NCBI GenBank assembly: GCA_965205865.1
Contig: CBDBHR010000029.1
Coordinates: 352,001-416,000, forward strand
Origin: a bacterium
Lineage (GTDB): Bacteria; SAR324; NAC60-12
Direction: 5' to 3'
Length of the DNA: 64,000 bases
This document shows, piece by piece, positions 1 to 64,000 of this stretch (position 1 is its first letter; the number at the start of each line of letters is the position of its first letter). The notes under the pieces are model-generated. The model saw nothing but the letters and a program-made list of their open reading frames with translations, did no database searches and had not been told where the DNA came from. The position numbers were made by a program, and so were the translations under genes.

Positions 1-765
1 CTTCGTTTTACTGTCCTTTTTACCTGTCTCAAAAGCCATCATCTTAGAGAGCTTATTCATCTCCTTGATGAGGAAATCAAAATTTCTTTCACTGATCTCA
101 GCGATTCCAAATGTATCAAGGGAACGCCCTCGATGGTAGCTTCGCTCCACGAGACGAGTCAATATCGACGAATCAGTAGGCCAAGCTGTATTTCCTTTTA
201 CAGAGGTGCTATCCAGTTTTAAAATATCAAAATCGTCCAACTCTTCATCGAGAACCATTCGAATTTGAGCATCGAAAATAAACTGTCTGCTCTCGTTGCT
301 GACAGCATTGACATTATCAAGGATTGTACTCGCTCCCGGCATTTTCAATCCACGGTTGAGCAGAAGCAGATGCAGTGTGATTGACTCTGAAAGAAATATT
401 TGGGCCGTTTGGGATTTGATACTTCCTAAGTATCCCCGAATCATCATAAAAAGGTAGACTAAAAAAGCCGACATCCGAGGACACCCTATTTCCAGCCTCA
501 GTTCTTCCGGCTTCAATTCCTCATCTTCTACGGGAAGATGAGGAAGCCATGGATTCCGGGCTTCCTGCCATCGTTTATCCTCTAAACGCTCTTTCTTTTT
601 ATTTCTTGCGTATTTCTCCAAATCCTGTTCAATTTTGTCCAATATCTCCGGCTCTCGCTCAGACAATTGATCAAGTTCTGATAAGAAATTTTCAAATTCT
701 GTATCAGGAGCGCTTAAAATAAGATGTTTTTCTGCTCGAATGAATGGTTTCATTTTGGGTGCCAT
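1..765 (-). mobile_element. ISNCY/IS5-like DDE transposase, N-terminal part (runs off the window)
   Basis: Manual translation from ATG 765 gives MAPKMKPFIRAEKHL...GCPRMSAFLVYLF...LDSTSVKGNTAWPTDSSIL. The DST..(N)..(W/Y)PTD motif is shared with 7759-9330 and 37411-37780. Confidence 0.75.
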
Positions 766-889
766 AATTCTTAATATTGAAGTTATTCACAGTGATTTCA
801 ATGAATTATGGCACTTTTTAACCTCAAGTTAAAGATATAATTCTAAAAAATACCTTTTCGGCTAGGATCTAGCTATTGGTGATGGAGCC

Positions 890-1449
890 ATGGGGTTTTG
901 GGCTGCCATGGATGAAGTATATCCTCAGACACGTCATCAGCGCTGCTGGGTACACAAAACAGCTAATATCCTTAACTCTCTGCCCAAAAGCTCACAGCCT
1001 AAAGCTAAAGAGGCGATACATGAAATCTGGCAGGCAGAGACTAAAATCAATGCGGAGAAAGCCTTTGAACTCTTCATTGAAACCTATCAGGATAAATATC
1101 CAAAGGCCACCCTTTCTCTACAGCAAGATCGTGAAGAGTTACTGGCCTTTTATGATTTCCCTGCTAAACATTGGCAGAGTATACGAACCAGCAACCCGAT
1201 TGAATCCACCTTTGGTACCATAAGGCACAGAACTAAAAGATCAAAGGGCTGTCTCAATCGTGAAGGGATGCTGCACATGATGTTTAAGCTGGGACAATGC
1301 GCAGAAAAGAATTGGAGAAAGTTACGTGGCTTTGATTACCTGGCAAAGGTGATTGAAGGTGTACAATTCTCTGATGGAATCGAGGTGATTCCTGAAATCC
1401 GGATTGCCGCTTGATTTTTAACTCAAACACCACTTTTGACAATAACTCT
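890..1449 (+). pseudogene. IS256-family transposase, C-terminal fragment with right end
   Basis: Motifs QRCWVHK and IRTSNPIESTF. Probable terminal IR CACCACTTTTGACAATAACTC at 1429-1449. N-terminus missing. Confidence 0.85.
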
Positions 1450-1629
1450 TTTAAGATCGTGATTTAATCCTTAATTATTTAAGGATCATTGCACGATTTT
1501 ATAATAAAAAGCCAGCAGTTGTCGCAAATAACAAGTCAATCAAATCAATCAACCGGAGCCATTTTCTTAAAAAGTATTGAATCCACCTTCTTAGAAGGTG
1601 GTTTTAATGGGCCCCTGGAAGGGGCGTCT

Positions 1630-1766
1630 CGTGATCGTACTCGTGCTCGTGAACGAAACAGCATCCTAGAGAATCCTGGATTCCCTGCCGTCTCTTCTAT
1701 GCGAAATCCCCCTCTTAAGGGAATCGGGAACGTTTCCCCCGAGCACGTGCACGAGCACGATTACGA
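1630..1766. repeat. Imperfect inverted pair of CGTGCTCGTG/CACGAGCACG hexamer-like repeats
   Basis: cgtgatcgtactcgtgctcg (1630-1649) is near-complementary to cgagcacgtgcacgagcacgattacg (1740-1765). Confidence 0.55.
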
Positions 1767-2187
1767 ACTGTGCACGTTTCTGGCAGAGCCGATTATCTCT
1801 GACCACGCCCAAAGGACGTGGTTTAATCAGATAAAATGAAGAGTTTTACCGGAGGATAACATGCCTGACTGCGACACTCTTCGGCTAATTGAGGGTCGAT
1901 GATGCAAGTCCGGATAATTCTTGGTAAAATCAAGAATAGAGAAGTCATTGCGAAAGGGACTTCAGTCAAGGCCAGAAAACGTTTGAACAAGTTTTATTGG
2001 TCGAGCAACCGGATAAAAGTGAAAGGATTTGCTAATTCACACCGCAGCGGCGCCGAGCGATGATACAGACTAAGTTGAAACAACAGTCGATGCTGAATGA
2101 CAAAAATGGAAATTGCTGTCCTCTACGCAATGTGTTATTCTTTTGAAAAGACGACAAATTTTACCTCTCCTTCCCATCGAGGACATC

Positions 2188-3090
2188 ATGACTTCTTTAG
2201 AATCCTTCAAAAACTACTCCTCTCAAAAACGGTTGCCTCTCTCTGCCAAGGAGCCGCTCAGGGTGAGTGAGGCCGAGTATTGGAAGGTGTATTACGAACA
2301 CCCAGATGGTTCATATGAATGGAACAATGGCTTCTTGGAGGAAAAACCCATGCCCGATTTTCTAAGCATCTCCCTCTATCGATGGTTCTCGCGCTTATTA
2401 GAAGAATATTTGACCGTCTTTCCCATCGGACAGATCATGATATTGGAAATGGGCTTTCGTTTGGAGTTGGGAAAGAAAAAGGTGAGTATTCGCAAACCGG
2501 ATCTGGCCGTGATTCTCCACTCCAATCCTGTCGAGGCCAAACCGTTGGATCGTTCTTTTAGGGGAGTTTGTGATCTCTGTATTGAGTTTTTATCCGACTC
2601 GACTCCCGCGGAGGTAGAACGGGATACGGTCCACAAAAAAGAAGAATACGCCAAAGCAGGGGTGGCGGAATATTATATTTTAGACCGTTTGCGCAAGCAC
2701 ACCGCGTTCTATTTTCTGAATGAGCAGGGGGTTTATGAAAAGATGAAGCACCAAGAGCCTGGTGTGATTCATTCCCGGGTTTTGGATCGTTTCGCCTTTC
2801 GTCTGGAGGATTTAGAAAAACAGGTGGCCTTTGAAACGTTAATTGAGGATCCTCTCTACCAACCCTTCCTCCTGAAAAGCTTCCAAAAAGAGCGTCAACT
2901 GAAAGAAAAAGAGCGTCAACTGAAAGAAAAAGAGCGTCAACTGAAAGAAAAAGAGCGTCAGCAAAAAGAAAAAGAGCGACAACTGAAAGAAAACGCCTTG
3001 GCAAGAGAAAAAATTGCCTTGGCAAGAGAAGAAAAAGCTCTTGCGGAAGTCGAACGGCTGCGTGCTCTCCTTTCTTTGCGTTCTCGCTAG
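2188..3090 (+). CDS. Uma2 (DUF820) family PD-(D/E)XK nuclease with C-terminal KEKERQL coiled-coil repeats
   Basis: Motifs YEWNNG, RKPDLAV, IEFLSDST...DTVHKKEEYAKAGVAEYYILD. Start chosen at ATG 2188. Confidence 0.85.
   Translation: MTSLESFKNYSSQKRLPLSAKEPLRVSEAEYWKVYYEHPDGSYEWNNGFLEEKPMPDFLSISLYRWFSRLLEEYLTVFPIGQIMILEMGFRLELGKKKVSIRKPDLAVILHSNPVEAKPLDRSFRGVCDLCIEFLSDSTPAEVERDTVHKKEEYAKAGVAEYYILDRLRKHTAFYFLNEQGVYEKMKHQEPGVIHSRVLDRFAFRLEDLEKQVAFETLIEDPLYQPFLLKSFQKERQLKEKERQLKEKERQLKEKERQQKEKERQLKENALAREKIALAREEKALAEVERLRALLSLRSR
2887..2991 (+). repeat. In-frame 21-bp tandem repeat, about 5 copies
   Basis: Iterated unit aaagagcgtcaactgaaagaa encoding KERQLKE. Confidence 0.9.
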
Positions 3091-4379
3091 TGAATGATTC
3101 TTTTAGGAGGAGTCTGTTCGAGCGGGTCTTTGCTTTTCCAAGGTTTCTCTGGGGGGTACCGTCTTTCAGGCTGGTTCATCGCTGCCCGGCTACCGGTCGT
3201 GGTGGAACGCCAGGTATAGGCTCTGGTGAGTTCTTCCTCGCTGGAGCGGGGGCTGAGTTCTCCCACCCGCACATAGTTGCCCTCATCAATGGCCTGTCGC
3301 ATTCCACGAAGGAGGCCGGCTTCCATCCCATGCCCTTCAATCCCTCCGATCGATTCAGTCATCAAAGTCAGGCGTTTCAGTAATTTTTCAGAAGCATTTG
3401 CCAGGACCTCAGGGCGTAAGCTGATCGGATGAAGTTCCTGGGTTCGCTGCCAAGGTTTGACACAGGCCATGACCACCATGTGGCGTGAGTGATCGGTTTG
3501 GTTGATCCCTGTTCCATGCAGAGTGTACCCATCCATCAACATGAGGGTCCCTGCTTTGACTTCCAAGTTGATGGGTGGAGGCAGTTTGCCCACTGGTTTT
3601 TGATAGCCGCTTTCATAGATGATCTTCGCGCTTCGAGGGATAACCAGGGTCGAACCATTCAAGTAGCTGACATCTTCCAAATACAATAAGTGGTTGGTCA
3701 GCAGGGGGGCTTCATTGAGTTTGAAAGGGCTGTCTTGATGCAGAGATTGGGGCCGCCCCCCTTTGCGGGCGATGATGCACAAACAAGAGTGGATGATAAA
3801 GTCCTCTCCGACCGTCTCATGGACCAGTTGTTCAATCAAAGGGCCGGCTTGTATAAATGCAGGGTCGTGTTCAATGAAACCTCGAAAGCAGTCACTTTTG
3901 TTCACCAGGCAATCCACAAACTGGGTAATATCTTTATCCCATACCTGGTCCCGGCTGGCATTCAGGAAGTGGGCAATCCCGGCAAGGCGTTCTCCTTCGG
4001 CCTGTTCCACCACGCGGGTACGCATTGTATGCAGCTGTTCTTGACTCAAGGCATCCTCGACCAGGCAATAGCCAAATTCGCGGAAGTCATTTCGCAGTTG
4101 TTTGATCTCCTTGGTCGGAGAAGGGAGGGGGCCATTTTTTTCCCAATACTCTTTAGCGCTTCCCAGGGTGTTGTAGTAAAGCAAGTCGTCATTCAAGTCC
4201 ACCCCATTTTCCCCACCTGACGGACTTGGAGTGAAAACCAAGCCTTGCTTTTCTAAGCTTTGAAAGGGTTCGTTTACCTTGAGCAGATGGGTGAAGAGCT
4301 GCTCGCTTTCCGGGCTATTGGCCTGTACGTTTTCTGGCAAAAACTCTGGAGGGATGGATTGATTTTTACTTGGTTTCAT
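3087..4379 (-). CDS. Phytanoyl-CoA dioxygenase (PhyH) family Fe(II)/2OG oxygenase
   Basis: HxD motif QSLHQD, distal His in TLHGTGIN...R, and NGSTLVIPRS. Confidence 0.8.
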   Translation of the reverse strand: MKPSKNQSIPPEFLPENVQANSPESEQLFTHLLKVNEPFQSLEKQGLVFTPSPSGGENGVDLNDDLLYYNTLGSAKEYWEKNGPLPSPTKEIKQLRNDFREFGYCLVEDALSQEQLHTMRTRVVEQAEGERLAGIAHFLNASRDQVWDKDITQFVDCLVNKSDCFRGFIEHDPAFIQAGPLIEQLVHETVGEDFIIHSCLCIIARKGGRPQSLHQDSPFKLNEAPLLTNHLLYLEDVSYLNGSTLVIPRSAKIIYESGYQKPVGKLPPPINLEVKAGTLMLMDGYTLHGTGINQTDHSRHMVVMACVKPWQRTQELHPISLRPEVLANASEKLLKRLTLMTESIGGIEGHGMEAGLLRGMRQAIDEGNYVRVGELSPRSSEEELTRAYTWRSTTTGSRAAMNQPERRYPPEKPWKSKDPLEQTPPKRIIH

Positions 4380-4395
4380 AATCGATTCCTTTTCT

Positions 4396-5325
4396 TTATT
4401 TATTGCGTTTCTTCGATAAACCAAAACGGCCTACTTTGCCACGCAAGCGGGGGTCGAGCAGGTCTCGCATGGCATCCCCGAACATGTTGATGCCAAAGAC
4501 GACAATGGCCAGAGACAATCCTGGCCAGAAGGCAATTCCTATGTTCTGCAACATATATTTCTGACCCTCCAGGCTCAACATGCCGCCCCAGGTGACCCTG
4601 GGAGGCGGGATGCCAAACCCCAGAAAGCTGATGGTGGCCTCGGAGATGATGATACCCCCCAGGGAAACGGTGACGACCACTATCATCGGGGCCGCAATCT
4701 GGGGCAGAATGTGCTGGAGCAGGATGCGCCAGATAGGACAGCCCACTGCCCGGGCGGCCTCCACATACGCATTCTCTTTAGCACTGAGCACCACGCCCCG
4801 CACGGTCCGGATGTTGGCAATTCCCCAAAAGGCACCTAAGACAATGATGGTTTGGGTGACCCCAGGTCCGAGCAGGGACATGACGGTCAGGAGGATAAAC
4901 ATCCCTGGGAAGGAAAGCCAGGCATCGACAACGCGCTGTATGATCATGTCTAATTTTCCGCCAAAATATCCGGACACCAAGCCAAACCCGGTGGATATGA
5001 TTACGAGCATCCCACAGGCAGCCACGCCCACCACCATTGAGACCTGGGCTCCATAGATTATCCGGCTTAGGATATCCCGTCCAAAATGGTCGGTTCCCAG
5101 GATATGCCCGGAAACGGGGCCCTTCAACCGGTTTTTCATGTCAAATTCCTGCAAACCATAGGGGGCTAAAAAGTCCGCGAAGATACCGACCAGAAAAAAA
5201 ATGATGACAATGATCAGTCCAAATGCTCCCAGTTTCTTTTCCCGGAAGAGCCGGGAGAGAAAGGTGAGGAAAGCACCCTTTCTGGCCGGAAGCATGACAG
5301 GCGATGATGTAGTTTTGGTTGTCAT
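4396..5325 (-). CDS. Peptide ABC transporter permease (DppC/OppC-like)
   Basis: LGTDHFGRDILSRIIYGA, EAA loop YVEAARAVG, GDAMRDLLDPR. Confidence 0.92.
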   Translation of the reverse strand: MTTKTTSSPVMLPARKGAFLTFLSRLFREKKLGAFGLIIVIIFFLVGIFADFLAPYGLQEFDMKNRLKGPVSGHILGTDHFGRDILSRIIYGAQVSMVVGVAACGMLVIISTGFGLVSGYFGGKLDMIIQRVVDAWLSFPGMFILLTVMSLLGPGVTQTIIVLGAFWGIANIRTVRGVVLSAKENAYVEAARAVGCPIWRILLQHILPQIAAPMIVVVTVSLGGIIISEATISFLGFGIPPPRVTWGGMLSLEGQKYMLQNIGIAFWPGLSLAIVVFGINMFGDAMRDLLDPRLRGKVGRFGLSKKRNK

Positions 5326-5327
5326 TT

Positions 5328-6278
5328 CTATTTATACTTTATCCGCGGATCAAGCCAAGCGTAGCTGATATCAACGAGCAAATTGACGATCAAGACAAAA
5401 CTGGCGAGAAACACATTGATGCCGGAGACAATGGGATAGTCGCGTTTTAAAATCGCCTCCACCATCAACTTTCCCAGTCCAGGCAACCCAAAGATGTACT
5501 CCACGGCCACCGCGCCTCCAATGACGACCGGGAGCTGCAGACCCACAATGGTGACCACCGGGATCAGCGAATTTTTCAGGACATGCCGGATGACAACAAC
5601 TTTCATCTTCAGCCCCTTGGCCCAGGCCGTACGTACGTAATCCTGGGAGAAGGTTTCGAGTACCATGGTCCGGGTCAGGCGCATGGTCATCCCGTTGAAC
5701 CAAAACCCCAGGATAATAGAGGGGATGAGGACCATGCTCAGGTTTGCTATCGGGTCATCAAAGAAAAAAGTATAAAACACCGGAGGCGACACCCCCCACC
5801 AGACTGCTGGAAAGATCACCACCATGGTTCCCAGCCAGAAATCAGGAACGCAGATGAGGAGGACCGCCAGGCTGCGTAAAAGATTATCTGCAGTCGACTC
5901 GGGCCGAATGCCGGAAATAACACCAACCGGAATGGCGATAATCAATGAGATGAAAATGGCAAGTAAACCAAGTTCCAGAGAGACCGGCAATCCTGTTTTA
6001 ATGCTATCCATTACTGGGACTTTGGTCCAAAGGGAGTTACCCAGGTTCCCCTTCAAGATCCCGGTGATCCACTTGCCATATTGGACATGGATGGGCAAAT
6101 CCAGCCCCAGATAGGCCACCAGTTCCTCACGTACATTTTGACCTTCCGACCACCGATTTGCCATCATCATGTCGATTATACTGCCCGGGATGAATCGCAT
6201 GGTGGCAAAAACGATGAGGGACACCAGGATCAAGGTAGGGATCATCATCAGCAACCGGCGGATAATGTAGGTACTCAA
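5328..6278 (-). CDS. Peptide ABC transporter permease (DppB/OppB-like)
   Basis: YIIRRLL, QDYVRTAWAKGL, RDYPIV, LDPRIKY. Confidence 0.92.
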   Translation of the reverse strand: MSTYIIRRLLMMIPTLILVSLIVFATMRFIPGSIIDMMMANRWSEGQNVREELVAYLGLDLPIHVQYGKWITGILKGNLGNSLWTKVPVMDSIKTGLPVSLELGLLAIFISLIIAIPVGVISGIRPESTADNLLRSLAVLLICVPDFWLGTMVVIFPAVWWGVSPPVFYTFFFDDPIANLSMVLIPSIILGFWFNGMTMRLTRTMVLETFSQDYVRTAWAKGLKMKVVVIRHVLKNSLIPVVTIVGLQLPVVIGGAVAVEYIFGLPGLGKLMVEAILKRDYPIVSGINVFLASFVLIVNLLVDISYAWLDPRIKYK

Positions 6279-6293
6279 GTTTTACTCCTAAAA

Positions 6294-6324
6294 AAAAGGT
6301 TGGACGGCTCACGTCCAACCTTTT
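6294..6324 (-). terminator. Hairpin between the SBP gene and the permease genes (terminator or stabiliser)
   Basis: 13-bp stem aaaaggttggacg / cgtccaacctttt with a 5-nt loop, followed by a T-run on the minus strand. Confidence 0.7.
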
Positions 6325-6346
6325 GTTAAACACTTTCTAATAGGGC

Positions 6347-7410
6347 CTAGAATTCATTGGCTTTGCGACCTGTCATCTCCTCCCTCATGCCGGAATCAAG
6401 CCAGACATATTTCTGATTGTGAAGCCATTTGTTATAGAGACCATGTGCCCCATTCGCGCCATGCATCCAAGGCAGTGTGTAGTTCTGCCCCATCTTCATG
6501 ACCAAGGGCATGAACCACATTTCCTCGTATGCCCAATAGGATACCTCCCGCCATTTCTTCAGGTGCTCTTCCGGAGTTTTGGCGTCATACATCGCTTCAA
6601 TTCTTGTGATGAGCTCCTGACCATAGTCACTTTCTTCGAACTCTTTGTTACCCTGTGCGAACCAGGCAAAATCCGAACGGGGGTCCAGGTGGAATTTGTA
6701 TATACAGTCCGAAAAGGCCACCTGGCATCCCGTATCAGAGGTAACCAACCCAGTATAGGAGGGATCCGGCGTACGCGACATGGTCAAAGAATACATTTGA
6801 GCTTCTCCCACATCCCTCACTTCCACATTAATGCCTACTTGGGCCAGGTAGAGGGAGGCAGCTTCTGCGTCTTCGAGAAAAAGTTGACTGGTAATGATAT
6901 TGGTATCAAAGCCATTGGGGTACCCCGCCTCGGCAAGCAACTTCTTGGCCTCATCGGGGTGATAATCGAACATCCTGCGAATGTGGGGAAGATCCCGCTC
7001 CAGGTCCTCCAATGAAATGTGATAGGGAGCCCAGGCAGGAGCCAGGGGAAATGTGGGATACACTGCATCACCCTGGTTTAGCTCATTCTTCATTTCCTCC
7101 TGGTTGATCGCCAGCATGACGGCATGCCGTACCCGCTTATCATTGAAGGGGGGTTTTACAATATTAGCTGCTAACAGCATCGCCCGACGAGGCATATTAT
7201 TGACTGTTGTTCCTTTGGGCATTTGCTCTACAAGCTCCTTCTTATATTGAGGTGCCATACCGGAAACTTGAACGTCTATCTTGCCCGTTCGTAAAGCCGC
7301 GACCTTGGCTGCTTCCTCCAATTCGATAAACTTGATCCCGTCCAGGTACGGCAACTTATTGTTGGGATGTAAAGGATCTTGCTGCCAGTAGTTCGGGTTC
7401 TTTACATAGG
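6347..7410 (-). pseudogene. Peptide ABC substrate-binding protein (family 5), 5'-truncated by an IS
   Basis: LPYLDGI, ALRTGKID, PFNDKRVRHAVMLAIN, AKKLLAEAGYPNGF. Upstream sequence is replaced by the IS end at 7411. Confidence 0.85.
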
Positions 7411-9534
7411 TAGTGCTTGGCCGAAAAATACTCAAATTGCTGATATTAAATGACAATTCTTCAATTTCACAGGATGAAGATTGGTTTGATGCAGTGTTCA
7501 GATGGCCAAAATCAGCAAAAAATGGGATTTTTATGAGTTTCTCCAAAATCTTCGTTTCTTAAAAAGAGGTGAATACCATTAAATATCATGTAAAGTCTTT
7601 CATTAATTATATCAAGATGATAAACTGATACTTGTGACGCGAAGATTTGAAAAAACCCGAGTTTGCGCCACCTCGCATGAAGGGTCAATCGTTGCAGTTA
7701 CAGTATCTTCGGACTGGTTTCTTTCGTTTTTCCGTAAATCTTCAAGATTTGAAATTTTATGCGCACCATAGGTGACCCCCAGATGAAGTTCGGCGAAGTC
7801 GACATTGCCGCCATCGAGTTGGATCTAAAATCCCGTGATGACATCCCCCCTATCCTTAGTGGTTTGCAATACATATACGCCACGCCAGCATTACGCGCAT
7901 CGGTATTCAAGGTTCTGGAACGGGTCATCCCCTCGCGAAGCGGTTCGGGCCTGAGCAACGAAGACAGGCATCGCAAAGCGGACCCCCGTCTTGGTCGTCC
8001 CGGGATGGAGCAGTGGAAGATTCTGGTGCTTGGCGTACTGCGCCTGGGTCTCAACAGCGATTACGACCGCATCCATGAGTTGGCTAACCATCACGACACC
8101 ATCCGGCAGATGCTCGGACATGGTGGGTGGGAGGACAAAACGACGTACAACCGGCAGACGATCAAGGATAACCTGCGTCTTTTCACACCTGAGATTCTCG
8201 ATGAGATCAATCAGTTGGTTGTCAAAGCCGGACATGGGCTGGTAAAAAAAAACGCCCCAAAAGATGGGCCAACCCGAATTCGCACGGAGAAGAAGATTGA
8301 ACTTCATGATTCAACCAAGGCGCTACGTGCACGCTGCGACTCCTTTGTGGTTGAAACCAATGTACATTATCCGACCGACATCAACCTGCTCTTCGACGCC
8401 GTACGCAAGACGGTTGAAGAATGCGCCAGGCTTTCACGGAGTTGTCAGTTGGAGAGCTGGCGACAATATCGGAACAACCTCAGGCAGTTCAAAAAGCAGT
8501 ATCGTCTCATCCAAAAGCTCAGGCCCTCCACTTCGAAAGTTGAGCAAATAAAGCGTGCCCGTGAAGAAAAGAGGCGCAAGGAATATCTCAAATACGTCCT
8601 CATGGCCAAGGGGTATCACCTGCGGGTCCAGACAAGCCTGGAACTTTTGGAAAAACGGGTGCGCTCCTCCTTGAAACTGCTACGCTTACGGGAGTACATG
8701 GGCTCTGCAAAAAAACTCATGAGCCAAATCATCCGCAGGGTGTGCTTCAACGAAACCATCCCTCATCATGAAAAAATCTTTTCCATCTTCGAGCCCCACA
8801 CCGAGTGGATCAGCAAGGGCAAGGCGGGAGTGCCGGTGGAACTCGGACTCAGGGTCAACCTCATTGAGGACCAGCATCAATTCATCCTTCACCATCAGGT
8901 GATGCGCAGGCAGACCGATGAGAAGGTGGCCGTGGAAATCGTCGAAGAAACCAAAAAACGCTTCCCCGAGCTTGCGGTCGTTAGTTGGGACAAGGGCGCT
9001 CACAGCCCACAGAATCAGCGTGAACTCAAAGCACTGCTGGATCTTGTCGTGCTTCCCAAAAAAGGCAAGTTGAGCAAAGCAGACCGGCAGAGAGAAGATT
9101 CCCGGGAATTCAAACTCCTGCGCCGCCAACACTCTGCGGTCGAATCCGCCATCAACGCTCTGGAAGTGCACGGACTCGACCGATGTCCGGATCATGGAAT
9201 CAAGGGGTTCGAACGCTATGTCGCTCTGGCTGTGCTTGCAAAAAACATCCACCGTCTCGGCACCGTCCTGCGTGAACAGCAAAAAGAACGGCAGCGTCGT
9301 AAACGAGGACCCTACAAAAAAGCGGCCTGAACCCAAGAGTGACTCCCCATTCTGAAACAAGAGGGGAGGCCGGGAAGGGGGGGCGAGTGTCCAAAAATAG
9401 GGGGGGTAACAAAAAATTAGGGATCCCAAAGAAAAATAGCTTCAATTCTCTAAAATATGGCTTGTTCAAAAACAGATGTTCTCGCGGATTCTACACCTCT
9501 TATTAGTAAAATTGTATTTTTCTGTCAGGCACTA
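7411..9534 (+). mobile_element. Complete ISNCY/IS5-like insertion sequence
   Basis: Terminal IRs TAGTGCTTGGCCGAAAAATAC (7411) and GTATTTTTCTGTCAGGCACTA (ends 9534). No matching TSD and unrelated flanks. Confidence 0.85.
7759..9330 (+). CDS. ISNCY-family DDE transposase (523 aa)
   Basis: DSFVVETNVHYPTD, KGKAGVPVELG, WDKG, HSAVESAINALE. Confidence 0.88.
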   Translation: MRTIGDPQMKFGEVDIAAIELDLKSRDDIPPILSGLQYIYATPALRASVFKVLERVIPSRSGSGLSNEDRHRKADPRLGRPGMEQWKILVLGVLRLGLNSDYDRIHELANHHDTIRQMLGHGGWEDKTTYNRQTIKDNLRLFTPEILDEINQLVVKAGHGLVKKNAPKDGPTRIRTEKKIELHDSTKALRARCDSFVVETNVHYPTDINLLFDAVRKTVEECARLSRSCQLESWRQYRNNLRQFKKQYRLIQKLRPSTSKVEQIKRAREEKRRKEYLKYVLMAKGYHLRVQTSLELLEKRVRSSLKLLRLREYMGSAKKLMSQIIRRVCFNETIPHHEKIFSIFEPHTEWISKGKAGVPVELGLRVNLIEDQHQFILHHQVMRRQTDEKVAVEIVEETKKRFPELAVVSWDKGAHSPQNQRELKALLDLVVLPKKGKLSKADRQREDSREFKLLRRQHSAVESAINALEVHGLDRCPDHGIKGFERYVALAVLAKNIHRLGTVLREQQKERQRRKRGPYKKAA

Positions 9535-9547
9535 AATACCTAAACTA

Positions 9548-10518
9548 TGAACAACACCCAAGAGACACCATCCCCCATCAGTGAGCCCAAGCGACGGGGT
9601 CAGTTTGCAGATTTCTGGATCAGGCTGTTCAAGGAGAAACCCCTCGGGATGCTCGGCGGAGTGATCATCCTGCTCTTGATCAGGATTTCTCTCTTTGCCG
9701 ATGCGCTGGCGCCTTATCCTTATAATAAAATCCACTTGAGAGACCAGATATAAGAGGCCTCGGCCCAGTATCTCCTCGGGACCGACCACGTCGGGCGGGA
9801 CTTATTGAGCCGCCTGATCCACAGGGCGCGGATTTCCTTAGGAGTCGGTCTGGCCGCGACCACGCTCAATGTGCTCGTCGCGCTCCTGGTCGGCAGCGTT
9901 TCCGGATTCCTGGGGGGGAAAGTGGACTTGGCCATGCAGCGCCTGGTCGATGCCTGGATCGCCTTTCCGGGACTGCTGTTGTTGTTGACCATCATGTCCA
10001 TCGTGGGACAGGGGTTGCTCCAGATCATCCTGGTACTAGGGATCGCCGGTGGGGTGGAAGGCTCCCGCGTCGTGCGGGGCGCGGTGATCGCCATTAAAGA
10101 GAATGATTACTTTCTGGCGGCGAAAGCCCTGGGCAGTCCTTTGCCCACCACCCTGAGACGGCATGTGCTGCCCAATATCATGCCGCCCCTCATCATCATC
10201 TTCTCCATCAACATTGGTGCCGTCATCATGTCAGAGGCGGCGCTGAGCTTTCTCGGCTTCGGTCTGCCCTCGAACATTCCCAGTTGGGGAGGCATGCTCA
10301 GCCGGGAAGGACGGCTCTACATGGAGATGGCCCCCTGGCTGGCGCTCTGGCCGGGGCTTTGCCTGACAATGGTCGTTTTCAGTCTCAACATGTTCGGCGA
10401 TGCCATGCGCGATCTGCTCGATCCCCGGTTGCGGGGCGGCGAGGGTAGCTACGGCGCCGCAAAGAGGAAACGCAAACGAGGCCTCCTGGCCAGACTGCTC
10501 TATCCTTTCCACGGGTAA
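9548..10518 (+). pseudogene. DppC-like permease with a premature stop (TAA 9751-9753)
   Basis: The two ORFs together align end to end with the paralogue at 62830-63798. Confidence 0.85.
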
Positions 10519-11242
10519 ATGAGCAAAAGGAATCCATCCCTTTTTCCTTCCTGAGAATTGCGGGAATGTCGATGCCGCATATCGGGGTGAGCTCGCCGAT
10601 TGGCATTGGAATCGATGCCACTTAGAGATCGCTCCCACTCTTCAAATCAAAGGCTTTCAAGTCCTCCCCAAACGATGGATTGTGGAAATAACAATTGCTT
10701 GGTTTGGACGGTATCGTTGGCTCAACACCGATAATGAACGATACTCGAACTGCTGAAGTGATTGTCTATATAGCCATGATTCAACTCCTGTTAAAACGCA
10801 TCAGGTAATTCTTATTCAGGTTCTTAATAGTTTTGTATCTGTCCATTTTCGTCAGTTTTTAAAATTGAGGAAGAGCTTTTTTGAGAAGTTGTTCATTATC
10901 AAGGTCCCATACCGGCGTAAAGGGTTTACCATTAATGTTTTAAATTCGCCATCAGCCCAGTCCGGGAAAACCAGGGAATAGGACTGGTCCTTTGACCCCG
11001 GTTTTTCGGTCTATGTCACTTTTGATACCGAAATTGGAATTGTTGCGATTTCCTGTTATTTCCAGGACGATCTTCAAAGTAAAACAATAGATTGGAAATT
11101 GTACGAGAAATCGATAATGAAAGAGTTAATGGCGAGTATGGAATTGCGGTTGCATTTAATCCAGGGTATCTCTACTGATATTGTAATTCAAACTCCAGCC
11201 GGCAAATCGAAACCGGAACTGCAGGAAAGGTATAACAACATT

Positions 11243-12421
11243 ATGAAGAGATTCATTTTGATTTATTTATTTATTATATTTTCTCCGGCATTGTTGGCTC
11301 AAACACAAATCCCGGAAGGGCTGATCTTGTATGACATACCAGAAGCCACTGTTATTGTTGTGGACAAAGCGGAATGCAACATGAGTGTTTTTCAAAAACA
11401 GTCTTTCTGGGAAAAGATCGAGCAATATGAATGTACGACTGGGAAAACCGGAGGAGACAAACAACAGGAGGGGGATTTAAAAACTCCTACAGGCTTGTAC
11501 TTTTTTACGGATGCCTGGACGTCCCAGGATTTGGTCCGGCAATATGGCACTATTGCAAAAATTTATGGCACCGGCGCGTTCGAACTCAACTATCCCAATT
11601 ATCTGGATAAAGTCCTCTTCCGCAAAAATGGATATGGGATTTGGCTGCATGGAACAGATCAGGGGTTTCCTTCAGCAACTCGAGGTTGCATCTCAACCAC
11701 GAATACCGACCTTCTGAAAGCAGCAAATTATATCAATTTGCACGAAACTCCTTTGATCATTGAAGAATCAATTGCGTATGCGTCACCAATGGAAATTGAC
11801 AAAGTACGATGGGAATTGCTTGATTTCATCGAAAAATGGCGAGTGGCGTGGGAATCGGATCAATCAGATAGATATTTTTCATTTTATTCCAGAAATTTCA
11901 AAACAACTCAATTTGATTATTCCCGCTGGAAGCAATACAAACGCTGGACGAACAAAAAAAATCAAAATAAGCGGGTCTCCATCCATGATATTTCTATTTT
12001 GAAAGCCAAAGGGATATTCAATATTCAGTTTGTACAAAGTTATCATTCCTCAGGGACAAACGACGTGGGCCGGAAACGTCTGTATGTGGTGAAGGAGCAA
12101 GACCAGTTCCGTATCATCAGTGAAACCTGGGAAGCTTCGGAATCGTCTCCTTTTTTCCGGCAACAAGTCCACCAAAACCATGCCCTCAAGGAAATGACAG
12201 TAAAATTAAAAAAGGAAATGCTACAAAATGACTTTAGTGCCAGTCCCCTCGTCGGTAAACAGTTCGGCAATCACAGAATGAGGATCTGTACCGTTGATGA
12301 TATGAGCCGAGGAGACTCCTGCAGTAACACTGTTCAACACTGCCTCTGCCTTGGGTACCATGCCGCCTTGAATGAGTCCTTCTTTCAGCAAACGAAGTAC
12401 TTCATCGGTCCTGAGTTCTGA
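11243..12421 (+). CDS. L,D-transpeptidase (YkuD) with C-terminal NTF2-like domain
   Basis: Signal peptide MKRFILIYL, GDLKTPTG, catalytic GIWLHG...TRGC. Confidence 0.85.
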   Translation: MKRFILIYLFIIFSPALLAQTQIPEGLILYDIPEATVIVVDKAECNMSVFQKQSFWEKIEQYECTTGKTGGDKQQEGDLKTPTGLYFFTDAWTSQDLVRQYGTIAKIYGTGAFELNYPNYLDKVLFRKNGYGIWLHGTDQGFPSATRGCISTTNTDLLKAANYINLHETPLIIEESIAYASPMEIDKVRWELLDFIEKWRVAWESDQSDRYFSFYSRNFKTTQFDYSRWKQYKRWTNKKNQNKRVSIHDISILKAKGIFNIQFVQSYHSSGTNDVGRKRLYVVKEQDQFRIISETWEASESSPFFRQQVHQNHALKEMTVKLKKEMLQNDFSASPLVGKQFGNHRMRICTVDDMSRGDSCSNTVQHCLCLGYHAALNESFFQQTKYFIGPEF

Positions 12422-13078
12422 CAGCAACTGCTCTTTGACCATGATGCCTTTGACATCCGTCATAAAGATGATTTTATAGGCTTGCAAGGCAACCGCAATC
12501 GATGCGGCAACAGTGTCGGCGTTGAGGTTGTAAGTGATTCCTCCTTCTCCCAAGCCGATGGGAGAAATGACTGGTAAAAATCTTTCCTGCAACAGGACGT
12601 GCAAAAGTTCCGGGTTGGTCCGTTTGATGCTTCCAACATAACCCAGGTCCACTCCACTCTCATGTTCCTTCTTATAGGCTTCAATCAAGTGACCATCTTT
12701 GCCACTCAATCCCACAGCTTTTCCATCAAATGTATTGAGGTGGGCAATAATTTCTTTATTGATTGTTCCCGAAAGCACCATTTCCGCCACTTTGATATTT
12801 TCCGCACTAGTGACCCGCAAGCCATCAATGAATGACACTTTTTGCCCCAGTCGCTCCATGGCCCGACTGACTTCCTGTCCGCCACCATGAACAATGACGG
12901 GTTGCATTCCAAGGGATTGTAGCAAAACGATATCTTGGGCAAAATGTATTTTCAATTTCTCTTCAATCATGGCAGCGCCTCCATACTTGATCACGATGAT
13001 CTTGTCCTTGAACTTTTGAATGTAGGAAAGTGCTTCGATGAGAAGGTTTTTTCTCTCTTTATTGGCAATATTATGCAT
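12221..13078 (-). CDS. argB: Acetylglutamate kinase
   Basis: VIKYGG, IVHGGG, GLRVT, NLNADT, GGMVPK, ELFTDEGTGT. Confidence 0.95.
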   Translation of the reverse strand: MHNIANKERKNLLIEALSYIQKFKDKIIVIKYGGAAMIEEKLKIHFAQDIVLLQSLGMQPVIVHGGGQEVSRAMERLGQKVSFIDGLRVTSAENIKVAEMVLSGTINKEIIAHLNTFDGKAVGLSGKDGHLIEAYKKEHESGVDLGYVGSIKRTNPELLHVLLQERFLPVISPIGLGEGGITYNLNADTVAASIAVALQAYKIIFMTDVKGIMVKEQLLSELRTDEVLRLLKEGLIQGGMVPKAEAVLNSVTAGVSSAHIINGTDPHSVIAELFTDEGTGTKVIL

Positions 13079-14822
13079 GATGGACGTTCGTTTTCACTTT
13101 ATTACTGCGAGAGGAAGCGAGATTGAGCATTCGGAATCGGAACTGACAATTTTCGAATGAGATTTCGTCTCCTTCTTTCAGGAATCGCTGTTCTACTCGT
13201 CGGCGATTGACAAAGGTTCCTTCCTGATTGCTCAAGCTGACCAGTTTGTATTGTGTACCAACTCTCATTATTTTGGCATGTCTGAGCGCAATTTGAGAAC
13301 TGTTCAGGACAATATTGTTTGTTTTTGAGCGGCCAATAAAAGTAATATTTTTAACCAGATAATACTCCTGGCGCATACCCATGTTGATCAATGTTCCGAT
13401 CTTCTTGCGGATAGGTCCCAGAGGTTTGTCAAAATAAACAGGAACTGGATCTTGTATATCCAGTTCCGTTGCTGGTTTTGGAGGTTCGATATGATTCAAA
13501 AAAATTAAAGTCATTTCTCCAATATCCAGAATGTCTCCATGCCGCAATAAAGTTCTCCTTACCCGCCGCCGGTTGATCAACAAAGCATTTTTATAATTTT
13601 TATCTTCCAAAAAATAGCTGTTTTGCTCTGCTATTAAGAATACCTTTTCCAAATTGGCCGATAAACGCAATTTCCCTTTTGTTCGAATGGATGAAAGAAA
13701 ATCTAATGCGTATGAGTTCTCCTCGAGTGGAATAAACTGGAAATTCTCCCCCGGCGTCAAGATTTGGAAACCAATTTGCTTCGATAAAACGGCAGAACTA
13801 CGATTCTTCAGCCATATTCTGCCAAATCCGGCGAAAAGGATTCCCCCCATACATACAAGCCCCCAAAGAGGCAAAGGCGTTTGGGAGTGAAGCGAGATAG
13901 AAACTGTATCTGCTTGATGACCGATGCTCTCTACTCCGTGTTTCGCAATAAACTTGATTTCAATATCATGAGGAATGTTTCCCAGCGCGTTCAATTGATA
14001 TGTCAGCAAATATTCTTGAAGGATTTTTTCTCTGATTTGCTGCAACACGGAAGGCAACTGTAGCGACGAGTCCATTTGATAGATTTCGCTTCCTGTCTGA
14101 CTGACCAGCCTTTTCAGCCATGGAGGGACTACTCCCGTGACAATCGAAATCAGTGTAATCTGGTGGTTGAGGAAGAATTGAGTCATTTCCTTTTCCAAAG
14201 CGGGCGATCCATTCCAGGAAGCAAAATCAGAAGATTGCAGGATAAGCCATTGCCGTTTACCCCGTTGCTGAAACAATGCGGATTGTCCTGTAATGAGCTC
14301 AGAGATAGGTATCTTTTTAGCTGGATCGAGTTTCAAATTTTGAAGGAGCGTTTCGAATTTTTCTTTTGACCCCACTGCCTGCGGATTTTGTCCGGATCCA
14401 TTGAAATGAAGGAATATTTCGTCACTTCCTTGCTTTTGTAAAATGAATTGACGTAAGGCATTCTGAATTGTTTCCAAATCTTGGGAAGCAGCGGGTAGTC
14501 GCATATCCACCAGAAAGGAAATCCGTTGTTCCATCCTTTGAAACTGGTAGCCAAAACCTGAATACAGATAAGGTTCATTATTTATATTAAAAGTGACATT
14601 GTCCCCCGACAAATTGGCAATATGTTGTTTATTTTCATCTGAAACTTCCAGAAAAATAGATCGTTCTCCTCCCAAAGAAGCCAAATGAGAATCTATCATA
14701 TTGATTTGAATTCGCCATTTGCTCGCCTCTATTGAGACGGCAAAAGCGAATATTCCAATACATGTCCAAAATGCTCGTAAAAAAAGAGGACGGATTTGAA
14801 AAAAAGTGACAAGTGGAATCAT
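13071..14822 (-). CDS. Membrane-anchored protein with an N-terminal exported domain and two FHA-like domains
   Basis: Central TM segment. C-terminal IGRSKTNNIVL...HAKI...GTFVN FHA signature plus a degenerate second FHA. Confidence 0.7.
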   Translation of the reverse strand: MIPLVTFFQIRPLFLRAFWTCIGIFAFAVSIEASKWRIQINMIDSHLASLGGERSIFLEVSDENKQHIANLSGDNVTFNINNEPYLYSGFGYQFQRMEQRISFLVDMRLPAASQDLETIQNALRQFILQKQGSDEIFLHFNGSGQNPQAVGSKEKFETLLQNLKLDPAKKIPISELITGQSALFQQRGKRQWLILQSSDFASWNGSPALEKEMTQFFLNHQITLISIVTGVVPPWLKRLVSQTGSEIYQMDSSLQLPSVLQQIREKILQEYLLTYQLNALGNIPHDIEIKFIAKHGVESIGHQADTVSISLHSQTPLPLWGLVCMGGILFAGFGRIWLKNRSSAVLSKQIGFQILTPGENFQFIPLEENSYALDFLSSIRTKGKLRLSANLEKVFLIAEQNSYFLEDKNYKNALLINRRRVRRTLLRHGDILDIGEMTLIFLNHIEPPKPATELDIQDPVPVYFDKPLGPIRKKIGTLINMGMRQEYYLVKNITFIGRSKTNNIVLNSSQIALRHAKIMRVGTQYKLVSLSNQEGTFVNRRRVEQRFLKEGDEISFENCQFRFRMLNLASSRSNKVKTNVHHA

Positions 14823-15679
14823 GAGACCTCACAAAATTGAAGCAATGCGGACCCGAGTTTTATGATATCGCCATTTTTCATATTTTGTTGTTCAACAAAA
14901 CGATAATTGACAAAGACTTTTCCCCCCGGAGAGACATTGATGATCTGATAATTTGGATTATTTTTGATGATATGCGCATGGGTGTCACAGACTTCTGTAT
15001 AGCCTCTCAAGATGATATCGTTATGAGATTGATATCCCATTGAATATTTGTCTTTATCCATAAAATGAATTTTTCCTTTACTCTTACCCGTCAACACCCG
15101 CAAATAGGCTTTTGAAGAGTAGACCTCGAAGACAACAATCGATAATGACAAGATCATTCCCCAAACGACGAGGCCAAGCAAGCTGCTCATTGTGGCAGTT
15201 TGTGACAGTTGATAGGATTCAAAAAACAATCCCCCCAACAATCCTCCCCCAATCGCTCCCACTATCTGGGAAAAACTTTTCTTTGATGAGGGGGTCGCAA
15301 AATTTATTAACAAGCTCAACCAAAACCCCAAAAGCATCCAACTGATCACCCTCACCAAGGATAAAGGAACGAAGATTGGCAATGCCAGCAAACTCTGCCC
15401 CATCATAAACCCCAAAAAACCACTTGCTAATCCCACGCAGACTCCAATGGGAATACTTGTCCGAAGAGCAAAGAAATTGTCAAAAAGAAGGTCCTCTTTG
15501 GATTTAAAAAAAATTCCCATCCCGGCTCCGATGACGATTCCTTCATAGATAAATGGATCGAGCAAAGGAAAAGGACCAAGTATCTGTTGTCCATATAAAT
15601 ACGCCTGAAGTAACGACCAGCTGAGAAGCCCACCTATTCCTCCAATCGACGCTATTTGAATCACTCGTATTGTTCTCAT
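14819..15679 (-). CDS. Multi-pass membrane protein with C-terminal FHA domain
   Basis: Gly-rich TM helices followed by MGYQSHNDIIL...HAHI...VFVN...GDIIKLG. Confidence 0.75.
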   Translation of the reverse strand: MRTIRVIQIASIGGIGGLLSWSLLQAYLYGQQILGPFPLLDPFIYEGIVIGAGMGIFFKSKEDLLFDNFFALRTSIPIGVCVGLASGFLGFMMGQSLLALPIFVPLSLVRVISWMLLGFWLSLLINFATPSSKKSFSQIVGAIGGGLLGGLFFESYQLSQTATMSSLLGLVVWGMILSLSIVVFEVYSSKAYLRVLTGKSKGKIHFMDKDKYSMGYQSHNDIILRGYTEVCDTHAHIIKNNPNYQIINVSPGGKVFVNYRFVEQQNMKNGDIIKLGSALLQFCEVS

Positions 15680-16273
15680 GGTTTCAATGTCAGCAGTGAG
15701 TTTGTACGAAAGCTTTCTCTGGCCAGTGTCTTTTATAGAAAGGGTTCCCAATACTGATAGCATTGGGATGAACAAGACACTGTCAGATTTTCCTGGAATG
15801 GACAGAATCCTTTCAGGAGATTCGCAATGCGTCTACAAAAAATAAATGCTGGAGAAGCAATTCTCTTCTGGCGTGCAATAAAGAAGGCAGGTCCTCGTAC
15901 TCAGAGGCAGAGAAAGAAACTTTTAATATGATCAACACATTAAAATGAGGCCGGATCTCTTGATTTTGAGATTATTCTATCAATTTTTCAGAAAATCATG
16001 GATCGCTGCTCATATCCGGATCTTTTTACTGAGGTTACATGAGCGTCAATTTTTTAAGCGATATTCAATGCATTCTCAATCAGATTGTCAGTAATGTATT
16101 TTTTGCAAAGAGTAAAAAATTTTCAGCATTTCTGCTAGTTCCCACAACTCGATATTTTTTGGTAACCTTGTCTACTCCGTGTTTGTCTTTCTCTATGCCT
16201 TTTTTGTGAATCACTTCATTTTAGCGTGTTTTTATATTTTACCCAAAGTCCGGAGATTCTCAAGTGAAAGATT

Positions 16274-17788
16274 TTATCTGAAATCTTTCCCCAATTTTTT
16301 TGCTCGCCGTCGTATGAAAGTTGGAATGTCAAGATCGCTGGTAAAATCATGGCGATGCCGCTTGCGCCATGCCCAATCTGGAAATCTAGGGCTCTCCTCC
16401 ACATCGACAGTCGGGGTTTTTGCAGCAATCTTCTCAACTTCAGACTGTGATTCTTTGGAAGATGAGTCCTCGTTGATTTCTTTCGACAGAGAAGCGACGT
16501 TTTTTTTAGTTGCCAAAGTTCGCCCGCCAGAATTCGAATCGGGTGTGGAGGGAAAAAGGTTTTTCGCATTTTGCGGGGCATTTTCCGAGTTTTTCAAGTA
16601 TTGCGGAGTCCTCATCTCATCGCTTTCAGTCGCAACTTTTGGATACCCAGAGTCTATTTTCTTTAATTTATCTTTTCTTGATTTTCCTTCTTTCGTCGAT
16701 TGTTCTGCAGCATATACTGTCTCTTCCTGTTTTTTTGACAGCGAATTGGACAAAGGCGGATCCATGCTCTTATAAGGTGAAACAGAGACTGTCTGTTGTG
16801 CCATTTCAGAAGAAATTTCTTCTTTTCCAAATCCGGTTGCAATCACCGTTATTTGGATTTGTTCCCCTTGATCCGGATGAATCGATGCGCCCCAAATAAT
16901 CGTTGCTTCTTCATCGGCTTGCCCCTGGATAAAGGATGCGGCTTCATTGACTTCATGAAGCGTCAAGGAATTTCCGCCGACTATATTTACTAAAACTCCC
17001 CAGGAACCTGTAATTTCGCAGTCGTTCAAAAGAGGACTACTAATGGCTCTTTTTGCTGCGGCAATAGCCCGATTGTCTCCAGTCGCGGCTCCTATTCCCA
17101 TCACGGCTTTGCCTCCATTTTGCATCACCGTTTTCACATCCGCAAAATCGAGATTGATGATTCCCTCATTGGTGATCAAGTCCGAAATCCCCTGGATGGC
17201 TTGCCTCAATACATCGTCTGCCAAATTGAATGCTTCAACCATTGATGTCCGCTGGGTGACCATTTCCAATAAATTTTCATTGGGAATCACAATCAGCGTG
17301 TCCACATGGTCTTTCAATTCCTGCACACCCTGATCTGCATTTTTCCGACGCTGCATTCCTTCAAACTTAAAAGGCAAGGTCACCACGCCGACCGTCAACG
17401 TGTCGGCTTCCCTGGCAATCTGTGCCACAATTGGCGCCCCTCCAGTACCTGTACCGCCTCCCATTCCGGCAGTGATAAAAACCATATCAGCCCCAGATAC
17501 GAATTCTCGAATCAAATCGGCATTCTCAATAGCAGCTTCCCGCCCTACATTGGGTTTCGCTCCCGCACCCAGGCCTTTTGTACAATTGATTCCCAGTTGC
17601 AGCTTGTAGGTTGCCGCAGAATTTCTCAAATCTTGCAGATCTGTATTTGCCGCAATAAATTCTACTACCTGCGCGTCCATCATGGTGACCATGCGGTTGA
17701 TTGCATTGCCCCCTCCACCACCTATTCCAATCACCTTGATGATGGGAGTGTCTAATTGAGACTGCTTGATATCAGAAAATCCTAACAT
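16274..17788 (-). CDS. ftsZ: Cell division protein FtsZ (long linker)
   Basis: GGGGGNA, GMGGGTGTG, NLDFADV, C-terminal LDIPTFIRR. Confidence 0.97.
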   Translation of the reverse strand: MLGFSDIKQSQLDTPIIKVIGIGGGGGNAINRMVTMMDAQVVEFIAANTDLQDLRNSAATYKLQLGINCTKGLGAGAKPNVGREAAIENADLIREFVSGADMVFITAGMGGGTGTGGAPIVAQIAREADTLTVGVVTLPFKFEGMQRRKNADQGVQELKDHVDTLIVIPNENLLEMVTQRTSMVEAFNLADDVLRQAIQGISDLITNEGIINLDFADVKTVMQNGGKAVMGIGAATGDNRAIAAAKRAISSPLLNDCEITGSWGVLVNIVGGNSLTLHEVNEAASFIQGQADEEATIIWGASIHPDQGEQIQITVIATGFGKEEISSEMAQQTVSVSPYKSMDPPLSNSLSKKQEETVYAAEQSTKEGKSRKDKLKKIDSGYPKVATESDEMRTPQYLKNSENAPQNAKNLFPSTPDSNSGGRTLATKKNVASLSKEINEDSSSKESQSEVEKIAAKTPTVDVEESPRFPDWAWRKRHRHDFTSDLDIPTFIRRRAKKLGKDFR

Positions 17789-17809
17789 AAGCCACCTTTA
17801 CGGTTTGAA

Positions 17810-19048
17810 CTAAAAAAATTCATGCAACCAATCTTTCATACGGCGAGAAACTTTATGAAAAACATTGGTTTCATCTCCTGAAAATTGGAGTTTGCTCTGG
17901 CTATTGATCCCATACCTGACCAAGCCAACGCTCGTTGCAAACTTGGGAGAATAGATCAACTCCTGGATTCCCGAAATGTTTTCAGGGAAGCCAACTCGCA
18001 CCGGGATGTTTAATACCTCCGAGGCCAATTCATCCGAACCCGGCATAATACAAGTTCCGCCGGTCACTACAAGTCCTGAGGCAATAACATTGCGGTACTG
18101 AGATTTTTCAATTTCAGTTGCAATGAATTCGAAGATTTCACGGAAACGATCCTCGATGATTTCTGCCAATACTTGTTTGCGGATATTCCGGTTCCGCCGA
18201 CCTCCTACCCCTGAGACTTGAATCATCTCGTCTTTTTCGACCATCGAGACCATTGCGACACCATGATTGTGCTTAATCTCCTCAGCTTCTGCCAAAGGCG
18301 TACTCAGTCCAATTGCGACGTCTTTCGTCAGATGATCGCCGCCCAATGCTAATACTGCGGTGTGAACAATGCTTCCTTCCGAATAAATCGTAATGTCTGT
18401 TGTTCCCCCGCCAATATCCACCAGTACCACCCCCACTTCCTGCTCGTCCGAACTCAAAACAGCTTGGCTGGAAGCAAGAGGTTCCAGCACGATATCTTCG
18501 ACATCTAAGCCTGCCTGGTTGCAACATTTAATGATATTTTGCGCAGAGGTCACAGAGCCTGTGACAATATGGACGTTCACTTCAAGACGGGTTCCTGACA
18601 TGCCAAGCGGATTTTGCACGCCATCTTGATCATCGACAAGGAATTCTTGAGGAAGGATATGCAGAACTTCTCGATCATTCGGAATGAGGACTTGAGCTGC
18701 ATCAATCACCCGTCGGATGTCTTCTTCGGAAACCACACGGTTGCGATAAACCGTCACCATGCCATGGCTATTGGTTCCTTTAATATGGTGACCAGCAATG
18801 CCTGCGTAGACAGAATTGATGGGTTGTCCACACATCAATTCGCATTCTTCTACGGCTTTTTTGATCGACTGAACGGTTTTTTCGATATTGACAACAACTC
18901 CTTTGCGTAATCCTTCTGATTTGGAAGTTCCCACTCCCACAATGTTGAGGATTTCACCAGGGTCTGTTTCGGCAGCAATAGCACAAATTTTTGTTGTGCC
19001 AATATCTAAGCCAACAATTATATTAGTATTTTTGTGTCGTGGTGGCAT
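17810..19048 (-). CDS. ftsA: Cell division protein FtsA
   Basis: GLDIGTTKI, LVDIGGGTT, amphipathic tail MKDWLHEFF. Confidence 0.97.
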   Translation of the reverse strand: MPPRHKNTNIIVGLDIGTTKICAIAAETDPGEILNIVGVGTSKSEGLRKGVVVNIEKTVQSIKKAVEECELMCGQPINSVYAGIAGHHIKGTNSHGMVTVYRNRVVSEEDIRRVIDAAQVLIPNDREVLHILPQEFLVDDQDGVQNPLGMSGTRLEVNVHIVTGSVTSAQNIIKCCNQAGLDVEDIVLEPLASSQAVLSSDEQEVGVVLVDIGGGTTDITIYSEGSIVHTAVLALGGDHLTKDVAIGLSTPLAEAEEIKHNHGVAMVSMVEKDEMIQVSGVGGRRNRNIRKQVLAEIIEDRFREIFEFIATEIEKSQYRNVIASGLVVTGGTCIMPGSDELASEVLNIPVRVGFPENISGIQELIYSPKFATSVGLVRYGINSQSKLQFSGDETNVFHKVSRRMKDWLHEFF

Positions 19049-19329
19049 CCATGCACCTCACCAGATTTTCAGGTGGAAAACCGCTCAACTACCTTATTTT
19101 TCTCCGGAGAAGTCCTCCTTTTGTGGAAGACATGACCCGCACCATAATCTCTTTTAAACTATTTGTCAATAATGACATCTGATTGATTATTTCAATATCC
19201 TCATGAGGGACTTTTTTTTCGACAAACCCTATCCTTTTCGTGGAACTTGATTTGCATAGAATTTAATCGATATTTCGGACGGCTTTTTAGAGATATAGAA
19301 AAATAAAACTCGATTAGATCAAAAATTTC

Positions 19330-20718
19330 TCAGTGAAACAATTTTCGAACTTTTTTCAAATTGAGAGAAGTACACACCACAATAACTCGATCACCATTCT
19401 GGATTTGTGTTTTTCCAACTGCAACTTCCCATTGATTTCTGCGAAAGACCCCACCAATCAGAATACTTCCATTCTCCAGTAAAGAATGCAATTTATAAAG
19501 AGGTTTACGTGTAATGGGAGAATCATGGGCTGCCACCAGTTCAATCACTTCGGCATCGACGCCATGCAAATGGGCGACTGCTAATAATTCACTACGACGG
19601 ATGAATTTGAGAATTTCATTGGCGGCAGAAATTTTGGCGTTCAACGCGATATCCAGTCCTATGGTGGATGCCAGGACTAAGTAATCTTCCTTATTGACCA
19701 GAGCAATGGTTTTTCCTCGACTCCCTTTCGGATCTCGATGCTGTTTGTTGATCAAATGCTTGGCCAGCAAGCAGCTGATAATATTTGTTTCGTTGTCCCC
19801 GGTGGTGGCAATGAAGGTTTCCATATCCAAGAGACCTGCTAGCGCCAGGGCATTGGCATCGGTACCATCTCCATGTAAAACGGTGGTACTGGACAAAGTG
19901 GTCGCCAATTCCTGGGCACGTTTGGCATTTTTTTCAATCAATTTGATTTGAACCGTTCTCTCGAGCAAGTTAGCAATCCGGGAGCCGATCAAACCTCCTC
20001 CCAAAATCATCAAATTTTGAATATTTTGCTGACTTATTCCCATCAAATTCATTAGTTTGGGAATGTCTTCACTACGAGCAAGGATAAAAATCTGATCCAA
20101 GGGTAAGACTACATGTTTTCCCCCTGGGATAATCGTGGTGATTCCACGTCCGATCGCAACCACGCGGAAAGGAAATTCATTGTAAATTTTTGCGATTTCC
20201 ATCAATTGCCTGTGCGCGAGGGGCGATCTTTCTGCCACGCGTATCGCCAGCACTTTCATCTGATTCCCACCGATCTCAATGACATCGTTGGCAGCTGTAC
20301 GCTGGATCAATCGTGCAATTTCCTGGGCCACCAGTTCCTCAGGATTGACCATCAAATCAATGCATAAATCCTTTTTTCCTAAAAGTTCTCCCGTCTCCCC
20401 AAAATCGAGAGAGCGGTTTCGTACTATTTTATATTTGACCCCAAAACGATCGGCAATCAAAGCGGCAATCATGTTCACTGCGTCGTCGTTGGTCGTTGCA
20501 ATCACCAGATCCATTTTTTCAACTTGTGCCTTTTTCCAAGAAGCGGTTTCCATAGCATTCCCCTCGATGGTTCTGACATCAAGGTTTTCGGCAGTGACTC
20601 GGACGAGATCTCGATCGGACTCTACAATCGTCACGGCATATCCTTCATGAGTCAATCGTTTGGCGATATGGTAACCAACCCCGCCTGCGCCTAAAATCAG
20701 GATATTTTGAATGGCCAT
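19330..20718 (-). CDS. trkA: Trk potassium uptake NAD-binding subunit
   Basis: Two RCK units, ILGAGGVG and ILGGGLIG, 462 aa. Confidence 0.92.
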   Translation of the reverse strand: MAIQNILILGAGGVGYHIAKRLTHEGYAVTIVESDRDLVRVTAENLDVRTIEGNAMETASWKKAQVEKMDLVIATTNDDAVNMIAALIADRFGVKYKIVRNRSLDFGETGELLGKKDLCIDLMVNPEELVAQEIARLIQRTAANDVIEIGGNQMKVLAIRVAERSPLAHRQLMEIAKIYNEFPFRVVAIGRGITTIIPGGKHVVLPLDQIFILARSEDIPKLMNLMGISQQNIQNLMILGGGLIGSRIANLLERTVQIKLIEKNAKRAQELATTLSSTTVLHGDGTDANALALAGLLDMETFIATTGDNETNIISCLLAKHLINKQHRDPKGSRGKTIALVNKEDYLVLASTIGLDIALNAKISAANEILKFIRRSELLAVAHLHGVDAEVIELVAAHDSPITRKPLYKLHSLLENGSILIGGVFRRNQWEVAVGKTQIQNGDRVIVVCTSLNLKKVRKLFH

Positions 20719-20743
20719 AATGAGATAGAAATGACGGGTAATA

Positions 20744-21964
20744 TTATATCAATTCATATTGAAAAAATCGTGCATTGAAGCGTTGTGGATTTTTAGAGGA
20801 GATATCCACTTCATACCAATTCCCTGCCATGGAAACACTTATTTTTCCATAAACAACTTCAGGATCATTTTTATATTCCAAACATTGAACGATGGCATTA
20901 GCAATCCATTTTTCAATCTTCAATACCACCGTTTTTTTTCGTAAACGACCCTGGTCATCCCTATTCAAGATATTGGGAATGGTATTGGTTGTGATGAACT
21001 GATTCAAATAGGGGGAGTTGAGACTCTCACGCCCTTCTGCGGAAATATAGGTATGGGTGCAATAAAAGAAAATATTTTCAGGCCTTGATTTTTTGCTTTC
21101 GACCAGCAAATCAATGCTAGCGGCAATGGTTCCCCCAGTACGAACCATGTCATCCAAAATAAACACATCACGACCTTTCAACAATTCCACGTCATCGGAT
21201 ATGTTTAATTCCACATTCCTCTGCCCGTAACGTACTTTGTCCACATTGACCAAAACAGAATTTTTCAACCCTGTGTATTCACGCACCCGGCTAACAAATT
21301 CCACTGCTCCGCTGTCGGGAGCAACAAAAGCTACGTTGGCCCCTCCGTCTTCCAGACGCGCCATTCCCGAACGTAAAATATAATTGGCAACAATATGGGA
21401 GATATCCAAATTGATGAAAGAAGGCTGGCTCGGGTGATTTTGACAGACATCTTGATAGATCTTGGCCATCACATGTGGTTTATGATTGTGGACAGTCAAA
21501 ACGAGATCCACTCCTGATTGACGCAAAAGCTTTGCATAAAGGCGAGCGGTCCAAGGCTGACCAATGAATTTTTTACGGGATTCAAAGTCGGTGATCTGCG
21601 GATGTTCCAGAGTTCGAGGTCCCCGATCTTGGGCGGAATAAAACAAATCCGGTTCAATTAATGCGACAAAATCGGCACCGTTTTCCTTAGCTGCCGAGGC
21701 CAACAAAAAATTACGCAGCGCCAACTCATTGCGTGATGAATGCGCAGAGGTTGTGGAAACAATATAAACGGATTTTCCCGCCAACCCATGTCCCATATTT
21801 TTTTCGTTGGGTTCATCCAATAAATAGCGAGGACAAAACTCACTGTTGGCAAAACTCCTTAAAGATACCAAGTCCTGGATATCGATCTCTTGTTGTTTGC
21901 CATATGCCACCCCAATTGCAAAGGAGGCATCACTGACATTTGAAATTATGATACTTTCGCTCAT
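20744..21964 (-). CDS. prs: Divergent ribose-phosphate pyrophosphokinase
   Basis: FANSE, YSAQDR, VAPDSGAV, PRPP-binding loop ILDDMVRTGGT. Confidence 0.75.
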   Translation of the reverse strand: MSESIIISNVSDASFAIGVAYGKQQEIDIQDLVSLRSFANSEFCPRYLLDEPNEKNMGHGLAGKSVYIVSTTSAHSSRNELALRNFLLASAAKENGADFVALIEPDLFYSAQDRGPRTLEHPQITDFESRKKFIGQPWTARLYAKLLRQSGVDLVLTVHNHKPHVMAKIYQDVCQNHPSQPSFINLDISHIVANYILRSGMARLEDGGANVAFVAPDSGAVEFVSRVREYTGLKNSVLVNVDKVRYGQRNVELNISDDVELLKGRDVFILDDMVRTGGTIAASIDLLVESKKSRPENIFFYCTHTYISAEGRESLNSPYLNQFITTNTIPNILNRDDQGRLRKKTVVLKIEKWIANAIVQCLEYKNDPEVVYGKISVSMAGNWYEVDISSKNPQRFNARFFQYELI

Positions 21965-21974
21965 CCGGACCTGA

Positions 21975-22616
21975 CTAATTGTCTTGTAAAATAGGGGTGA
22001 TCACCCTCTTTCCTTCAACCTTAAGGGAATCCCCGGCAATCCAACCAATGGCCTTTGGCAATATAAGATGTTCTTTTTTTAAGATCCTTGCTGACAGGGT
22101 TGCTTCGGTATCATTTGAAGAAACAGGGACAGTCGCTTGGATGATGATGGGTCCCGTATCGACTCCCTCGTCCACAAAAAATACGGAGCATCCCGTCACT
22201 TTGACTCCATATTTCAATGCTTGCCGCTGGGCATACAATCCCGGAAATGCAGGAAGGAGAGAAGGATGGACATTGATCGATCGGTTTTTCCAATGTTCCA
22301 CAAATGATGAAGAGAGCAGTTTCATATAACCGGCGAGGACAACCAATTCTACTCCATAGACTTCCAAAATTCGGGTCAGTTCCGCATCAAAAGCTTCTCG
22401 GGAATCGAAGGCATGATGAGGAACATATTTCACTTCAATACTATGCCGTTTTGCTCGTTCCAAAGCGAAAGCCGTCTGCGCATTCGAAAGGACAATTTTG
22501 ATATCGATGGGAAGGTTGCCCGATTCTTGTTGATCTATAATAGCTTGCAAATTCGTACCACTTCCCGAAACAAGGACACCCACCGGCAAAGCAGTACGCC
22601 GAAGCGGGGAAGTCAT
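21975..22616 (-). CDS. purN: Phosphoribosylglycinamide formyltransferase
   Basis: SGSGTNLQAI, NVHPSLLP, VDTGPII. Confidence 0.95.
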   Translation of the reverse strand: MTSPLRRTALPVGVLVSGSGTNLQAIIDQQESGNLPIDIKIVLSNAQTAFALERAKRHSIEVKYVPHHAFDSREAFDAELTRILEVYGVELVVLAGYMKLLSSSFVEHWKNRSINVHPSLLPAFPGLYAQRQALKYGVKVTGCSVFFVDEGVDTGPIIIQATVPVSSNDTEATLSARILKKEHLILPKAIGWIAGDSLKVEGKRVITPILQDN

Positions 22617-24403
22617 AAGGAGGACTCCAATCCAGCAATTTTTTGAGATGCAACTATCTTTTGCTCCATTTCTATTTTATGAAGCATCAACTGCATACGA
22701 AGATCCGTATAGCGTAATGAGAGAATTTGCACGGCCAGGATGGCCGCATTCACCGTACCGTCGGTGGCCATTGTAGCAACAGGCACACCCGGTGGCATCT
22801 GGACAATTGCCAGCAGCGCATCCAATCCATTGAGTGTTGAAACAATGGGCACCCCTATTACCGGTTTCGTCGTTTCAGAAGCGACAACCCCCGGAAGATG
22901 GGCCGCCATGCCTGCCACTGCAATAAAAACTTCGATTCCCGTTGATTCCGATTCCCTGATAAATTGGCGTGTCCTTTCAGGAGAACGATGGGCTGAGGAA
23001 ATCCACAACCGGTATCCCACACCAAACTTTTTCAAAATGGCGGTAGCTTTTTGTGCCACTTCCAAATCGCTGGTGCTGCCAAGGACAATCCCCACACTTC
23101 GTTTGGGTCGATTGTCCCGAAAATGCAATAATCCTTTTGCTCCGATATCACGGCGGTAAGTCAGTCCATCCCAATGGATACGGTTGACAACTTGATAGGA
23201 TTCCGCCAGAGCTTTTTCCAAAGTGGACCCCAAGGCGGTCACTCCCAATACCCGTCCTCCATGAGTTCGATAGACGGAACCATCCAATCGCGTACCAGAA
23301 TGGAAGATGTAACGCCAAACCTTCTCATCCTGGGGCTGTTCTAGGGAAAGCGCATCGATTCCAGAGATGATTTTCCCGTTTTCGTATTCTCCCGGATAGC
23401 CTTGAGAAACCAGCATCACACAAGCTGCCGCTTCATGATGCCACTCCGGTTTCTGCTCACTGAGAGTTCCATCCAAGGTGGCAAGAGCCAGTGTGAATAA
23501 ATCGCTTTTCAAACGTATCATCAAAGATTGACATTCAGGATCTCCAAATCGGCAATTGTACTCCACTACCCTGACTCGCTCGCCGTCGATCATCAATCCA
23601 ATATAAAGAACTCCTCTGTAGGGAGAACCTTCTTTTGCCATTCCCATAATGGTTGGTTCAACAATCTGCCGGATTACGATTTTTTCAATTGCAGGCGTAA
23701 TTACCGGAGCCGGAGAACAAGCTCCCATACCCCCCGTATTCAATCCCGTATCCAATTCTCCAATGGTTTTATAATCTTGACAGGAAGGGAGGGATACAAA
23801 ATTTTGCCCGTCAGTGAGAATGAAAAAAGAAGCTTCCTCTCCAGTCATGAATTCTTCAATCACAACGGTTGTACCAGCATCGCCAAATGCTTCGCCGGAG
23901 AGCATTTGATGAACCGTGATTCGCGCCTGATCCAAATCATGACAAATCACCGAACCTTTCCCTGCAGCCAATCCGTTGGCCTTGACCACATAAGGCGCTT
24001 GCAAGGTTTCCAGGTAGGCAAAGGCTTCTATTTCTTCGTGAAAGATACCATAGGCAGCTGTTGGAATATGATGTTGCAACATAAAGTCTTTTGCAAAAGC
24101 TTTACTGCCTTCCAGTGCAGCGGCGGCGGCCCCGGGACCAAATGCTTTGTAACCTCTGGTTTCTATTTTATCAACCAACCCCTCCACCAAATAATCTTCT
24201 TGTCCTACAAAAGTGAGATCAATGTATTCCTGTTGAATAAAAGATAGAATAGCATCATGGTTTTCCAGCGAAACCGGCACCGCATGCGGACGCATACCGT
24301 CGTTTCCCGGAGCAACGAAAACATTTGCGACTCTGGGGCTTTGCTTCATTTTCCAGACAAGGGCATGTTCTCGTCCGCCGCTGCCAATTACTAATACCTT
24401 CAT
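22613..24403 (-). CDS. purD: Fused phosphoribosylamine-glycine ligase (PurD) and PurE
   Basis: PurD motifs GSGGREHA, NTGGMG, RFGDPE, GGRVL, then PurE motifs GSTSD, SAHRSP, AGMAAHLPG, QMPPGVPVAT. Confidence 0.93.
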   Translation of the reverse strand: MKVLVIGSGGREHALVWKMKQSPRVANVFVAPGNDGMRPHAVPVSLENHDAILSFIQQEYIDLTFVGQEDYLVEGLVDKIETRGYKAFGPGAAAAALEGSKAFAKDFMLQHHIPTAAYGIFHEEIEAFAYLETLQAPYVVKANGLAAGKGSVICHDLDQARITVHQMLSGEAFGDAGTTVVIEEFMTGEEASFFILTDGQNFVSLPSCQDYKTIGELDTGLNTGGMGACSPAPVITPAIEKIVIRQIVEPTIMGMAKEGSPYRGVLYIGLMIDGERVRVVEYNCRFGDPECQSLMIRLKSDLFTLALATLDGTLSEQKPEWHHEAAACVMLVSQGYPGEYENGKIISGIDALSLEQPQDEKVWRYIFHSGTRLDGSVYRTHGGRVLGVTALGSTLEKALAESYQVVNRIHWDGLTYRRDIGAKGLLHFRDNRPKRSVGIVLGSTSDLEVAQKATAILKKFGVGYRLWISSAHRSPERTRQFIRESESTGIEVFIAVAGMAAHLPGVVASETTKPVIGVPIVSTLNGLDALLAIVQMPPGVPVATMATDGTVNAAILAVQILSLRYTDLRMQLMLHKIEMEQKIVASQKIAGLESSL

Positions 24404-24423
24404 TCTTCCAGATCAGTCTACAC

Positions 24424-25872
24424 TTATTTTTCAGAAATAATGATATATTGCGATCCCTCTTGATTTTGAATGAGAAACAAGACCCCTTCCTCAATATCAG
24501 CCGCTTTGATAGCTGCTTTGAAACTGTCCAGATTAGTGATTGGGTGGCGATCCACTTCCACTATCAATGTTCCGACTTCCAAGTTGGCTTTGTCAGCAGG
24601 AGATTGAGGTTCAATCTTAGTAATCAGGGCACCCGTTCCGGGTTCATAACCGTATTGCTCTGCTGTTTTTTGTGTTAGATCTTCAACGCTGATTCCCAGA
24701 AAGGAATCTTCTTCCGGTTGCGTTTGAGTCATGAGAGGATTCTTTGGTCTTTCCTCCAGCTTGACCTTGATGGTTTCTGTTTTGCCATCGCGGAAAATCT
24801 CAATTTCCACAATCGTATTGGCCCTGGCAACTGCAACCATATTGCGAAACTGGGCGCTGTTACGAATGGTTCTCCCATTAAACGCAATGACGACGTCTCC
24901 TTTTTGAATACCTGCTTTGCCGGCCGGCGTATTTTTAAAAACCATTGTGATAAGGGAGCCATTTGTACTTTCCAACCCAAATGCCTTGGCCAGTCTTCCG
25001 TCAACATCCTGAATCCCTACTCCCAACCAACCTCGTGATACACTGCCTTTACTGATCAAATCTTCCATGATTTGGCGTGCCATATTGATTGGAACCGCAA
25101 AACCAACGCCCTGATAACTACCACTTCGTGTAAAGATTGCGGTATTCACGCCTATGATTTCTCCTCTTAGATTAATCAAAGGTCCACCGCTATTTCCCGG
25201 ATTGATTGCCGCATCGGTTTGAATAAAATCCTCGTAATCGGTGATGCCAATGTTGGTTCTTCCTTTTGCGCTGATGATTCCAAGAGTCACGGTTCGTGAC
25301 AAGCCAAATGGATTACCAATGGCAATCACCGATTCCCCCACATCCATGAGGTCCGAATCGCCGAAAGGAAGCACTGGTAACTCGACTCCGTCAATCTTAA
25401 TCACGGCAAGGTCAGAAGGTGGATCGGTGCCAATCAGTTTGGCTTCCATCTGCCTGCCGTCACTCAACATGACAAGAATTTTGTCGGCGCTACCAACTAC
25501 GTGATTGTTTGTCAAAATGTAGCCATTCTTGTCGAGAATTGACCCTGATCCCATCCCTTCCTGTCTGAATCTTCGAGGCATATCCGGAGAATCGGGACGT
25601 TGCGGGGAAAAACGATCAAATAATTCATTGTTGGATGGATTCTGATTGCCAAATCTCTGGCCTTGTTGCATTATCTCGACTTCAATATGCACGACTGCAT
25701 CCTGTACCTTTTTGACAATAACCGCCCGCGCTTTTGAAGCAAGGATGAGGGCTTTCATGGCATTTTCCACTTCGGCTTCGTCAGCAAACACAAACTTTGC
25801 CAGCATAAGGAATAATAAACTCAAAACCAATAATTCTTTTTTACACTTCACCATTTTTGTTATTCTCGACAT
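24424..25872 (-). CDS. degP: DegP/HtrA (Do) serine protease with two PDZ domains
   Basis: LTNNHVV, DLAVIKI, QTDAAINPGNSGG. Start position uncertain. Confidence 0.9.
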   Translation of the reverse strand: MSRITKMVKCKKELLVLSLLFLMLAKFVFADEAEVENAMKALILASKARAVIVKKVQDAVVHIEVEIMQQGQRFGNQNPSNNELFDRFSPQRPDSPDMPRRFRQEGMGSGSILDKNGYILTNNHVVGSADKILVMLSDGRQMEAKLIGTDPPSDLAVIKIDGVELPVLPFGDSDLMDVGESVIAIGNPFGLSRTVTLGIISAKGRTNIGITDYEDFIQTDAAINPGNSGGPLINLRGEIIGVNTAIFTRSGSYQGVGFAVPINMARQIMEDLISKGSVSRGWLGVGIQDVDGRLAKAFGLESTNGSLITMVFKNTPAGKAGIQKGDVVIAFNGRTIRNSAQFRNMVAVARANTIVEIEIFRDGKTETIKVKLEERPKNPLMTQTQPEEDSFLGISVEDLTQKTAEQYGYEPGTGALITKIEPQSPADKANLEVGTLIVEVDRHPITNLDSFKAAIKAADIEEGVLFLIQNQEGSQYIIISEK

Positions 25873-26169
25873 TGTATGAACATCCTCCTTCTTCTCCTTT
25901 ATCCCGAAAGCGGCTTGCAACATGTTTGGAACATTTTTGACAATAATTTTTCTTAGTATAAATGTCCAGATCAAAAAATCAAATAATTCCGTCCATGCTG
26001 AATATAAACAGGCATCTTCTTTGTTTACAAATTTCTCAGAAACTTGTATAGTTACATCACACAATAAACCTCATGAATCTTTTTGAGTGAAAGAAGGAAA
26101 TTGAGACGACCATGTACTCTTCAAAACCGCTTTCAGCAAACCCAATACCCTGATTTGGAAAGGATCTTT

Positions 26170-27651
26170 ATGTTGAAAGAGAGAATGGATTCGAGTTTGA
26201 CGTTTGATGATATCTTGCTAATTCCCGATTATTCGGATGTCTTACCACACCATTGTTCCATCCAAACACGACTCACCAAGAATCTCAGGTTGAATATTCC
26301 TTTGGTCAGTGCGGCAATGGATACCGTGACAGAATTTCATACCGCCATTGCGATAGCGCAAGAGGGAGGAATCGGTACAATTCATAAAAACATGTCCATA
26401 GCCGAGCAAGCGCGACATGTCGGAAAAGTCAAACGTTCCGAAAGTGGAATGATCACCGATCCAATTACAGTGTCTCCTGAACAACCCGTTCGGGATGCAA
26501 TGGAACTGATGCAACAAGAGCATATATCCGGAGTGCCGGTCACCCAAGGAAAGGAATTGGTAGGCATTTTAACCAACAGAGATTTGCGATTTGAAACCAA
26601 TTTTGAACAGCAAATTGCAGCAGTGATGACTAAAGGACGGGACAAATTGATCACGGTTTCGCCGAACATTGATCTGGAAGAAGCAAAAAAATTGTTGCAC
26701 TACCATCGGATCGAAAAATTGTTGGTCGTTTCCAATTCTTACGAATTAGTGGGTTTGATTACTATCAAAGACATCGAAAAATCCAGGCAATACCCCAACG
26801 CAAACAAAGATGGAGCCGGTCGGCTTCGAGTGGGAGCAGCCATCGGTGTTTCTCGAGATTTGCCGGAAAGAGTGGAAGCTTTGATTCAGGCAGGTGTGGA
26901 TGTCGTCATTTTTGACACCGCTCATGGACACTCCAAAGATGTATTGGAAAATATTTCTCTGTTGCGTACTACTTTTCCGGATTTGGAAATGATTGGGGGC
27001 AATGTTGCGACCGCAGAGGCGGCACAAGCTCTCATCAAAACAGGAGTGGATGCTGTGAAAGTGGGGGTCGGTCCGGGGTCCATTTGTACGACAAGAATGA
27101 TTGCTGGAGTCGGAATACCGCAAATCACAGCAATCGATCAGGTGCGTTCCGTTACAGATCGCTACGATATTCCTTTGATTTCAGATGGGGGGATCAAGTA
27201 TTCCGGTGACGTAGTAAAAGCCTTGGCTTGCGGTGCGCATTCGGTGATGTTGGGCAATGCCCTGGCCGGAACAACTGAAACACCGGGCACCGTGATCCTT
27301 TATCAAGGACGGCGCTATAAAATGTATCGTGGAATGGGATCGACAGGAGCGATGAAAGAAGGCAGCAAAGACCGTTATTTCCAAAACGCGGTCGAAGATA
27401 TGAAGCTGGTGCCCGAAGGCATTGAAGGCCGGGTTCCTTACAAAGGTCCTCTGGCAGAAACGCTTCATCAATTCATCGGAGGATTGCGTGCCGGTATGGG
27501 TTACACGGGGTGTCGAACTATAGAAGAACTGCGTACTAAACCTCGCTTTGTCAAACTCACCAATGCGGGTCTGAAAGAAAGCCACGTCCATGATGTATTC
27601 ATAACCGAGGAAGCGCCAAACTATCCCGCTACGAAAGCCAATCCTTTCTAA
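26170..27651 (+). CDS. guaB: IMP dehydrogenase
   Basis: [11 protein letters not shown] pair, [24 protein letters not shown]. Confidence 0.97.
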
Positions 27652-27724
27652 TCTAATTTAATTCCTATGAACAAAAGCAAAATCCCTGCTGAGTTGCGCC
27701 ACGTTTGTCTTCTTTGATATCCCT

Positions 27725-28774
27725 ATGAAGTTTTTGCGAACTATCCAACAAATCAGCCTGGCAATTGCCCTTACGCTCACCATGGGCTGCGCCTTTCAAT
27801 ATAGAGAAGGCCAGGAACTTGAAGAAAAGGGACGTTTGGAAGAAGCAGCCATTGCCTACCAGTCAGCCTTTGTTGAAGACCCGGGCAATGAAGAGATTCT
27901 GGAAGCGTTGCAACGTACCAACAAAAAGGTGGCAGAAGAAAATCTGCAACGATACCAAGGTTATTTAGATAAACGGCAGTTTCAGAAAGCATATCGTCGT
28001 TTGAACGCGGCTGCTATTCAAAATCCGGCATCAACCAAAGTGCAATCGGAACAATCTCATTGGCATAAAATATTGATTGCTGGAAAAATATCCTTTCAAT
28101 TTGACCGGTTGCAGGCCAATATTCGATTGGCAGAAACGATGCAGCTTCAAATCCTCGTCAAATCCCCTTCCGGGCAAATACTGACTGCCGATATCTCCAA
28201 CGAAACCGGTTTGTTTTTCATGGAAGACTTGCTGTATCAAATTGACCTTGAGAAAATCCCTCTTTATTCAATCAATGCCATCGGATTGAAATTGGAGCGC
28301 ATAACTGACAATCAAGAAACCGAGCAAGAATTTCAAAATTTCGTCAATTTCCGCGGATTGCTTTTTGAAGGCGGCACTGGCAGGCTCCGCATACAGTCCG
28401 AAGTTCCAGTCCACGCGGTTGTGTCACATCGGATGCAATTGATCGATTCTCAATCTTCCACTATCCACCCATGGTTTCCTCCCCGCCTCATTCGGTATTC
28501 TCTTCTGCTCCAAGACGATGAAATTCAAGTGATCACTGAAGAGAGAATCGAATTCATGCCGGATGTGCTCTATCTCAATAATGCTCAGCAACGTGCCTTT
28601 GTTGATTTTGGCGTTTTTCAGTTGACCTTAAATCCTCAATCACAAGTATGGAGCATCAGTAAAGTGCCATATCAGATTCCTGCAGAAGATTATTTCCATC
28701 AATTTTCTAAAAACTTGGCACTCTCTCCGTATTTTTCTTACAGGGAGGGAGCATACCGGTATTTGAAAAAATGA
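27725..28774 (+). CDS. Putative lipoprotein with N-terminal TPR-like helices
   Basis: Lipobox-like LTMGC followed by a helical repeat region. Confidence 0.6.
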   Translation: MKFLRTIQQISLAIALTLTMGCAFQYREGQELEEKGRLEEAAIAYQSAFVEDPGNEEILEALQRTNKKVAEENLQRYQGYLDKRQFQKAYRRLNAAAIQNPASTKVQSEQSHWHKILIAGKISFQFDRLQANIRLAETMQLQILVKSPSGQILTADISNETGLFFMEDLLYQIDLEKIPLYSINAIGLKLERITDNQETEQEFQNFVNFRGLLFEGGTGRLRIQSEVPVHAVVSHRMQLIDSQSSTIHPWFPPRLIRYSLLLQDDEIQVITEERIEFMPDVLYLNNAQQRAFVDFGVFQLTLNPQSQVWSISKVPYQIPAEDYFHQFSKNLALSPYFSYREGAYRYLKK

Positions 28775-28801
28775 AAGCACTTCTTCCTTCTGTTTGGGAT
28801 T

Positions 28802-30037
28802 ATGAAGCAATTCTTCACGATAGCTGGCATGTGGCTATGCATGAGTACCCAATTGATGGCAACTCCGGGAGTCACAGAAAGTGAAATCCTCATCGGCAGT
28901 CATCAGCCCTTGTCGGGACCAGCAGCTCAATTTGCGGTTATCAGCAAAAGCACTGAAATCTATTTCCGTTATATCAACGATCACGGGGGGATTCATGGGC
29001 GTCGTCTCCAATATCTCTATTTGGATGATGGGTTTCTACCTGAGCAAACCCGGATTGTTGCACGACGTTTGGTCTTGCGGGATTCAGTGTTCCTTTTGCT
29101 AAATGGTTTAGGGACCCGTTCCCATTCAGCAGTAGCGAATTGGTTGCAAGCATTGAAAATTCCGGATTTCTTTGTTGGGTCCAGTGATCCTCAATGGGTG
29201 GAACCTTTGAAAGAAACCGTCTTTGGATTCTATCCGCCTCCCCGAATTGAGGGAAGAATACTGGCTAAGCATCTGCTTCAATCGTTTCAAGGAGGCCGTA
29301 TTGTCGTTTGGTATCGTGATGATCCTATTATGAAACAAACAAGTGGATATTTTTCCGAGTTGTTGATGCAGAAGGATTTATTTTCGGAGCAAATGCCAAG
29401 TCTGATCAGTGAATTGGATTTGTTCTCTGCTCCGGAGCAATTCAAGCAACGGAATCGTTTTCAGGTTGAGCAGGTATCACATCCAGTGATAGGATTGGAT
29501 TTGAACGCTAGTCTGGAGCAAATCAAGCAGTTGAATCCGCAAATTTTAGTGCTTTTCACTACTCCCCAACCTGCCGTAGAAATTCTTCAGCAATTATCGC
29601 GAATAGACTTTTCGGGCAGCATATATTTAGGACTCGATTTGGCGGATAGCCGTCTGTTGGAATGGGTGGGGCCCCCCGCTATGGAAGGTGTTTCGGTGTT
29701 GATCGCCCATCCTCTCATTTCGCAAACAGAACACCCGGGTATTCAGTTGCACGATGCTTTACTTCGAGAGTATGCTCCTGAATTGGAGATGAATCGTTGG
29801 ACAATTTATGGACAAGCAGTGGCAGAGTTGATGGTGGAGATTTTGTTCCGCAGTGGTAGCGAATTAACCCGCAATCACGTGATTTACACTGCCGAACAAT
29901 TGGACCAATGGCAGGGATTGCTCAATCCACCCATCACCCTCAGCTCTCAAAATCATCTGCCCATCAGCCAATTGAAAGTGGCGCAGGTAAAGGAGGGGAA
30001 GTTCGAAGTCATTTCAGATTGGATTGATGCCCAATGA
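28802..30037 (+). CDS. Branched-chain amino acid-type ABC substrate-binding protein
   Basis: PGVTESEILIG..PLSGP, INDHGGIHGR. Confidence 0.85.
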   Translation: MKQFFTIAGMWLCMSTQLMATPGVTESEILIGSHQPLSGPAAQFAVISKSTEIYFRYINDHGGIHGRRLQYLYLDDGFLPEQTRIVARRLVLRDSVFLLLNGLGTRSHSAVANWLQALKIPDFFVGSSDPQWVEPLKETVFGFYPPPRIEGRILAKHLLQSFQGGRIVVWYRDDPIMKQTSGYFSELLMQKDLFSEQMPSLISELDLFSAPEQFKQRNRFQVEQVSHPVIGLDLNASLEQIKQLNPQILVLFTTPQPAVEILQQLSRIDFSGSIYLGLDLADSRLLEWVGPPAMEGVSVLIAHPLISQTEHPGIQLHDALLREYAPELEMNRWTIYGQAVAELMVEILFRSGSELTRNHVIYTAEQLDQWQGLLNPPITLSSQNHLPISQLKVAQVKEGKFEVISDWIDAQ

Positions 30038-30654
30038 CCACGGTGTTTCCATTCCCCTGGCCTTCGGCAGCGGAATCTCAGATCCGATCTTGTCTGCAAG
30101 AAGGAAGAACAATTGTTTTCCCAACCGAGACTATCTATGCATTGGGAGGAAATGCATGGTCAGCACCTCTTGTGGAACGTATTTTTCAGATCAAACAACG
30201 CCCCCGGCAAAAACCTCTTCCGCTCTTGATCGATCCTCAATGGCTACCTCGGTTCAGTATCGGCACTTCAATCCTGATTGAAGAACTGATCCGGCAATTC
30301 TGGCCAGGACCTCTCACCCTGATTGTACCTGCTGACCCCGATCTGCCTCGCTTTTTAAAGAGCCCTCATGAAACCGTTGCTGTTCGTCATTCCAACTCTC
30401 CTGTTGTGCAGAAACTAATTTCTGCAGGACGATGCCCCTTGATCGGCACCAGCGCCAATTTGAGCAATTCACCAGAAAATCAAAGACCCTGTGAAGTTTT
30501 GGATCAACTTGATGGTGCAATCGATTTATTGATCGACGGAGGAAAAACTCCGGGAGTGCAACCTTCTACTATCGTCGATACCACCAAAAGGCCTTTTCGA
30601 ATTGTCCGACCTGGCCTCATCTCTTCCAAAGATTTGCAGCCCTATCTTCAGTGA
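30034..30654 (+). CDS. tsaC: L-threonylcarbamoyladenylate synthase (YrdC/Sua5)
   Basis: FPTETIYALG, KQRP..KP, FWPGPLT, TSANLS, PSTIVD. Confidence 0.9.
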   Translation: MTTVFPFPWPSAAESQIRSCLQEGRTIVFPTETIYALGGNAWSAPLVERIFQIKQRPRQKPLPLLIDPQWLPRFSIGTSILIEELIRQFWPGPLTLIVPADPDLPRFLKSPHETVAVRHSNSPVVQKLISAGRCPLIGTSANLSNSPENQRPCEVLDQLDGAIDLLIDGGKTPGVQPSTIVDTTKRPFRIVRPGLISSKDLQPYLQ

Positions 30655-31283
30655 GTATCGCTATTATCGGGTTCGATATTCCAATACTCCACGGCCCATT
30701 TTTGATTCTCTGTCACCAGAGAGGAGATAGCTCCCGTAGAAATTTTCAATGAATATTGCTGCCTGAATGCTTGAAAATTTCCCGTTAAATGAGGTGCAAA
30801 CCTCGCAATACCATTGCTTGTCACCACCAATACAGTCTGACCTGGATGCACTTTGCAAATTTTTCTGGCAAAATCAGACCAGTTTTGCGCAATTTGCTGG
30901 GGATCGATCTGCCACCCGGGGGGAACACGAGCTTCGCTCTCCCATAGTTGCAATGATTCCTTGCCAATGCGCGCAATGATTTCTTCTTCTGTTTTTCCTT
31001 CATCGATATCGTAATCGACCTCGTCAAACAAAGAACACGGAACAACATCCAGAGCAAATCCGGCTGACTGTATCGCCGTGCATGCCGTTTGATAGCCTCG
31101 TTTCAGCCTGCTGCTGTACACTGCCCTCAAGTCGGGGTGGTTTTTCTTTAGAAATTTTCCCAGCAAAACCGCCTGTATCCGACCGCTTTCCACCAAAGGA
31201 AAATCACTGCGAAGGCCCATACGTAGCGGTATTGCACCGGGTTCAATAGTATTACCATGCCTTGCGATCAACAATCGATTCAT
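30648..31283 (-). CDS. Histidine phosphatase family protein
   Basis: RHG motif (IARHGNT) and SSRLKR. Confidence 0.85.
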   Translation of the reverse strand: MNRLLIARHGNTIEPGAIPLRMGLRSDFPLVESGRIQAVLLGKFLKKNHPDLRAVYSSRLKRGYQTACTAIQSAGFALDVVPCSLFDEVDYDIDEGKTEEEIIARIGKESLQLWESEARVPPGWQIDPQQIAQNWSDFARKICKVHPGQTVLVVTSNGIARFAPHLTGNFQAFRQQYSLKISTGAISSLVTENQKWAVEYWNIEPDNSDTH

Positions 31284-31287
31284 AAAA

Positions 31288-31314
31288 TGGGGTCAGGCTT
31301 GCATATTTGTATTT
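31288..31314 (+). repeat. REP-like repeat flanking the RAYT gene (empty intron target)
   Basis: TGGGGTCAGGCTTGCATATTTGTATTT. Reverse complement matches the reconstructed flanks of the introns at 32197 and 36706. Confidence 0.8.
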
Positions 31315-31329
31315 AGGAATTGTCTCAAG

Positions 31330-32083
31330 TGTAGGAGTTCTTCAGCCAACCTTGGATCGACTCTCGTCTGGGTTTCCAAGGCAATGCGTTGTCGGCTCAA
31401 CGAGGAAAGGTCTCTTTGAAAATACTAAGCCACCTCCTGTAAGAGCCCGGCCTTTTCCGTATAAAAGAGCGCCACCCTTCCTCGTAATTTCGTCATCTCC
31501 CGGCTTCGTCGTTTTTCTTGCAATCGAACTACTGGCTGACCATAGAAGCGGTAAACCCAGTGAGCGATTTCTGATAAATCAGCAAAAGTGAAGAGAGCGG
31601 GAGACAGGGCAGTCGTAGGAACGTCAAGGGAGTTTTGAAACTCCTCATCACCCAAGAGACTGCCTTCTCGGGTTCCACGATGAAAGTCCTCGCGACGGCC
31701 CTCGTTCATGCCTTTCAAAACAAAACGTTTATATTGCACTTGAGGAGGTTTTCCCGATTTGCCAAACTGTTTCAGGATCCAATCGGTGCTCAACCAGTGA
31801 CAAACAACCTCTCCGGAATAGGTTCGATATCCATTTCAAGGATAAGCTTCCGGGCGTTTGACAAGGTTGGCACGGACAGGGTTGAGGTGAATATAGCGCA
31901 CTAATTCCAGTAAATAAGTGTCTGCATCCACCAAAATTGCTTTATATCGTCCTTGAAACAGATGACCGGTCCGTCACTGGTTTTTGTTTATTAGCCGGGT
32001 GTAGCGAAAGGAGAGGTTTTGCTGCCTCGCAGCATCGCATGATACACGGCCCCAGGATAATGAATTCGTTGTTTGCGTGCCAT
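31330..32083 (-). pseudogene. REP-associated tyrosine (HUH/Y1) transposase, degraded
   Basis: Begins MARKQRIHYPGAVYHAMLRG. Later segments TDWILKQFG...YKRFV...LLGDEEF are typical of RAYT C-termini. Frameshifts and deletions present. Confidence 0.75.
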
Positions 32084-32196
32084 CGCTCTTTTTGCAAAAT
32101 CTCCACGGCCGCTCCTAATCACCAAAGGTCTCGGGAGGAGACCATGACTCAATCCTATGTCTAGGCCTTTTCTAACAAATTAAATACCAATATGCA

Positions 32197-34235
32197 GTCA
32201 CCGTAAAGAACTGACTTATAGTGGTTTCCAGCCACCTTTCGTCATTCCTCCGGTACAAATCCGGACGTGCGCTGCTAACGCATCCGGCTCCTGCTTCGAG
32301 TCAGACGCTCAAACGTTGATTCGGATACGGGTGGGTTGTCCTTACAGAAGGAATGTGTAGTTTGACCAGTACTTTGAAGCGTTCCCAGTTCATCCTCTTT
32401 GCTTTGTGACTCCTCCGTCTTAGTGATTTGAACCACGTCCGATGGATTTCCGTGCGAAAAGCATTCAAGGAACTCCGGTTGCCGGGGACTCCATAGTAGT
32501 TGTACAGACCGTTTAAAACAGACCTGAGCCATTTTCCTTGTTCATGCGCATTTTCATGACGTTTGCGTTTCGCTTCAAGTTTGATCTCTTTGAGCTTCTT
32601 TCGCAACCTTTTGGAAATGGTGAGACGGGTGAGCTTGAATTTTCTATCCTTTATCCGAGTGTCACAGACATGAGTGAATCCTGAAAAGTCGAAACTTTCC
32701 GGTTTTCCCAGACCTTGTTTTTCCCGGTTATCGGCGGCAAATCGCCCGAACTCGATGAGGCGTGTTTTCTCTTCATGTAAAGTCAGTCCAAATTGAGAGA
32801 GGCGTTCTCTTAGTTGGCGATTAAATTTCTGGCCATCTTCAGAATATTGAAAACCCACGACGAAATCATCCGCATAGCGAATGATGTAAACTTCCCCCCG
32901 AGCTTCCCGCCTTCTCCATTGATTGACCCATAGATCTAAAACATAGTGCAGATAGATATTTGAATAGATTGGAGAAACTACCGAACCTTGTGGTGTTCCG
33001 ACCACCGTTTCAGACCACTTCCCCTCTTCGATGACTCCGGCGCGCAACGTTTTCTCTGCTAAACGCAGAATCCTTTTGTCGGAGATTCGATGCTCGATAA
33101 ATTTCAGCATCCAATCATGCTGAATTGTGTCGAAAAATCCTTGAATATCCGCATCTAAGATGTAGCTCACTTTCCGTTGGGTAATGGCCACATACAAAGC
33201 GTCTAAGGCTTGATGTTGGCTTCGTCCGGGTCGGAACCCGTAACTAAACCCAAGGAAATCCTCCTCATAGATCGATTCCAACGTCCAAACAAGGGCTTGT
33301 TGTACGATCTTGTCTTCAAGTGCGGCTATTCCGATTGGCCTTTGACGGCCATCCGGTTTAGGAACCCACACTCGCAGAGAAGGGTGAGGACGATAACGTT
33401 CTTGGTGGATCCCCCATCATAAAAAGGTAGACTAAAAAAGCCGTCCGAGGACACCCTATTTCCAGAGTTCGTTAATTCCGGGCTCCATCGATCCTCCCGT
33501 GCAGATCGTTAATCCGCTCCAGGAGATTTATGCCATACTCATTCCAGGTCTCCTCGTCCACTCCCGCCGCTGAGTTGCGATTGAGATCAAAGTAAGCTCT
33601 CCGCAGTAAGTCAGGGTTGATGTGATGAAAGAGATTGTTGAATTGAAGATGGGGGTTCCTCTTCGCCCTTTGGCGCACCCTGCTTAAACCGCTCTCTGAT
33701 TTTACCGGCCTCTGAGTTCCGAACACAGGAGGGCAAGCAGAATTCCTCTCAGCCAAGTCCCTTTGCTCCACAGGCTCCGTTGATTTCCTTTGCATTGTTA
33801 CTCTCTACAAATGATCTCATTGTTCGCCGCTTCATCGCTACTACGAACTTGTCCGACTTCCTGAAAACGTCGATGTCGGGGTTATTTATTAATTTTCCCG
33901 ATCCGACTACCAATGGAATGTTGACAGTCGTCTTCAGGATCTCCCAGGTTCCGATCAAGAAACTTCCACACATGCACCGGGTCTTCGACTCCGCCAGGCT
34001 CGACCGGGACTCACGCTAACGCCTTCGGTTGATGTTGCCTTCCCCACCAGACTACAAGGTCAGCACCTGAAACTATGATTTCGGAGCTCAATACCGAGCC
34101 TATGTTCTCCCCTGTCAACGCTTAGCGTCTATCCTTGCGAATAACCACTCATGACTCGGGGACTCGGCGGGTCGTTACTGCCTTACCGAGTAAGAGACTT
34201 TCACTCTCTATTTCTTGCCAGCTTTCCTGGCGCAC
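32197..34235 (-). mobile_element. Group II intron (IIB-like, endonuclease-less IEP), full length
   Basis: 5' GTGCG at 34235. Domain V GAGCCGGATGCGTTAGCAGCGCACGTCCGGATTT. Domain VI ends ACGGTGAC at 32197. RT ORF in domain IV. Confidence 0.92.
32301..33795 (-). pseudogene. ltrA: Group II intron reverse transcriptase/maturase, broken by an 82-bp insertion
   Basis: AAGVD, PKPDGRQRPIGI, GFRPGRS, GTPQG, YADD and maturase X domain. Removing the 82 bp restores a 470-aa frame. Confidence 0.9.
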
Positions 34236-34288
34236 AGCCTGACCCCAGATGGATGAAAAACTCATACGCTTAAGACAATTTCTTAATA

Positions 34289-36690
34289 CATGACTTTCGG
34301 CTAAATAAATATTAACGAAATTTAAGTGTCATTTTTCTTAACTTCTCGATATAATCGCCGTATGCCAGGTGAAATAAAACCTTAAGCCCAAGGCGATTTC
34401 GTTGAGAACTATCAAAAAAGAAAAAGAAAGACTAGCAGAAATTCTTAAACTCTTTAAAAAGGTTGAAGAGTCAGTTCTCTCTGTGAAAGAATATTTTCAA
34501 AACCACCAAACTCCTATCAGTATGAGGCAGTATAGTCGCTTAAAGAAACGCTATACGCAGCAAGGCGTAGCTGGTCTTGCCGATCAGCGTCAGGTCGGTA
34601 ACGCACGAAAAATTAAACCCGACGAGATCAGTTTGGTTCATGGAACCTTGGCCTATAATCGCAACCTAACGTCCCAATCATTACAAGATGAATTGCAAAA
34701 TCAATGGGGAATTACGGTAGGCCAACGTCGTATTGAGCAAATCCGACAAGAGTTTAATTTAACGCGCATTAAGTCACAAACGATTCAGCAGGAAACACTC
34801 CCGTTTGCCGGTATTGAAATTTTTTCAGCCTTAGCGCAATATGTTGGTCTTCTCGAGCATTGGAATATTACGATTCAACAACGTTTACAACAAGTCCAAG
34901 AAACGCCATCGCCAAAAGCCAATAAAGGCGGAGATCATATCCGAGCCCGTCATCGTGATGGCACCTTCTCTGCCCGCTACAATCGTCTGGCCAGCGTTCG
35001 TCATACCAAGTTTGCCTCGATCACCGATAAAGTCAAAGATAAAGATTTCAGTAGATTCACCCTTTCTCAATTAAAAGCCGAGAATTTAAAGCGAAAAAAT
35101 TTAGCCCTCTTGTTTTTACCTTTAGTCACCAATAACGGTGCCATGCGTCATGTGAATACCCCCTTAGGGAATGCTTTACGATACGCCTGTGGGTACAATT
35201 ATAAAAATGCCACCCTGGACAAATACCTCAGAGAACTCAAGTATCTTCAAGTCTCGGCAGACTTGATTAACTGCAACGCTCGGTTTTGGCATCAATTTTG
35301 GCAACAATATGATGCTCCGGATCACAAAGTGGCCTGTTATTATATCGATGGTAATGTTAAACCTTTGTGGTCCTCCAAACGCTGCCGCAAAGGTAAAGTG
35401 ACGATGATGGGCCGCGTGATGGGATGTATCGAACAAGTGGTGATCCATGATGGCCATGGCCGGCCACTTTATCTGCGAACCTTTTCTGGCCATGCGGACT
35501 TACGAGAAAATGCGCTGCGGACGATGGATGAATTGGACATCGTTTTAAATAAAAAACGAGAGTCCCGCGCTAAAGAATCACCTGGCAGCCGCGCATTGAT
35601 CATTGATGGGGCGGGCAATGCTGTTCAAACACTGAGAGCTTTTTCAGAATCGGACTATCATTATATTACCATTCTCGATACCAATCAGATAGTAGATCGC
35701 AAATTTAAGCATCTGAAAGCGCCGCAACGTTATCAGTACGGTGAAGCCTTCCTGATTGATTGCCGCATCGAGTTAATGGACTCAAAAGAATCAGGCTATC
35801 TCTACGAGAGCCGCGCGCTGCGGGTTCAGTGGGATAATGGTAAAGAATGCTGTTTAGTCACCAGTATCCCCTCAAACCTCTTTTATGCTTCAGAAGTGGT
35901 CAAGGCTTATTTTGATCGTTGGCCCTATTGCGAAAAACAATATGCCCTGATGAAGGCCGCGACCTGTTTTAGTCAAGTGGTGGGTTATGGGAAAAAACTT
36001 TTGCCGGATGAAAATACTTTAGAAAAAATCGAAAAACTTCAAACCGACTTGCGAAAACTGCGGCAGGAATTAAAAATTCCGCTTTCGAGAATTACAGTCG
36101 AGGAGAAGAAACTCCAGGATTTATTTGAGAAAGAACGTCAATTTAAAGAAAGAAGCACAATTAACAAAAAAGGCCAACGGGATCAATCTCAACGAAATCA
36201 GGAAAATCTTGAATCTTGTCAGAAGGATATCCGAAGGATTCAACGTCAAATAAAGACGATAGAAGAAGCCTTCAAAAAACAGTTTCAGACTCTACGGCAA
36301 AAGAGCAAAGAATTCGCGCGTATCCAGGGTAAACGGAAAGTTTACCATGTCGATGTTGAACTCGACCAACTAATGACCAGTTTTCGACTAACGCTGGCAA
36401 ATCTTCTCGTTTTTCTGGCAAAGGAAATTTTAGATCATACGCCCATAGAAATGAATACCTTGATCCAGTCCATCTTATTTTTATCAGGAAGAATTGAACA
36501 TCTCCCGGATCGTCGAAAAATTGTCATCAACAAAAATGAAAAAGATCCTCAGTTTATGAATAAATTACAGAAGGGCTTATCGAAGCTTAACGCCCTAAAA
36601 ATCAGGTACTCCAGCGGGGTGGTTTACGAATTTGTCTTGAACTAATGGACATTTAAATTTCGTATATTTTTGATATAGCCGAAAGTCATG
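34289..36690 (+). mobile_element. Intact 2.4-kb insertion sequence of unclear family
   Basis: Perfect 15-bp TIR CATGACTTTCGGCTA / TAGCCGAAAGTCATG. 5-bp TSD TAATA at 34284-34288 and 36691-36695. Confidence 0.9.
34402..36645 (+). CDS. Large HTH + DDE transposase with long coiled-coil (747 aa)
   Basis: N-terminal HTH-like region. Candidate catalytic residues in YYIDG, IIDGAG, YFDRWPYCE. Fills the TIR-bounded element. Confidence 0.75.
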   Translation: MRTIKKEKERLAEILKLFKKVEESVLSVKEYFQNHQTPISMRQYSRLKKRYTQQGVAGLADQRQVGNARKIKPDEISLVHGTLAYNRNLTSQSLQDELQNQWGITVGQRRIEQIRQEFNLTRIKSQTIQQETLPFAGIEIFSALAQYVGLLEHWNITIQQRLQQVQETPSPKANKGGDHIRARHRDGTFSARYNRLASVRHTKFASITDKVKDKDFSRFTLSQLKAENLKRKNLALLFLPLVTNNGAMRHVNTPLGNALRYACGYNYKNATLDKYLRELKYLQVSADLINCNARFWHQFWQQYDAPDHKVACYYIDGNVKPLWSSKRCRKGKVTMMGRVMGCIEQVVIHDGHGRPLYLRTFSGHADLRENALRTMDELDIVLNKKRESRAKESPGSRALIIDGAGNAVQTLRAFSESDYHYITILDTNQIVDRKFKHLKAPQRYQYGEAFLIDCRIELMDSKESGYLYESRALRVQWDNGKECCLVTSIPSNLFYASEVVKAYFDRWPYCEKQYALMKAATCFSQVVGYGKKLLPDENTLEKIEKLQTDLRKLRQELKIPLSRITVEEKKLQDLFEKERQFKERSTINKKGQRDQSQRNQENLESCQKDIRRIQRQIKTIEEAFKKQFQTLRQKSKEFARIQGKRKVYHVDVELDQLMTSFRLTLANLLVFLAKEILDHTPIEMNTLIQSILFLSGRIEHLPDRRKIVINKNEKDPQFMNKLQKGLSKLNALKIRYSSGVVYEFVLN

Positions 36691-36705
36691 TAATACCAAT
36701 ATGCA

Positions 36706-37397
36706 GTCACCGTAAAGAACTGACTTATAGTGGTTTCCAGCCACCTTTCGTCATTCCTCCGGTACAGATCCGGACGTGCGCTGCTAACGCATCCGGCTCC
36801 TGCTTCGAGTCAGACGCTCAAACGTTGCCGTTTGGCGCACTCTGCTTAAACCGCTCTCTGATTTTACCGGCTTCTGAGTTCCGAACACAGAAGGGCAAGC
36901 AGAATTCCTCTCAGCCAAGTCCCTTTGCTCCACAGGCTCCGTTGATTTCCTTTGCATTGTTACTCTCTGCAAATGATCTCATTGTTCGCCGCTTCATCGC
37001 TACTACGAACTTGTCCGACTTCCTGAAGAAGTAGATATCGGGGTTATTTATTAATTTTCCCGATCCGACTACCAATAGAATGTTGACAGTCGTCTTCAGG
37101 ATCTCCTAGGTTCCGATCAAGAAACTTCCACACATGCACCGGGTCTTTGACTCCGCCAGGCTCAGCCGAGACTCACGCTAACGCCTTCGGTTGATATTGC
37201 TTTCCCCACCAGACCACAAGGTCAGCGCCTGAAACTATGATTTCGGAGCTCAATACCGAGCCTATGTTCTCCCCTGTCAACGCTTAGCGCCTATCCTTGC
37301 GAATAACCACTCATGACTCGGGGACTCGGCGGGTCGTTACTGCCTTACCGAGTAAGAGACTTTCACTCTCTATTTCTTGCCAGCTTTCCTGGCGCAC
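36706..37397 (-). mobile_element. ORF-less group II intron (692 nt), sister of 32197-34235
   Basis: Near-identical domains I-III, start of IV, V and VI. RT coding region deleted near 36828. Same exon flanks. Confidence 0.9.
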
Positions 37398-37410
37398 AGC
37401 CTGACCCCAT

Positions 37411-37780
37411 TTCGCACTGCCTTTCTTGCCCACTTCAAAAGCAATCTGTTTGGAAAGCGATTTCATTTCCTTGATCAGATGCTCAAAATTCCTCGGGTGG
37501 ATGTTGTTCAAACCCAACTTCTCTAACGAGTTGCCACGGTGGTAGAGTCTTTCCACTAAACGACTGATCAAAGAAGAATCCGTCGGCCAGGCACTATTGG
37601 CCGCCACGACGGTACTATCCAGCTCGAGGACGGCAAAATCATCTAACTCCACCCCAATAATCATCCGAATTTGAACATCAAAAATGAAATGACGGGGCGA
37701 ATTACTGACCGCGTTGAGGTGATCCAAAATCGTACTCATCTCTGGCATTGTCAAACCACGATTCGCTAAAAAGAGATGTA
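37411..37780 (-). pseudogene. ISNCY-like transposase fragment, paralogue of 1-765
   Basis: STILDHLNAVSN...LDSTVVAANSAWPTDSSLI. Confidence 0.75.
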
Positions 37781-37989
37781 CCTAAATTGAGCGATTCTGA
37801 AAAAGGATCAGATTTTCAAGATGATTTTTTTGCTTGAGAAATGCAATCATTCTGAAATCAGATTTTGATCATCAAATCCATGGATGTTTGAGTGAGAATG
37901 AGCATCAAAATGCTGTTTTCAGATGTGGAAAGTCTTCATTTCTCATGTCATGGACACACTCGTCCCCTTAAACTTTAGAATCCGTTTAG

Positions 37990-38762
37990 TTAAAAAACAC
38001 ACTTGTCTGAGGTAACTTTGATCATGGCAATACGAATCATATTTTCAGCAGTGTTTGTGAGGATTTCAAAATCTTTGGCTAATCTTCTGAATCCCCCGAA
38101 CCAAGCGAATGTGCGCTCCACAATCCAACGTTTTTTCAAGAGCGCCAATTGGCCCTTGATTCCTTTTGCGATGTCGAGTTTCGGTCCCAATACCTTTTCA
38201 ACAAACTCCCGCGAGGCGCCACAATATCCTTGGTCAGTGGAAAAAGCTCTCGAGCTTGGATATTTGCGAGTGGTTTGCTCAAAAACAGCACTCCCTTCCT
38301 TGGTTTCGGATTGGTTCGCCGCATGGACTTTCACATATAAAAGATTGCCCAAAGTATCGACGCTAATATGGCGTTTACGCCCTTTGATTTTTTTCCCCCA
38401 TCAACACCCCGCTCTTTGGAAGCGTATTGGGTTTTCACACTTTGAGAATCGACGATGGCATGACTGGGAAAAGGCTTCTTGCCCTGTTTCACGCGAGTGC
38501 GGGCATTGAGGAAATCCAAAACTTCTTGCCAAATCCCTCTTTGAATCCAGCGGCGATAATGATCATAAACGGTTTGCCAGGGAGGAAAATCATGGGGAAG
38601 CAATCTCCACTGACAACCCGTTTTCACTACATATAAAACCGCATTGACGATGGTATGTTTGCTATCAATACTCCTGGCCCCCCGAGGGTCGGAACATGTA
38701 AAAAAATGTTCAATCTCAGACCATTGTTGATCGCTTAAATTGCTTGAATACATCAATCTCAT
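37990..38762 (-). mobile_element. IS5-family transposase in two overlapping ORFs (probable programmed frameshift)
   Basis: YSSNLSDQQW, TGCQWRLLPHDFPPWQTVY, DSQSVKT, G5-A7 slippery run near 38390-38400, KRWIVERTFAW. Confidence 0.85.
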
Positions 38763-38825
38763 TTTTAAAAAAATGGAAATTTAGTAAACATGTAATTTTT
38801 TATCCAAACAGCTTCTTAGCGAAAT

Positions 38826-38888
38826 TGAAATAAAACCTTCAGCCAAAGGCGATTTCTTGAAAACTATCAAAAAAGAAAAAGAAAGACA
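38826..38888 (+). pseudogene. 5' stub of a relative of the 747-aa transposase
   Basis: gaaataaaacctt..gcc.aaggcgatttc.ttga.aactatcaaaaaagaaaaagaaagac matches about 34371-34431. Confidence 0.7.
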
Positions 38889-39238
38889 GATCTTCGATGC
38901 GGAGTGCCGCTTCCGCGGACGTGGTCCGGCATCCCGGCCGCATCGGCGGTCGTGCGCGACTGCGACCGGCCCACAGGAAATCAAGAAAATTTTAAAGCAT
39001 ATCGGAGAGGAAACGGGCAGGGCCCCTTTCCTCCTCCCCTCTATCACTGCATGTGAGTTGGTAGTCTCTGAAGAGGTCTCTTTATTGACAATTGCCAAAT
39101 TCAGACAGAGAGCAGTGCGGAGAAATCGAGAAAATGACTGTGAGACAAAGCGAAAATAAATAAATCTCGCTGTTGCCCAAACACTTTGATATACTTATTG
39201 AAAATAGTGTTTTGTTGTTCCTTTCTTTGAGGAGTATC

Positions 39239-40048
39239 ATGCTGAAACATCCCATTGCTCCGACGGTAGACTGTATCTTCAAGGCCATTTTGGGGGCAGA
39301 GGAAAACAAAAATTTACTGATTGATTTTCTCAATAGTGTTCTTGCTCCGCAGTCTCCCATTTCGGATGTCGAAATCCTCAATCCTTACAATGAACGTGAA
39401 TTTTATAAAGATAAGTTGACGATTGTCGATATCAAAGCGAAAGATGAAAACGAGACGGCCTACCAGATAGAAATTCAATTATTGGTTTTTTCTTATTTGC
39501 CGGAGAGAATGCTCTACACGTGGAGCGACATCTACCAGTCCCAGCTAACAAGCGGGGAAAAATTCTCAGAATTACGTCCGGTTATCTCCATTTGGCTGTT
39601 GACTGAAAACCTGTTCCACCAAAGCCCAGCCTACCATCATCACTTCCAAATGCTCGATGAAGCGAACCAACAACGATTATCGGAGCATTGCTCAATCCAT
39701 ACGTTAGAATTGGAGAAATGGCAGTTTTCCGAGACACTGAACCCTGAAGGTGAATGGCTTTATTTTTTTAAGGAAGCCGAGAATTGGAGAGAATTACCCG
39801 AAATCATCAACACCCCTAAAATGAGGCAAGCGATGGCAGTCTTAGAGAGATTTTCTGAAAAAGAAGCGAATTATCATTTATACCAAGCCCGTCAAAACGC
39901 CATCCGTGAGGAGAAAACAAGGCAACAACTTTTAGAAGAAGCGATGCGAGAAAAAGAAGAAGCGGTGCGAGAAAAAGAAGAGGAGAAAGCGAAAAATAAA
40001 CGTCTCATGGAACTCTTGAAAAAAGAAGGAATTGATCCAAGTGTGTAA
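39239..40048 (+). CDS. Rpn-family PD-(D/E)XK nuclease / putative transposase
   Basis: DCIFKAILG, LIDFLNSVL, VDIKAKD...IEIQ, RMLYTWS. RBS GAGGAG upstream. Confidence 0.85.
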   Translation: MLKHPIAPTVDCIFKAILGAEENKNLLIDFLNSVLAPQSPISDVEILNPYNEREFYKDKLTIVDIKAKDENETAYQIEIQLLVFSYLPERMLYTWSDIYQSQLTSGEKFSELRPVISIWLLTENLFHQSPAYHHHFQMLDEANQQRLSEHCSIHTLELEKWQFSETLNPEGEWLYFFKEAENWRELPEIINTPKMRQAMAVLERFSEKEANYHLYQARQNAIREEKTRQQLLEEAMREKEEAVREKEEEKAKNKRLMELLKKEGIDPSV

Positions 40049-40165
40049 GCTCTTTCGCCTCTATTTCTCATGATAACCGCGCATGTAACAATTCAAGAAC
40101 AAAAATGCCAACAAACCGTTTCAGGCCACGCTTCCTCCACCGTTTTGCGCTTCAAAATTTGGGAA

Positions 40166-40244
40166 GGGGGTCAGGCCTTTGATTAAATGAAAAGGTGGCA
40201 AAAAAACTGAACTCGTTCCTAATAAAATAATCAAAGGCCTGACC
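40166..40244. repeat. Inverted REP-like pair of the GGGGTCAGGC family
   Basis: ggtcaggcctttgatta ... taatcaaaggcctgacc. Confidence 0.75.
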
Positions 40245-40249
40245 ACTTT

Positions 40250-41090
40250 TCAGGTGCGTCTTCGTAACGCAAATGGGCCCAGTAAGCGCCCATGTCCCCA
40301 AGTATTTCAATCTCCACGTCAACGCCAATCCGGGACCAGTAGATTTTGAGAATCCGTGCCATATCGGAGTTGCCGGAAATCCGATGTTTTCCATCGCCCA
40401 CAAAAAGCTAGACCTTAATGCAATTGGGGTAGCCGGCTTCCGCCAGCGGTTCTTTTGCCTTCTTCGGATCAAAGGCGTAGCCCTCTTGAACCGCTTTTGG
40501 CAGCTCATGAAACGGAGTGTAGAACCCCTTCACATTTATCATGGGCGGAGGAATCGCCTCGACCGCACCCTGGTAGTAGGTCCTGGCGAGTTCCTCAAGA
40601 TTGATTGCTTTCTGCATGGCCTGCCGCACCCTGATGTCAGGGTAAACCGGTGCGCAGGGCCGCATGGGCGGTAGCCTCATCCAGGGTAACCAAGAATTTC
40701 AATTCGTCCACATAGGGCAAGCGGAAATTGTACTCTGGGAAGAGCTCGTCGCTACGATGGTAATTGGGTTTTTTGCGGTAAGTGTAGGAGGTTCCTTTTT
40801 GGAATTTCTTCGCTATAAACATACCGGTCCCTATCTGGAGCTCAAAACTACCAATGCCCTTGAAATGGTCAACCGCTTCACGGGTATGGATATGCATCGT
40901 GACAAGTTGGGCCATGAGATCGACGGAGAAATTAAAGGCAAATTTGTGATGGAAAACCACCGTATACTTATCGGGTACCTCCACAGAACTCACGCCTTCG
41001 ATTGAGGCGTAAGAGATAGCCTGGCTTTTCTCGGTAAAACCGCTACCCGTTCCCAACATCTGTTCAAATGAAAAAGCTCCAGGAGCACTG
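40250..41090 (-). pseudogene. Peptide ABC substrate-binding protein, frameshifted fragments
   Basis: PDKYTVVF, IGTGMF, LPYVDEL, DIRVRQAMQKAIN, LAEAGYPN spread over three frames. Confidence 0.8.
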
Positions 41091-41094
41091 CCCG

Positions 41095-41345
41095 ACCCTG
41101 CCGAGGTTCGCGGGCACTGATTTTTCATCGGCTTGGAGTGGGTGAGCGATCGTGCCACCAAAACCCCCGATCGTGACAGTGCTGTGGTAGTCATCAATCG
41201 CCTGAAGGCCAAGGGGTTCTTCATTAGCAATGCCGGGACATTGGGCAATGTTCTCAAAATTCGACCACCGCTGGCGTTACAACAGGAACATGCCGATTTG
41301 TTTCTCACCGCGTTTGAAGAAAGCATCGGGGAGAGCTATGGCAAA
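41095..41345 (+). pseudogene. Class III aminotransferase, C-terminal fragment
   Basis: EVRGH*FFIGLEWV.DR.TK.P...GNVLKIRPPL. Confidence 0.7.
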
Positions 41346-41578
41346 GGCTCTTGACGAGGACACCTTGCGGGCAGTCGCCAAGTGGGCGTTGGAGGAGTGG
41401 GACCTCCACGTCGTGCAGCTCGAACTGATTTCGATCTCCGAGAATACTGTGTTTCGAGTCGATACGGACGCTGGCGCATCCTATGCTTTGCGTATCCATC
41501 GCCCTGGCTATCACAACCTCGCCGAACTGAATTTCGAACAACAATGGACCACGGCGTTGAACCGCGCAGGCATCAGCG
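41338..41578 (+). pseudogene. Aminoglycoside/homoserine kinase type II-like phosphotransferase, N-terminal fragment
   Basis: SENTVFRV...YALRIHRPGYH...E.QW..AL..AGI. Confidence 0.7.
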
Positions 41579-41760
41579 CACCGGCGCTCGAAAAATGGCC
41601 ATATCACGATCTCGGGGTTGGTCTGCCGGAGACTCCTTACCACATCGAGGGTTCTTATGTCAACGACTCCGGCGTGTTGTTTTATCAACTTTACCCGTGC
41701 GTAGTGCCAAGATACGTATGGCTTCTTCTGGCATTAAGAGGGCCCCAAACTCGTCAACGT
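41579..41760 (-). pseudogene. Peptide ABC SBP internal fragment
   Basis: MPEEAIRILALRTGKVD / SLRQTNPEIVIWPF, similar to the fragment at 59714-60020. Confidence 0.65.
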
Positions 41761-41827
41761 AGGGATTTTCGCGGCAGACACAACGTCTGCCACGATCAAC
41801 CCCACGAATCGGGCCAGAAAATACTTA

Positions 41828-42021
41828 ACCTGAATTCGACATAGATCTTCAATAATATGAGTATCCTAGTGTATATGTCATCCTCGCGAAAGCGGGGATC
41901 CGGATTTCAGTCTGGCTGCATACCTCTGGATTCCTGTTTTCGCAGGAATGACAAGGTTTCTCTAAGATATGAAGATTCCATAACATATTGAATTTATTAA
42001 ATTCTTATCTCGAATTCAGGT
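41828..42021. mobile_element. MITE family A, copy 1
   Basis: TIR ACCTGAATTCGA / TCGAATTCAGGT, TSD TACTTA, internal TGTCATCC...GGAATGACA palindromes. Confidence 0.85.
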
Positions 42022-42149
42022 TACTTAAGATACATCGTGACCTTTCTAATGAGGGAGTGTTGAAAATCGTGCGCTCGTCCGCATGGATGAAGAAAAAAAG
42101 ATTCCTGGGGTAGAGAAATCTTTTCAATTAAACTCACTCTTCCCCAAAC

Positions 42150-42293
42150 GTAACTATTCAGGTGTGAATGTCCTGGGCTTGCGGGTATTTTCCTTAGAAA
42201 AAGCGAACTAAATCATCCACTTTCGAGGTATTTTGACGCAATTTAGAGGTTCTGTCGACCTCTAGCCCAGTGTTTTCGCACCTGAATAGTTAC
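42150..42293. mobile_element. MITE with IS66-type ends
   Basis: TIR GTAACTATTCAGGTG / CACCTGAATAGTTAC and 8-bp TSD CCCCAAAC. Confidence 0.85.
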
Positions 42294-42594
42294 CCCCAAA
42301 CAATATAAAAATGCAATTTCGGTCATTTTATTTGATTTTATTCAATAACGCTGCAACGCTCTCTGGTTTTGGGCAGGAGTGCACATTCCTGGAGGGGACC
42401 TCCGAACGCTGAGGAGGGATGGCAAGCAGCACGAAAAAAAGATCAAGGAAAGGGGATTCCCTGATAGGGAGCGGGAGCTTCAGCGGCTGAACCCGGTGAG
42501 CATCCGGAGCGCGTTCCGCGCCCGACTAGCGTTAAGCCTCATAAATCCATAAAAGTCTGTATCCTTCAAAAAATGATTTCATTCTGTAAATTGC

Positions 42595-42636
42595 TGTGAT
42601 AATATGTACAGAAATCCCGTACAATATAAAGGAGGT
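42595..42636 (+). promoter_or_regulatory. yefM-yoeB promoter/operator
   Basis: Extended -10-like TGTGATAAT, paired hexamers TGTACA (42605) and CGTACA (42618), RBS AAGGAGG. Confidence 0.6.
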
Positions 42637-42639
42637 ATT

Positions 42640-42924
42640 ATGACGATTCAAACCTCATATACAAATGCCCGTCAAAATTTAGCAAATTTGTTAGATGAAG
42701 TGACACTCAATCAAGAAGTGGTCATTGTTAATAGAAGAGGGAAAGAAGATGTCGCGATGATTTCAGCATCTGAATTAAATAGTCTGTCAGAAACGGCGCA
42801 TCTCTTTCGATCCCCTAAAAATGCAAAGCGTTTACTCTCAGCATTACAAAGAGCAAAGGCAAACTCCGTATCACCGCAAAATATTGAACAGCTTAAAAAA
42901 GAGATAAAGCTTGATGAAGAATAA
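42640..42924 (+). CDS. yefM: YefM/Phd antitoxin
   Basis: SYTNARQNLANLLD...ETAHLFRSPKNAKRL. Confidence 0.92.
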   Translation: MTIQTSYTNARQNLANLLDEVTLNQEVVIVNRRGKEDVAMISASELNSLSETAHLFRSPKNAKRLLSALQRAKANSVSPQNIEQLKKEIKLDEE

Positions 42925-43183
42925 ACCTCGTGATGCGGTTTTTCAGTTAGAATTTCGAGAAGATTTAAAATACTGGGTTAAGCAGGATCGAAAAATTGCT
43001 TTAAAGGCTTTTGAACTGATCGAAGCCATCATGAGAGATCCATTCAAAGGAATAGGAAAACCTGAGCCTCTCAAATACTTGGATTCAGGCACATGGTCTC
43101 GTCGATTAACTCAAGAGCATCGAATTGTCTACTTGGTGAGTGATAATAAAATAGATTTTCTACAAGCACGGTATCATTACTAA
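42914..43183 (+). CDS. yoeB: YoeB/Txe toxin
   Basis: GIGKPEPLKY..GTWSRRLTQEHRIVY...RYHY. Confidence 0.95.
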   Translation: MKNKPRDAVFQLEFREDLKYWVKQDRKIALKAFELIEAIMRDPFKGIGKPEPLKYLDSGTWSRRLTQEHRIVYLVSDNKIDFLQARYHY

Positions 43184-43191
43184 TATTAATT

Positions 43192-44053
43192 GGCAGTGTT
43201 TTAAAAACTGTTGATATTGATCTAAACAACGAGTCCAAACTCATAGCGATTCACAAATAATCCAATGACAATATCATGCATTTGTCGAGATTTAGAGAAA
43301 CAAATGGTTTTACGGGCTAACCTTTTAATTCGAGTCCGCAAAGTGAGGTGTTTTCTCTCAATTTTTTGCGTATTTCTTTTTCCGATCTGATGTTTATCTG
43401 GGTCGAGGTCTCGCTCGCAGGCTCCCCAGTCTTCGCTATAAAAACATGGAATGCCAAAAGGTTTGAGGAGTTGTTTCAACTTGAGAAAAACCTCATCTTT
43501 TCGGCTTCCTGAGACATAGGCTGAGACTTGACCTGTTTTGTGATCAATGGCGTGCCACAGCCAGCGCTGCTGTTGTTTCTTTCCTACAAAACTCCACATC
43601 TCATCCATTTCAGCCTCTTCGACTTTGACAATCTTGATTGTCACTTCATTGGGGTCGAGTTGATGGAGTAAATTCAGATTCACCGAATCGAGATCGGATT
43701 CTTTTTTTTTAATTCATTAATGACGGGCAGTGCTGATCCCCAGAACCCGAGAGGTGTCTCGAGTGCCGCTACCATTGAGGGCCATCTCAATAATTTGTTG
43801 ATTCGTTTCTGTCAGGCGACCCTTCTAAGAATAATCTAAAATAAAGGTTTGACAGGAACAAAATTGACACTGACAAAGATACCTTTTCCTGCCTTCAGAG
43901 CTTTTGCCATGTTTCACGACTCCAGTGCCCAGGCAAGAGGGGCGGCGAACTGGTTTGAGAACCATATATACCTCCATTGAATCATCAAAGATTGAAAAGC
44001 AAATGTAGAGAATACATGATTTTTGGATAAATCAACAGTTTTAAAACACTACC
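43192..44053 (-). mobile_element. IS1-family element (insA with premature stop, insB intact)
   Basis: TIRs GGCAGTGTTTTAAAAACTGTTGAT / ATCAACAGTTTTAAAACACTACC. InsB EMDEMWSFVG, TQKIERKHLTLRTRIKRL. A-run frameshift site near 43702. Confidence 0.9.
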
Positions 44054-44247
44054 CAGGAGTTGAAGGAGTCGCTGGGTTTCTAGGGAGTTCACCCCTCCTG
44101 ACCGACTGAAGAGGGAGCTGGGAGGGGCATGCTTCCCCGCTCCTATTCTCGTTAAATAATGGGAGGGCGACGGGATTGGGACATTTCGGCTCGCAATGAT
44201 AATTGAGGGTTGGCAATGACGGGGGAACTCGTGACGAGGAGTGTTAC

Positions 44248-44514
44248 ATGAGAGCCTATATCATCAGGAGATTGTTACTGATCATCCCCACCTTGTTTAT
44301 CTAGAGCATCCTGGTCTTTCTCTCCGTCCGCTTCATCCCGGGCGATGTCATAGACGTAATAGTGGGCAGGATGGAGTATTCCTTTGCCGACGTAGACCGT
44401 GAAGCGCTTGAGCGTATGCTGGGATTCGATTTTTTCGCAACTGGAGTGGTGCAGCTCAATCTCCTGATCAACCTGATTTATCCTTATTTAGACGCGAGGG
44501 TGCGGTATGAATAA
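44248..44514 (+). pseudogene. DppB-like permease reduced to its N- and C-termini
   Basis: MRAYIIRRLLLIIPTL*... joined to ...LIYPYLDARVRYE*. Confidence 0.8.
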
Positions 44515-44568
44515 AGAGGATTAGACTGAAGGCTGTTAGGGCAAATCAGTTTATAAGCAGTGTTAAAC

Positions 44569-44903
44569 TGTAATGGTTCGATAGCTTATATCCAATTCAC
44601 AAATGTGTCATTCCGAACGAAGGTGAGGAATCTCGAGGATCTCTCCCCGCGGTCGAGATGACATCAAGGAATACAACTTAACTAGTGCTTGGCCGAAAAT
44701 TAGATAACTACATGATATTTAATGGTATTCACATATTTTCAAGAAACGAAGATTTTGGGGAAACTCATCAAAAATCTCTTTTTTTGTTGATTTTGGCAAT
44801 CTGAACACTGTATCAAACAAATCTTCATCCTATGAAATTGAAGAAATGTCATTTAATATCAGCAATTTGAGTATTTTTCTGCCAAGCACTAACTAACCAT
44901 TAT
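44569..44903. mobile_element. MITE family B copy (TGTAATGGTTCGATAG ends) interrupted by a nested MITE
   Basis: Aligns with 61433-61557. Right end is split by the insertion at 44683. Confidence 0.75.
44683..44891. mobile_element. MITE derived from the ISNCY element at 7411
   Basis: TIR TAGTGCTTGGC / GCCAAGCACTA. Body is the reverse complement of about 7411-7592. Confidence 0.85.
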
Positions 44904-45194
44904 ATAATTTTCTAAAAGTACTATTACCACCTCACGGGTTGTTTTACCTTCTGCTTTTGCAAATTGATTCACTCTATTTTAGAGTTTTGGATCGATACGA
45001 ATAATCATTTGAGTAGACAGAATGATTCCAGGCTAATGGTTGATATTGTATATACGAGATATGTAAACATTTTTTTAGGGGGTCAACTGGAAAAAGAGGG
45101 GTGGGATTGCTGAGAGAAATCAAAGTGATAGGCAAAATAAACCTTTCCTAAATTGTCCTCATAAAGATAGCCCCATATATTTTCTAAATCACCT

Positions 45195-46147
45195 TTATGT
45201 TGTGTTCCGATTTTTTTCGTTGTTCCTTTTGTGTTGCAAATCATATGCTTTCTCAACCAATTCATAGGTTGACTTCCAACACTCCTCACAAAAATGCTCA
45301 AATTTTAAATAATCTTCATTTTCAATGACTAGAGGTATTCCTACCCTCGGTCTACCATTAGAGATTTGCCACCTTGCCAGAGTTTGGATGTATTGAGATC
45401 TTCTTGTATTATCTATTACAATAGGAGGAAGTCCTGAAATGATTAGCGGCAAGTTTGACAGCAGTCTCGCTAACCTTCCATTCTCATCAGCAAAAGGATG
45501 AATTCTTACAAATGATGCGTGTAACCAGGCATAGTCTTTCACAGGTTTGGTATTTGGACTGATGAGAAAACTATTTAATTGTTCAATCCATCTTTTCATC
45601 AAATCGGATACCTCTTCAGGCAAGGCATAGGTATCATTAATGACTGTTTTTTCATCTAAAATAATACTTGTTGAATTGGGGTCTCTTTTCCAGTCTCCTA
45701 CTGGATGATAAATATCTATGATGACTTGAGACTGAACTACTTTGTGGAGATCAAATATCTCTTGAAATATTATTTGACCGTTTTTTTGAGTATATGTCTG
45801 AATCAGGTCAATTGCTTTAGCATGTCCGACGACTTCATTATGATGAGATAGTGGTTTTCCATTTATAGTTAATCCTTCGGTCAAAACCTGGTAAGTTTCT
45901 CCTAAAGTGAGAGTATTCTCTTCAATAGCACTAGAAGTATATGTCCATAATATCCTTAATTGTTCTTGGAGTGACTTTTTTAATTGTTCTTGGAGTGACT
46001 TTTTTCGGTCAAAACCTGGTAAGTTTCTCCTAAAGTGAGAGTATTCTCTTCAATAGCACTAGAAGTATATGTCCATAATATCCTTAATTGTTCTTGGAGT
46101 GACTTTTTTAAATCATCGTCTAAAACACTAAGATAATTGTTAGCCAT
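45195..46147 (-). pseudogene. Fic/DOC family protein disrupted by a 128-bp duplication
   Basis: SSAIEENTLT, HPFADENGRLAR. Removing 128 bp restores a 274-aa frame. Confidence 0.85.
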
Positions 46148-46246
46148 AAATCCTCTAATGAAAGATTATTTTTTAATGCCTTACTATTTGTGAAAGTCGG
46201 GTGAAAAAATGAGATGCGCTGTTAAGCGTCATCTCCAGTGGCTTGT

Positions 46247-46495
46247 ATTCGCCCGGCACATAATCCAGTGGGGTGCAAGTCCCCTGTAGGTAAACCACTG
46301 ATCCCCATTCATGGAACCGATCATTCGGCACTGGCGGGAAACCAGCCAGCAAACAGTGAACATACGGTGTTTCTACCAAAAGGGTTTATCATTAACTATT
46401 AGCGACTGGCAAGGGCAAACTTCCGAGGGGCTGTCTGAAGGAAGCCACGAGCAAAACGACCAGCCGACGAACAGAAATTGCATTAAAGGCCAGCT
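46247..46495 (+). ncRNA. 5' fragment (domain I) of a group IIC intron
   Basis: CGCCCGGCA...GGGTGCAAGTCCC...TTAGC..GCAAGGG...TCTGAAGGAAGC...GCAAA...GACGAACAGAAA follows the IIC domain I pattern. Preceded by TTGT and a hairpin. Confidence 0.75.
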
Positions 46496-46807
46496 TCCCA
46501 ATTTAACGCTTGATCTGATGAAATAATAAGATTAGCGTTTCCTTATCAAATGGAGAAATCTTTTGAGAACCGATGAATTGTTTTATACTCTACAAGGTTA
46601 CAACTTGTGAATTTTTTAATGTTTGAAACTTAAGAACCCGATTGGTTAAATAACGTTGAAAAAGATTCCCGGGGAGGATCCATCGCCTTCACATCCTCCC
46701 ACAGTATTGTTCAATCGATCGAGCGGGAACTCTCTCCTTCACTAAAACAACTTGTGAAGGCATGATTTTAGCACTACTACGCAGCGTCAAGCCCCTAATG
46801 TAAAATA

Positions 46808-47023
46808 ACCTGAGTTCGACATAAATCTTCAATAATATGAGTATCCTAGTGTATATGTCATCCTCGCGAAACTTGTCCCCGCGAAAGCGGGGAGCGGGGA
46901 TCCGGATTTCAGTCTGGCTGCATACCTCCGGATTCCTGCTTTCGCAGGAATGACAAGGTTTCTCTAAGATATGAAGACTCCATAACATATTGAATTTATT
47001 AAATTCTTATCTCGAAATCAGGT
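46808..47023. mobile_element. MITE family A, copy 2
   Basis: Near-identical to 41828-42021 plus a 22-bp internal expansion. TSD TAAAATA. Confidence 0.85.
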
Positions 47024-47383
47024 TAAAATAAATGCAGGATTCGCAAAAAATTAAAAAATCAATAATTCCGGGAGATCCGCTCCTTGATGATATGGATAAA
47101 GCAAAAGGAGTTATTGGGGAACAAATACGGAAGATTAAAAAAAATTCTTTAGCAAGTCAGGATCAGGAGGATTGCGCAACAATGGAGGTCAGCTATAAAA
47201 AATCTTTAGCGGTCCATCGGCATGAGCCAAAAAATGAGGAGTTCTAATTGCTCTTGCTTTCATTGCTCTCGTTCTTTTTCAAAGAGTTGACATGTTTCTT
47301 GAAGAGCCTCGAGGTTGTGAGTCGATGAAATGAAATCAATATATTTTTGAACTTTCGAGAGCATAATGTCCTTTTTGGATTTT

Positions 47384-48506
47384 GGTACTGTACGAAAAAA
47401 TTAGGGTGATGGAAATTTCATCATCAAGAGTTCTTCAAGAGCAAGCCGATGATCGATCAACCCTTCAATCATGGCAGCTGATTGTTTTTGATATTTGACT
47501 TCAAAACGCTTCGCTTCCGGATTGATACATTCTTGAGCGGCTTGATTTTCATGAACGAAATTGTAAACGGCTGTAATCCAGTCAATATGGGCATCATGCA
47601 GTTTCACTTTTTTAGAATGACACTGAGTCTGTCGTATCAGTCGTTTGTTGTCTTTACGATATGTGCCATTGCGGCTCTCCACATAGCTGGTGTTGATGGT
47701 TTTGGCTCGGCCTGCCGCTTGAATTATGCTCAAGATCTCTTGTTCGTCTCCTAGAATGATTCGCGTTTCGATTTCAGTTAAACGCCCGTTGGTTTAATGT
47801 TTGACGACTTGAGCATATTTCAAAGAATTATCCACAATCTGAATCGGATGAGGAGGGCGTCCTCGCCCCGAATAAGGAACAGATTTCCAGAAACAGTAGT
47901 GTTTTTTGAGAATCTCCTCGTAGCTACTCCAGCCATCACTGAGGAAAAGAGGTGCTGCTCCATCGCTGTTGGCTTTGATTTTGCCGATGAATTCATCGGC
48001 CATCTCTTGAGTGCGTTTGCCATGATGGACTGTGTGAATGAATCCACTGTCGGGAAGGACATTGACAAAACTCCAGCGATCACCCCGATCTTCCCACGGC
48101 TTTTGCTCGTCTGGAAGCTTGGCTTTTTTTTAAAGTAAAGGACCAAAACTCATCAATTTGACATTGATCCAAGTGCGCATCACGCTCCAAATAAACGGTG
48201 ATTTCACACACATGTTGGGCTGCTTTGAGTAACCAACCCGAGTTCGAGATAAGAATTTAATAAATTCAATATGTTATGGAATCTTCATATCTTAGAGAAA
48301 CCTTGTCATTCCTGCGAAAGCAGGAATCCGGAGGTATGCAGCCAGACTGAAATCCGGATCCCCGCTCCCCGCTTTCGCGGGGACAAGTTTCGCGAGGATG
48401 ACATATAAACTAGGATACTCATATTATTGAAGATTTATGTCGAACTCAGGTTAAATAACACAGTTTTAGGGAAAACTCAGTTTATCCTAATTTTTTCGTA
48501 CAGTAC
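47384..48506 (-). mobile_element. Degraded IS1-like element
   Basis: TIR GTACTGTACGAAAAAATTAGG / CCTAATTTTTTCGTACAGTAC. Fragments DEFWSF, FLSDGWSSY, INTSYVESRN. Confidence 0.7.
48236..48451. mobile_element. MITE family A, copy 3 (inverted)
   Basis: Reverse complement of 46808-47023. Confidence 0.85.
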
Positions 48507-48612
48507 AAAAAATCTTGGTAGTGGTTTAATATTAAATCTTGACATGTAGTAAAAAAATTACCACTATAACATTATAATTTGAATCGCTTGGCGAAGGAGT
48601 GAAAGATGTACG

Positions 48613-48873
48613 ATGTTCTTGAAAAAGAAGGTCGTGAAACAATTGAAAAAGTTACAGATTCAAATTCAAGAAAAATTTGATGATTTGGTAACAGATTTAG
48701 AGGAGACTGGCCCGATTCAAATCGAGTGGCAGAACTATAGCAAATTGAGTGATAAGGAATATCACTGCCACCTTGCATACTCCTGGGTGGCTTGCTGGAG
48801 ACATGAAAAAGAAACCATCATGATTGAGGTGTATTATGCAGGTGGTCGTGAAAAATCCCCCTATTCGAGTTGA
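48613..48873 (+). CDS. RelE/HigB-like toxin (5' end possibly frameshifted)
   Basis: GPIQIEWQNYSKL..YHCHL..WVACW...IEVYYAG.RE. Toxin-first, overlapping an XRE gene. Confidence 0.6.
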   Translation: MFLKKKVVKQLKKLQIQIQEKFDDLVTDLEETGPIQIEWQNYSKLSDKEYHCHLAYSWVACWRHEKETIMIEVYYAGGREKSPYSS

Positions 48874-49201
48874 GGGGGAGATCCCAGAGACCGTTCTAGC
48901 CTTTTTTCAATCAAATTTTGAGGAAGTCGAAGTCATTGAAGATGATGACGAAGAGTTGGTCAATATCCGTGATACCGACTGGTATCAAGAAATGCGAAAA
49001 AACTGGTACCCTGGCAAATCGGTTAGAACGTATCGAGAAATTATGGGACTCACTCAGCAAGAATTGGCCGAGCGAGTGGGGGCGACGGATCGTCAAGTGA
49101 TCTCAAAGATTGAACGAGGGAAGTTGCCGATTTCAAAGAAAATGGCCTTGGCTTTAAGTGAGCTTTTCAATCGCCCCTTGGAGCGGTTTTTGAAGGTTTG
49201 A
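48836..49201 (+). CDS. XRE-family HTH antitoxin (HigA-like)
   Basis: REIMGLTQQELAERVG...ISKIERGK. Confidence 0.8.
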   Translation: MQVVVKNPPIRVEGEIPETVLAFFQSNFEEVEVIEDDDEELVNIRDTDWYQEMRKNWYPGKSVRTYREIMGLTQQELAERVGATDRQVISKIERGKLPISKKMALALSELFNRPLERFLKV

Positions 49202-49286
49202 GAGAAAAATAGGGATTCCCAGGGCACAGGGGATTGGCTCAGGATCGTACGAAGATCGGCTTGCAACTCGCTGACCACGGGCAAGG

Positions 49287-50117
49287 CTATTTCGTCTTGC
49301 GGAGGCCGGGAGAGGGGGGCGAGTGGGCCAGACGGTTCAGGGCATCCATCGCGAAGCCCACACAGAAGACGTTCTTGTCCTCACGAACTACGGCTTTTAA
49401 AGCGAGCACCGTGGGCTCCAAGGCCGGACTCATGATCTCGGTACCGTGGGAACTGAGGATGACCAGGGAGCAAAGGACGTTCTCCCGTACCGCCGAACGG
49501 ACCGGCTCAAACCGGTCGAGGCCAAAATCTTTGCCGATCCCCTCGCAAATGTCGCACTCCTCGGTGGGCCGCACGTGATGGATGTGTCCTCCTTGTGCCT
49601 GGTCCATACTCAACCGATTCGCCTCACGAGATAAACTGCGCACGAGCGCCTCCAGACATGCGGGAACCAGGGAGACCCCGACCCCGGTGGCGATCGCTCG
49701 ACGGCCCAGAAAACCGAGGGATCCGGCCGCAACGTGGCGAACGTAGACCGAGGGATCCGCCTTGAGTCGTGTCACCACGGCCTGCAAGACTTCCTCGCTC
49801 AGTGGACTCGCGTCGCCCAGCCCATAGACGCCTGCCTTGCGGACCCATTTGACAGGCGATCGCGTCGCTTCCAGCAACGTCTCCGTCGCCCCTGGCCCAA
49901 CGGCTATCAGGCCATAGGTGGCGGCTCGCCGCACACTCTCTTGCTCGTTGTAGAGTGCCTGACCCAACAGCCGTACGGCCAACCTCGTATCGCCAAGGGA
50001 GGCGAGTTGGTACGCTGCGCCAATGCGGACCGGTTCACCTTCGTCGTGTTTGGTGCGCAGCTGCGCGAACAGACGATCCGCCTCTTTTTGCCGGGCTTGA
50101 GAGGAAAGGTCCGCCAC
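49287..50117 (-). CDS. HEAT-repeat protein (probably the detached C-terminus of the upstream dioxygenase)
   Basis: Repeats VRIGAAYQL, VRRAATYGL, VRKAGVYGL, VRHVAAGSL. Confidence 0.7.
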   Translation of the reverse strand: MADLSSQARQKEADRLFAQLRTKHDEGEPVRIGAAYQLASLGDTRLAVRLLGQALYNEQESVRRAATYGLIAVGPGATETLLEATRSPVKWVRKAGVYGLGDASPLSEEVLQAVVTRLKADPSVYVRHVAAGSLGFLGRRAIATGVGVSLVPACLEALVRSLSREANRLSMDQAQGGHIHHVRPTEECDICEGIGKDFGLDRFEPVRSAVRENVLCSLVILSSHGTEIMSPALEPTVLALKAVVREDKNVFCVGFAMDALNRLAHSPPSPGLRKTK

Positions 50118-50138
50118 TGCCGGTCGCGGAGGCGGAGG

Positions 50139-51244
50139 CTAGCCCGTTTTCTTCCAGTGATGGTGGTAGCGCCAGACCGCGGTGACGTCTTCGGTAGCCT
50201 CGGCGAGATCGATGTGGGTCAACGGATCCGGACCCCGGGTGTTCCAAGGGACTTCGGCAGGGGAGGCGCTGCTGAAGCAGACAGGGTCCGTGGTGCGATA
50301 CACCCAGAAACGCCACATAAAGCGAGGCTTATCGGGCCACGTCTCCCAATCGTCTCGGCGGGGGTTGCCACTGTGGTATGTGTTGTGGGAAAGGAGAACG
50401 ATACTACCGGCCTGAAGCGGGGCGGCTGCGAATTGCCGCACCAGTGGCCACCCCGTAGTCGTGACCGCCTCGCGCATCCAAACGTCGTGGGAGGTGCGGC
50501 GATTGACAATCTCGTCTCTATCGTATTTGGAATCAGGGCCGCTGACAGGCTCAGCCAGGATCGTGTCATTCGGGTGGCGCAGGTCAACGTATCGGCTAAA
50601 TGGACGGTACGTGAAGTCAACGTCAAGGTCGCTCATACCGCTCCGCTCGTAATTATTGAAATTGAATTGGTCCAAGGCAAAGTTGTCCGGGTTCTCTTCG
50701 TGATTGATTGTCCAGTAGTGGGAGTAGGGGATGATCGCGGTTGGCCCCATGTCCTCGTCAACCCTCTGTGGGAAATACAGTATCTTGATCTGCACGGCCT
50801 GATGATGGCGTTGTTTCCTCCCGTTCCATGGGCTGTTGTCGTCCTTGTGCCAGATCTGAACATTGGGCCCGCTGCTAGGGGGCATATTCATTACGAACGG
50901 CACGATCGCCCAGTTTTCGCCAATGAGCCGATTGCATGTCGCGATGAGCCCAGGGGCGTTGAGTACCTCGAGCACCGGCGGAATGCAGGCTGCCCTCAGC
51001 CCTGATGCCAGGCTGAGCGTCATGAGATTCGGATTGGCGACGGGCCGGTGGTCTCCGGAGTGAACCTCTTTTTCTCTGCCGAAGGCTTTTTTTGCTGTTC
51101 GTAAAGCTGATTGTGGACGTCGGAGGGGATACCAAGATTTTCCGGTGCCAACACGACAAATCCTCTACTGACAAAGTCCTCAACCAACCGTTCCGGCGTG
51201 CTGAAGGTCAAGGGAGTGGAGGTAGAATCTGAGCGCTTCATCAT
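50139..51244 (-). pseudogene. PhyH-family dioxygenase, frameshifted
   Basis: FVSRGFVVL, QIWHKD, YFPQ..DMGPTAIIPYSH, HNTYH over shifted frames. Confidence 0.7.
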
Positions 51245-51261
51245 GTTTCCCCTGATTCTAT

Positions 51262-52146
51262 TCACTTAACACTCCCGCCCATGAGGCCTCTGACATAGTA
51301 ACGCCACAGGATTAAGAACAGGAACAGGCAGGGGATGATGTTGACCATGACGCCGGCCTGGAGTGCCCCATAGTCAACGTTATGTGCCCCCGCCTGGCGG
51401 AATTGCCCGGAGGCCGCATCCTTGAGCATAATGGGCAGGGTATAATTTTTGTTATTGGACATGAGAATCAAGGCCGTCAGGAATTCATTCCACGCATTGA
51501 TAAAGGCGAAGATGGCAACGGTGATGATCCCTGGGCTCACCAGTTTAATCATCACCCGCCAGAGCATTTCCAAGGTATTGCAGCCATCCAGCAAGGCGGC
51601 TTCTTCGATCTCGCGGGGAACCATGTCAAAGGTATTGCGCATCAAGAAGACCCCAAAGGGCAGTTGCCAGATGATGTAGACCAGCGCGAGTCCTAACAGG
51701 GTATCATTCAGATTCACCTTCACAAAAAAGATATAAAGCGGGGTCAGGAGGGCTTGGTAGGGAATCATCAAGGTCATCAGCACCAGGATAAACAGGGCGT
51801 TTTTGCCGGGGAAGTCAAACCGTGAAGAGCCATAGCCGCCCACCGTGCTGAGGACGATCGTCCCGATAACTGTGAAAATCGCCACCGCCGCACTGTTGAA
51901 GACATACTGCGGAAGGCCCACGCCATAATCATAGAGCTTTAGATAGTTCGCAAAGGAAATGGCTGAGGGCAGATAGGTCGGTGGCACTGCCGACGCCTCT
52001 GCGGGTGTTTTGATTGAGTTCAGAGCAGACGAAATGATTGGCAACAAAAAGATGATCGCCAGAGTAATGCACACGACATAGAGGCTACGCCTTTCGATTT
52101 TGCGCCACGAGCGGGCCGGCGATTGTGTGGTTGTCCTTGAATTCAT
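51262..52146 (-). CDS. Carbohydrate ABC permease (MalG-like)
   Basis: FPGK, IEEAALLDG, AWNEF. Confidence 0.9.
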   Translation of the reverse strand: MNSRTTTQSPARSWRKIERRSLYVVCITLAIIFLLPIISSALNSIKTPAEASAVPPTYLPSAISFANYLKLYDYGVGLPQYVFNSAAVAIFTVIGTIVLSTVGGYGSSRFDFPGKNALFILVLMTLMIPYQALLTPLYIFFVKVNLNDTLLGLALVYIIWQLPFGVFLMRNTFDMVPREIEEAALLDGCNTLEMLWRVMIKLVSPGIITVAIFAFINAWNEFLTALILMSNNKNYTLPIMLKDAASGQFRQAGAHNVDYGALQAGVMVNIIPCLFLFLILWRYYVRGLMGGSVK

Positions 52147-52190
52147 GGTCAGTTTCCTTCGAGTAGCCTCTTATTGTGCGCCATATCGGG

Positions 52191-52515
52191 TCATAACCGG
52201 GTGTCATCACGCAATAAACGGAGTTGCAGGTAACTTAAAAACAGCAGAATCACCAGCAAGACTATGGAGAGGGCTGCCGCATCGCCCATCTCGAAAGATT
52301 GGAACGCCTCGACAAAGATATTGTAAACGACAGTTATTGTTTTTTGCCGCGGGCCGCCGCTTGTCATGATATAGAACTGTTCAAATGCCAGAAAAGAGAC
52401 GATCATTTGTATAATGAGCACCAAGGCAAAGGTACGGCGCAGCAGCGGCAAGGTAATACGGATATATCGTGACCAGGCGTTGGCGCCGTCAACCTTGGCA
52501 GCCTCATATAGTTCT
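52191..52515 (-). pseudogene. Carbohydrate ABC permease (MalF-like) C-terminal fragment fused to the SBP gene
   Basis: ELYEAAKVDGA..RITLPLL...TSGGP. Confidence 0.8.
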
Positions 52516-53694
52516 TCACCTGCGCTTCTTCCGACGACAACCACGCTATAAACTCCCACGCTTCATCCGGGTGCTTCGAGCCAGCGGGAATAGAAATGCA
52601 GTCACCGCCGATGTAGACACTTTTGCCACCTTCCCTGCCGGGCATTACGAAGGAACCTAAATCGATATCAGGGTGATCTCTCAAAATGGTTGAAAGGCCC
52701 ACCGAGTTTGTGCCTTGCATGCCAAATTTCCCAGCCTTAAACAAAGTATCCCAACCGGCACCAGTATCCCCCTCCGCACTGGGCGTCACGTGCCCGTTCG
52801 TCCACATCCAACGGTAGAATTCCAAAGCAGCTTTGAATTCGGGGGCGTCGAAATAGGCCTCAGTAGCGTCTGCGTTTAAGAAATCGCCACCGCTCGCCCA
52901 AACTGTCCCCACCATGATGTAGGCTACGCAGCCCATGCAAGCTCCGGAGAAGTAGAAACCGTAAATGTCGTCACCCAGCGCAGTGACCTTCTCTATCGCC
53001 TCCTTCATTTCGGCCCTGTTCGTGGGTGGACTTTCAGGATCAAGACCGGCCTGTCTGAACAGATCTTTGTTATATATACTGTGAACGGATGATTTCTTCA
53101 TTTTTTGTCATCCTGAGGGAACCGAAGAATCTTCTTGATTCCCATGAGATTCTTGCTTAGGCAGCCCCCTTAGCTCGGAATGACAGTTCTTTTGAAAAGT
53201 GAAATTTAAACCCGTTTAGAGTATATCATAACTGAGTTATCGAGGAATAAGGGAATCCCATAGAGTCTTCCTCCGACCTTGGGATAGGTAGCCACCTCTA
53301 TATCCCCTTTAATAAAATGATCAAAGTACGGCAGGGCTTGGGCCTTGTCGGTAATATCCAATAATTGACCATCCTTTATTGAACTCCGGAACAAAGGCAC
53401 AATCAATCGCAGCGATGTCGGGCGGTGTGCCGGAAGCCATGGCGATCCCTAGTTTGGGAAGGTATTCAACCATCGCAATCGAGCTGAGCTTGATCCGGGT
53501 CTCATGCGTTTCATTCCAGCCATCGACCAGCGCCTGAAGCTGGACCGCGTTGGTATCGCGAGACCATAAGGTTATCTCTTTAGCCGGAACAAGGGATCAC
53601 CCCCAGTTCATAAGCGAGCAGGACACTTGACATTAACAACAGTGTTTTTTTAAAGAAAATCACTATTGTTGATTTGCTTTTTTGATTATTCATC
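52516..53694 (-). pseudogene. Sugar ABC substrate-binding protein, fragmented and MITE-interrupted
   Basis: GTPPD, LYGIP..DNSVMIY|NKDLFRQAGLDPE.PP, SKHPDEAWEFI. Confidence 0.8.
53075..53225. mobile_element. MITE family C inserted in the sugar SBP gene
   Basis: TIR TATACTGTGAACGG / CCGTTTAGAGTATA and internal TGTCATCCTGAG...CTCGGAATGACA. Confidence 0.75.
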
Positions 53695-53849
53695 TTGTTC
53701 CTTTCGAATGTATGTTCAAAATTAAGGTTTGATTTAAAACCTGTTTTGATTCCCCAAAGCACGTTCTCGACGATTATTCTGATTATTCTTTTCATTTTTA
53801 CCTTTAAGGACGCACTCAGACGTCCATACTTAAGAAAGGATCATGGACG

Positions 53850-54887
53850 ATGGCCCAATCTAAAAAGTCCTCCAACCGAAAAGGCACGCCTCACAATGAT
53901 TTTTTCATTCAGCAGTGGAGTGATTTAAAGGTGGCTCAGGCTTTTTTTAAAGAATATTTGCCCGCTTCCATTCAAGCCATCATGGATTGGTCCCGATTAC
54001 GGCTAGCCTCAGGGGATTTTGTACAAAAAGCTTTGAAGAATCGTAAAAGTGATCTCCTTTATGAAACCCGTTTTAAAGGAAGCGAGGGCAAGGAAATCAA
54101 GGGCTTCTTCTTGATTCATTTCGAGCATCAAAAGGAGCCGGAAGCCAACATGAGTTATCGCTACTTGAGCTATTTAGTGGGGATTTATGAGCAATACCTG
54201 AAGCAATTTCCCAAAGAAGGCCTCCCGATTGTTTTCCCAGTGACCCTTTTTCAAGGCCCTAAAAAATGGACCGCTGCCCTCCACTTTCATGACTTTCTCA
54301 GGGTTCCCGAGCCTCTCAAACCCTATGTGCCTTCCTTTGAGTATCACCTGGTGGATTTATCAGGAATGAGTGATGATCAAATCAAAGGGAGCTTGTTTTT
54401 GAGGGTGTTTTTGATGATCATGAAACATATCGATTCCCCAGAGCTTTCTACTCTTTTAGCCACTGTCATCTGGCCTTTGTTTGAAAAACTATTTGAAGAA
54501 GGCAGTGGTTTGAGGTATCTTGAGGATGTACTCTACTATTTATTCAAAGCCAGTTCCCACCTCAAAGAAGAGGAAGTGGTGCAACAAGTTCAAAACATGC
54601 TTAGCTTTGAAGACGCTCAAGAGGTCATTATGACAGTCGCCGAACAATTAGAACAAAAAGGAATCCAAAAAGGAATCCAAAAAGGAATTGAACAAGGGAA
54701 AATTTTGGTGGCAAGCAAACTTTTATACAAAAAATTTGGCCACGCTGCAAAACCTTATCAAGATAGACTGGCTTCCCTTTCTACCGATGAACTCGAAATC
54801 CTCATTGAGAGACTGATCATAGAATCTTCTCTAGAAGACATTTTTCAAGGGTTTTCCTGGAGCAGTCCTCCGACAAAGCTTTCTTAA
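53850..54887 (+). CDS. Rpn/YhgA-like (transposase_31) nuclease
   Basis: PHNDFF, SDLLY, EHQ..P..M.YR, LP.V.PV.LFQG, MTVAEQL..KG..KG..QG. Confidence 0.9.
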   Translation: MAQSKKSSNRKGTPHNDFFIQQWSDLKVAQAFFKEYLPASIQAIMDWSRLRLASGDFVQKALKNRKSDLLYETRFKGSEGKEIKGFFLIHFEHQKEPEANMSYRYLSYLVGIYEQYLKQFPKEGLPIVFPVTLFQGPKKWTAALHFHDFLRVPEPLKPYVPSFEYHLVDLSGMSDDQIKGSLFLRVFLMIMKHIDSPELSTLLATVIWPLFEKLFEEGSGLRYLEDVLYYLFKASSHLKEEEVVQQVQNMLSFEDAQEVIMTVAEQLEQKGIQKGIQKGIEQGKILVASKLLYKKFGHAAKPYQDRLASLSTDELEILIERLIIESSLEDIFQGFSWSSPPTKLS

Positions 54888-55179
54888 ATTCCCCTCGTTT
54901 TTCTAAACGGCTAGCTTCATCTCCCCCACAGTATCCCTTGCCACTTGATCCTGACTGCCTCTTCTTTTTGAAGCTCAAAAGGCCACTTTCAGAAAAATCT
55001 ATGGGGGGTAACCATTTCTCATGGTGTTGGCCTCCATTGAAGATCACACAAAAAATAATATTGAACCCAGACAACGGGAACAAAAGGCTTCCTTGCGATT
55101 GCATGCGCAAACCTGCAAACACTGTTGGCATCTTATTCAAGCGAACCCATTCCAGGCAAGTGCTCCCAAGGCGATCCGG

Positions 55180-56391
55180 TTACAGCATGTCCAGCAGTAT
55201 TTCAGCCACCTTGTCGGCAAAGGGTGGATCGTTGATGTTATTGTCCAGCTCGACTAGTGGGATGCCCGGTTTGAGCTTTTCCTTGATCGTTTCAAAGCAG
55301 GCCTGATTGGCCTCCGGGTCCCAAAAATCTCCGTCGATGCTATCCAGCATCGAAATACGCCTGAGTGGAATCACAATGGAAATCGGGCCCTTGGCGGCGT
55401 TAGCGGCGGCGGCAATCATGTGGCCGTTACGACGGTTTTCCTCTACATTGGTTCTTAGCAGAGTGATGCTAGGATTCCACTTGTAGAGATTACGGTCCTT
55501 ATACTGTTCCGGTACCGTATCAAAGGTTCCGAAATTCGCCATATTGACACAACCTAGGACAAGGACCGTGGGGATCCCAGCCTGAGAGGCGGCCAGACAA
55601 CGATGCGGTCCGGCACTCGATCCACCACCACAAACTTCGTCGGCTAGTTCGGTGGTGGTCACATCCGGACAGCCCTCGATGAGGCCCTCCTCAATCATGC
55701 TTTCCATCATCCTTCCGCCGATGCCGGTGACGTGGAAGACCAAGACTTCGAAGCCGTTGTCCTCCAGGATCCCCCGGGCATGCTCCACACAGGCCGTGGT
55801 ATTCCCAAACATGGATGCACTGATTAAGGGGCGTTCGTTTTCAATTTCAGGGGGCTCTAAAGATAACATGCCGGCCACTGCTCCGGCTGCCTGCGTATAG
55901 ATCCTGCCGCTGATGCGATTGATCCCAGCGATGTCAACGATCGATTGAATGAGGGTGATATCCTTGGTCCCCACAATCCCCCGAACATCCCCGCCGCCTA
56001 CGGTGGTGACCAGCACCTTGGACACACCCAACGGCAACGCGCGCATCGCTTTGGCAGCAATGGCGGTGCCCCCGCCCCAGCCCATAATCGGGATCCCGTC
56101 CAACTACCCTTCATCGAACAACCGGCGGACAATAACCGGGAAACCATCAGTCATTATTTGCATGGCTGCATCCTTTCGCCGGCCCAAGCGCATTTCCTCA
56201 ATGTCTCCGCCACCGACTTTGGCAACTTCTGCTCGGCCAATATCCGGTTCCAGGCCAGACTCTCCCATAACGCCGAAATCCATCACAAGGGTACGGAGGC
56301 CCTGCTTTTCAATGAGATTTTTAACGAAGGCAAACTCCCGGCCTTTCGTGTCCAATGCTCCGGATAAGATGACTGTTTAAATGGTTTTCAT
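55180..56391 (-). pseudogene. Tm-1-like ATP-binding (UPF0261) protein with stops
   Basis: LDTKG.E, MRALPLG..K, SMFGNTT.CV, FHVTG.GG, NINDP.FA. Early TAA and an internal break. Confidence 0.8.
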
Positions 56392-56392
56392 C

Positions 56393-57065
56393 TTATTTTC
56401 TTTGTCGAACCGGATAGTCCCTGAACGCTTTCACGGTACCCATCACCGCCTTTTCCACCGGAATCCGTTCGATACCAGAGGCTCCGACAAAGCCCTGGGC
56501 GTCTGTTTGTTCATACAACGCCTGCAAATCTCGAGGTTCAGCGAAGGGACCGCCGTGGGCCAGACAAATTGCATTGGAATCCACCGCCCAAGCCCCTTTC
56601 ATAATTTTTTGGCATTCTCCAGACTTTCTTCCAACGGATCGGCTATGAACCCAATCAGCCCCCCGGACGTTCCCCCAACGTGGGCGCAGACCACGTCCAC
56701 CCCAGCCTTAACCATGTCTGCCGCCTGTTGTGGAGTGCAGACATAACACATGGTAAACACGTTTCGGTCACGGAGTTTCCGAATCATTTCCACTTCTCGG
56801 GCAAACCCCCAGGATATGCCAACCGCTTTCACTCTGGCATCATTTTGATCTTTAGTTCCAGGAAGACGCATTTCTATATCTGCCTGGGTAGGAAAATTGA
56901 TCACCCCATCAAACCCCTGGTCAATGAACTTCTGGATCATTCTATCCAGATCATAGTCCGTCTGATCATTGGCCATGATCCCGGCAATGATCGGCGTATC
57001 TTTGACAACATTCTGGATTTCATCAAACATGCGCAGGGTAACGGGATTGGAATGCCCGATTGTAT
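56393..57065 (-). pseudogene. PEP-hydrolase/TIM-barrel family protein, truncated and frameshifted
   Basis: GVINFPT, AGVDVVCAHVGGTSGG, LAHGGP, GFVGASGIERIP. Usual partner of UPF0261. Confidence 0.75.
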
Positions 57066-57073
57066 CAGTATCA

Positions 57074-57092
57074 GGGTCAGGCTTCGTTATTT
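57074..57092 (+). repeat. REP-like repeat (empty intron target)
   Basis: GGGTCAGGCTTCGTTATTT, inverted partner of AAATAACGA|AGCCTGTCCC that flanks the remnant intron. Confidence 0.75.
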
Positions 57093-57135
57093 CGTATAAA
57101 GGAGATAAATTGAAAATTCAATAACTAAATAACGA

Positions 57136-57363
57136 GTCACCGTAAAGAACTGACTTATAGTGGTTTCCAGCCACCTTTCGTCATTCCTCCGGTACAAATC
57201 CGGACATGCGCTGCTAACGCATCCGGCTCCTGCTTCGAGTCAGACGCTCAAACGTTGATTCGGATACGGGTGGGTTGTCCTTACAGAAGGAATGTGTAGT
57301 TTGACCAGTACTTTGAAGCGTTCCCAATTCATCCTCTATTTCTTGCCAGCTTTCCTGGCGCAC
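57136..57363 (-). mobile_element. 228-nt group II intron remnant with both ends preserved
   Basis: About 30 nt of 5' end joined through CTCT microhomology to the RT 3' end plus domains V-VI. Confidence 0.85.
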
Positions 57364-57384
57364 AGCCTGTCCCGGACTTGATCC

Positions 57385-57895
57385 GGGGGATGCAAAGCCC
57401 GAGTGAGCAACTCGAGCATGGATTTCCCCTGTTTTCTGGTAGTGGAAATGGGCTCGGATACAAAATGCCTGCGTTCCTTCAGCAGTTCGGAAGCCGCCTG
57501 AGATTTTCTGTTTCAATTTGACCATGCGGATATCTCTCTCGGCTTGGTTGTTGTCAAAAGGAACTTGAAAGTCATGCATGAACAACAAGCTTTCCTTTTC
57601 ATAGAGGATCAAACGATCGAGTAAATTTTTTGCTTTCGTCTGTTTGGGGCGTCCTCGTTTCTTTTTTTGAGGTTTTGCAGGATAGAGCTCGAGTGCTTCT
57701 TGGTTGATGTCGTGGTAGCGTTGCCGGAAGCGATCGAGTTGGGTTCGACATCCATTCCCGCTTTGCCGCGTTTGTCATGGATAAAATAAAAAGTCATCTG
57801 TTTGCTCGAGGCCGAGTGAAGCCAATGACGTTGTTTGTTTTCAAACAGGGAAGTTTCATCAAAATGAACGAGCGGGGATTGAATAAAAGCCTGAA
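57385..57895 (-). pseudogene. IS66-family transposase fragments
   Basis: VHFDET...WLH and VPFDNNQAERDIRMVKLKQKISGGFRT. Confidence 0.8.
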
Positions 57896-57907
57896 TGACC
57901 CCGTTTC

Positions 57908-57965
57908 CTAGTCTGCCCCGATTCATCACATGATACCAAGCAGGGGGATATTCAATTTTGAGTTT
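57908..57965 (-). pseudogene. RAYT transposase N-terminal stub
   Basis: LKIEYPPAWYHVMNRG. Confidence 0.6.
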
Positions 57966-58085
57966 TGAGAGGAAAGAAAAGGATGGAGAGTTAGGGAAGA
58001 AGAAGTATAATGGCCAATCACCATCAAGGTTAAACAAAGAGGAGGTATGGGACCAACTGTCGCTATTCAGATCGGGAAAGAGGTT

Positions 58086-58682
58086 ATGAAAAAATGTTGG
58101 ATCTTGTTCTTCGGAGCAGGGATCATGGGACTGCAGGCTCTGCCGGTTTATGGACAACCCACCATTGGATTTACCCAGGAAGATCGAGAGCGCATCATTC
58201 GGTTGGAAACGACCTTGACTCTCTTTATGGAAGCCACCGATCAACGCTTTGAACAGGTGGATCAGCGGTTTATCGAATTACGGGAAGACATGAACAACCG
58301 CTCGGAGCAGATGGACAAGCGCTTTGTCGAATTACGGGAAGATATGAACAAGCGCTTTGAACAAGTGGATAAACGCTTTGAACAGATGATGGATACGTTG
58401 CAACTGATTGCCGGCATTTTTACCGCCCTGACCCTGGGAGTGATTGGATTTGCTTATTGGGATCGACGTACCATTATTCGGAAAGCAAAAGAAGAGACCC
58501 TGGAAACGCTGGAACGCGAGGCCGTCCCTAAAGAAGAAGCGATGATCGAGCGGGCTGTAGCTCAGACTGTCCAAGAAATCAAAAAAGACAATCGTCTGCA
58601 AGACTTGATTGCTGCTTTACGCAAACTGGCAGCCACCGACCCGCCTCTTGAAAACGTGCTAAAAGAATTTCATTTATTGTAG
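58086..58682 (+). CDS. Exported coiled-coil protein with DKRFEQV-type repeats and one TM helix
   Basis: Signal peptide MKKCWILFFG, 7/11-residue repeats, TM IAGIFTALTLGVIGFAYW, RBS GAGG. Confidence 0.7.
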   Translation: MKKCWILFFGAGIMGLQALPVYGQPTIGFTQEDRERIIRLETTLTLFMEATDQRFEQVDQRFIELREDMNNRSEQMDKRFVELREDMNKRFEQVDKRFEQMMDTLQLIAGIFTALTLGVIGFAYWDRRTIIRKAKEETLETLEREAVPKEEAMIERAVAQTVQEIKKDNRLQDLIAALRKLAATDPPLENVLKEFHLL

Positions 58683-58767
58683 GTTCTAAAGGAAGAGGAT
58701 CCTATAGAAATGGAGCAGCCAGGAAGGAAGATAGAGGGCACCCAAGGAACCCCCCTCCTCCTCAGCT

Positions 58768-59098
58768 AGTCCCAGAGGGACGACACTTCTTCGATCCAGC
58801 GAGTTACTCCCAAATATAACGCTCATGATGTCAAATAAGGAAAAAGGCGCTTTTTGATTTCAGGAGTCATCATCTCAATTCGGCTTTTTGTGCTAAAGAC
58901 ACCATGAAGATGATTGCCGAGGTAGGAATGGGACATGAAACCTCATTGGTGTGTCGTCCCTCCGGGACTTTGAAGGAGACTGTCTTTTGTTCCCAGCGAT
59001 GAATCGCTGGGGTACTTCCTTTCGTCCCTCCGGGACTTCTTCTGACAGACGAATCTCAAACCTCCGGGACTTCTTCTGACAGACGAATCTCAAACCTA
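58768..59098. repeat. REP cluster of GTCCCTCCGGGAC palindromes plus a 34-bp direct repeat
   Basis: agtcccagagggacgac, two cgtccctccgggactt, cccagcgatgaatcgctggg, ccgggacttcttctgacagacgaatctcaaacct x2. A related copy lies at 63821. Confidence 0.75.
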
Positions 59099-59119
59099 TA
59101 TTTACCGGAAGCATAACGA

Positions 59120-59605
59120 CTATTCATACCGCACCCTCGGGTCCAAATAAGCATAAACCAAGTCGATCAGGAGATTGATCCCCACTACCACGGTGGCGAA
59201 AAACATGTTGATTTCGGAGATCACCGGGTAATCCCGGTCAGAGAGGGCCGTGAGCATCAGACGACCCAACCCCGGCAGGTTGAAGATGTTCTCCATTATA
59301 ACGGCGCCCCCGACCAGGATCGGCAACTGCAGGCCGCAGAGAGACCGGGCGGCCGCAGCGCGGCCAATAAGCACAGCTGAACGCGTGACCACCGGGATGA
59401 GGGCATTCTTGATGGCATGCCGGATCACCACGATCCGCTCTCGGAGCCCCTTGGACCAGGCGGTGCGGATATAGTCCTGCCGGAGCACCTCCAGCATCAT
59501 GGTGCGCGTCATGCGCATGGTGGTAGCGGCCATGGCCGTCCCCAGAATCAGGCTGGGGATGAGGAACACCTCCAGATTCCCCAGCGGGTCTTCGCTGAAA
59601 GGAAT
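59120..59605 (-). pseudogene. DppB-like permease C-terminal half
   Basis: MRMTRTMMLEVLRQDYIRTAWSKGL...LDPRVRYE. Confidence 0.85.
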
Positions 59606-60020
59606 CAGCCTCATCAAGCAACGCTTCGGCACCGTCCGGGTCATACATAAAGCCTTTCTTGACCTCTTCGGGCCACTCTTCAAATGGGGTGGCAATCGCT
59701 GTTACTTTACGGCTTACCCCCTGGTGTATCGGATCCCCCAAGCCCCATAGAAAGCGTTGTTCACTTCTTCGAGGTTTATGGCCACCTGCATTGCCTTGCG
59801 CGCTCTGACGTCGGAAAAGTAGGGTAACTGAACGTTCAGACCAATAGCATTGTCCGACCGAAAGTAGTACGGCCATATCACGAGTTCGGGGTTGGACTTC
59901 CGGAGTCTCTCTAACTGGTCGAGACTTGTGATTTCAGTTGCGCCGATCGGACCTATGTAATCAACCCGGCCCGTGCGCAGTGCCGCCAGTCGTGTTGCCA
60001 CTTCGGGCATAACCAGGGCA
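59606..60020 (-). pseudogene. Peptide ABC SBP internal fragment
   Basis: AALRTGRVD, FSDVRARKAMQVAIN, YDPDGAEALLDEA. Confidence 0.8.
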
Positions 60021-60399
60021 CTTACCCCCCCTTCTTCACTCCCTCGAGCGGGAAGCCTTCTCGGAGGATTCTCTCGAACTTCCCACTCCCGAGTCATTCA
60101 GATGGGAGGAGCACAAGATTGCTCGGGAAGGTGATTTTTTTTATATTATCGCCTGCCCAAACGATCCTAAGGAATATGTTATGCAAGAGAGATTTGTCAA
60201 ACCCTTTTTTTCATTTTTTTGCAAGAGGCGTTGACATTCTAAAAGCAAATTGATAACCGTTTCAGGTAATGGGCAAAATTCAAATTGAGTGGAGGTAGGT
60301 CTCCCGATATGATATATGTAGAAAAAGTTGATTTCCAGGAGGAGAAAAACCTTTTATTGTGCTGCGCAAATCCCTGTAGAAAAATAATAGGAGAGCGAT

Positions 60400-60639
60400 A
60401 TGACAACAGTCCGTATCGAAGAAATTAAACAGGATATACTTCGCTGGCTTCAAAGAGTCGAAGCAGGAGAAAAAATTGTTATCCTAAAAGCGAATAAGCC
60501 TATGGCAGAAATTATACCACTCTCAGAAAAAAGCATGGAATTACGACCGATAGGACTCTGTAAAGGGGATTTCTCTGTTCCTGACGATTTTGATGCCTCC
60601 TTGCCAGAGGAGGTCATGCAACAATTCGAGGGAAAATGA
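60400..60639 (+). CDS. Phd/YefM-type antitoxin
   Basis: LQRVEAGEKIVI...KPMAEI.P...VPDDFDASLP. Overlaps the PIN gene. Confidence 0.85.
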   Translation: MTTVRIEEIKQDILRWLQRVEAGEKIVILKANKPMAEIIPLSEKSMELRPIGLCKGDFSVPDDFDASLPEEVMQQFEGK

Positions 60640-61019
60640 AACTTTTGTTAGATACTCATATATTCCTTTGGTTTATCAGTGGAGATGAACGATTATCAGA
60701 AAGATTTCAAAAAGAGATTCGTCTACAAGAAAATGACGTGTCTTTGAGTGTTGTTTCTCTATGGGAGATCATTGTCAAATATCAGCTTGGTAAACTTCCC
60801 TTACCTCAGCCTCCTGAAATATACATTCCACAACAACGAGAAAAGCATTTGATTAAAAGTGCAATGCTTACCGAAGAGGACATTTCACAACTACCGACAT
60901 TACCATCGATACACCGTGATCCTTTCGATCGAATGATCGTCTGTCAGGCACTATCACAGAATTTAACGATCGTGACAGTCGATGACAAAATTCATCAATA
61001 TCCTGTTAAAGCTTTATAA
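60636..61019 (+). CDS. vapC: VapC PIN-domain toxin
   Basis: LLLDTHIFLW, SLWEI, HRDPFDRMIVCQA, TVD. Confidence 0.92.
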   Translation: MKLLLDTHIFLWFISGDERLSERFQKEIRLQENDVSLSVVSLWEIIVKYQLGKLPLPQPPEIYIPQQREKHLIKSAMLTEEDISQLPTLPSIHRDPFDRMIVCQALSQNLTIVTVDDKIHQYPVKAL

Positions 61020-61039
61020 TTTATCCAAACACTAAAAGA

Positions 61040-61161
61040 TGCCAACAAAAGGCTGCTCTTGATTTTCACCACAGCCGATTCGATTATCAAGCAACATGAA
61101 TTTACAAGTTCAGTTCTCCATCATACGTTATGGTGAAAAACGGGAGAACTAAACGTTAGCG
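61040..61161 (+). other. Probable integron attC site
   Basis: TGCCAAC, 5-nt spacer, L'' box and TTTTCACCA, pairing with TGGTGAAAA, L' box and GTTAGC. Directly after the vapC stop. Confidence 0.6.
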
Positions 61162-61432
61162 CATCGAGCGAAGACTGACACATTTTGCGGGGGCTAGCTG
61201 TCCGAATGAGTTCTCCGTCTGGTCAGACCAAGCCAGTCAGACGAAGCGGCATTCCACTCCTCCACCTGCCTGGCCGCATTGTGCCATTCTGAGTCCCTGG
61301 AAATACTGCTGAAAATCCGCATCATTTGAGCAATGCGGCCTTTTTAGGCAGATGCTTCTTGAGCAAGCAGAAGGGAAAAAAGATAAATGATCAGCTTCAA
61401 CCTATTTACAAACAATTTAGGTATCGACTAAA

Positions 61433-61557
61433 TGTAATGGTTCGATAGCTTGTATCCCATTTATAAATGTGTCATTTCGAATGAATGTGAGGAATCTTAA
61501 GAATCTCTCTATGCAGTCGAGATGACATCAAGGGATACAAGCTATCGAACCATTACA
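61433..61557. mobile_element. MITE family B, intact copy
   Basis: Perfect 26-bp TIR TGTAATGGTTCGATAGCTTGTATCCC and 6-bp TSD ACTAAA. Confidence 0.88.
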
Positions 61558-61635
61558 ACTAAATATTGCAATTATGCCATATGGCTTTATTATTATGGAA
61601 ATGTGTCTTTATCTTCAAAACGTTAGAGAAGAGAA

Positions 61636-62064
61636 ATGCAAAAAAAAATTCAGAACCGCCTCATGTATGGTGCCGTGATTGGGATTACGACCGCTGACAA
61701 TCATAAAGTGATTCAGTTTCTCAAAGAAGGGTTACCCACTTCCTCATTTACCAAACTTCAGAATGCGTTGGCCATCTCCAGTAAACAGCTGGCGAGTGTG
61801 GTCAACATTTCCCAACGGACAATCAATCGACGTCAAAAGGAAGGGAATTTACGTCCTGATGAATCTGAAAGGGTCCTGAGAATTGCCAGACTTTTTGATA
61901 TGGCCAGAGAGTTGTTTGAGGATGACCAATTGGCCCGGCAGTGGTTCAAGTCTCCGAAACGAGCATTGGATGGGAAGACTCCTCTGGATTTTGCTGATAC
62001 CGAGCCGGGGGCTCAGGAAGTCGCAGATTTACTAGGACGACTGAAGCATGGAGTGTTCTCTTGA
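61636..62064 (+). CDS. Xre/MbcA/ParS-type antitoxin
   Basis: ESERVLRIARLF...ARQWF..P.RALDG.TPLD...G..EV.DLLGRLKHGVFS. Confidence 0.9.
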   Translation: MQKKIQNRLMYGAVIGITTADNHKVIQFLKEGLPTSSFTKLQNALAISSKQLASVVNISQRTINRRQKEGNLRPDESERVLRIARLFDMARELFEDDQLARQWFKSPKRALDGKTPLDFADTEPGAQEVADLLGRLKHGVFS

Positions 62065-62531
62065 AAAAAGCCTGGCGCATGGTGGCTCCTCAATATGTGG
62101 ATCAGGCATTTGATGGAGAAGGCGCGAGGATTTATGGGGGACGGTGGAACAGTAAAGGAACTTCCATGGTCTATACTGCGAGTTCTTTATCGCTTGCTGC
62201 AATGGAAATTTTAGTCCACTTGGATTCAGATGAAATATTGAACCGTTATGTTTGCATTCCAATCGAGTTCCCCTCTAAACTGTCGCTCCTATTCAATCAG
62301 CAGACTCTTCCCAAAAATTGGAGGAACAGGGTCGTGCCTCTATCGACAAAACGGATTGGAGATCAATGGGTGCTCAAGCAGCAATCGGTACTGCTCGAAG
62401 TGCCAAGTGTTCTTGTTTCTGAAGAGTCTAATTTTCTGATCAATCCTGCCCATCCTGACTTTTGCCAAATTTCAATAGGCCAAGCCAAACCCTTTGAATT
62501 CGATACTCGCCTCATAAAAAGGTCAAAATGA
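62061..62531 (+). CDS. RES-domain toxin (MbcT/ParT-like)
   Basis: GEGARIYGGRWNSKG..VYTA.SLSLA..E.LVH, VPS, NFLINPAH. Confidence 0.92.
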   Translation: MKKAWRMVAPQYVDQAFDGEGARIYGGRWNSKGTSMVYTASSLSLAAMEILVHLDSDEILNRYVCIPIEFPSKLSLLFNQQTLPKNWRNRVVPLSTKRIGDQWVLKQQSVLLEVPSVLVSEESNFLINPAHPDFCQISIGQAKPFEFDTRLIKRSK

Positions 62532-62662
62532 AAAGGTGGCAAATATTAAATTGTCTTTCCATCTCATCCATTAGCTGCCGTAGCTTTTACTCGCAGATCG
62601 CGTCGCCACAGGAAAGGGGTCAGAAACTGAAACGAATTGAAACCCGGTGAACGTTTGCAATA

Positions 62663-62829
62663 ATGGCTCTCGCCTTATATCTGGATCACCATGTCCCTCG
62701 CGCTATTCCTGTTGGGCTTCGTATACGGGGAGTCGATGTGACGACCGCTTGGGAAGATGGGTCGCATGAATTATCTGATCCGGATATACTTGATCGTGCC
62801 ACCGAACTCAATCGGCCCCTTTTGTCCGC
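62663..62829 (+). pseudogene. DUF5615 PIN-like protein, truncated
   Basis: LYLDHHVPRAI..GLR.RGVDV.TA.EDG...SD..IL.RA. Runs into the convergent permease. Confidence 0.7.
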
Positions 62830-63798
62830 TTACATTTTGAAAGGGGAGATCAGTCGGGCCAGGAAGCCTCGTTTGCGTTTCTTTGCGGCGCCGTAACTGC
62901 CCTGACCGCCCCGCATCCGGGGGTCGAGCAGGTCCCTGAGGGCGTCGCCGAACATGTTGAGGGAGTAAACGACAATAGTCAGGCAAAGGCCAGGCCAGAG
63001 CGCCAGCCGTGGCGCCATCTCCATGTAGAGACGTCCTTCCCGGCTGAGCATCCCTCCCCAGCTGGGAAACTCTACGGGCAGACCGAATCCCAGGAAGCTC
63101 AGAGAAGCCTCAGCCATAATCACCCCCCCGATGTTGATGGAGAAGACGATGATGATCGGTGCCATGATATTGGGCAGGACATGGCGGATCAGGATTTGGC
63201 TCGTGGGGGTGCCCACCGCCCGGGCGGCCAGAAAATAGTCATTCTCTTTTATGCCGATCACCGCGCCTCGCATGATTCGAGAACCGCCGATGCCGCCGGC
63301 AATCCCCAGGACCACGATGATTTGGAGGAGACCCTGTCCCACGATGGACATGATGGTCAACAACAAAAGCAGCCCCGGAAAAGCCATCCAGGCATCGACA
63401 AAGCGCTGCATGGCCAGGTCCACTTTCCCACCCAGAAATCCGGAAATGCCGCCGATCAGGACAGCGACCACCACATTAATGGTCGTCGCTGCCAGACCTA
63501 CCGCTAAGGAAAGACGAGCCCCGTAGATCATGCGGCTCAATATGTCTCGCCCCGCGAAGTCGGTACCCAACAGATACCGGGCTGATGGGCCCTGCATCCT
63601 GTCTATCAGGTTTATTTTCATATAAGGATAAGGAGCCAGAGCCTCGGTGAAGATCGCCACCAGAATCAAGAGCAATATGATAATCCCACAGGCAGTCCCC
63701 AGGGGCTTCTCCCTGACCAGCCTGATCAAGAATGCAGCCAGCCGGCCCCGTCGCTTGGGCTCGATGATTTCGGTTGGTGTCTCTGTGGTGTTGTTCAT
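62830..63798 (-). CDS. Peptide ABC permease (DppC-like)
   Basis: LGTDFAGRDILSR, GDALRDLLDPR. Confidence 0.92.
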   Translation of the reverse strand: MNNTTETPTEIIEPKRRGRLAAFLIRLVREKPLGTACGIIILLLILVAIFTEALAPYPYMKINLIDRMQGPSARYLLGTDFAGRDILSRMIYGARLSLAVGLAATTINVVVAVLIGGISGFLGGKVDLAMQRFVDAWMAFPGLLLLLTIMSIVGQGLLQIIVVLGIAGGIGGSRIMRGAVIGIKENDYFLAARAVGTPTSQILIRHVLPNIMAPIIIVFSINIGGVIMAEASLSFLGFGLPVEFPSWGGMLSREGRLYMEMAPRLALWPGLCLTIVVYSLNMFGDALRDLLDPRMRGGQGSYGAAKKRKRGFLARLISPFKM

Positions 63799-63883
63799 GT
63801 CCTTGATTTTTCTATAATACAGTCCCGAAGGGACTTCTCCTTATATACGAATCTCAAACCTATATTTACCAGAAGCATAACGA

Positions 63884-64000
63884 CTATTCATACCTCACCC
63901 TCGGGTCCAAATAGGGATAAATCAGGTCGATGAGGAGATTGCTTCCCATCACGACGACGCCGAAAAACAGGTTGATTCCGGAGATCACCGGGTAGTCTCT
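63884..64000 (-). CDS. DppB-like permease, 3' end (partial)
   Basis: RDYPVISGINLFF...LDPRVRYE*. Homologous to 59120-59240. Confidence 0.8.
   Translation of the reverse strand, partial: RDYPVISGINLFFGVVVMGSNLLIDLIYPYLDPRVRYE

Follow-up and report, generated by a model that had tools for sequence, protein, structure and literature searches.

An 82-bp insertion interrupts a group II intron copy in the DNA analysed here, a stretch of 64,000 nucleotides (the window), and it appears to have been made by a single template-switch event with multiple jumps guided by microhomology. This reading is well supported by the sequence comparisons, because other copies of the intron have an empty site, the insert is unique in the genome, no substitution was found in its matched blocks, and entry at ATCC and exit at the sole ATCCTC of the donor are both shared with the intron. 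The donor is the transposase gene of an insertion sequence (IS). As to the enzyme, a template switch by the reverse transcriptase (RT) of this copy or of a sister copy, made while the intron RNA was being reverse-transcribed, is probably the best single explanation, although we hold it with slightly less than even confidence.

The genome comprises 4.74 Mb in 30 contigs, with scores of 91.9% for completeness and 3.7% for contamination, and the window corresponds to C29:352001-416000. The identity of the element as a bacterial group II intron is given by the covariance match of its ribozyme to RF02005 (table 1). The element is multi-copy, with 84 matching pieces amounting to 35.3 kb and having different flanks. 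Four intact full-length sister copies measure 1969 bp and encode an unbroken RT of 470 aa, with the RVT_1 domain and YADD and with the endonuclease domain absent. The window copy is 99.3–99.6% identical to its sisters and shows no indels relative to them in the 1969 bp flanking the insert; it also has nine substitutions unseen in the four full-length sisters, and is therefore not demonstrably newborn.

Table 1. Positions of the features discussed in the text (window coordinates; IS positions are those of the IS copy in the window).
Feature	Position	Strand or reading	Remarks
Group II intron copy	32196..34246	minus	2051 bp with insert; extent from matches to other copies
Intron D1-D4 region	33979-34201	minus	Rfam RF02005, 164 bits, above cut-off
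Intron domain V/VI	32197-32292	minus	Rfam RF00029, 28.8 bits, sub-threshold (cut-off 40)
RT frame, N-terminal fragment	33472..33795	minus	ends at stop created by insert
RT frame, C-terminal part	32301..33371	minus	RVT_1, Pfam PF00078, E=1.3e-36
Intron sense-strand hairpin	33494..33525	minus	directly ahead of departure; CUCCUG GA GCGGAUU AAC GAUCUGC A CGGGAG
82-bp insertion	33413..33494 (equally 33408-33489)		absent from six other copies; unique in genome
GATCC, left copy	33408..33412		last intron bases before the switch; ATCC common to IS 432-435
GATCC, right copy	33490..33494		ATCCTC at 33491-33496 common to intron and IS 577-582
Insert block ATCCCC	IS 432-437	plus-strand reading	ATCC common with intron; GAAT then omitted
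Insert block, 29 nt	33415-33443 = IS 442-470		exact match; ACA then omitted
Insert block, 22 nt	33444-33465 = IS 474-495		exact match; CCTC then omitted
Insert, patchwork half	33466..33489		AGTTC = IS 500-504, then TCGTTAAT
Insert block AATTCC/ATTCCGGGCT	IS 515-520 + 553-562		IS hairpin skipped between ATTCC repeats; TCCTG then omitted
Insert block CCATCG	IS 568-573		exact match; TTT then omitted
Insert block ATCCTC	IS 577-582		also the intron sequence next in line
IS copy in window, right part	1..875	minus	runs off window; interrupted 707 bp leftward; transposase start 765
Donor stretch within ISNCY-like transposase gene	432..582	minus	one among 34 equally good copies
12-bp hairpin in donor	517..545 (stem 517-528/534-545)	minus	omitted from copy between ATTCC repeats 516-520 and 553-557

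The first-pass annotation of this DNA had described an 82-bp insert, flanked by GATCC, that inactivates the RT gene, and had proposed a search for intron copies without it. Such copies exist: all six other intron copies that span the site (two on C29, one on C30, two on C26 and one on C24) are empty, and in these CTTGGTGGATCC continues directly into TCCCGTGC with nothing between (in summary form, the junction is GGTGGATCC joined to TCCCGTGC). The inactivation is equally clear, as the frame that is continuous over 470 aa in the intact copies is split in two in the window copy. Because the insert shifts the RT frame, this copy can move only with RT provided by intact sisters.

The GATCC repeat is microhomology and not a transposition footprint. 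If a miniature transposon had inserted and duplicated 5 bp of its target, GATCC would also stand on both flanks of the insert, but this explanation has next to no probability: the genome search returned the insert only once, terminal inverted repeats were looked for in the insert and none were found, and its sequence derives from the interior of a transposase gene and not from IS ends. An identical 82-bp element of this kind elsewhere, which the annotation had named as the alternative to look for, is thus lacking, and an origin as miniature transposon or by IS insertion is refuted in this genome. Likewise unsupported is a restriction cut at the BamHI-type site GGATCC with fill-in of the GATC ends; the genome contains 1186 such sites (observed/expected 0.88), and the site is not avoided.

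The donor element is an IS of 1819 bp that encodes a DDE transposase of 509 aa. The closest model for this protein was ISNCY (NF033593, E=3.7e-81), with a score of 273 bits that lies below the cut-off of 325, and the score against Pfam DDE_Tnp_1 (31.7 bits) was above the cut-off of 23. The relevant stretch is spanned by 34 near-identical IS copies and one diverged copy, and the copy nearest to the insert lies 33 kb away. It had been assumed that the donor was positions 432-582 of the window itself. This was not sustained, as judged from sequence identity: the window copy is only one candidate among 34 that match equally well. Choosing the donor by SNPs failed, since the IS copies vary at three sites, all of which fall outside the copied blocks, and the donor copy therefore cannot be named. 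The diverged copy (C28:329610) was rejected as donor, its substitutions being missing from the insert.

An exact-match parse bore out the earlier description of the insert as a condensed copy of IS 432-582 with its blocks in the original order. The copy is collinear and gapped, with seven omissions and no substitutions in the matched blocks, and the scar as a whole contains ten discontinuities. The first 54 nt of the insert match the 34 IS copies with E=4e-16. For the second half (33466-33489), the collinear score against IS 496-600 was reached by one of 5000 random genome segments and by none of 5000 shuffles, and the IS match of this half is more than chance. Within it, GTTA (33471-33474) is not derived from the IS, but is part of an 8-mer, TCGTTAAT (33469-33476), that is identical to intron 33506-33513 and is found 16–23 bases past the junction in the intron. 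An 8-mer match covering GTTA occurred in 237 of 20000 random 200-bp windows, and the intron origin of TCGTTAAT, which rests on this match, is suggestive rather than proven.

Microhomology was found, as had been claimed, at the entry (ATCC) and at the exit (ATCCTC), and the largest skip, over the 12-bp IS hairpin, is indeed bounded by ATTCC repeats. ATCCTC is present once in the 1819-bp IS and is absent from its other strand, so that it was homology to the intron that determined the exit. The combination of empty alleles (six), a donor elsewhere (34 copies) and microhomology at both ends is that of a template switch, but microhomology is not present at every internal jump. Three internal jumps have it (TC, AAT, ATTCC), whereas at the five small skips of 3–5 nt (GAAT, ACA, CCTC, TCCTG, TTT) neither microhomology nor a hairpin ahead was detected. 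A fold of the whole donor RNA gave no pattern that accounts for these small skips, no terminator or RNA 3' end was found at the IS entry point, and none of the models discussed here predicts or explains them.

One possible source of the gaps is a donor that already carried them, for which the annotation had proposed a search. None of the 35 IS copies has the gapped form, which indicates that the gaps arose during the event itself. It is also very unlikely that a full copy of 151 bp later lost pieces, or that the insert was copied from an unseen diverged IS variant. The omitted bases do sum to 63 (151 versus 88), a multiple of three, but the single gaps (4, 3, 4, 5, 3 and so on) are out of frame, and the substitutions of the diverged copy do not occur in the insert. 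Seven deletions against no substitution in the matched bases, within an intron still 99.3–99.6% identical to its sisters, leave no time for seven separate deletions and thus assign the gaps to the event and not to later decay.

The point at which the intron sequence is left coincides with a predicted polymerase block. The hairpin directly ahead of it in the intron sense strand was present in both the minimum-energy and the centroid folds of a 191-nt stretch, with a predicted energy of −16.4 to −17.8 kcal/mol as RNA, and its closing G is complementary to the final C of GGATCC. In 40-nt windows, 6 of 1929 intron positions were predicted to have a hairpin of equal stability no more than 5 nt ahead, and five of these positions represent the departure hairpin itself; this statistic comes from a post hoc test and depends on window size (12 of 1940 positions at 30 nt, 51 of 1920 at 50 nt and 194 of 1910 at 60 nt). 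By these predictions the departure site stands out as an exception with respect to compact structure, and does so less when larger folds are admitted. The jump that by-passes the IS hairpin likewise begins at a hairpin foot and in the same direction (predicted −14.2 kcal/mol, 0.8% of IS positions). In DNA form the departure hairpin is predicted at −6.4 to −7.0 kcal/mol, a value equalled at 50 of 1929 positions (top 2.6%), and its complementary strand at only −2.1 kcal/mol. A related intron was detected in one of 40 other genomes (G008) at 81–86% identity, and there both the insert and the same hairpin are absent. The overall pattern is one of a polymerase that stalls at structure, releases and re-anneals by microhomology.

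Intron and transposase gene share the minus strand, in agreement with the annotation and as seen from gene and covariance-model positions, and the hairpin lies ahead only for a nascent plus strand. The TCGTTAAT segment is a copy of AUUAACGA, the apical loop of the departure hairpin with its shoulders. The match of GTTA to this loop, the two hairpins and the ATCCTC exit together fix the growing strand as cDNA-sense, i.e. it is the plus strand, made from left to right, in the sense and direction of intron cDNA. By chance, donor and intron would agree in sense half the time, and such agreement together with a cDNA-sense growing strand would occur in about one quarter of cases.

From these data the following course of events can be read. 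A strand of cDNA sense halted at ...GGATCC, at the foot of the compact, very stable hairpin in the intron sense strand, and resumed at ATCC (IS 432), with a transposase gene of matching sense as its template. IS 432-582 was then copied without substitution and with seven omissions, one of which by-passed the 12-bp IS hairpin between the ATTCC repeats. Midway, the exposed loop of the intron hairpin may have been touched for 6–8 nt (TCGTTAAT) before return to the IS template, and the intron was re-joined at the sole ATCCTC of the IS. Intron RNA and transposase mRNA may have served as the templates, copied by the group II intron RT, in which case the small skips without microhomology could represent end-to-end jumps among pieces of a decaying mRNA. 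The full sequence, in which the intron RT was halted by a hairpin of its own RNA, captured a cellular mRNA piecewise, probed the loop and returned, is put forward tentatively.

The annotation had interpreted the insert as a jump of the intron RT to the transposase mRNA and back, or as synthesis-dependent end joining. Template switching as such was supported. The hairpin, which is far stronger as RNA than as DNA, the strand direction and the sense of donor and intron, which is as required, lean towards the RT, on the strength of predicted structures that would also suit a DNA polymerase working on this strand. The RT is also favoured by a scan that covered every repeat family and looked for copy-specific inserts of 20–400 bp. 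It gave 131 clusters, 13 of them with no more than two full copies, and the window insert, which is located in the intron family, was the only mosaic of another element among them. Two singletons (C29:517800 and C3:123854) were rejected as further events because they are inserts only, with no donor, and a third candidate (C28:327479) because it is an intron boundary.

Against the RT, it has to be considered that no feature of the sequence demands RNA, since a DNA polymerase copying the same strand leaves an identical scar. Transposase genes as a rule yield few transcripts, while the IS is plentiful in DNA form (34 copies). According to the available portions of the literature, template switching, annealing at microhomologies and 'discontinuous' products that skip part of the template are all known from group II intron RTs (Park et al. 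2022 bioRxiv), and departure from a broken template can also lead them to switch (Lentzsch et al. 2021, PMC8363836). They are, however, processive, and the switching documented in the accessible part of the former report is end-to-end with about 1 nt of pairing, and not internal with 4–6 nt (Park et al. 2022 bioRxiv).

Template switching at the DNA level by host polymerases, either in replication (fork stalling/template switching, MMBIR) or in synthesis-dependent end joining at a break, is an alternative only somewhat less likely than the RT reading. Here the nascent plus strand would stall at a hairpin in single-stranded minus-strand DNA, invade one of the 34 IS copies at ATCC, copy it discontinuously and re-anneal at ATCCTC. 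The microhomologies at entry, exit and hairpin by-pass are the textbook signature of such a process, no DNA repeat of this kind is more abundant than the donor, which has 34 copies, and the hairpin is still predicted to form as DNA at the energies given above, so that an RNA step is unneeded. On the other hand, the hairpin has much less stability in DNA than in RNA and all but disappears from the opposite strand, and the same sense and the plus-strand direction each had a prior of 50%. The intron family makes up 3.6% of the repeated DNA (0.74% of the genome), and random placement in repeated DNA would have hit it with a chance of 3.6%.

The intron RT could also have acted on DNA in the manner of polymerase theta, by extending a break or free 3' end of the intron DNA on IS DNA, with the help of microhomology, before joining; the break or end itself may have been made by an abortive intron invasion beside the hairpin. 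The portions of the report at hand describe a group II intron RT that carries out MMEJ, snap-back synthesis and discontinuous synthesis with skipping of template on oligonucleotides of DNA, and that mends a Cas9 break in E. coli (Park et al. 2022 bioRxiv). This activity is known from other enzymes, however, and would give no reason for the shared sense of the donor, and signs of a break are absent, with no loss of flanking sequence and no non-templated bases. We regard such a course as fairly unlikely.

In public data, independent reads with the insert were not found: among the 24 runs listed, none contained at least half of the 23 sampled words (best 0.48). The contigs of four runs from four studies (X1, X2, X3 and X8) carry the intron without the 82 bases, the empty joint leading from 33407 to 33490 in three of them and from 33409 to 33493 plus one letter in the other. 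These contigs cover the flanks and the IS and have nothing at 33472-33488, and in three of the four runs the IS was present as a separate contig with ACA in place behind 33443. As they come from other samples and drop rare variants, they say nothing on whether the insert was absent from the source of the genome.

These data nevertheless raise the question whether the insert is an artefact, such as a chimeric molecule or the consensus of a single read, that came about in library preparation or in assembly. In favour of an artefact, it can be said that all four public contig sets have the empty junction only, that the junction pattern had no matches in genome_contigs and metagenome_contigs (the intact junction likewise had none in genome_contigs), and that a genome with 91.9% completeness and 3.7% contamination may be a bin of thin coverage. 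An artefact is nonetheless rated unlikely, because a k-mer assembler cannot stitch blocks of 5–29 nt and the indel-free intron flanks are not those of noisy reads.

The event works like known template-switch mutations, whether by RT jumping or by iterative switching at the DNA level, and is a new instance of these. Most descriptions of FoSTeS and MMBIR come from structural variants in humans and from amplification in E. coli, the segments usually being far longer, with no RNA or RT involved. They share with the scar short templated insertions, iterative switches and microhomology of 2–6 nt, according to the parts of the literature available (e.g. PMC5120786, PMC11293582). Switching from one template to another by group II intron RT (PMC3683930; Lentzsch 2019 bioRxiv 10.1101/792986; PMC8363836) is similar in that discontinuous templates are joined in one cDNA by successive switches, also expected on a broken or damaged template (PMC8363836); unlike the cases in the accessible text of these reports, the large jumps in the scar are internal, involve 4–6 nt and are recorded in a genome. 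The MMEJ and 'discontinuous snap-back' synthesis of the G2L4 and GsI-IIC RTs (Park 2022, bioRxiv 10.1101/2022.03.14.484287) resembles it in the annealing of microhomologies, extension and deletions by skipping. As far as the available portions of that work describe it, the substrates of this synthesis were oligonucleotides of 50 nt and, in E. coli, a Cas9 cut in thyA, whereas the scar has no evident break and a distant gene as donor.

Chimeric retrocopies made by LINE RT, such as the tripartite pseudogene of Magnaporthe (PMC2104539), are likewise mosaics of same-sense transcripts from one reverse transcription. In contrast to the scar, those in the accessible part of that report are eukaryotic, consist of long pieces joined end-to-end and form a new insertion rather than a patch inside a retroelement. 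If mRNA capture is the true course, the scar would be a bacterial counterpart of these LINE-made copies. Classical work on Neurospora is said to have found the capture of mitochondrial tRNA by retroplasmids. In such fungal retroplasmids (PMC9925561), as in this intron, a retroelement contains a piece of cellular RNA, ascribed to RT; from the portions of this source available, they differ in being organellar plasmids with whole tRNAs at the plasmid ends and no gapped patchwork.

In a non-exhaustive search of open-access full text, no publication was found that describes a fragment of a cellular gene within a bacterial group II intron and attributes it to template switching. Within the scope of this search, mRNA capture, if true, would make the scar the first genomic record of the capture of cellular RNA in a bacterial group II intron, and copying of cellular RNAs by RT would be a route both to the capture of gene fragments and to the decay of intron copies. 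A DNA-level origin would instead make it an unusually fine-grained bacterial example of iterative template switching guided by microhomology. The scar is a mutational fossil, a natural trace of template hopping of a kind rarely met in a bacterium, and not a system, and is of moderate interest, more so if dependence on RT is shown. Either reading explains how this intron copy lost its RT, and an earlier study, in its available part, names point mutations and fragmentation as routes by which introns are inactivated (Molina-Sanchez and Toro 2015, PMC4496777). With donor, empty alleles, departure hairpin and ten discontinuities, the scar is fully resolved and offers a concrete substrate for the question of whether these RTs leave structured templates and copy cellular RNA in vivo.

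The majority of copies in the group II intron family (about 40 places in the source genome, G000) are ORF-less. In these copies, position 519 of the intron query is joined to position 1866 (window 32318 to 33665), with about 1 base in common at the junction, and nearly the whole RT gene is absent. Three public runs also contain this junction, in the form of a loose end.

A shortened form of the ISNCY-like insertion sequence (IS), the donor of the insert in the RT gene, was also detected. One internal deletion is shared by three copies in G000 (at C26:85168, C27:20042 and C27:21404, which correspond to window 549); it fuses sequence from window ~20-75 directly to window 549, 4 bases beyond the 12-bp hairpin of the IS. 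As the deletion is identical in all three, the shortened derivative, which is presumably non-autonomous, has spread in this genome.

The region containing the compact hairpin that adjoins the insert junction is 81-86% identical in a related intron of another genus (locus L002, G008:C392, 1400-1580), but the hairpin itself is not kept there. On this sequence comparison, the structure is specific to the present lineage rather than a conserved RNA element.

The right junction of the insert creates the motif ATCGAT (window 33487-33492). Filling in of a GATC overhang after a restriction cut would likewise yield this motif, but support for such a cut was looked for and none was found.

The IS copy at the start of the window (1-875) is interrupted, 707 bp left of the window, by another repeat of 1696 bp. 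Together with the transposase gene fragment adjoining this copy, which is listed below with a reading frame beside the intron, the interruption indicates that these are nested mobile elements.

Features adjoining the window-start IS copy and the intron
Feature	Window position	Strand	Adjoins	Domain match
Mutator-family transposase gene fragment	890-1414		IS copy 1-875	PF00872, E=9e-28
747-aa reading frame	34402-36645	+	Intron	Weak HTH_32 match only (24.5 bits, under cut-off)

Repeats (>=150 bp, >=93% identity) make up 20.4% of the G000 genome. One stretch of this assembly, C3:123800-124000, looks far GC-richer than the genome average of 48%, which, together with the genome's contamination estimate of 3.7%, raises the possibility that C3 belongs to a different organism.
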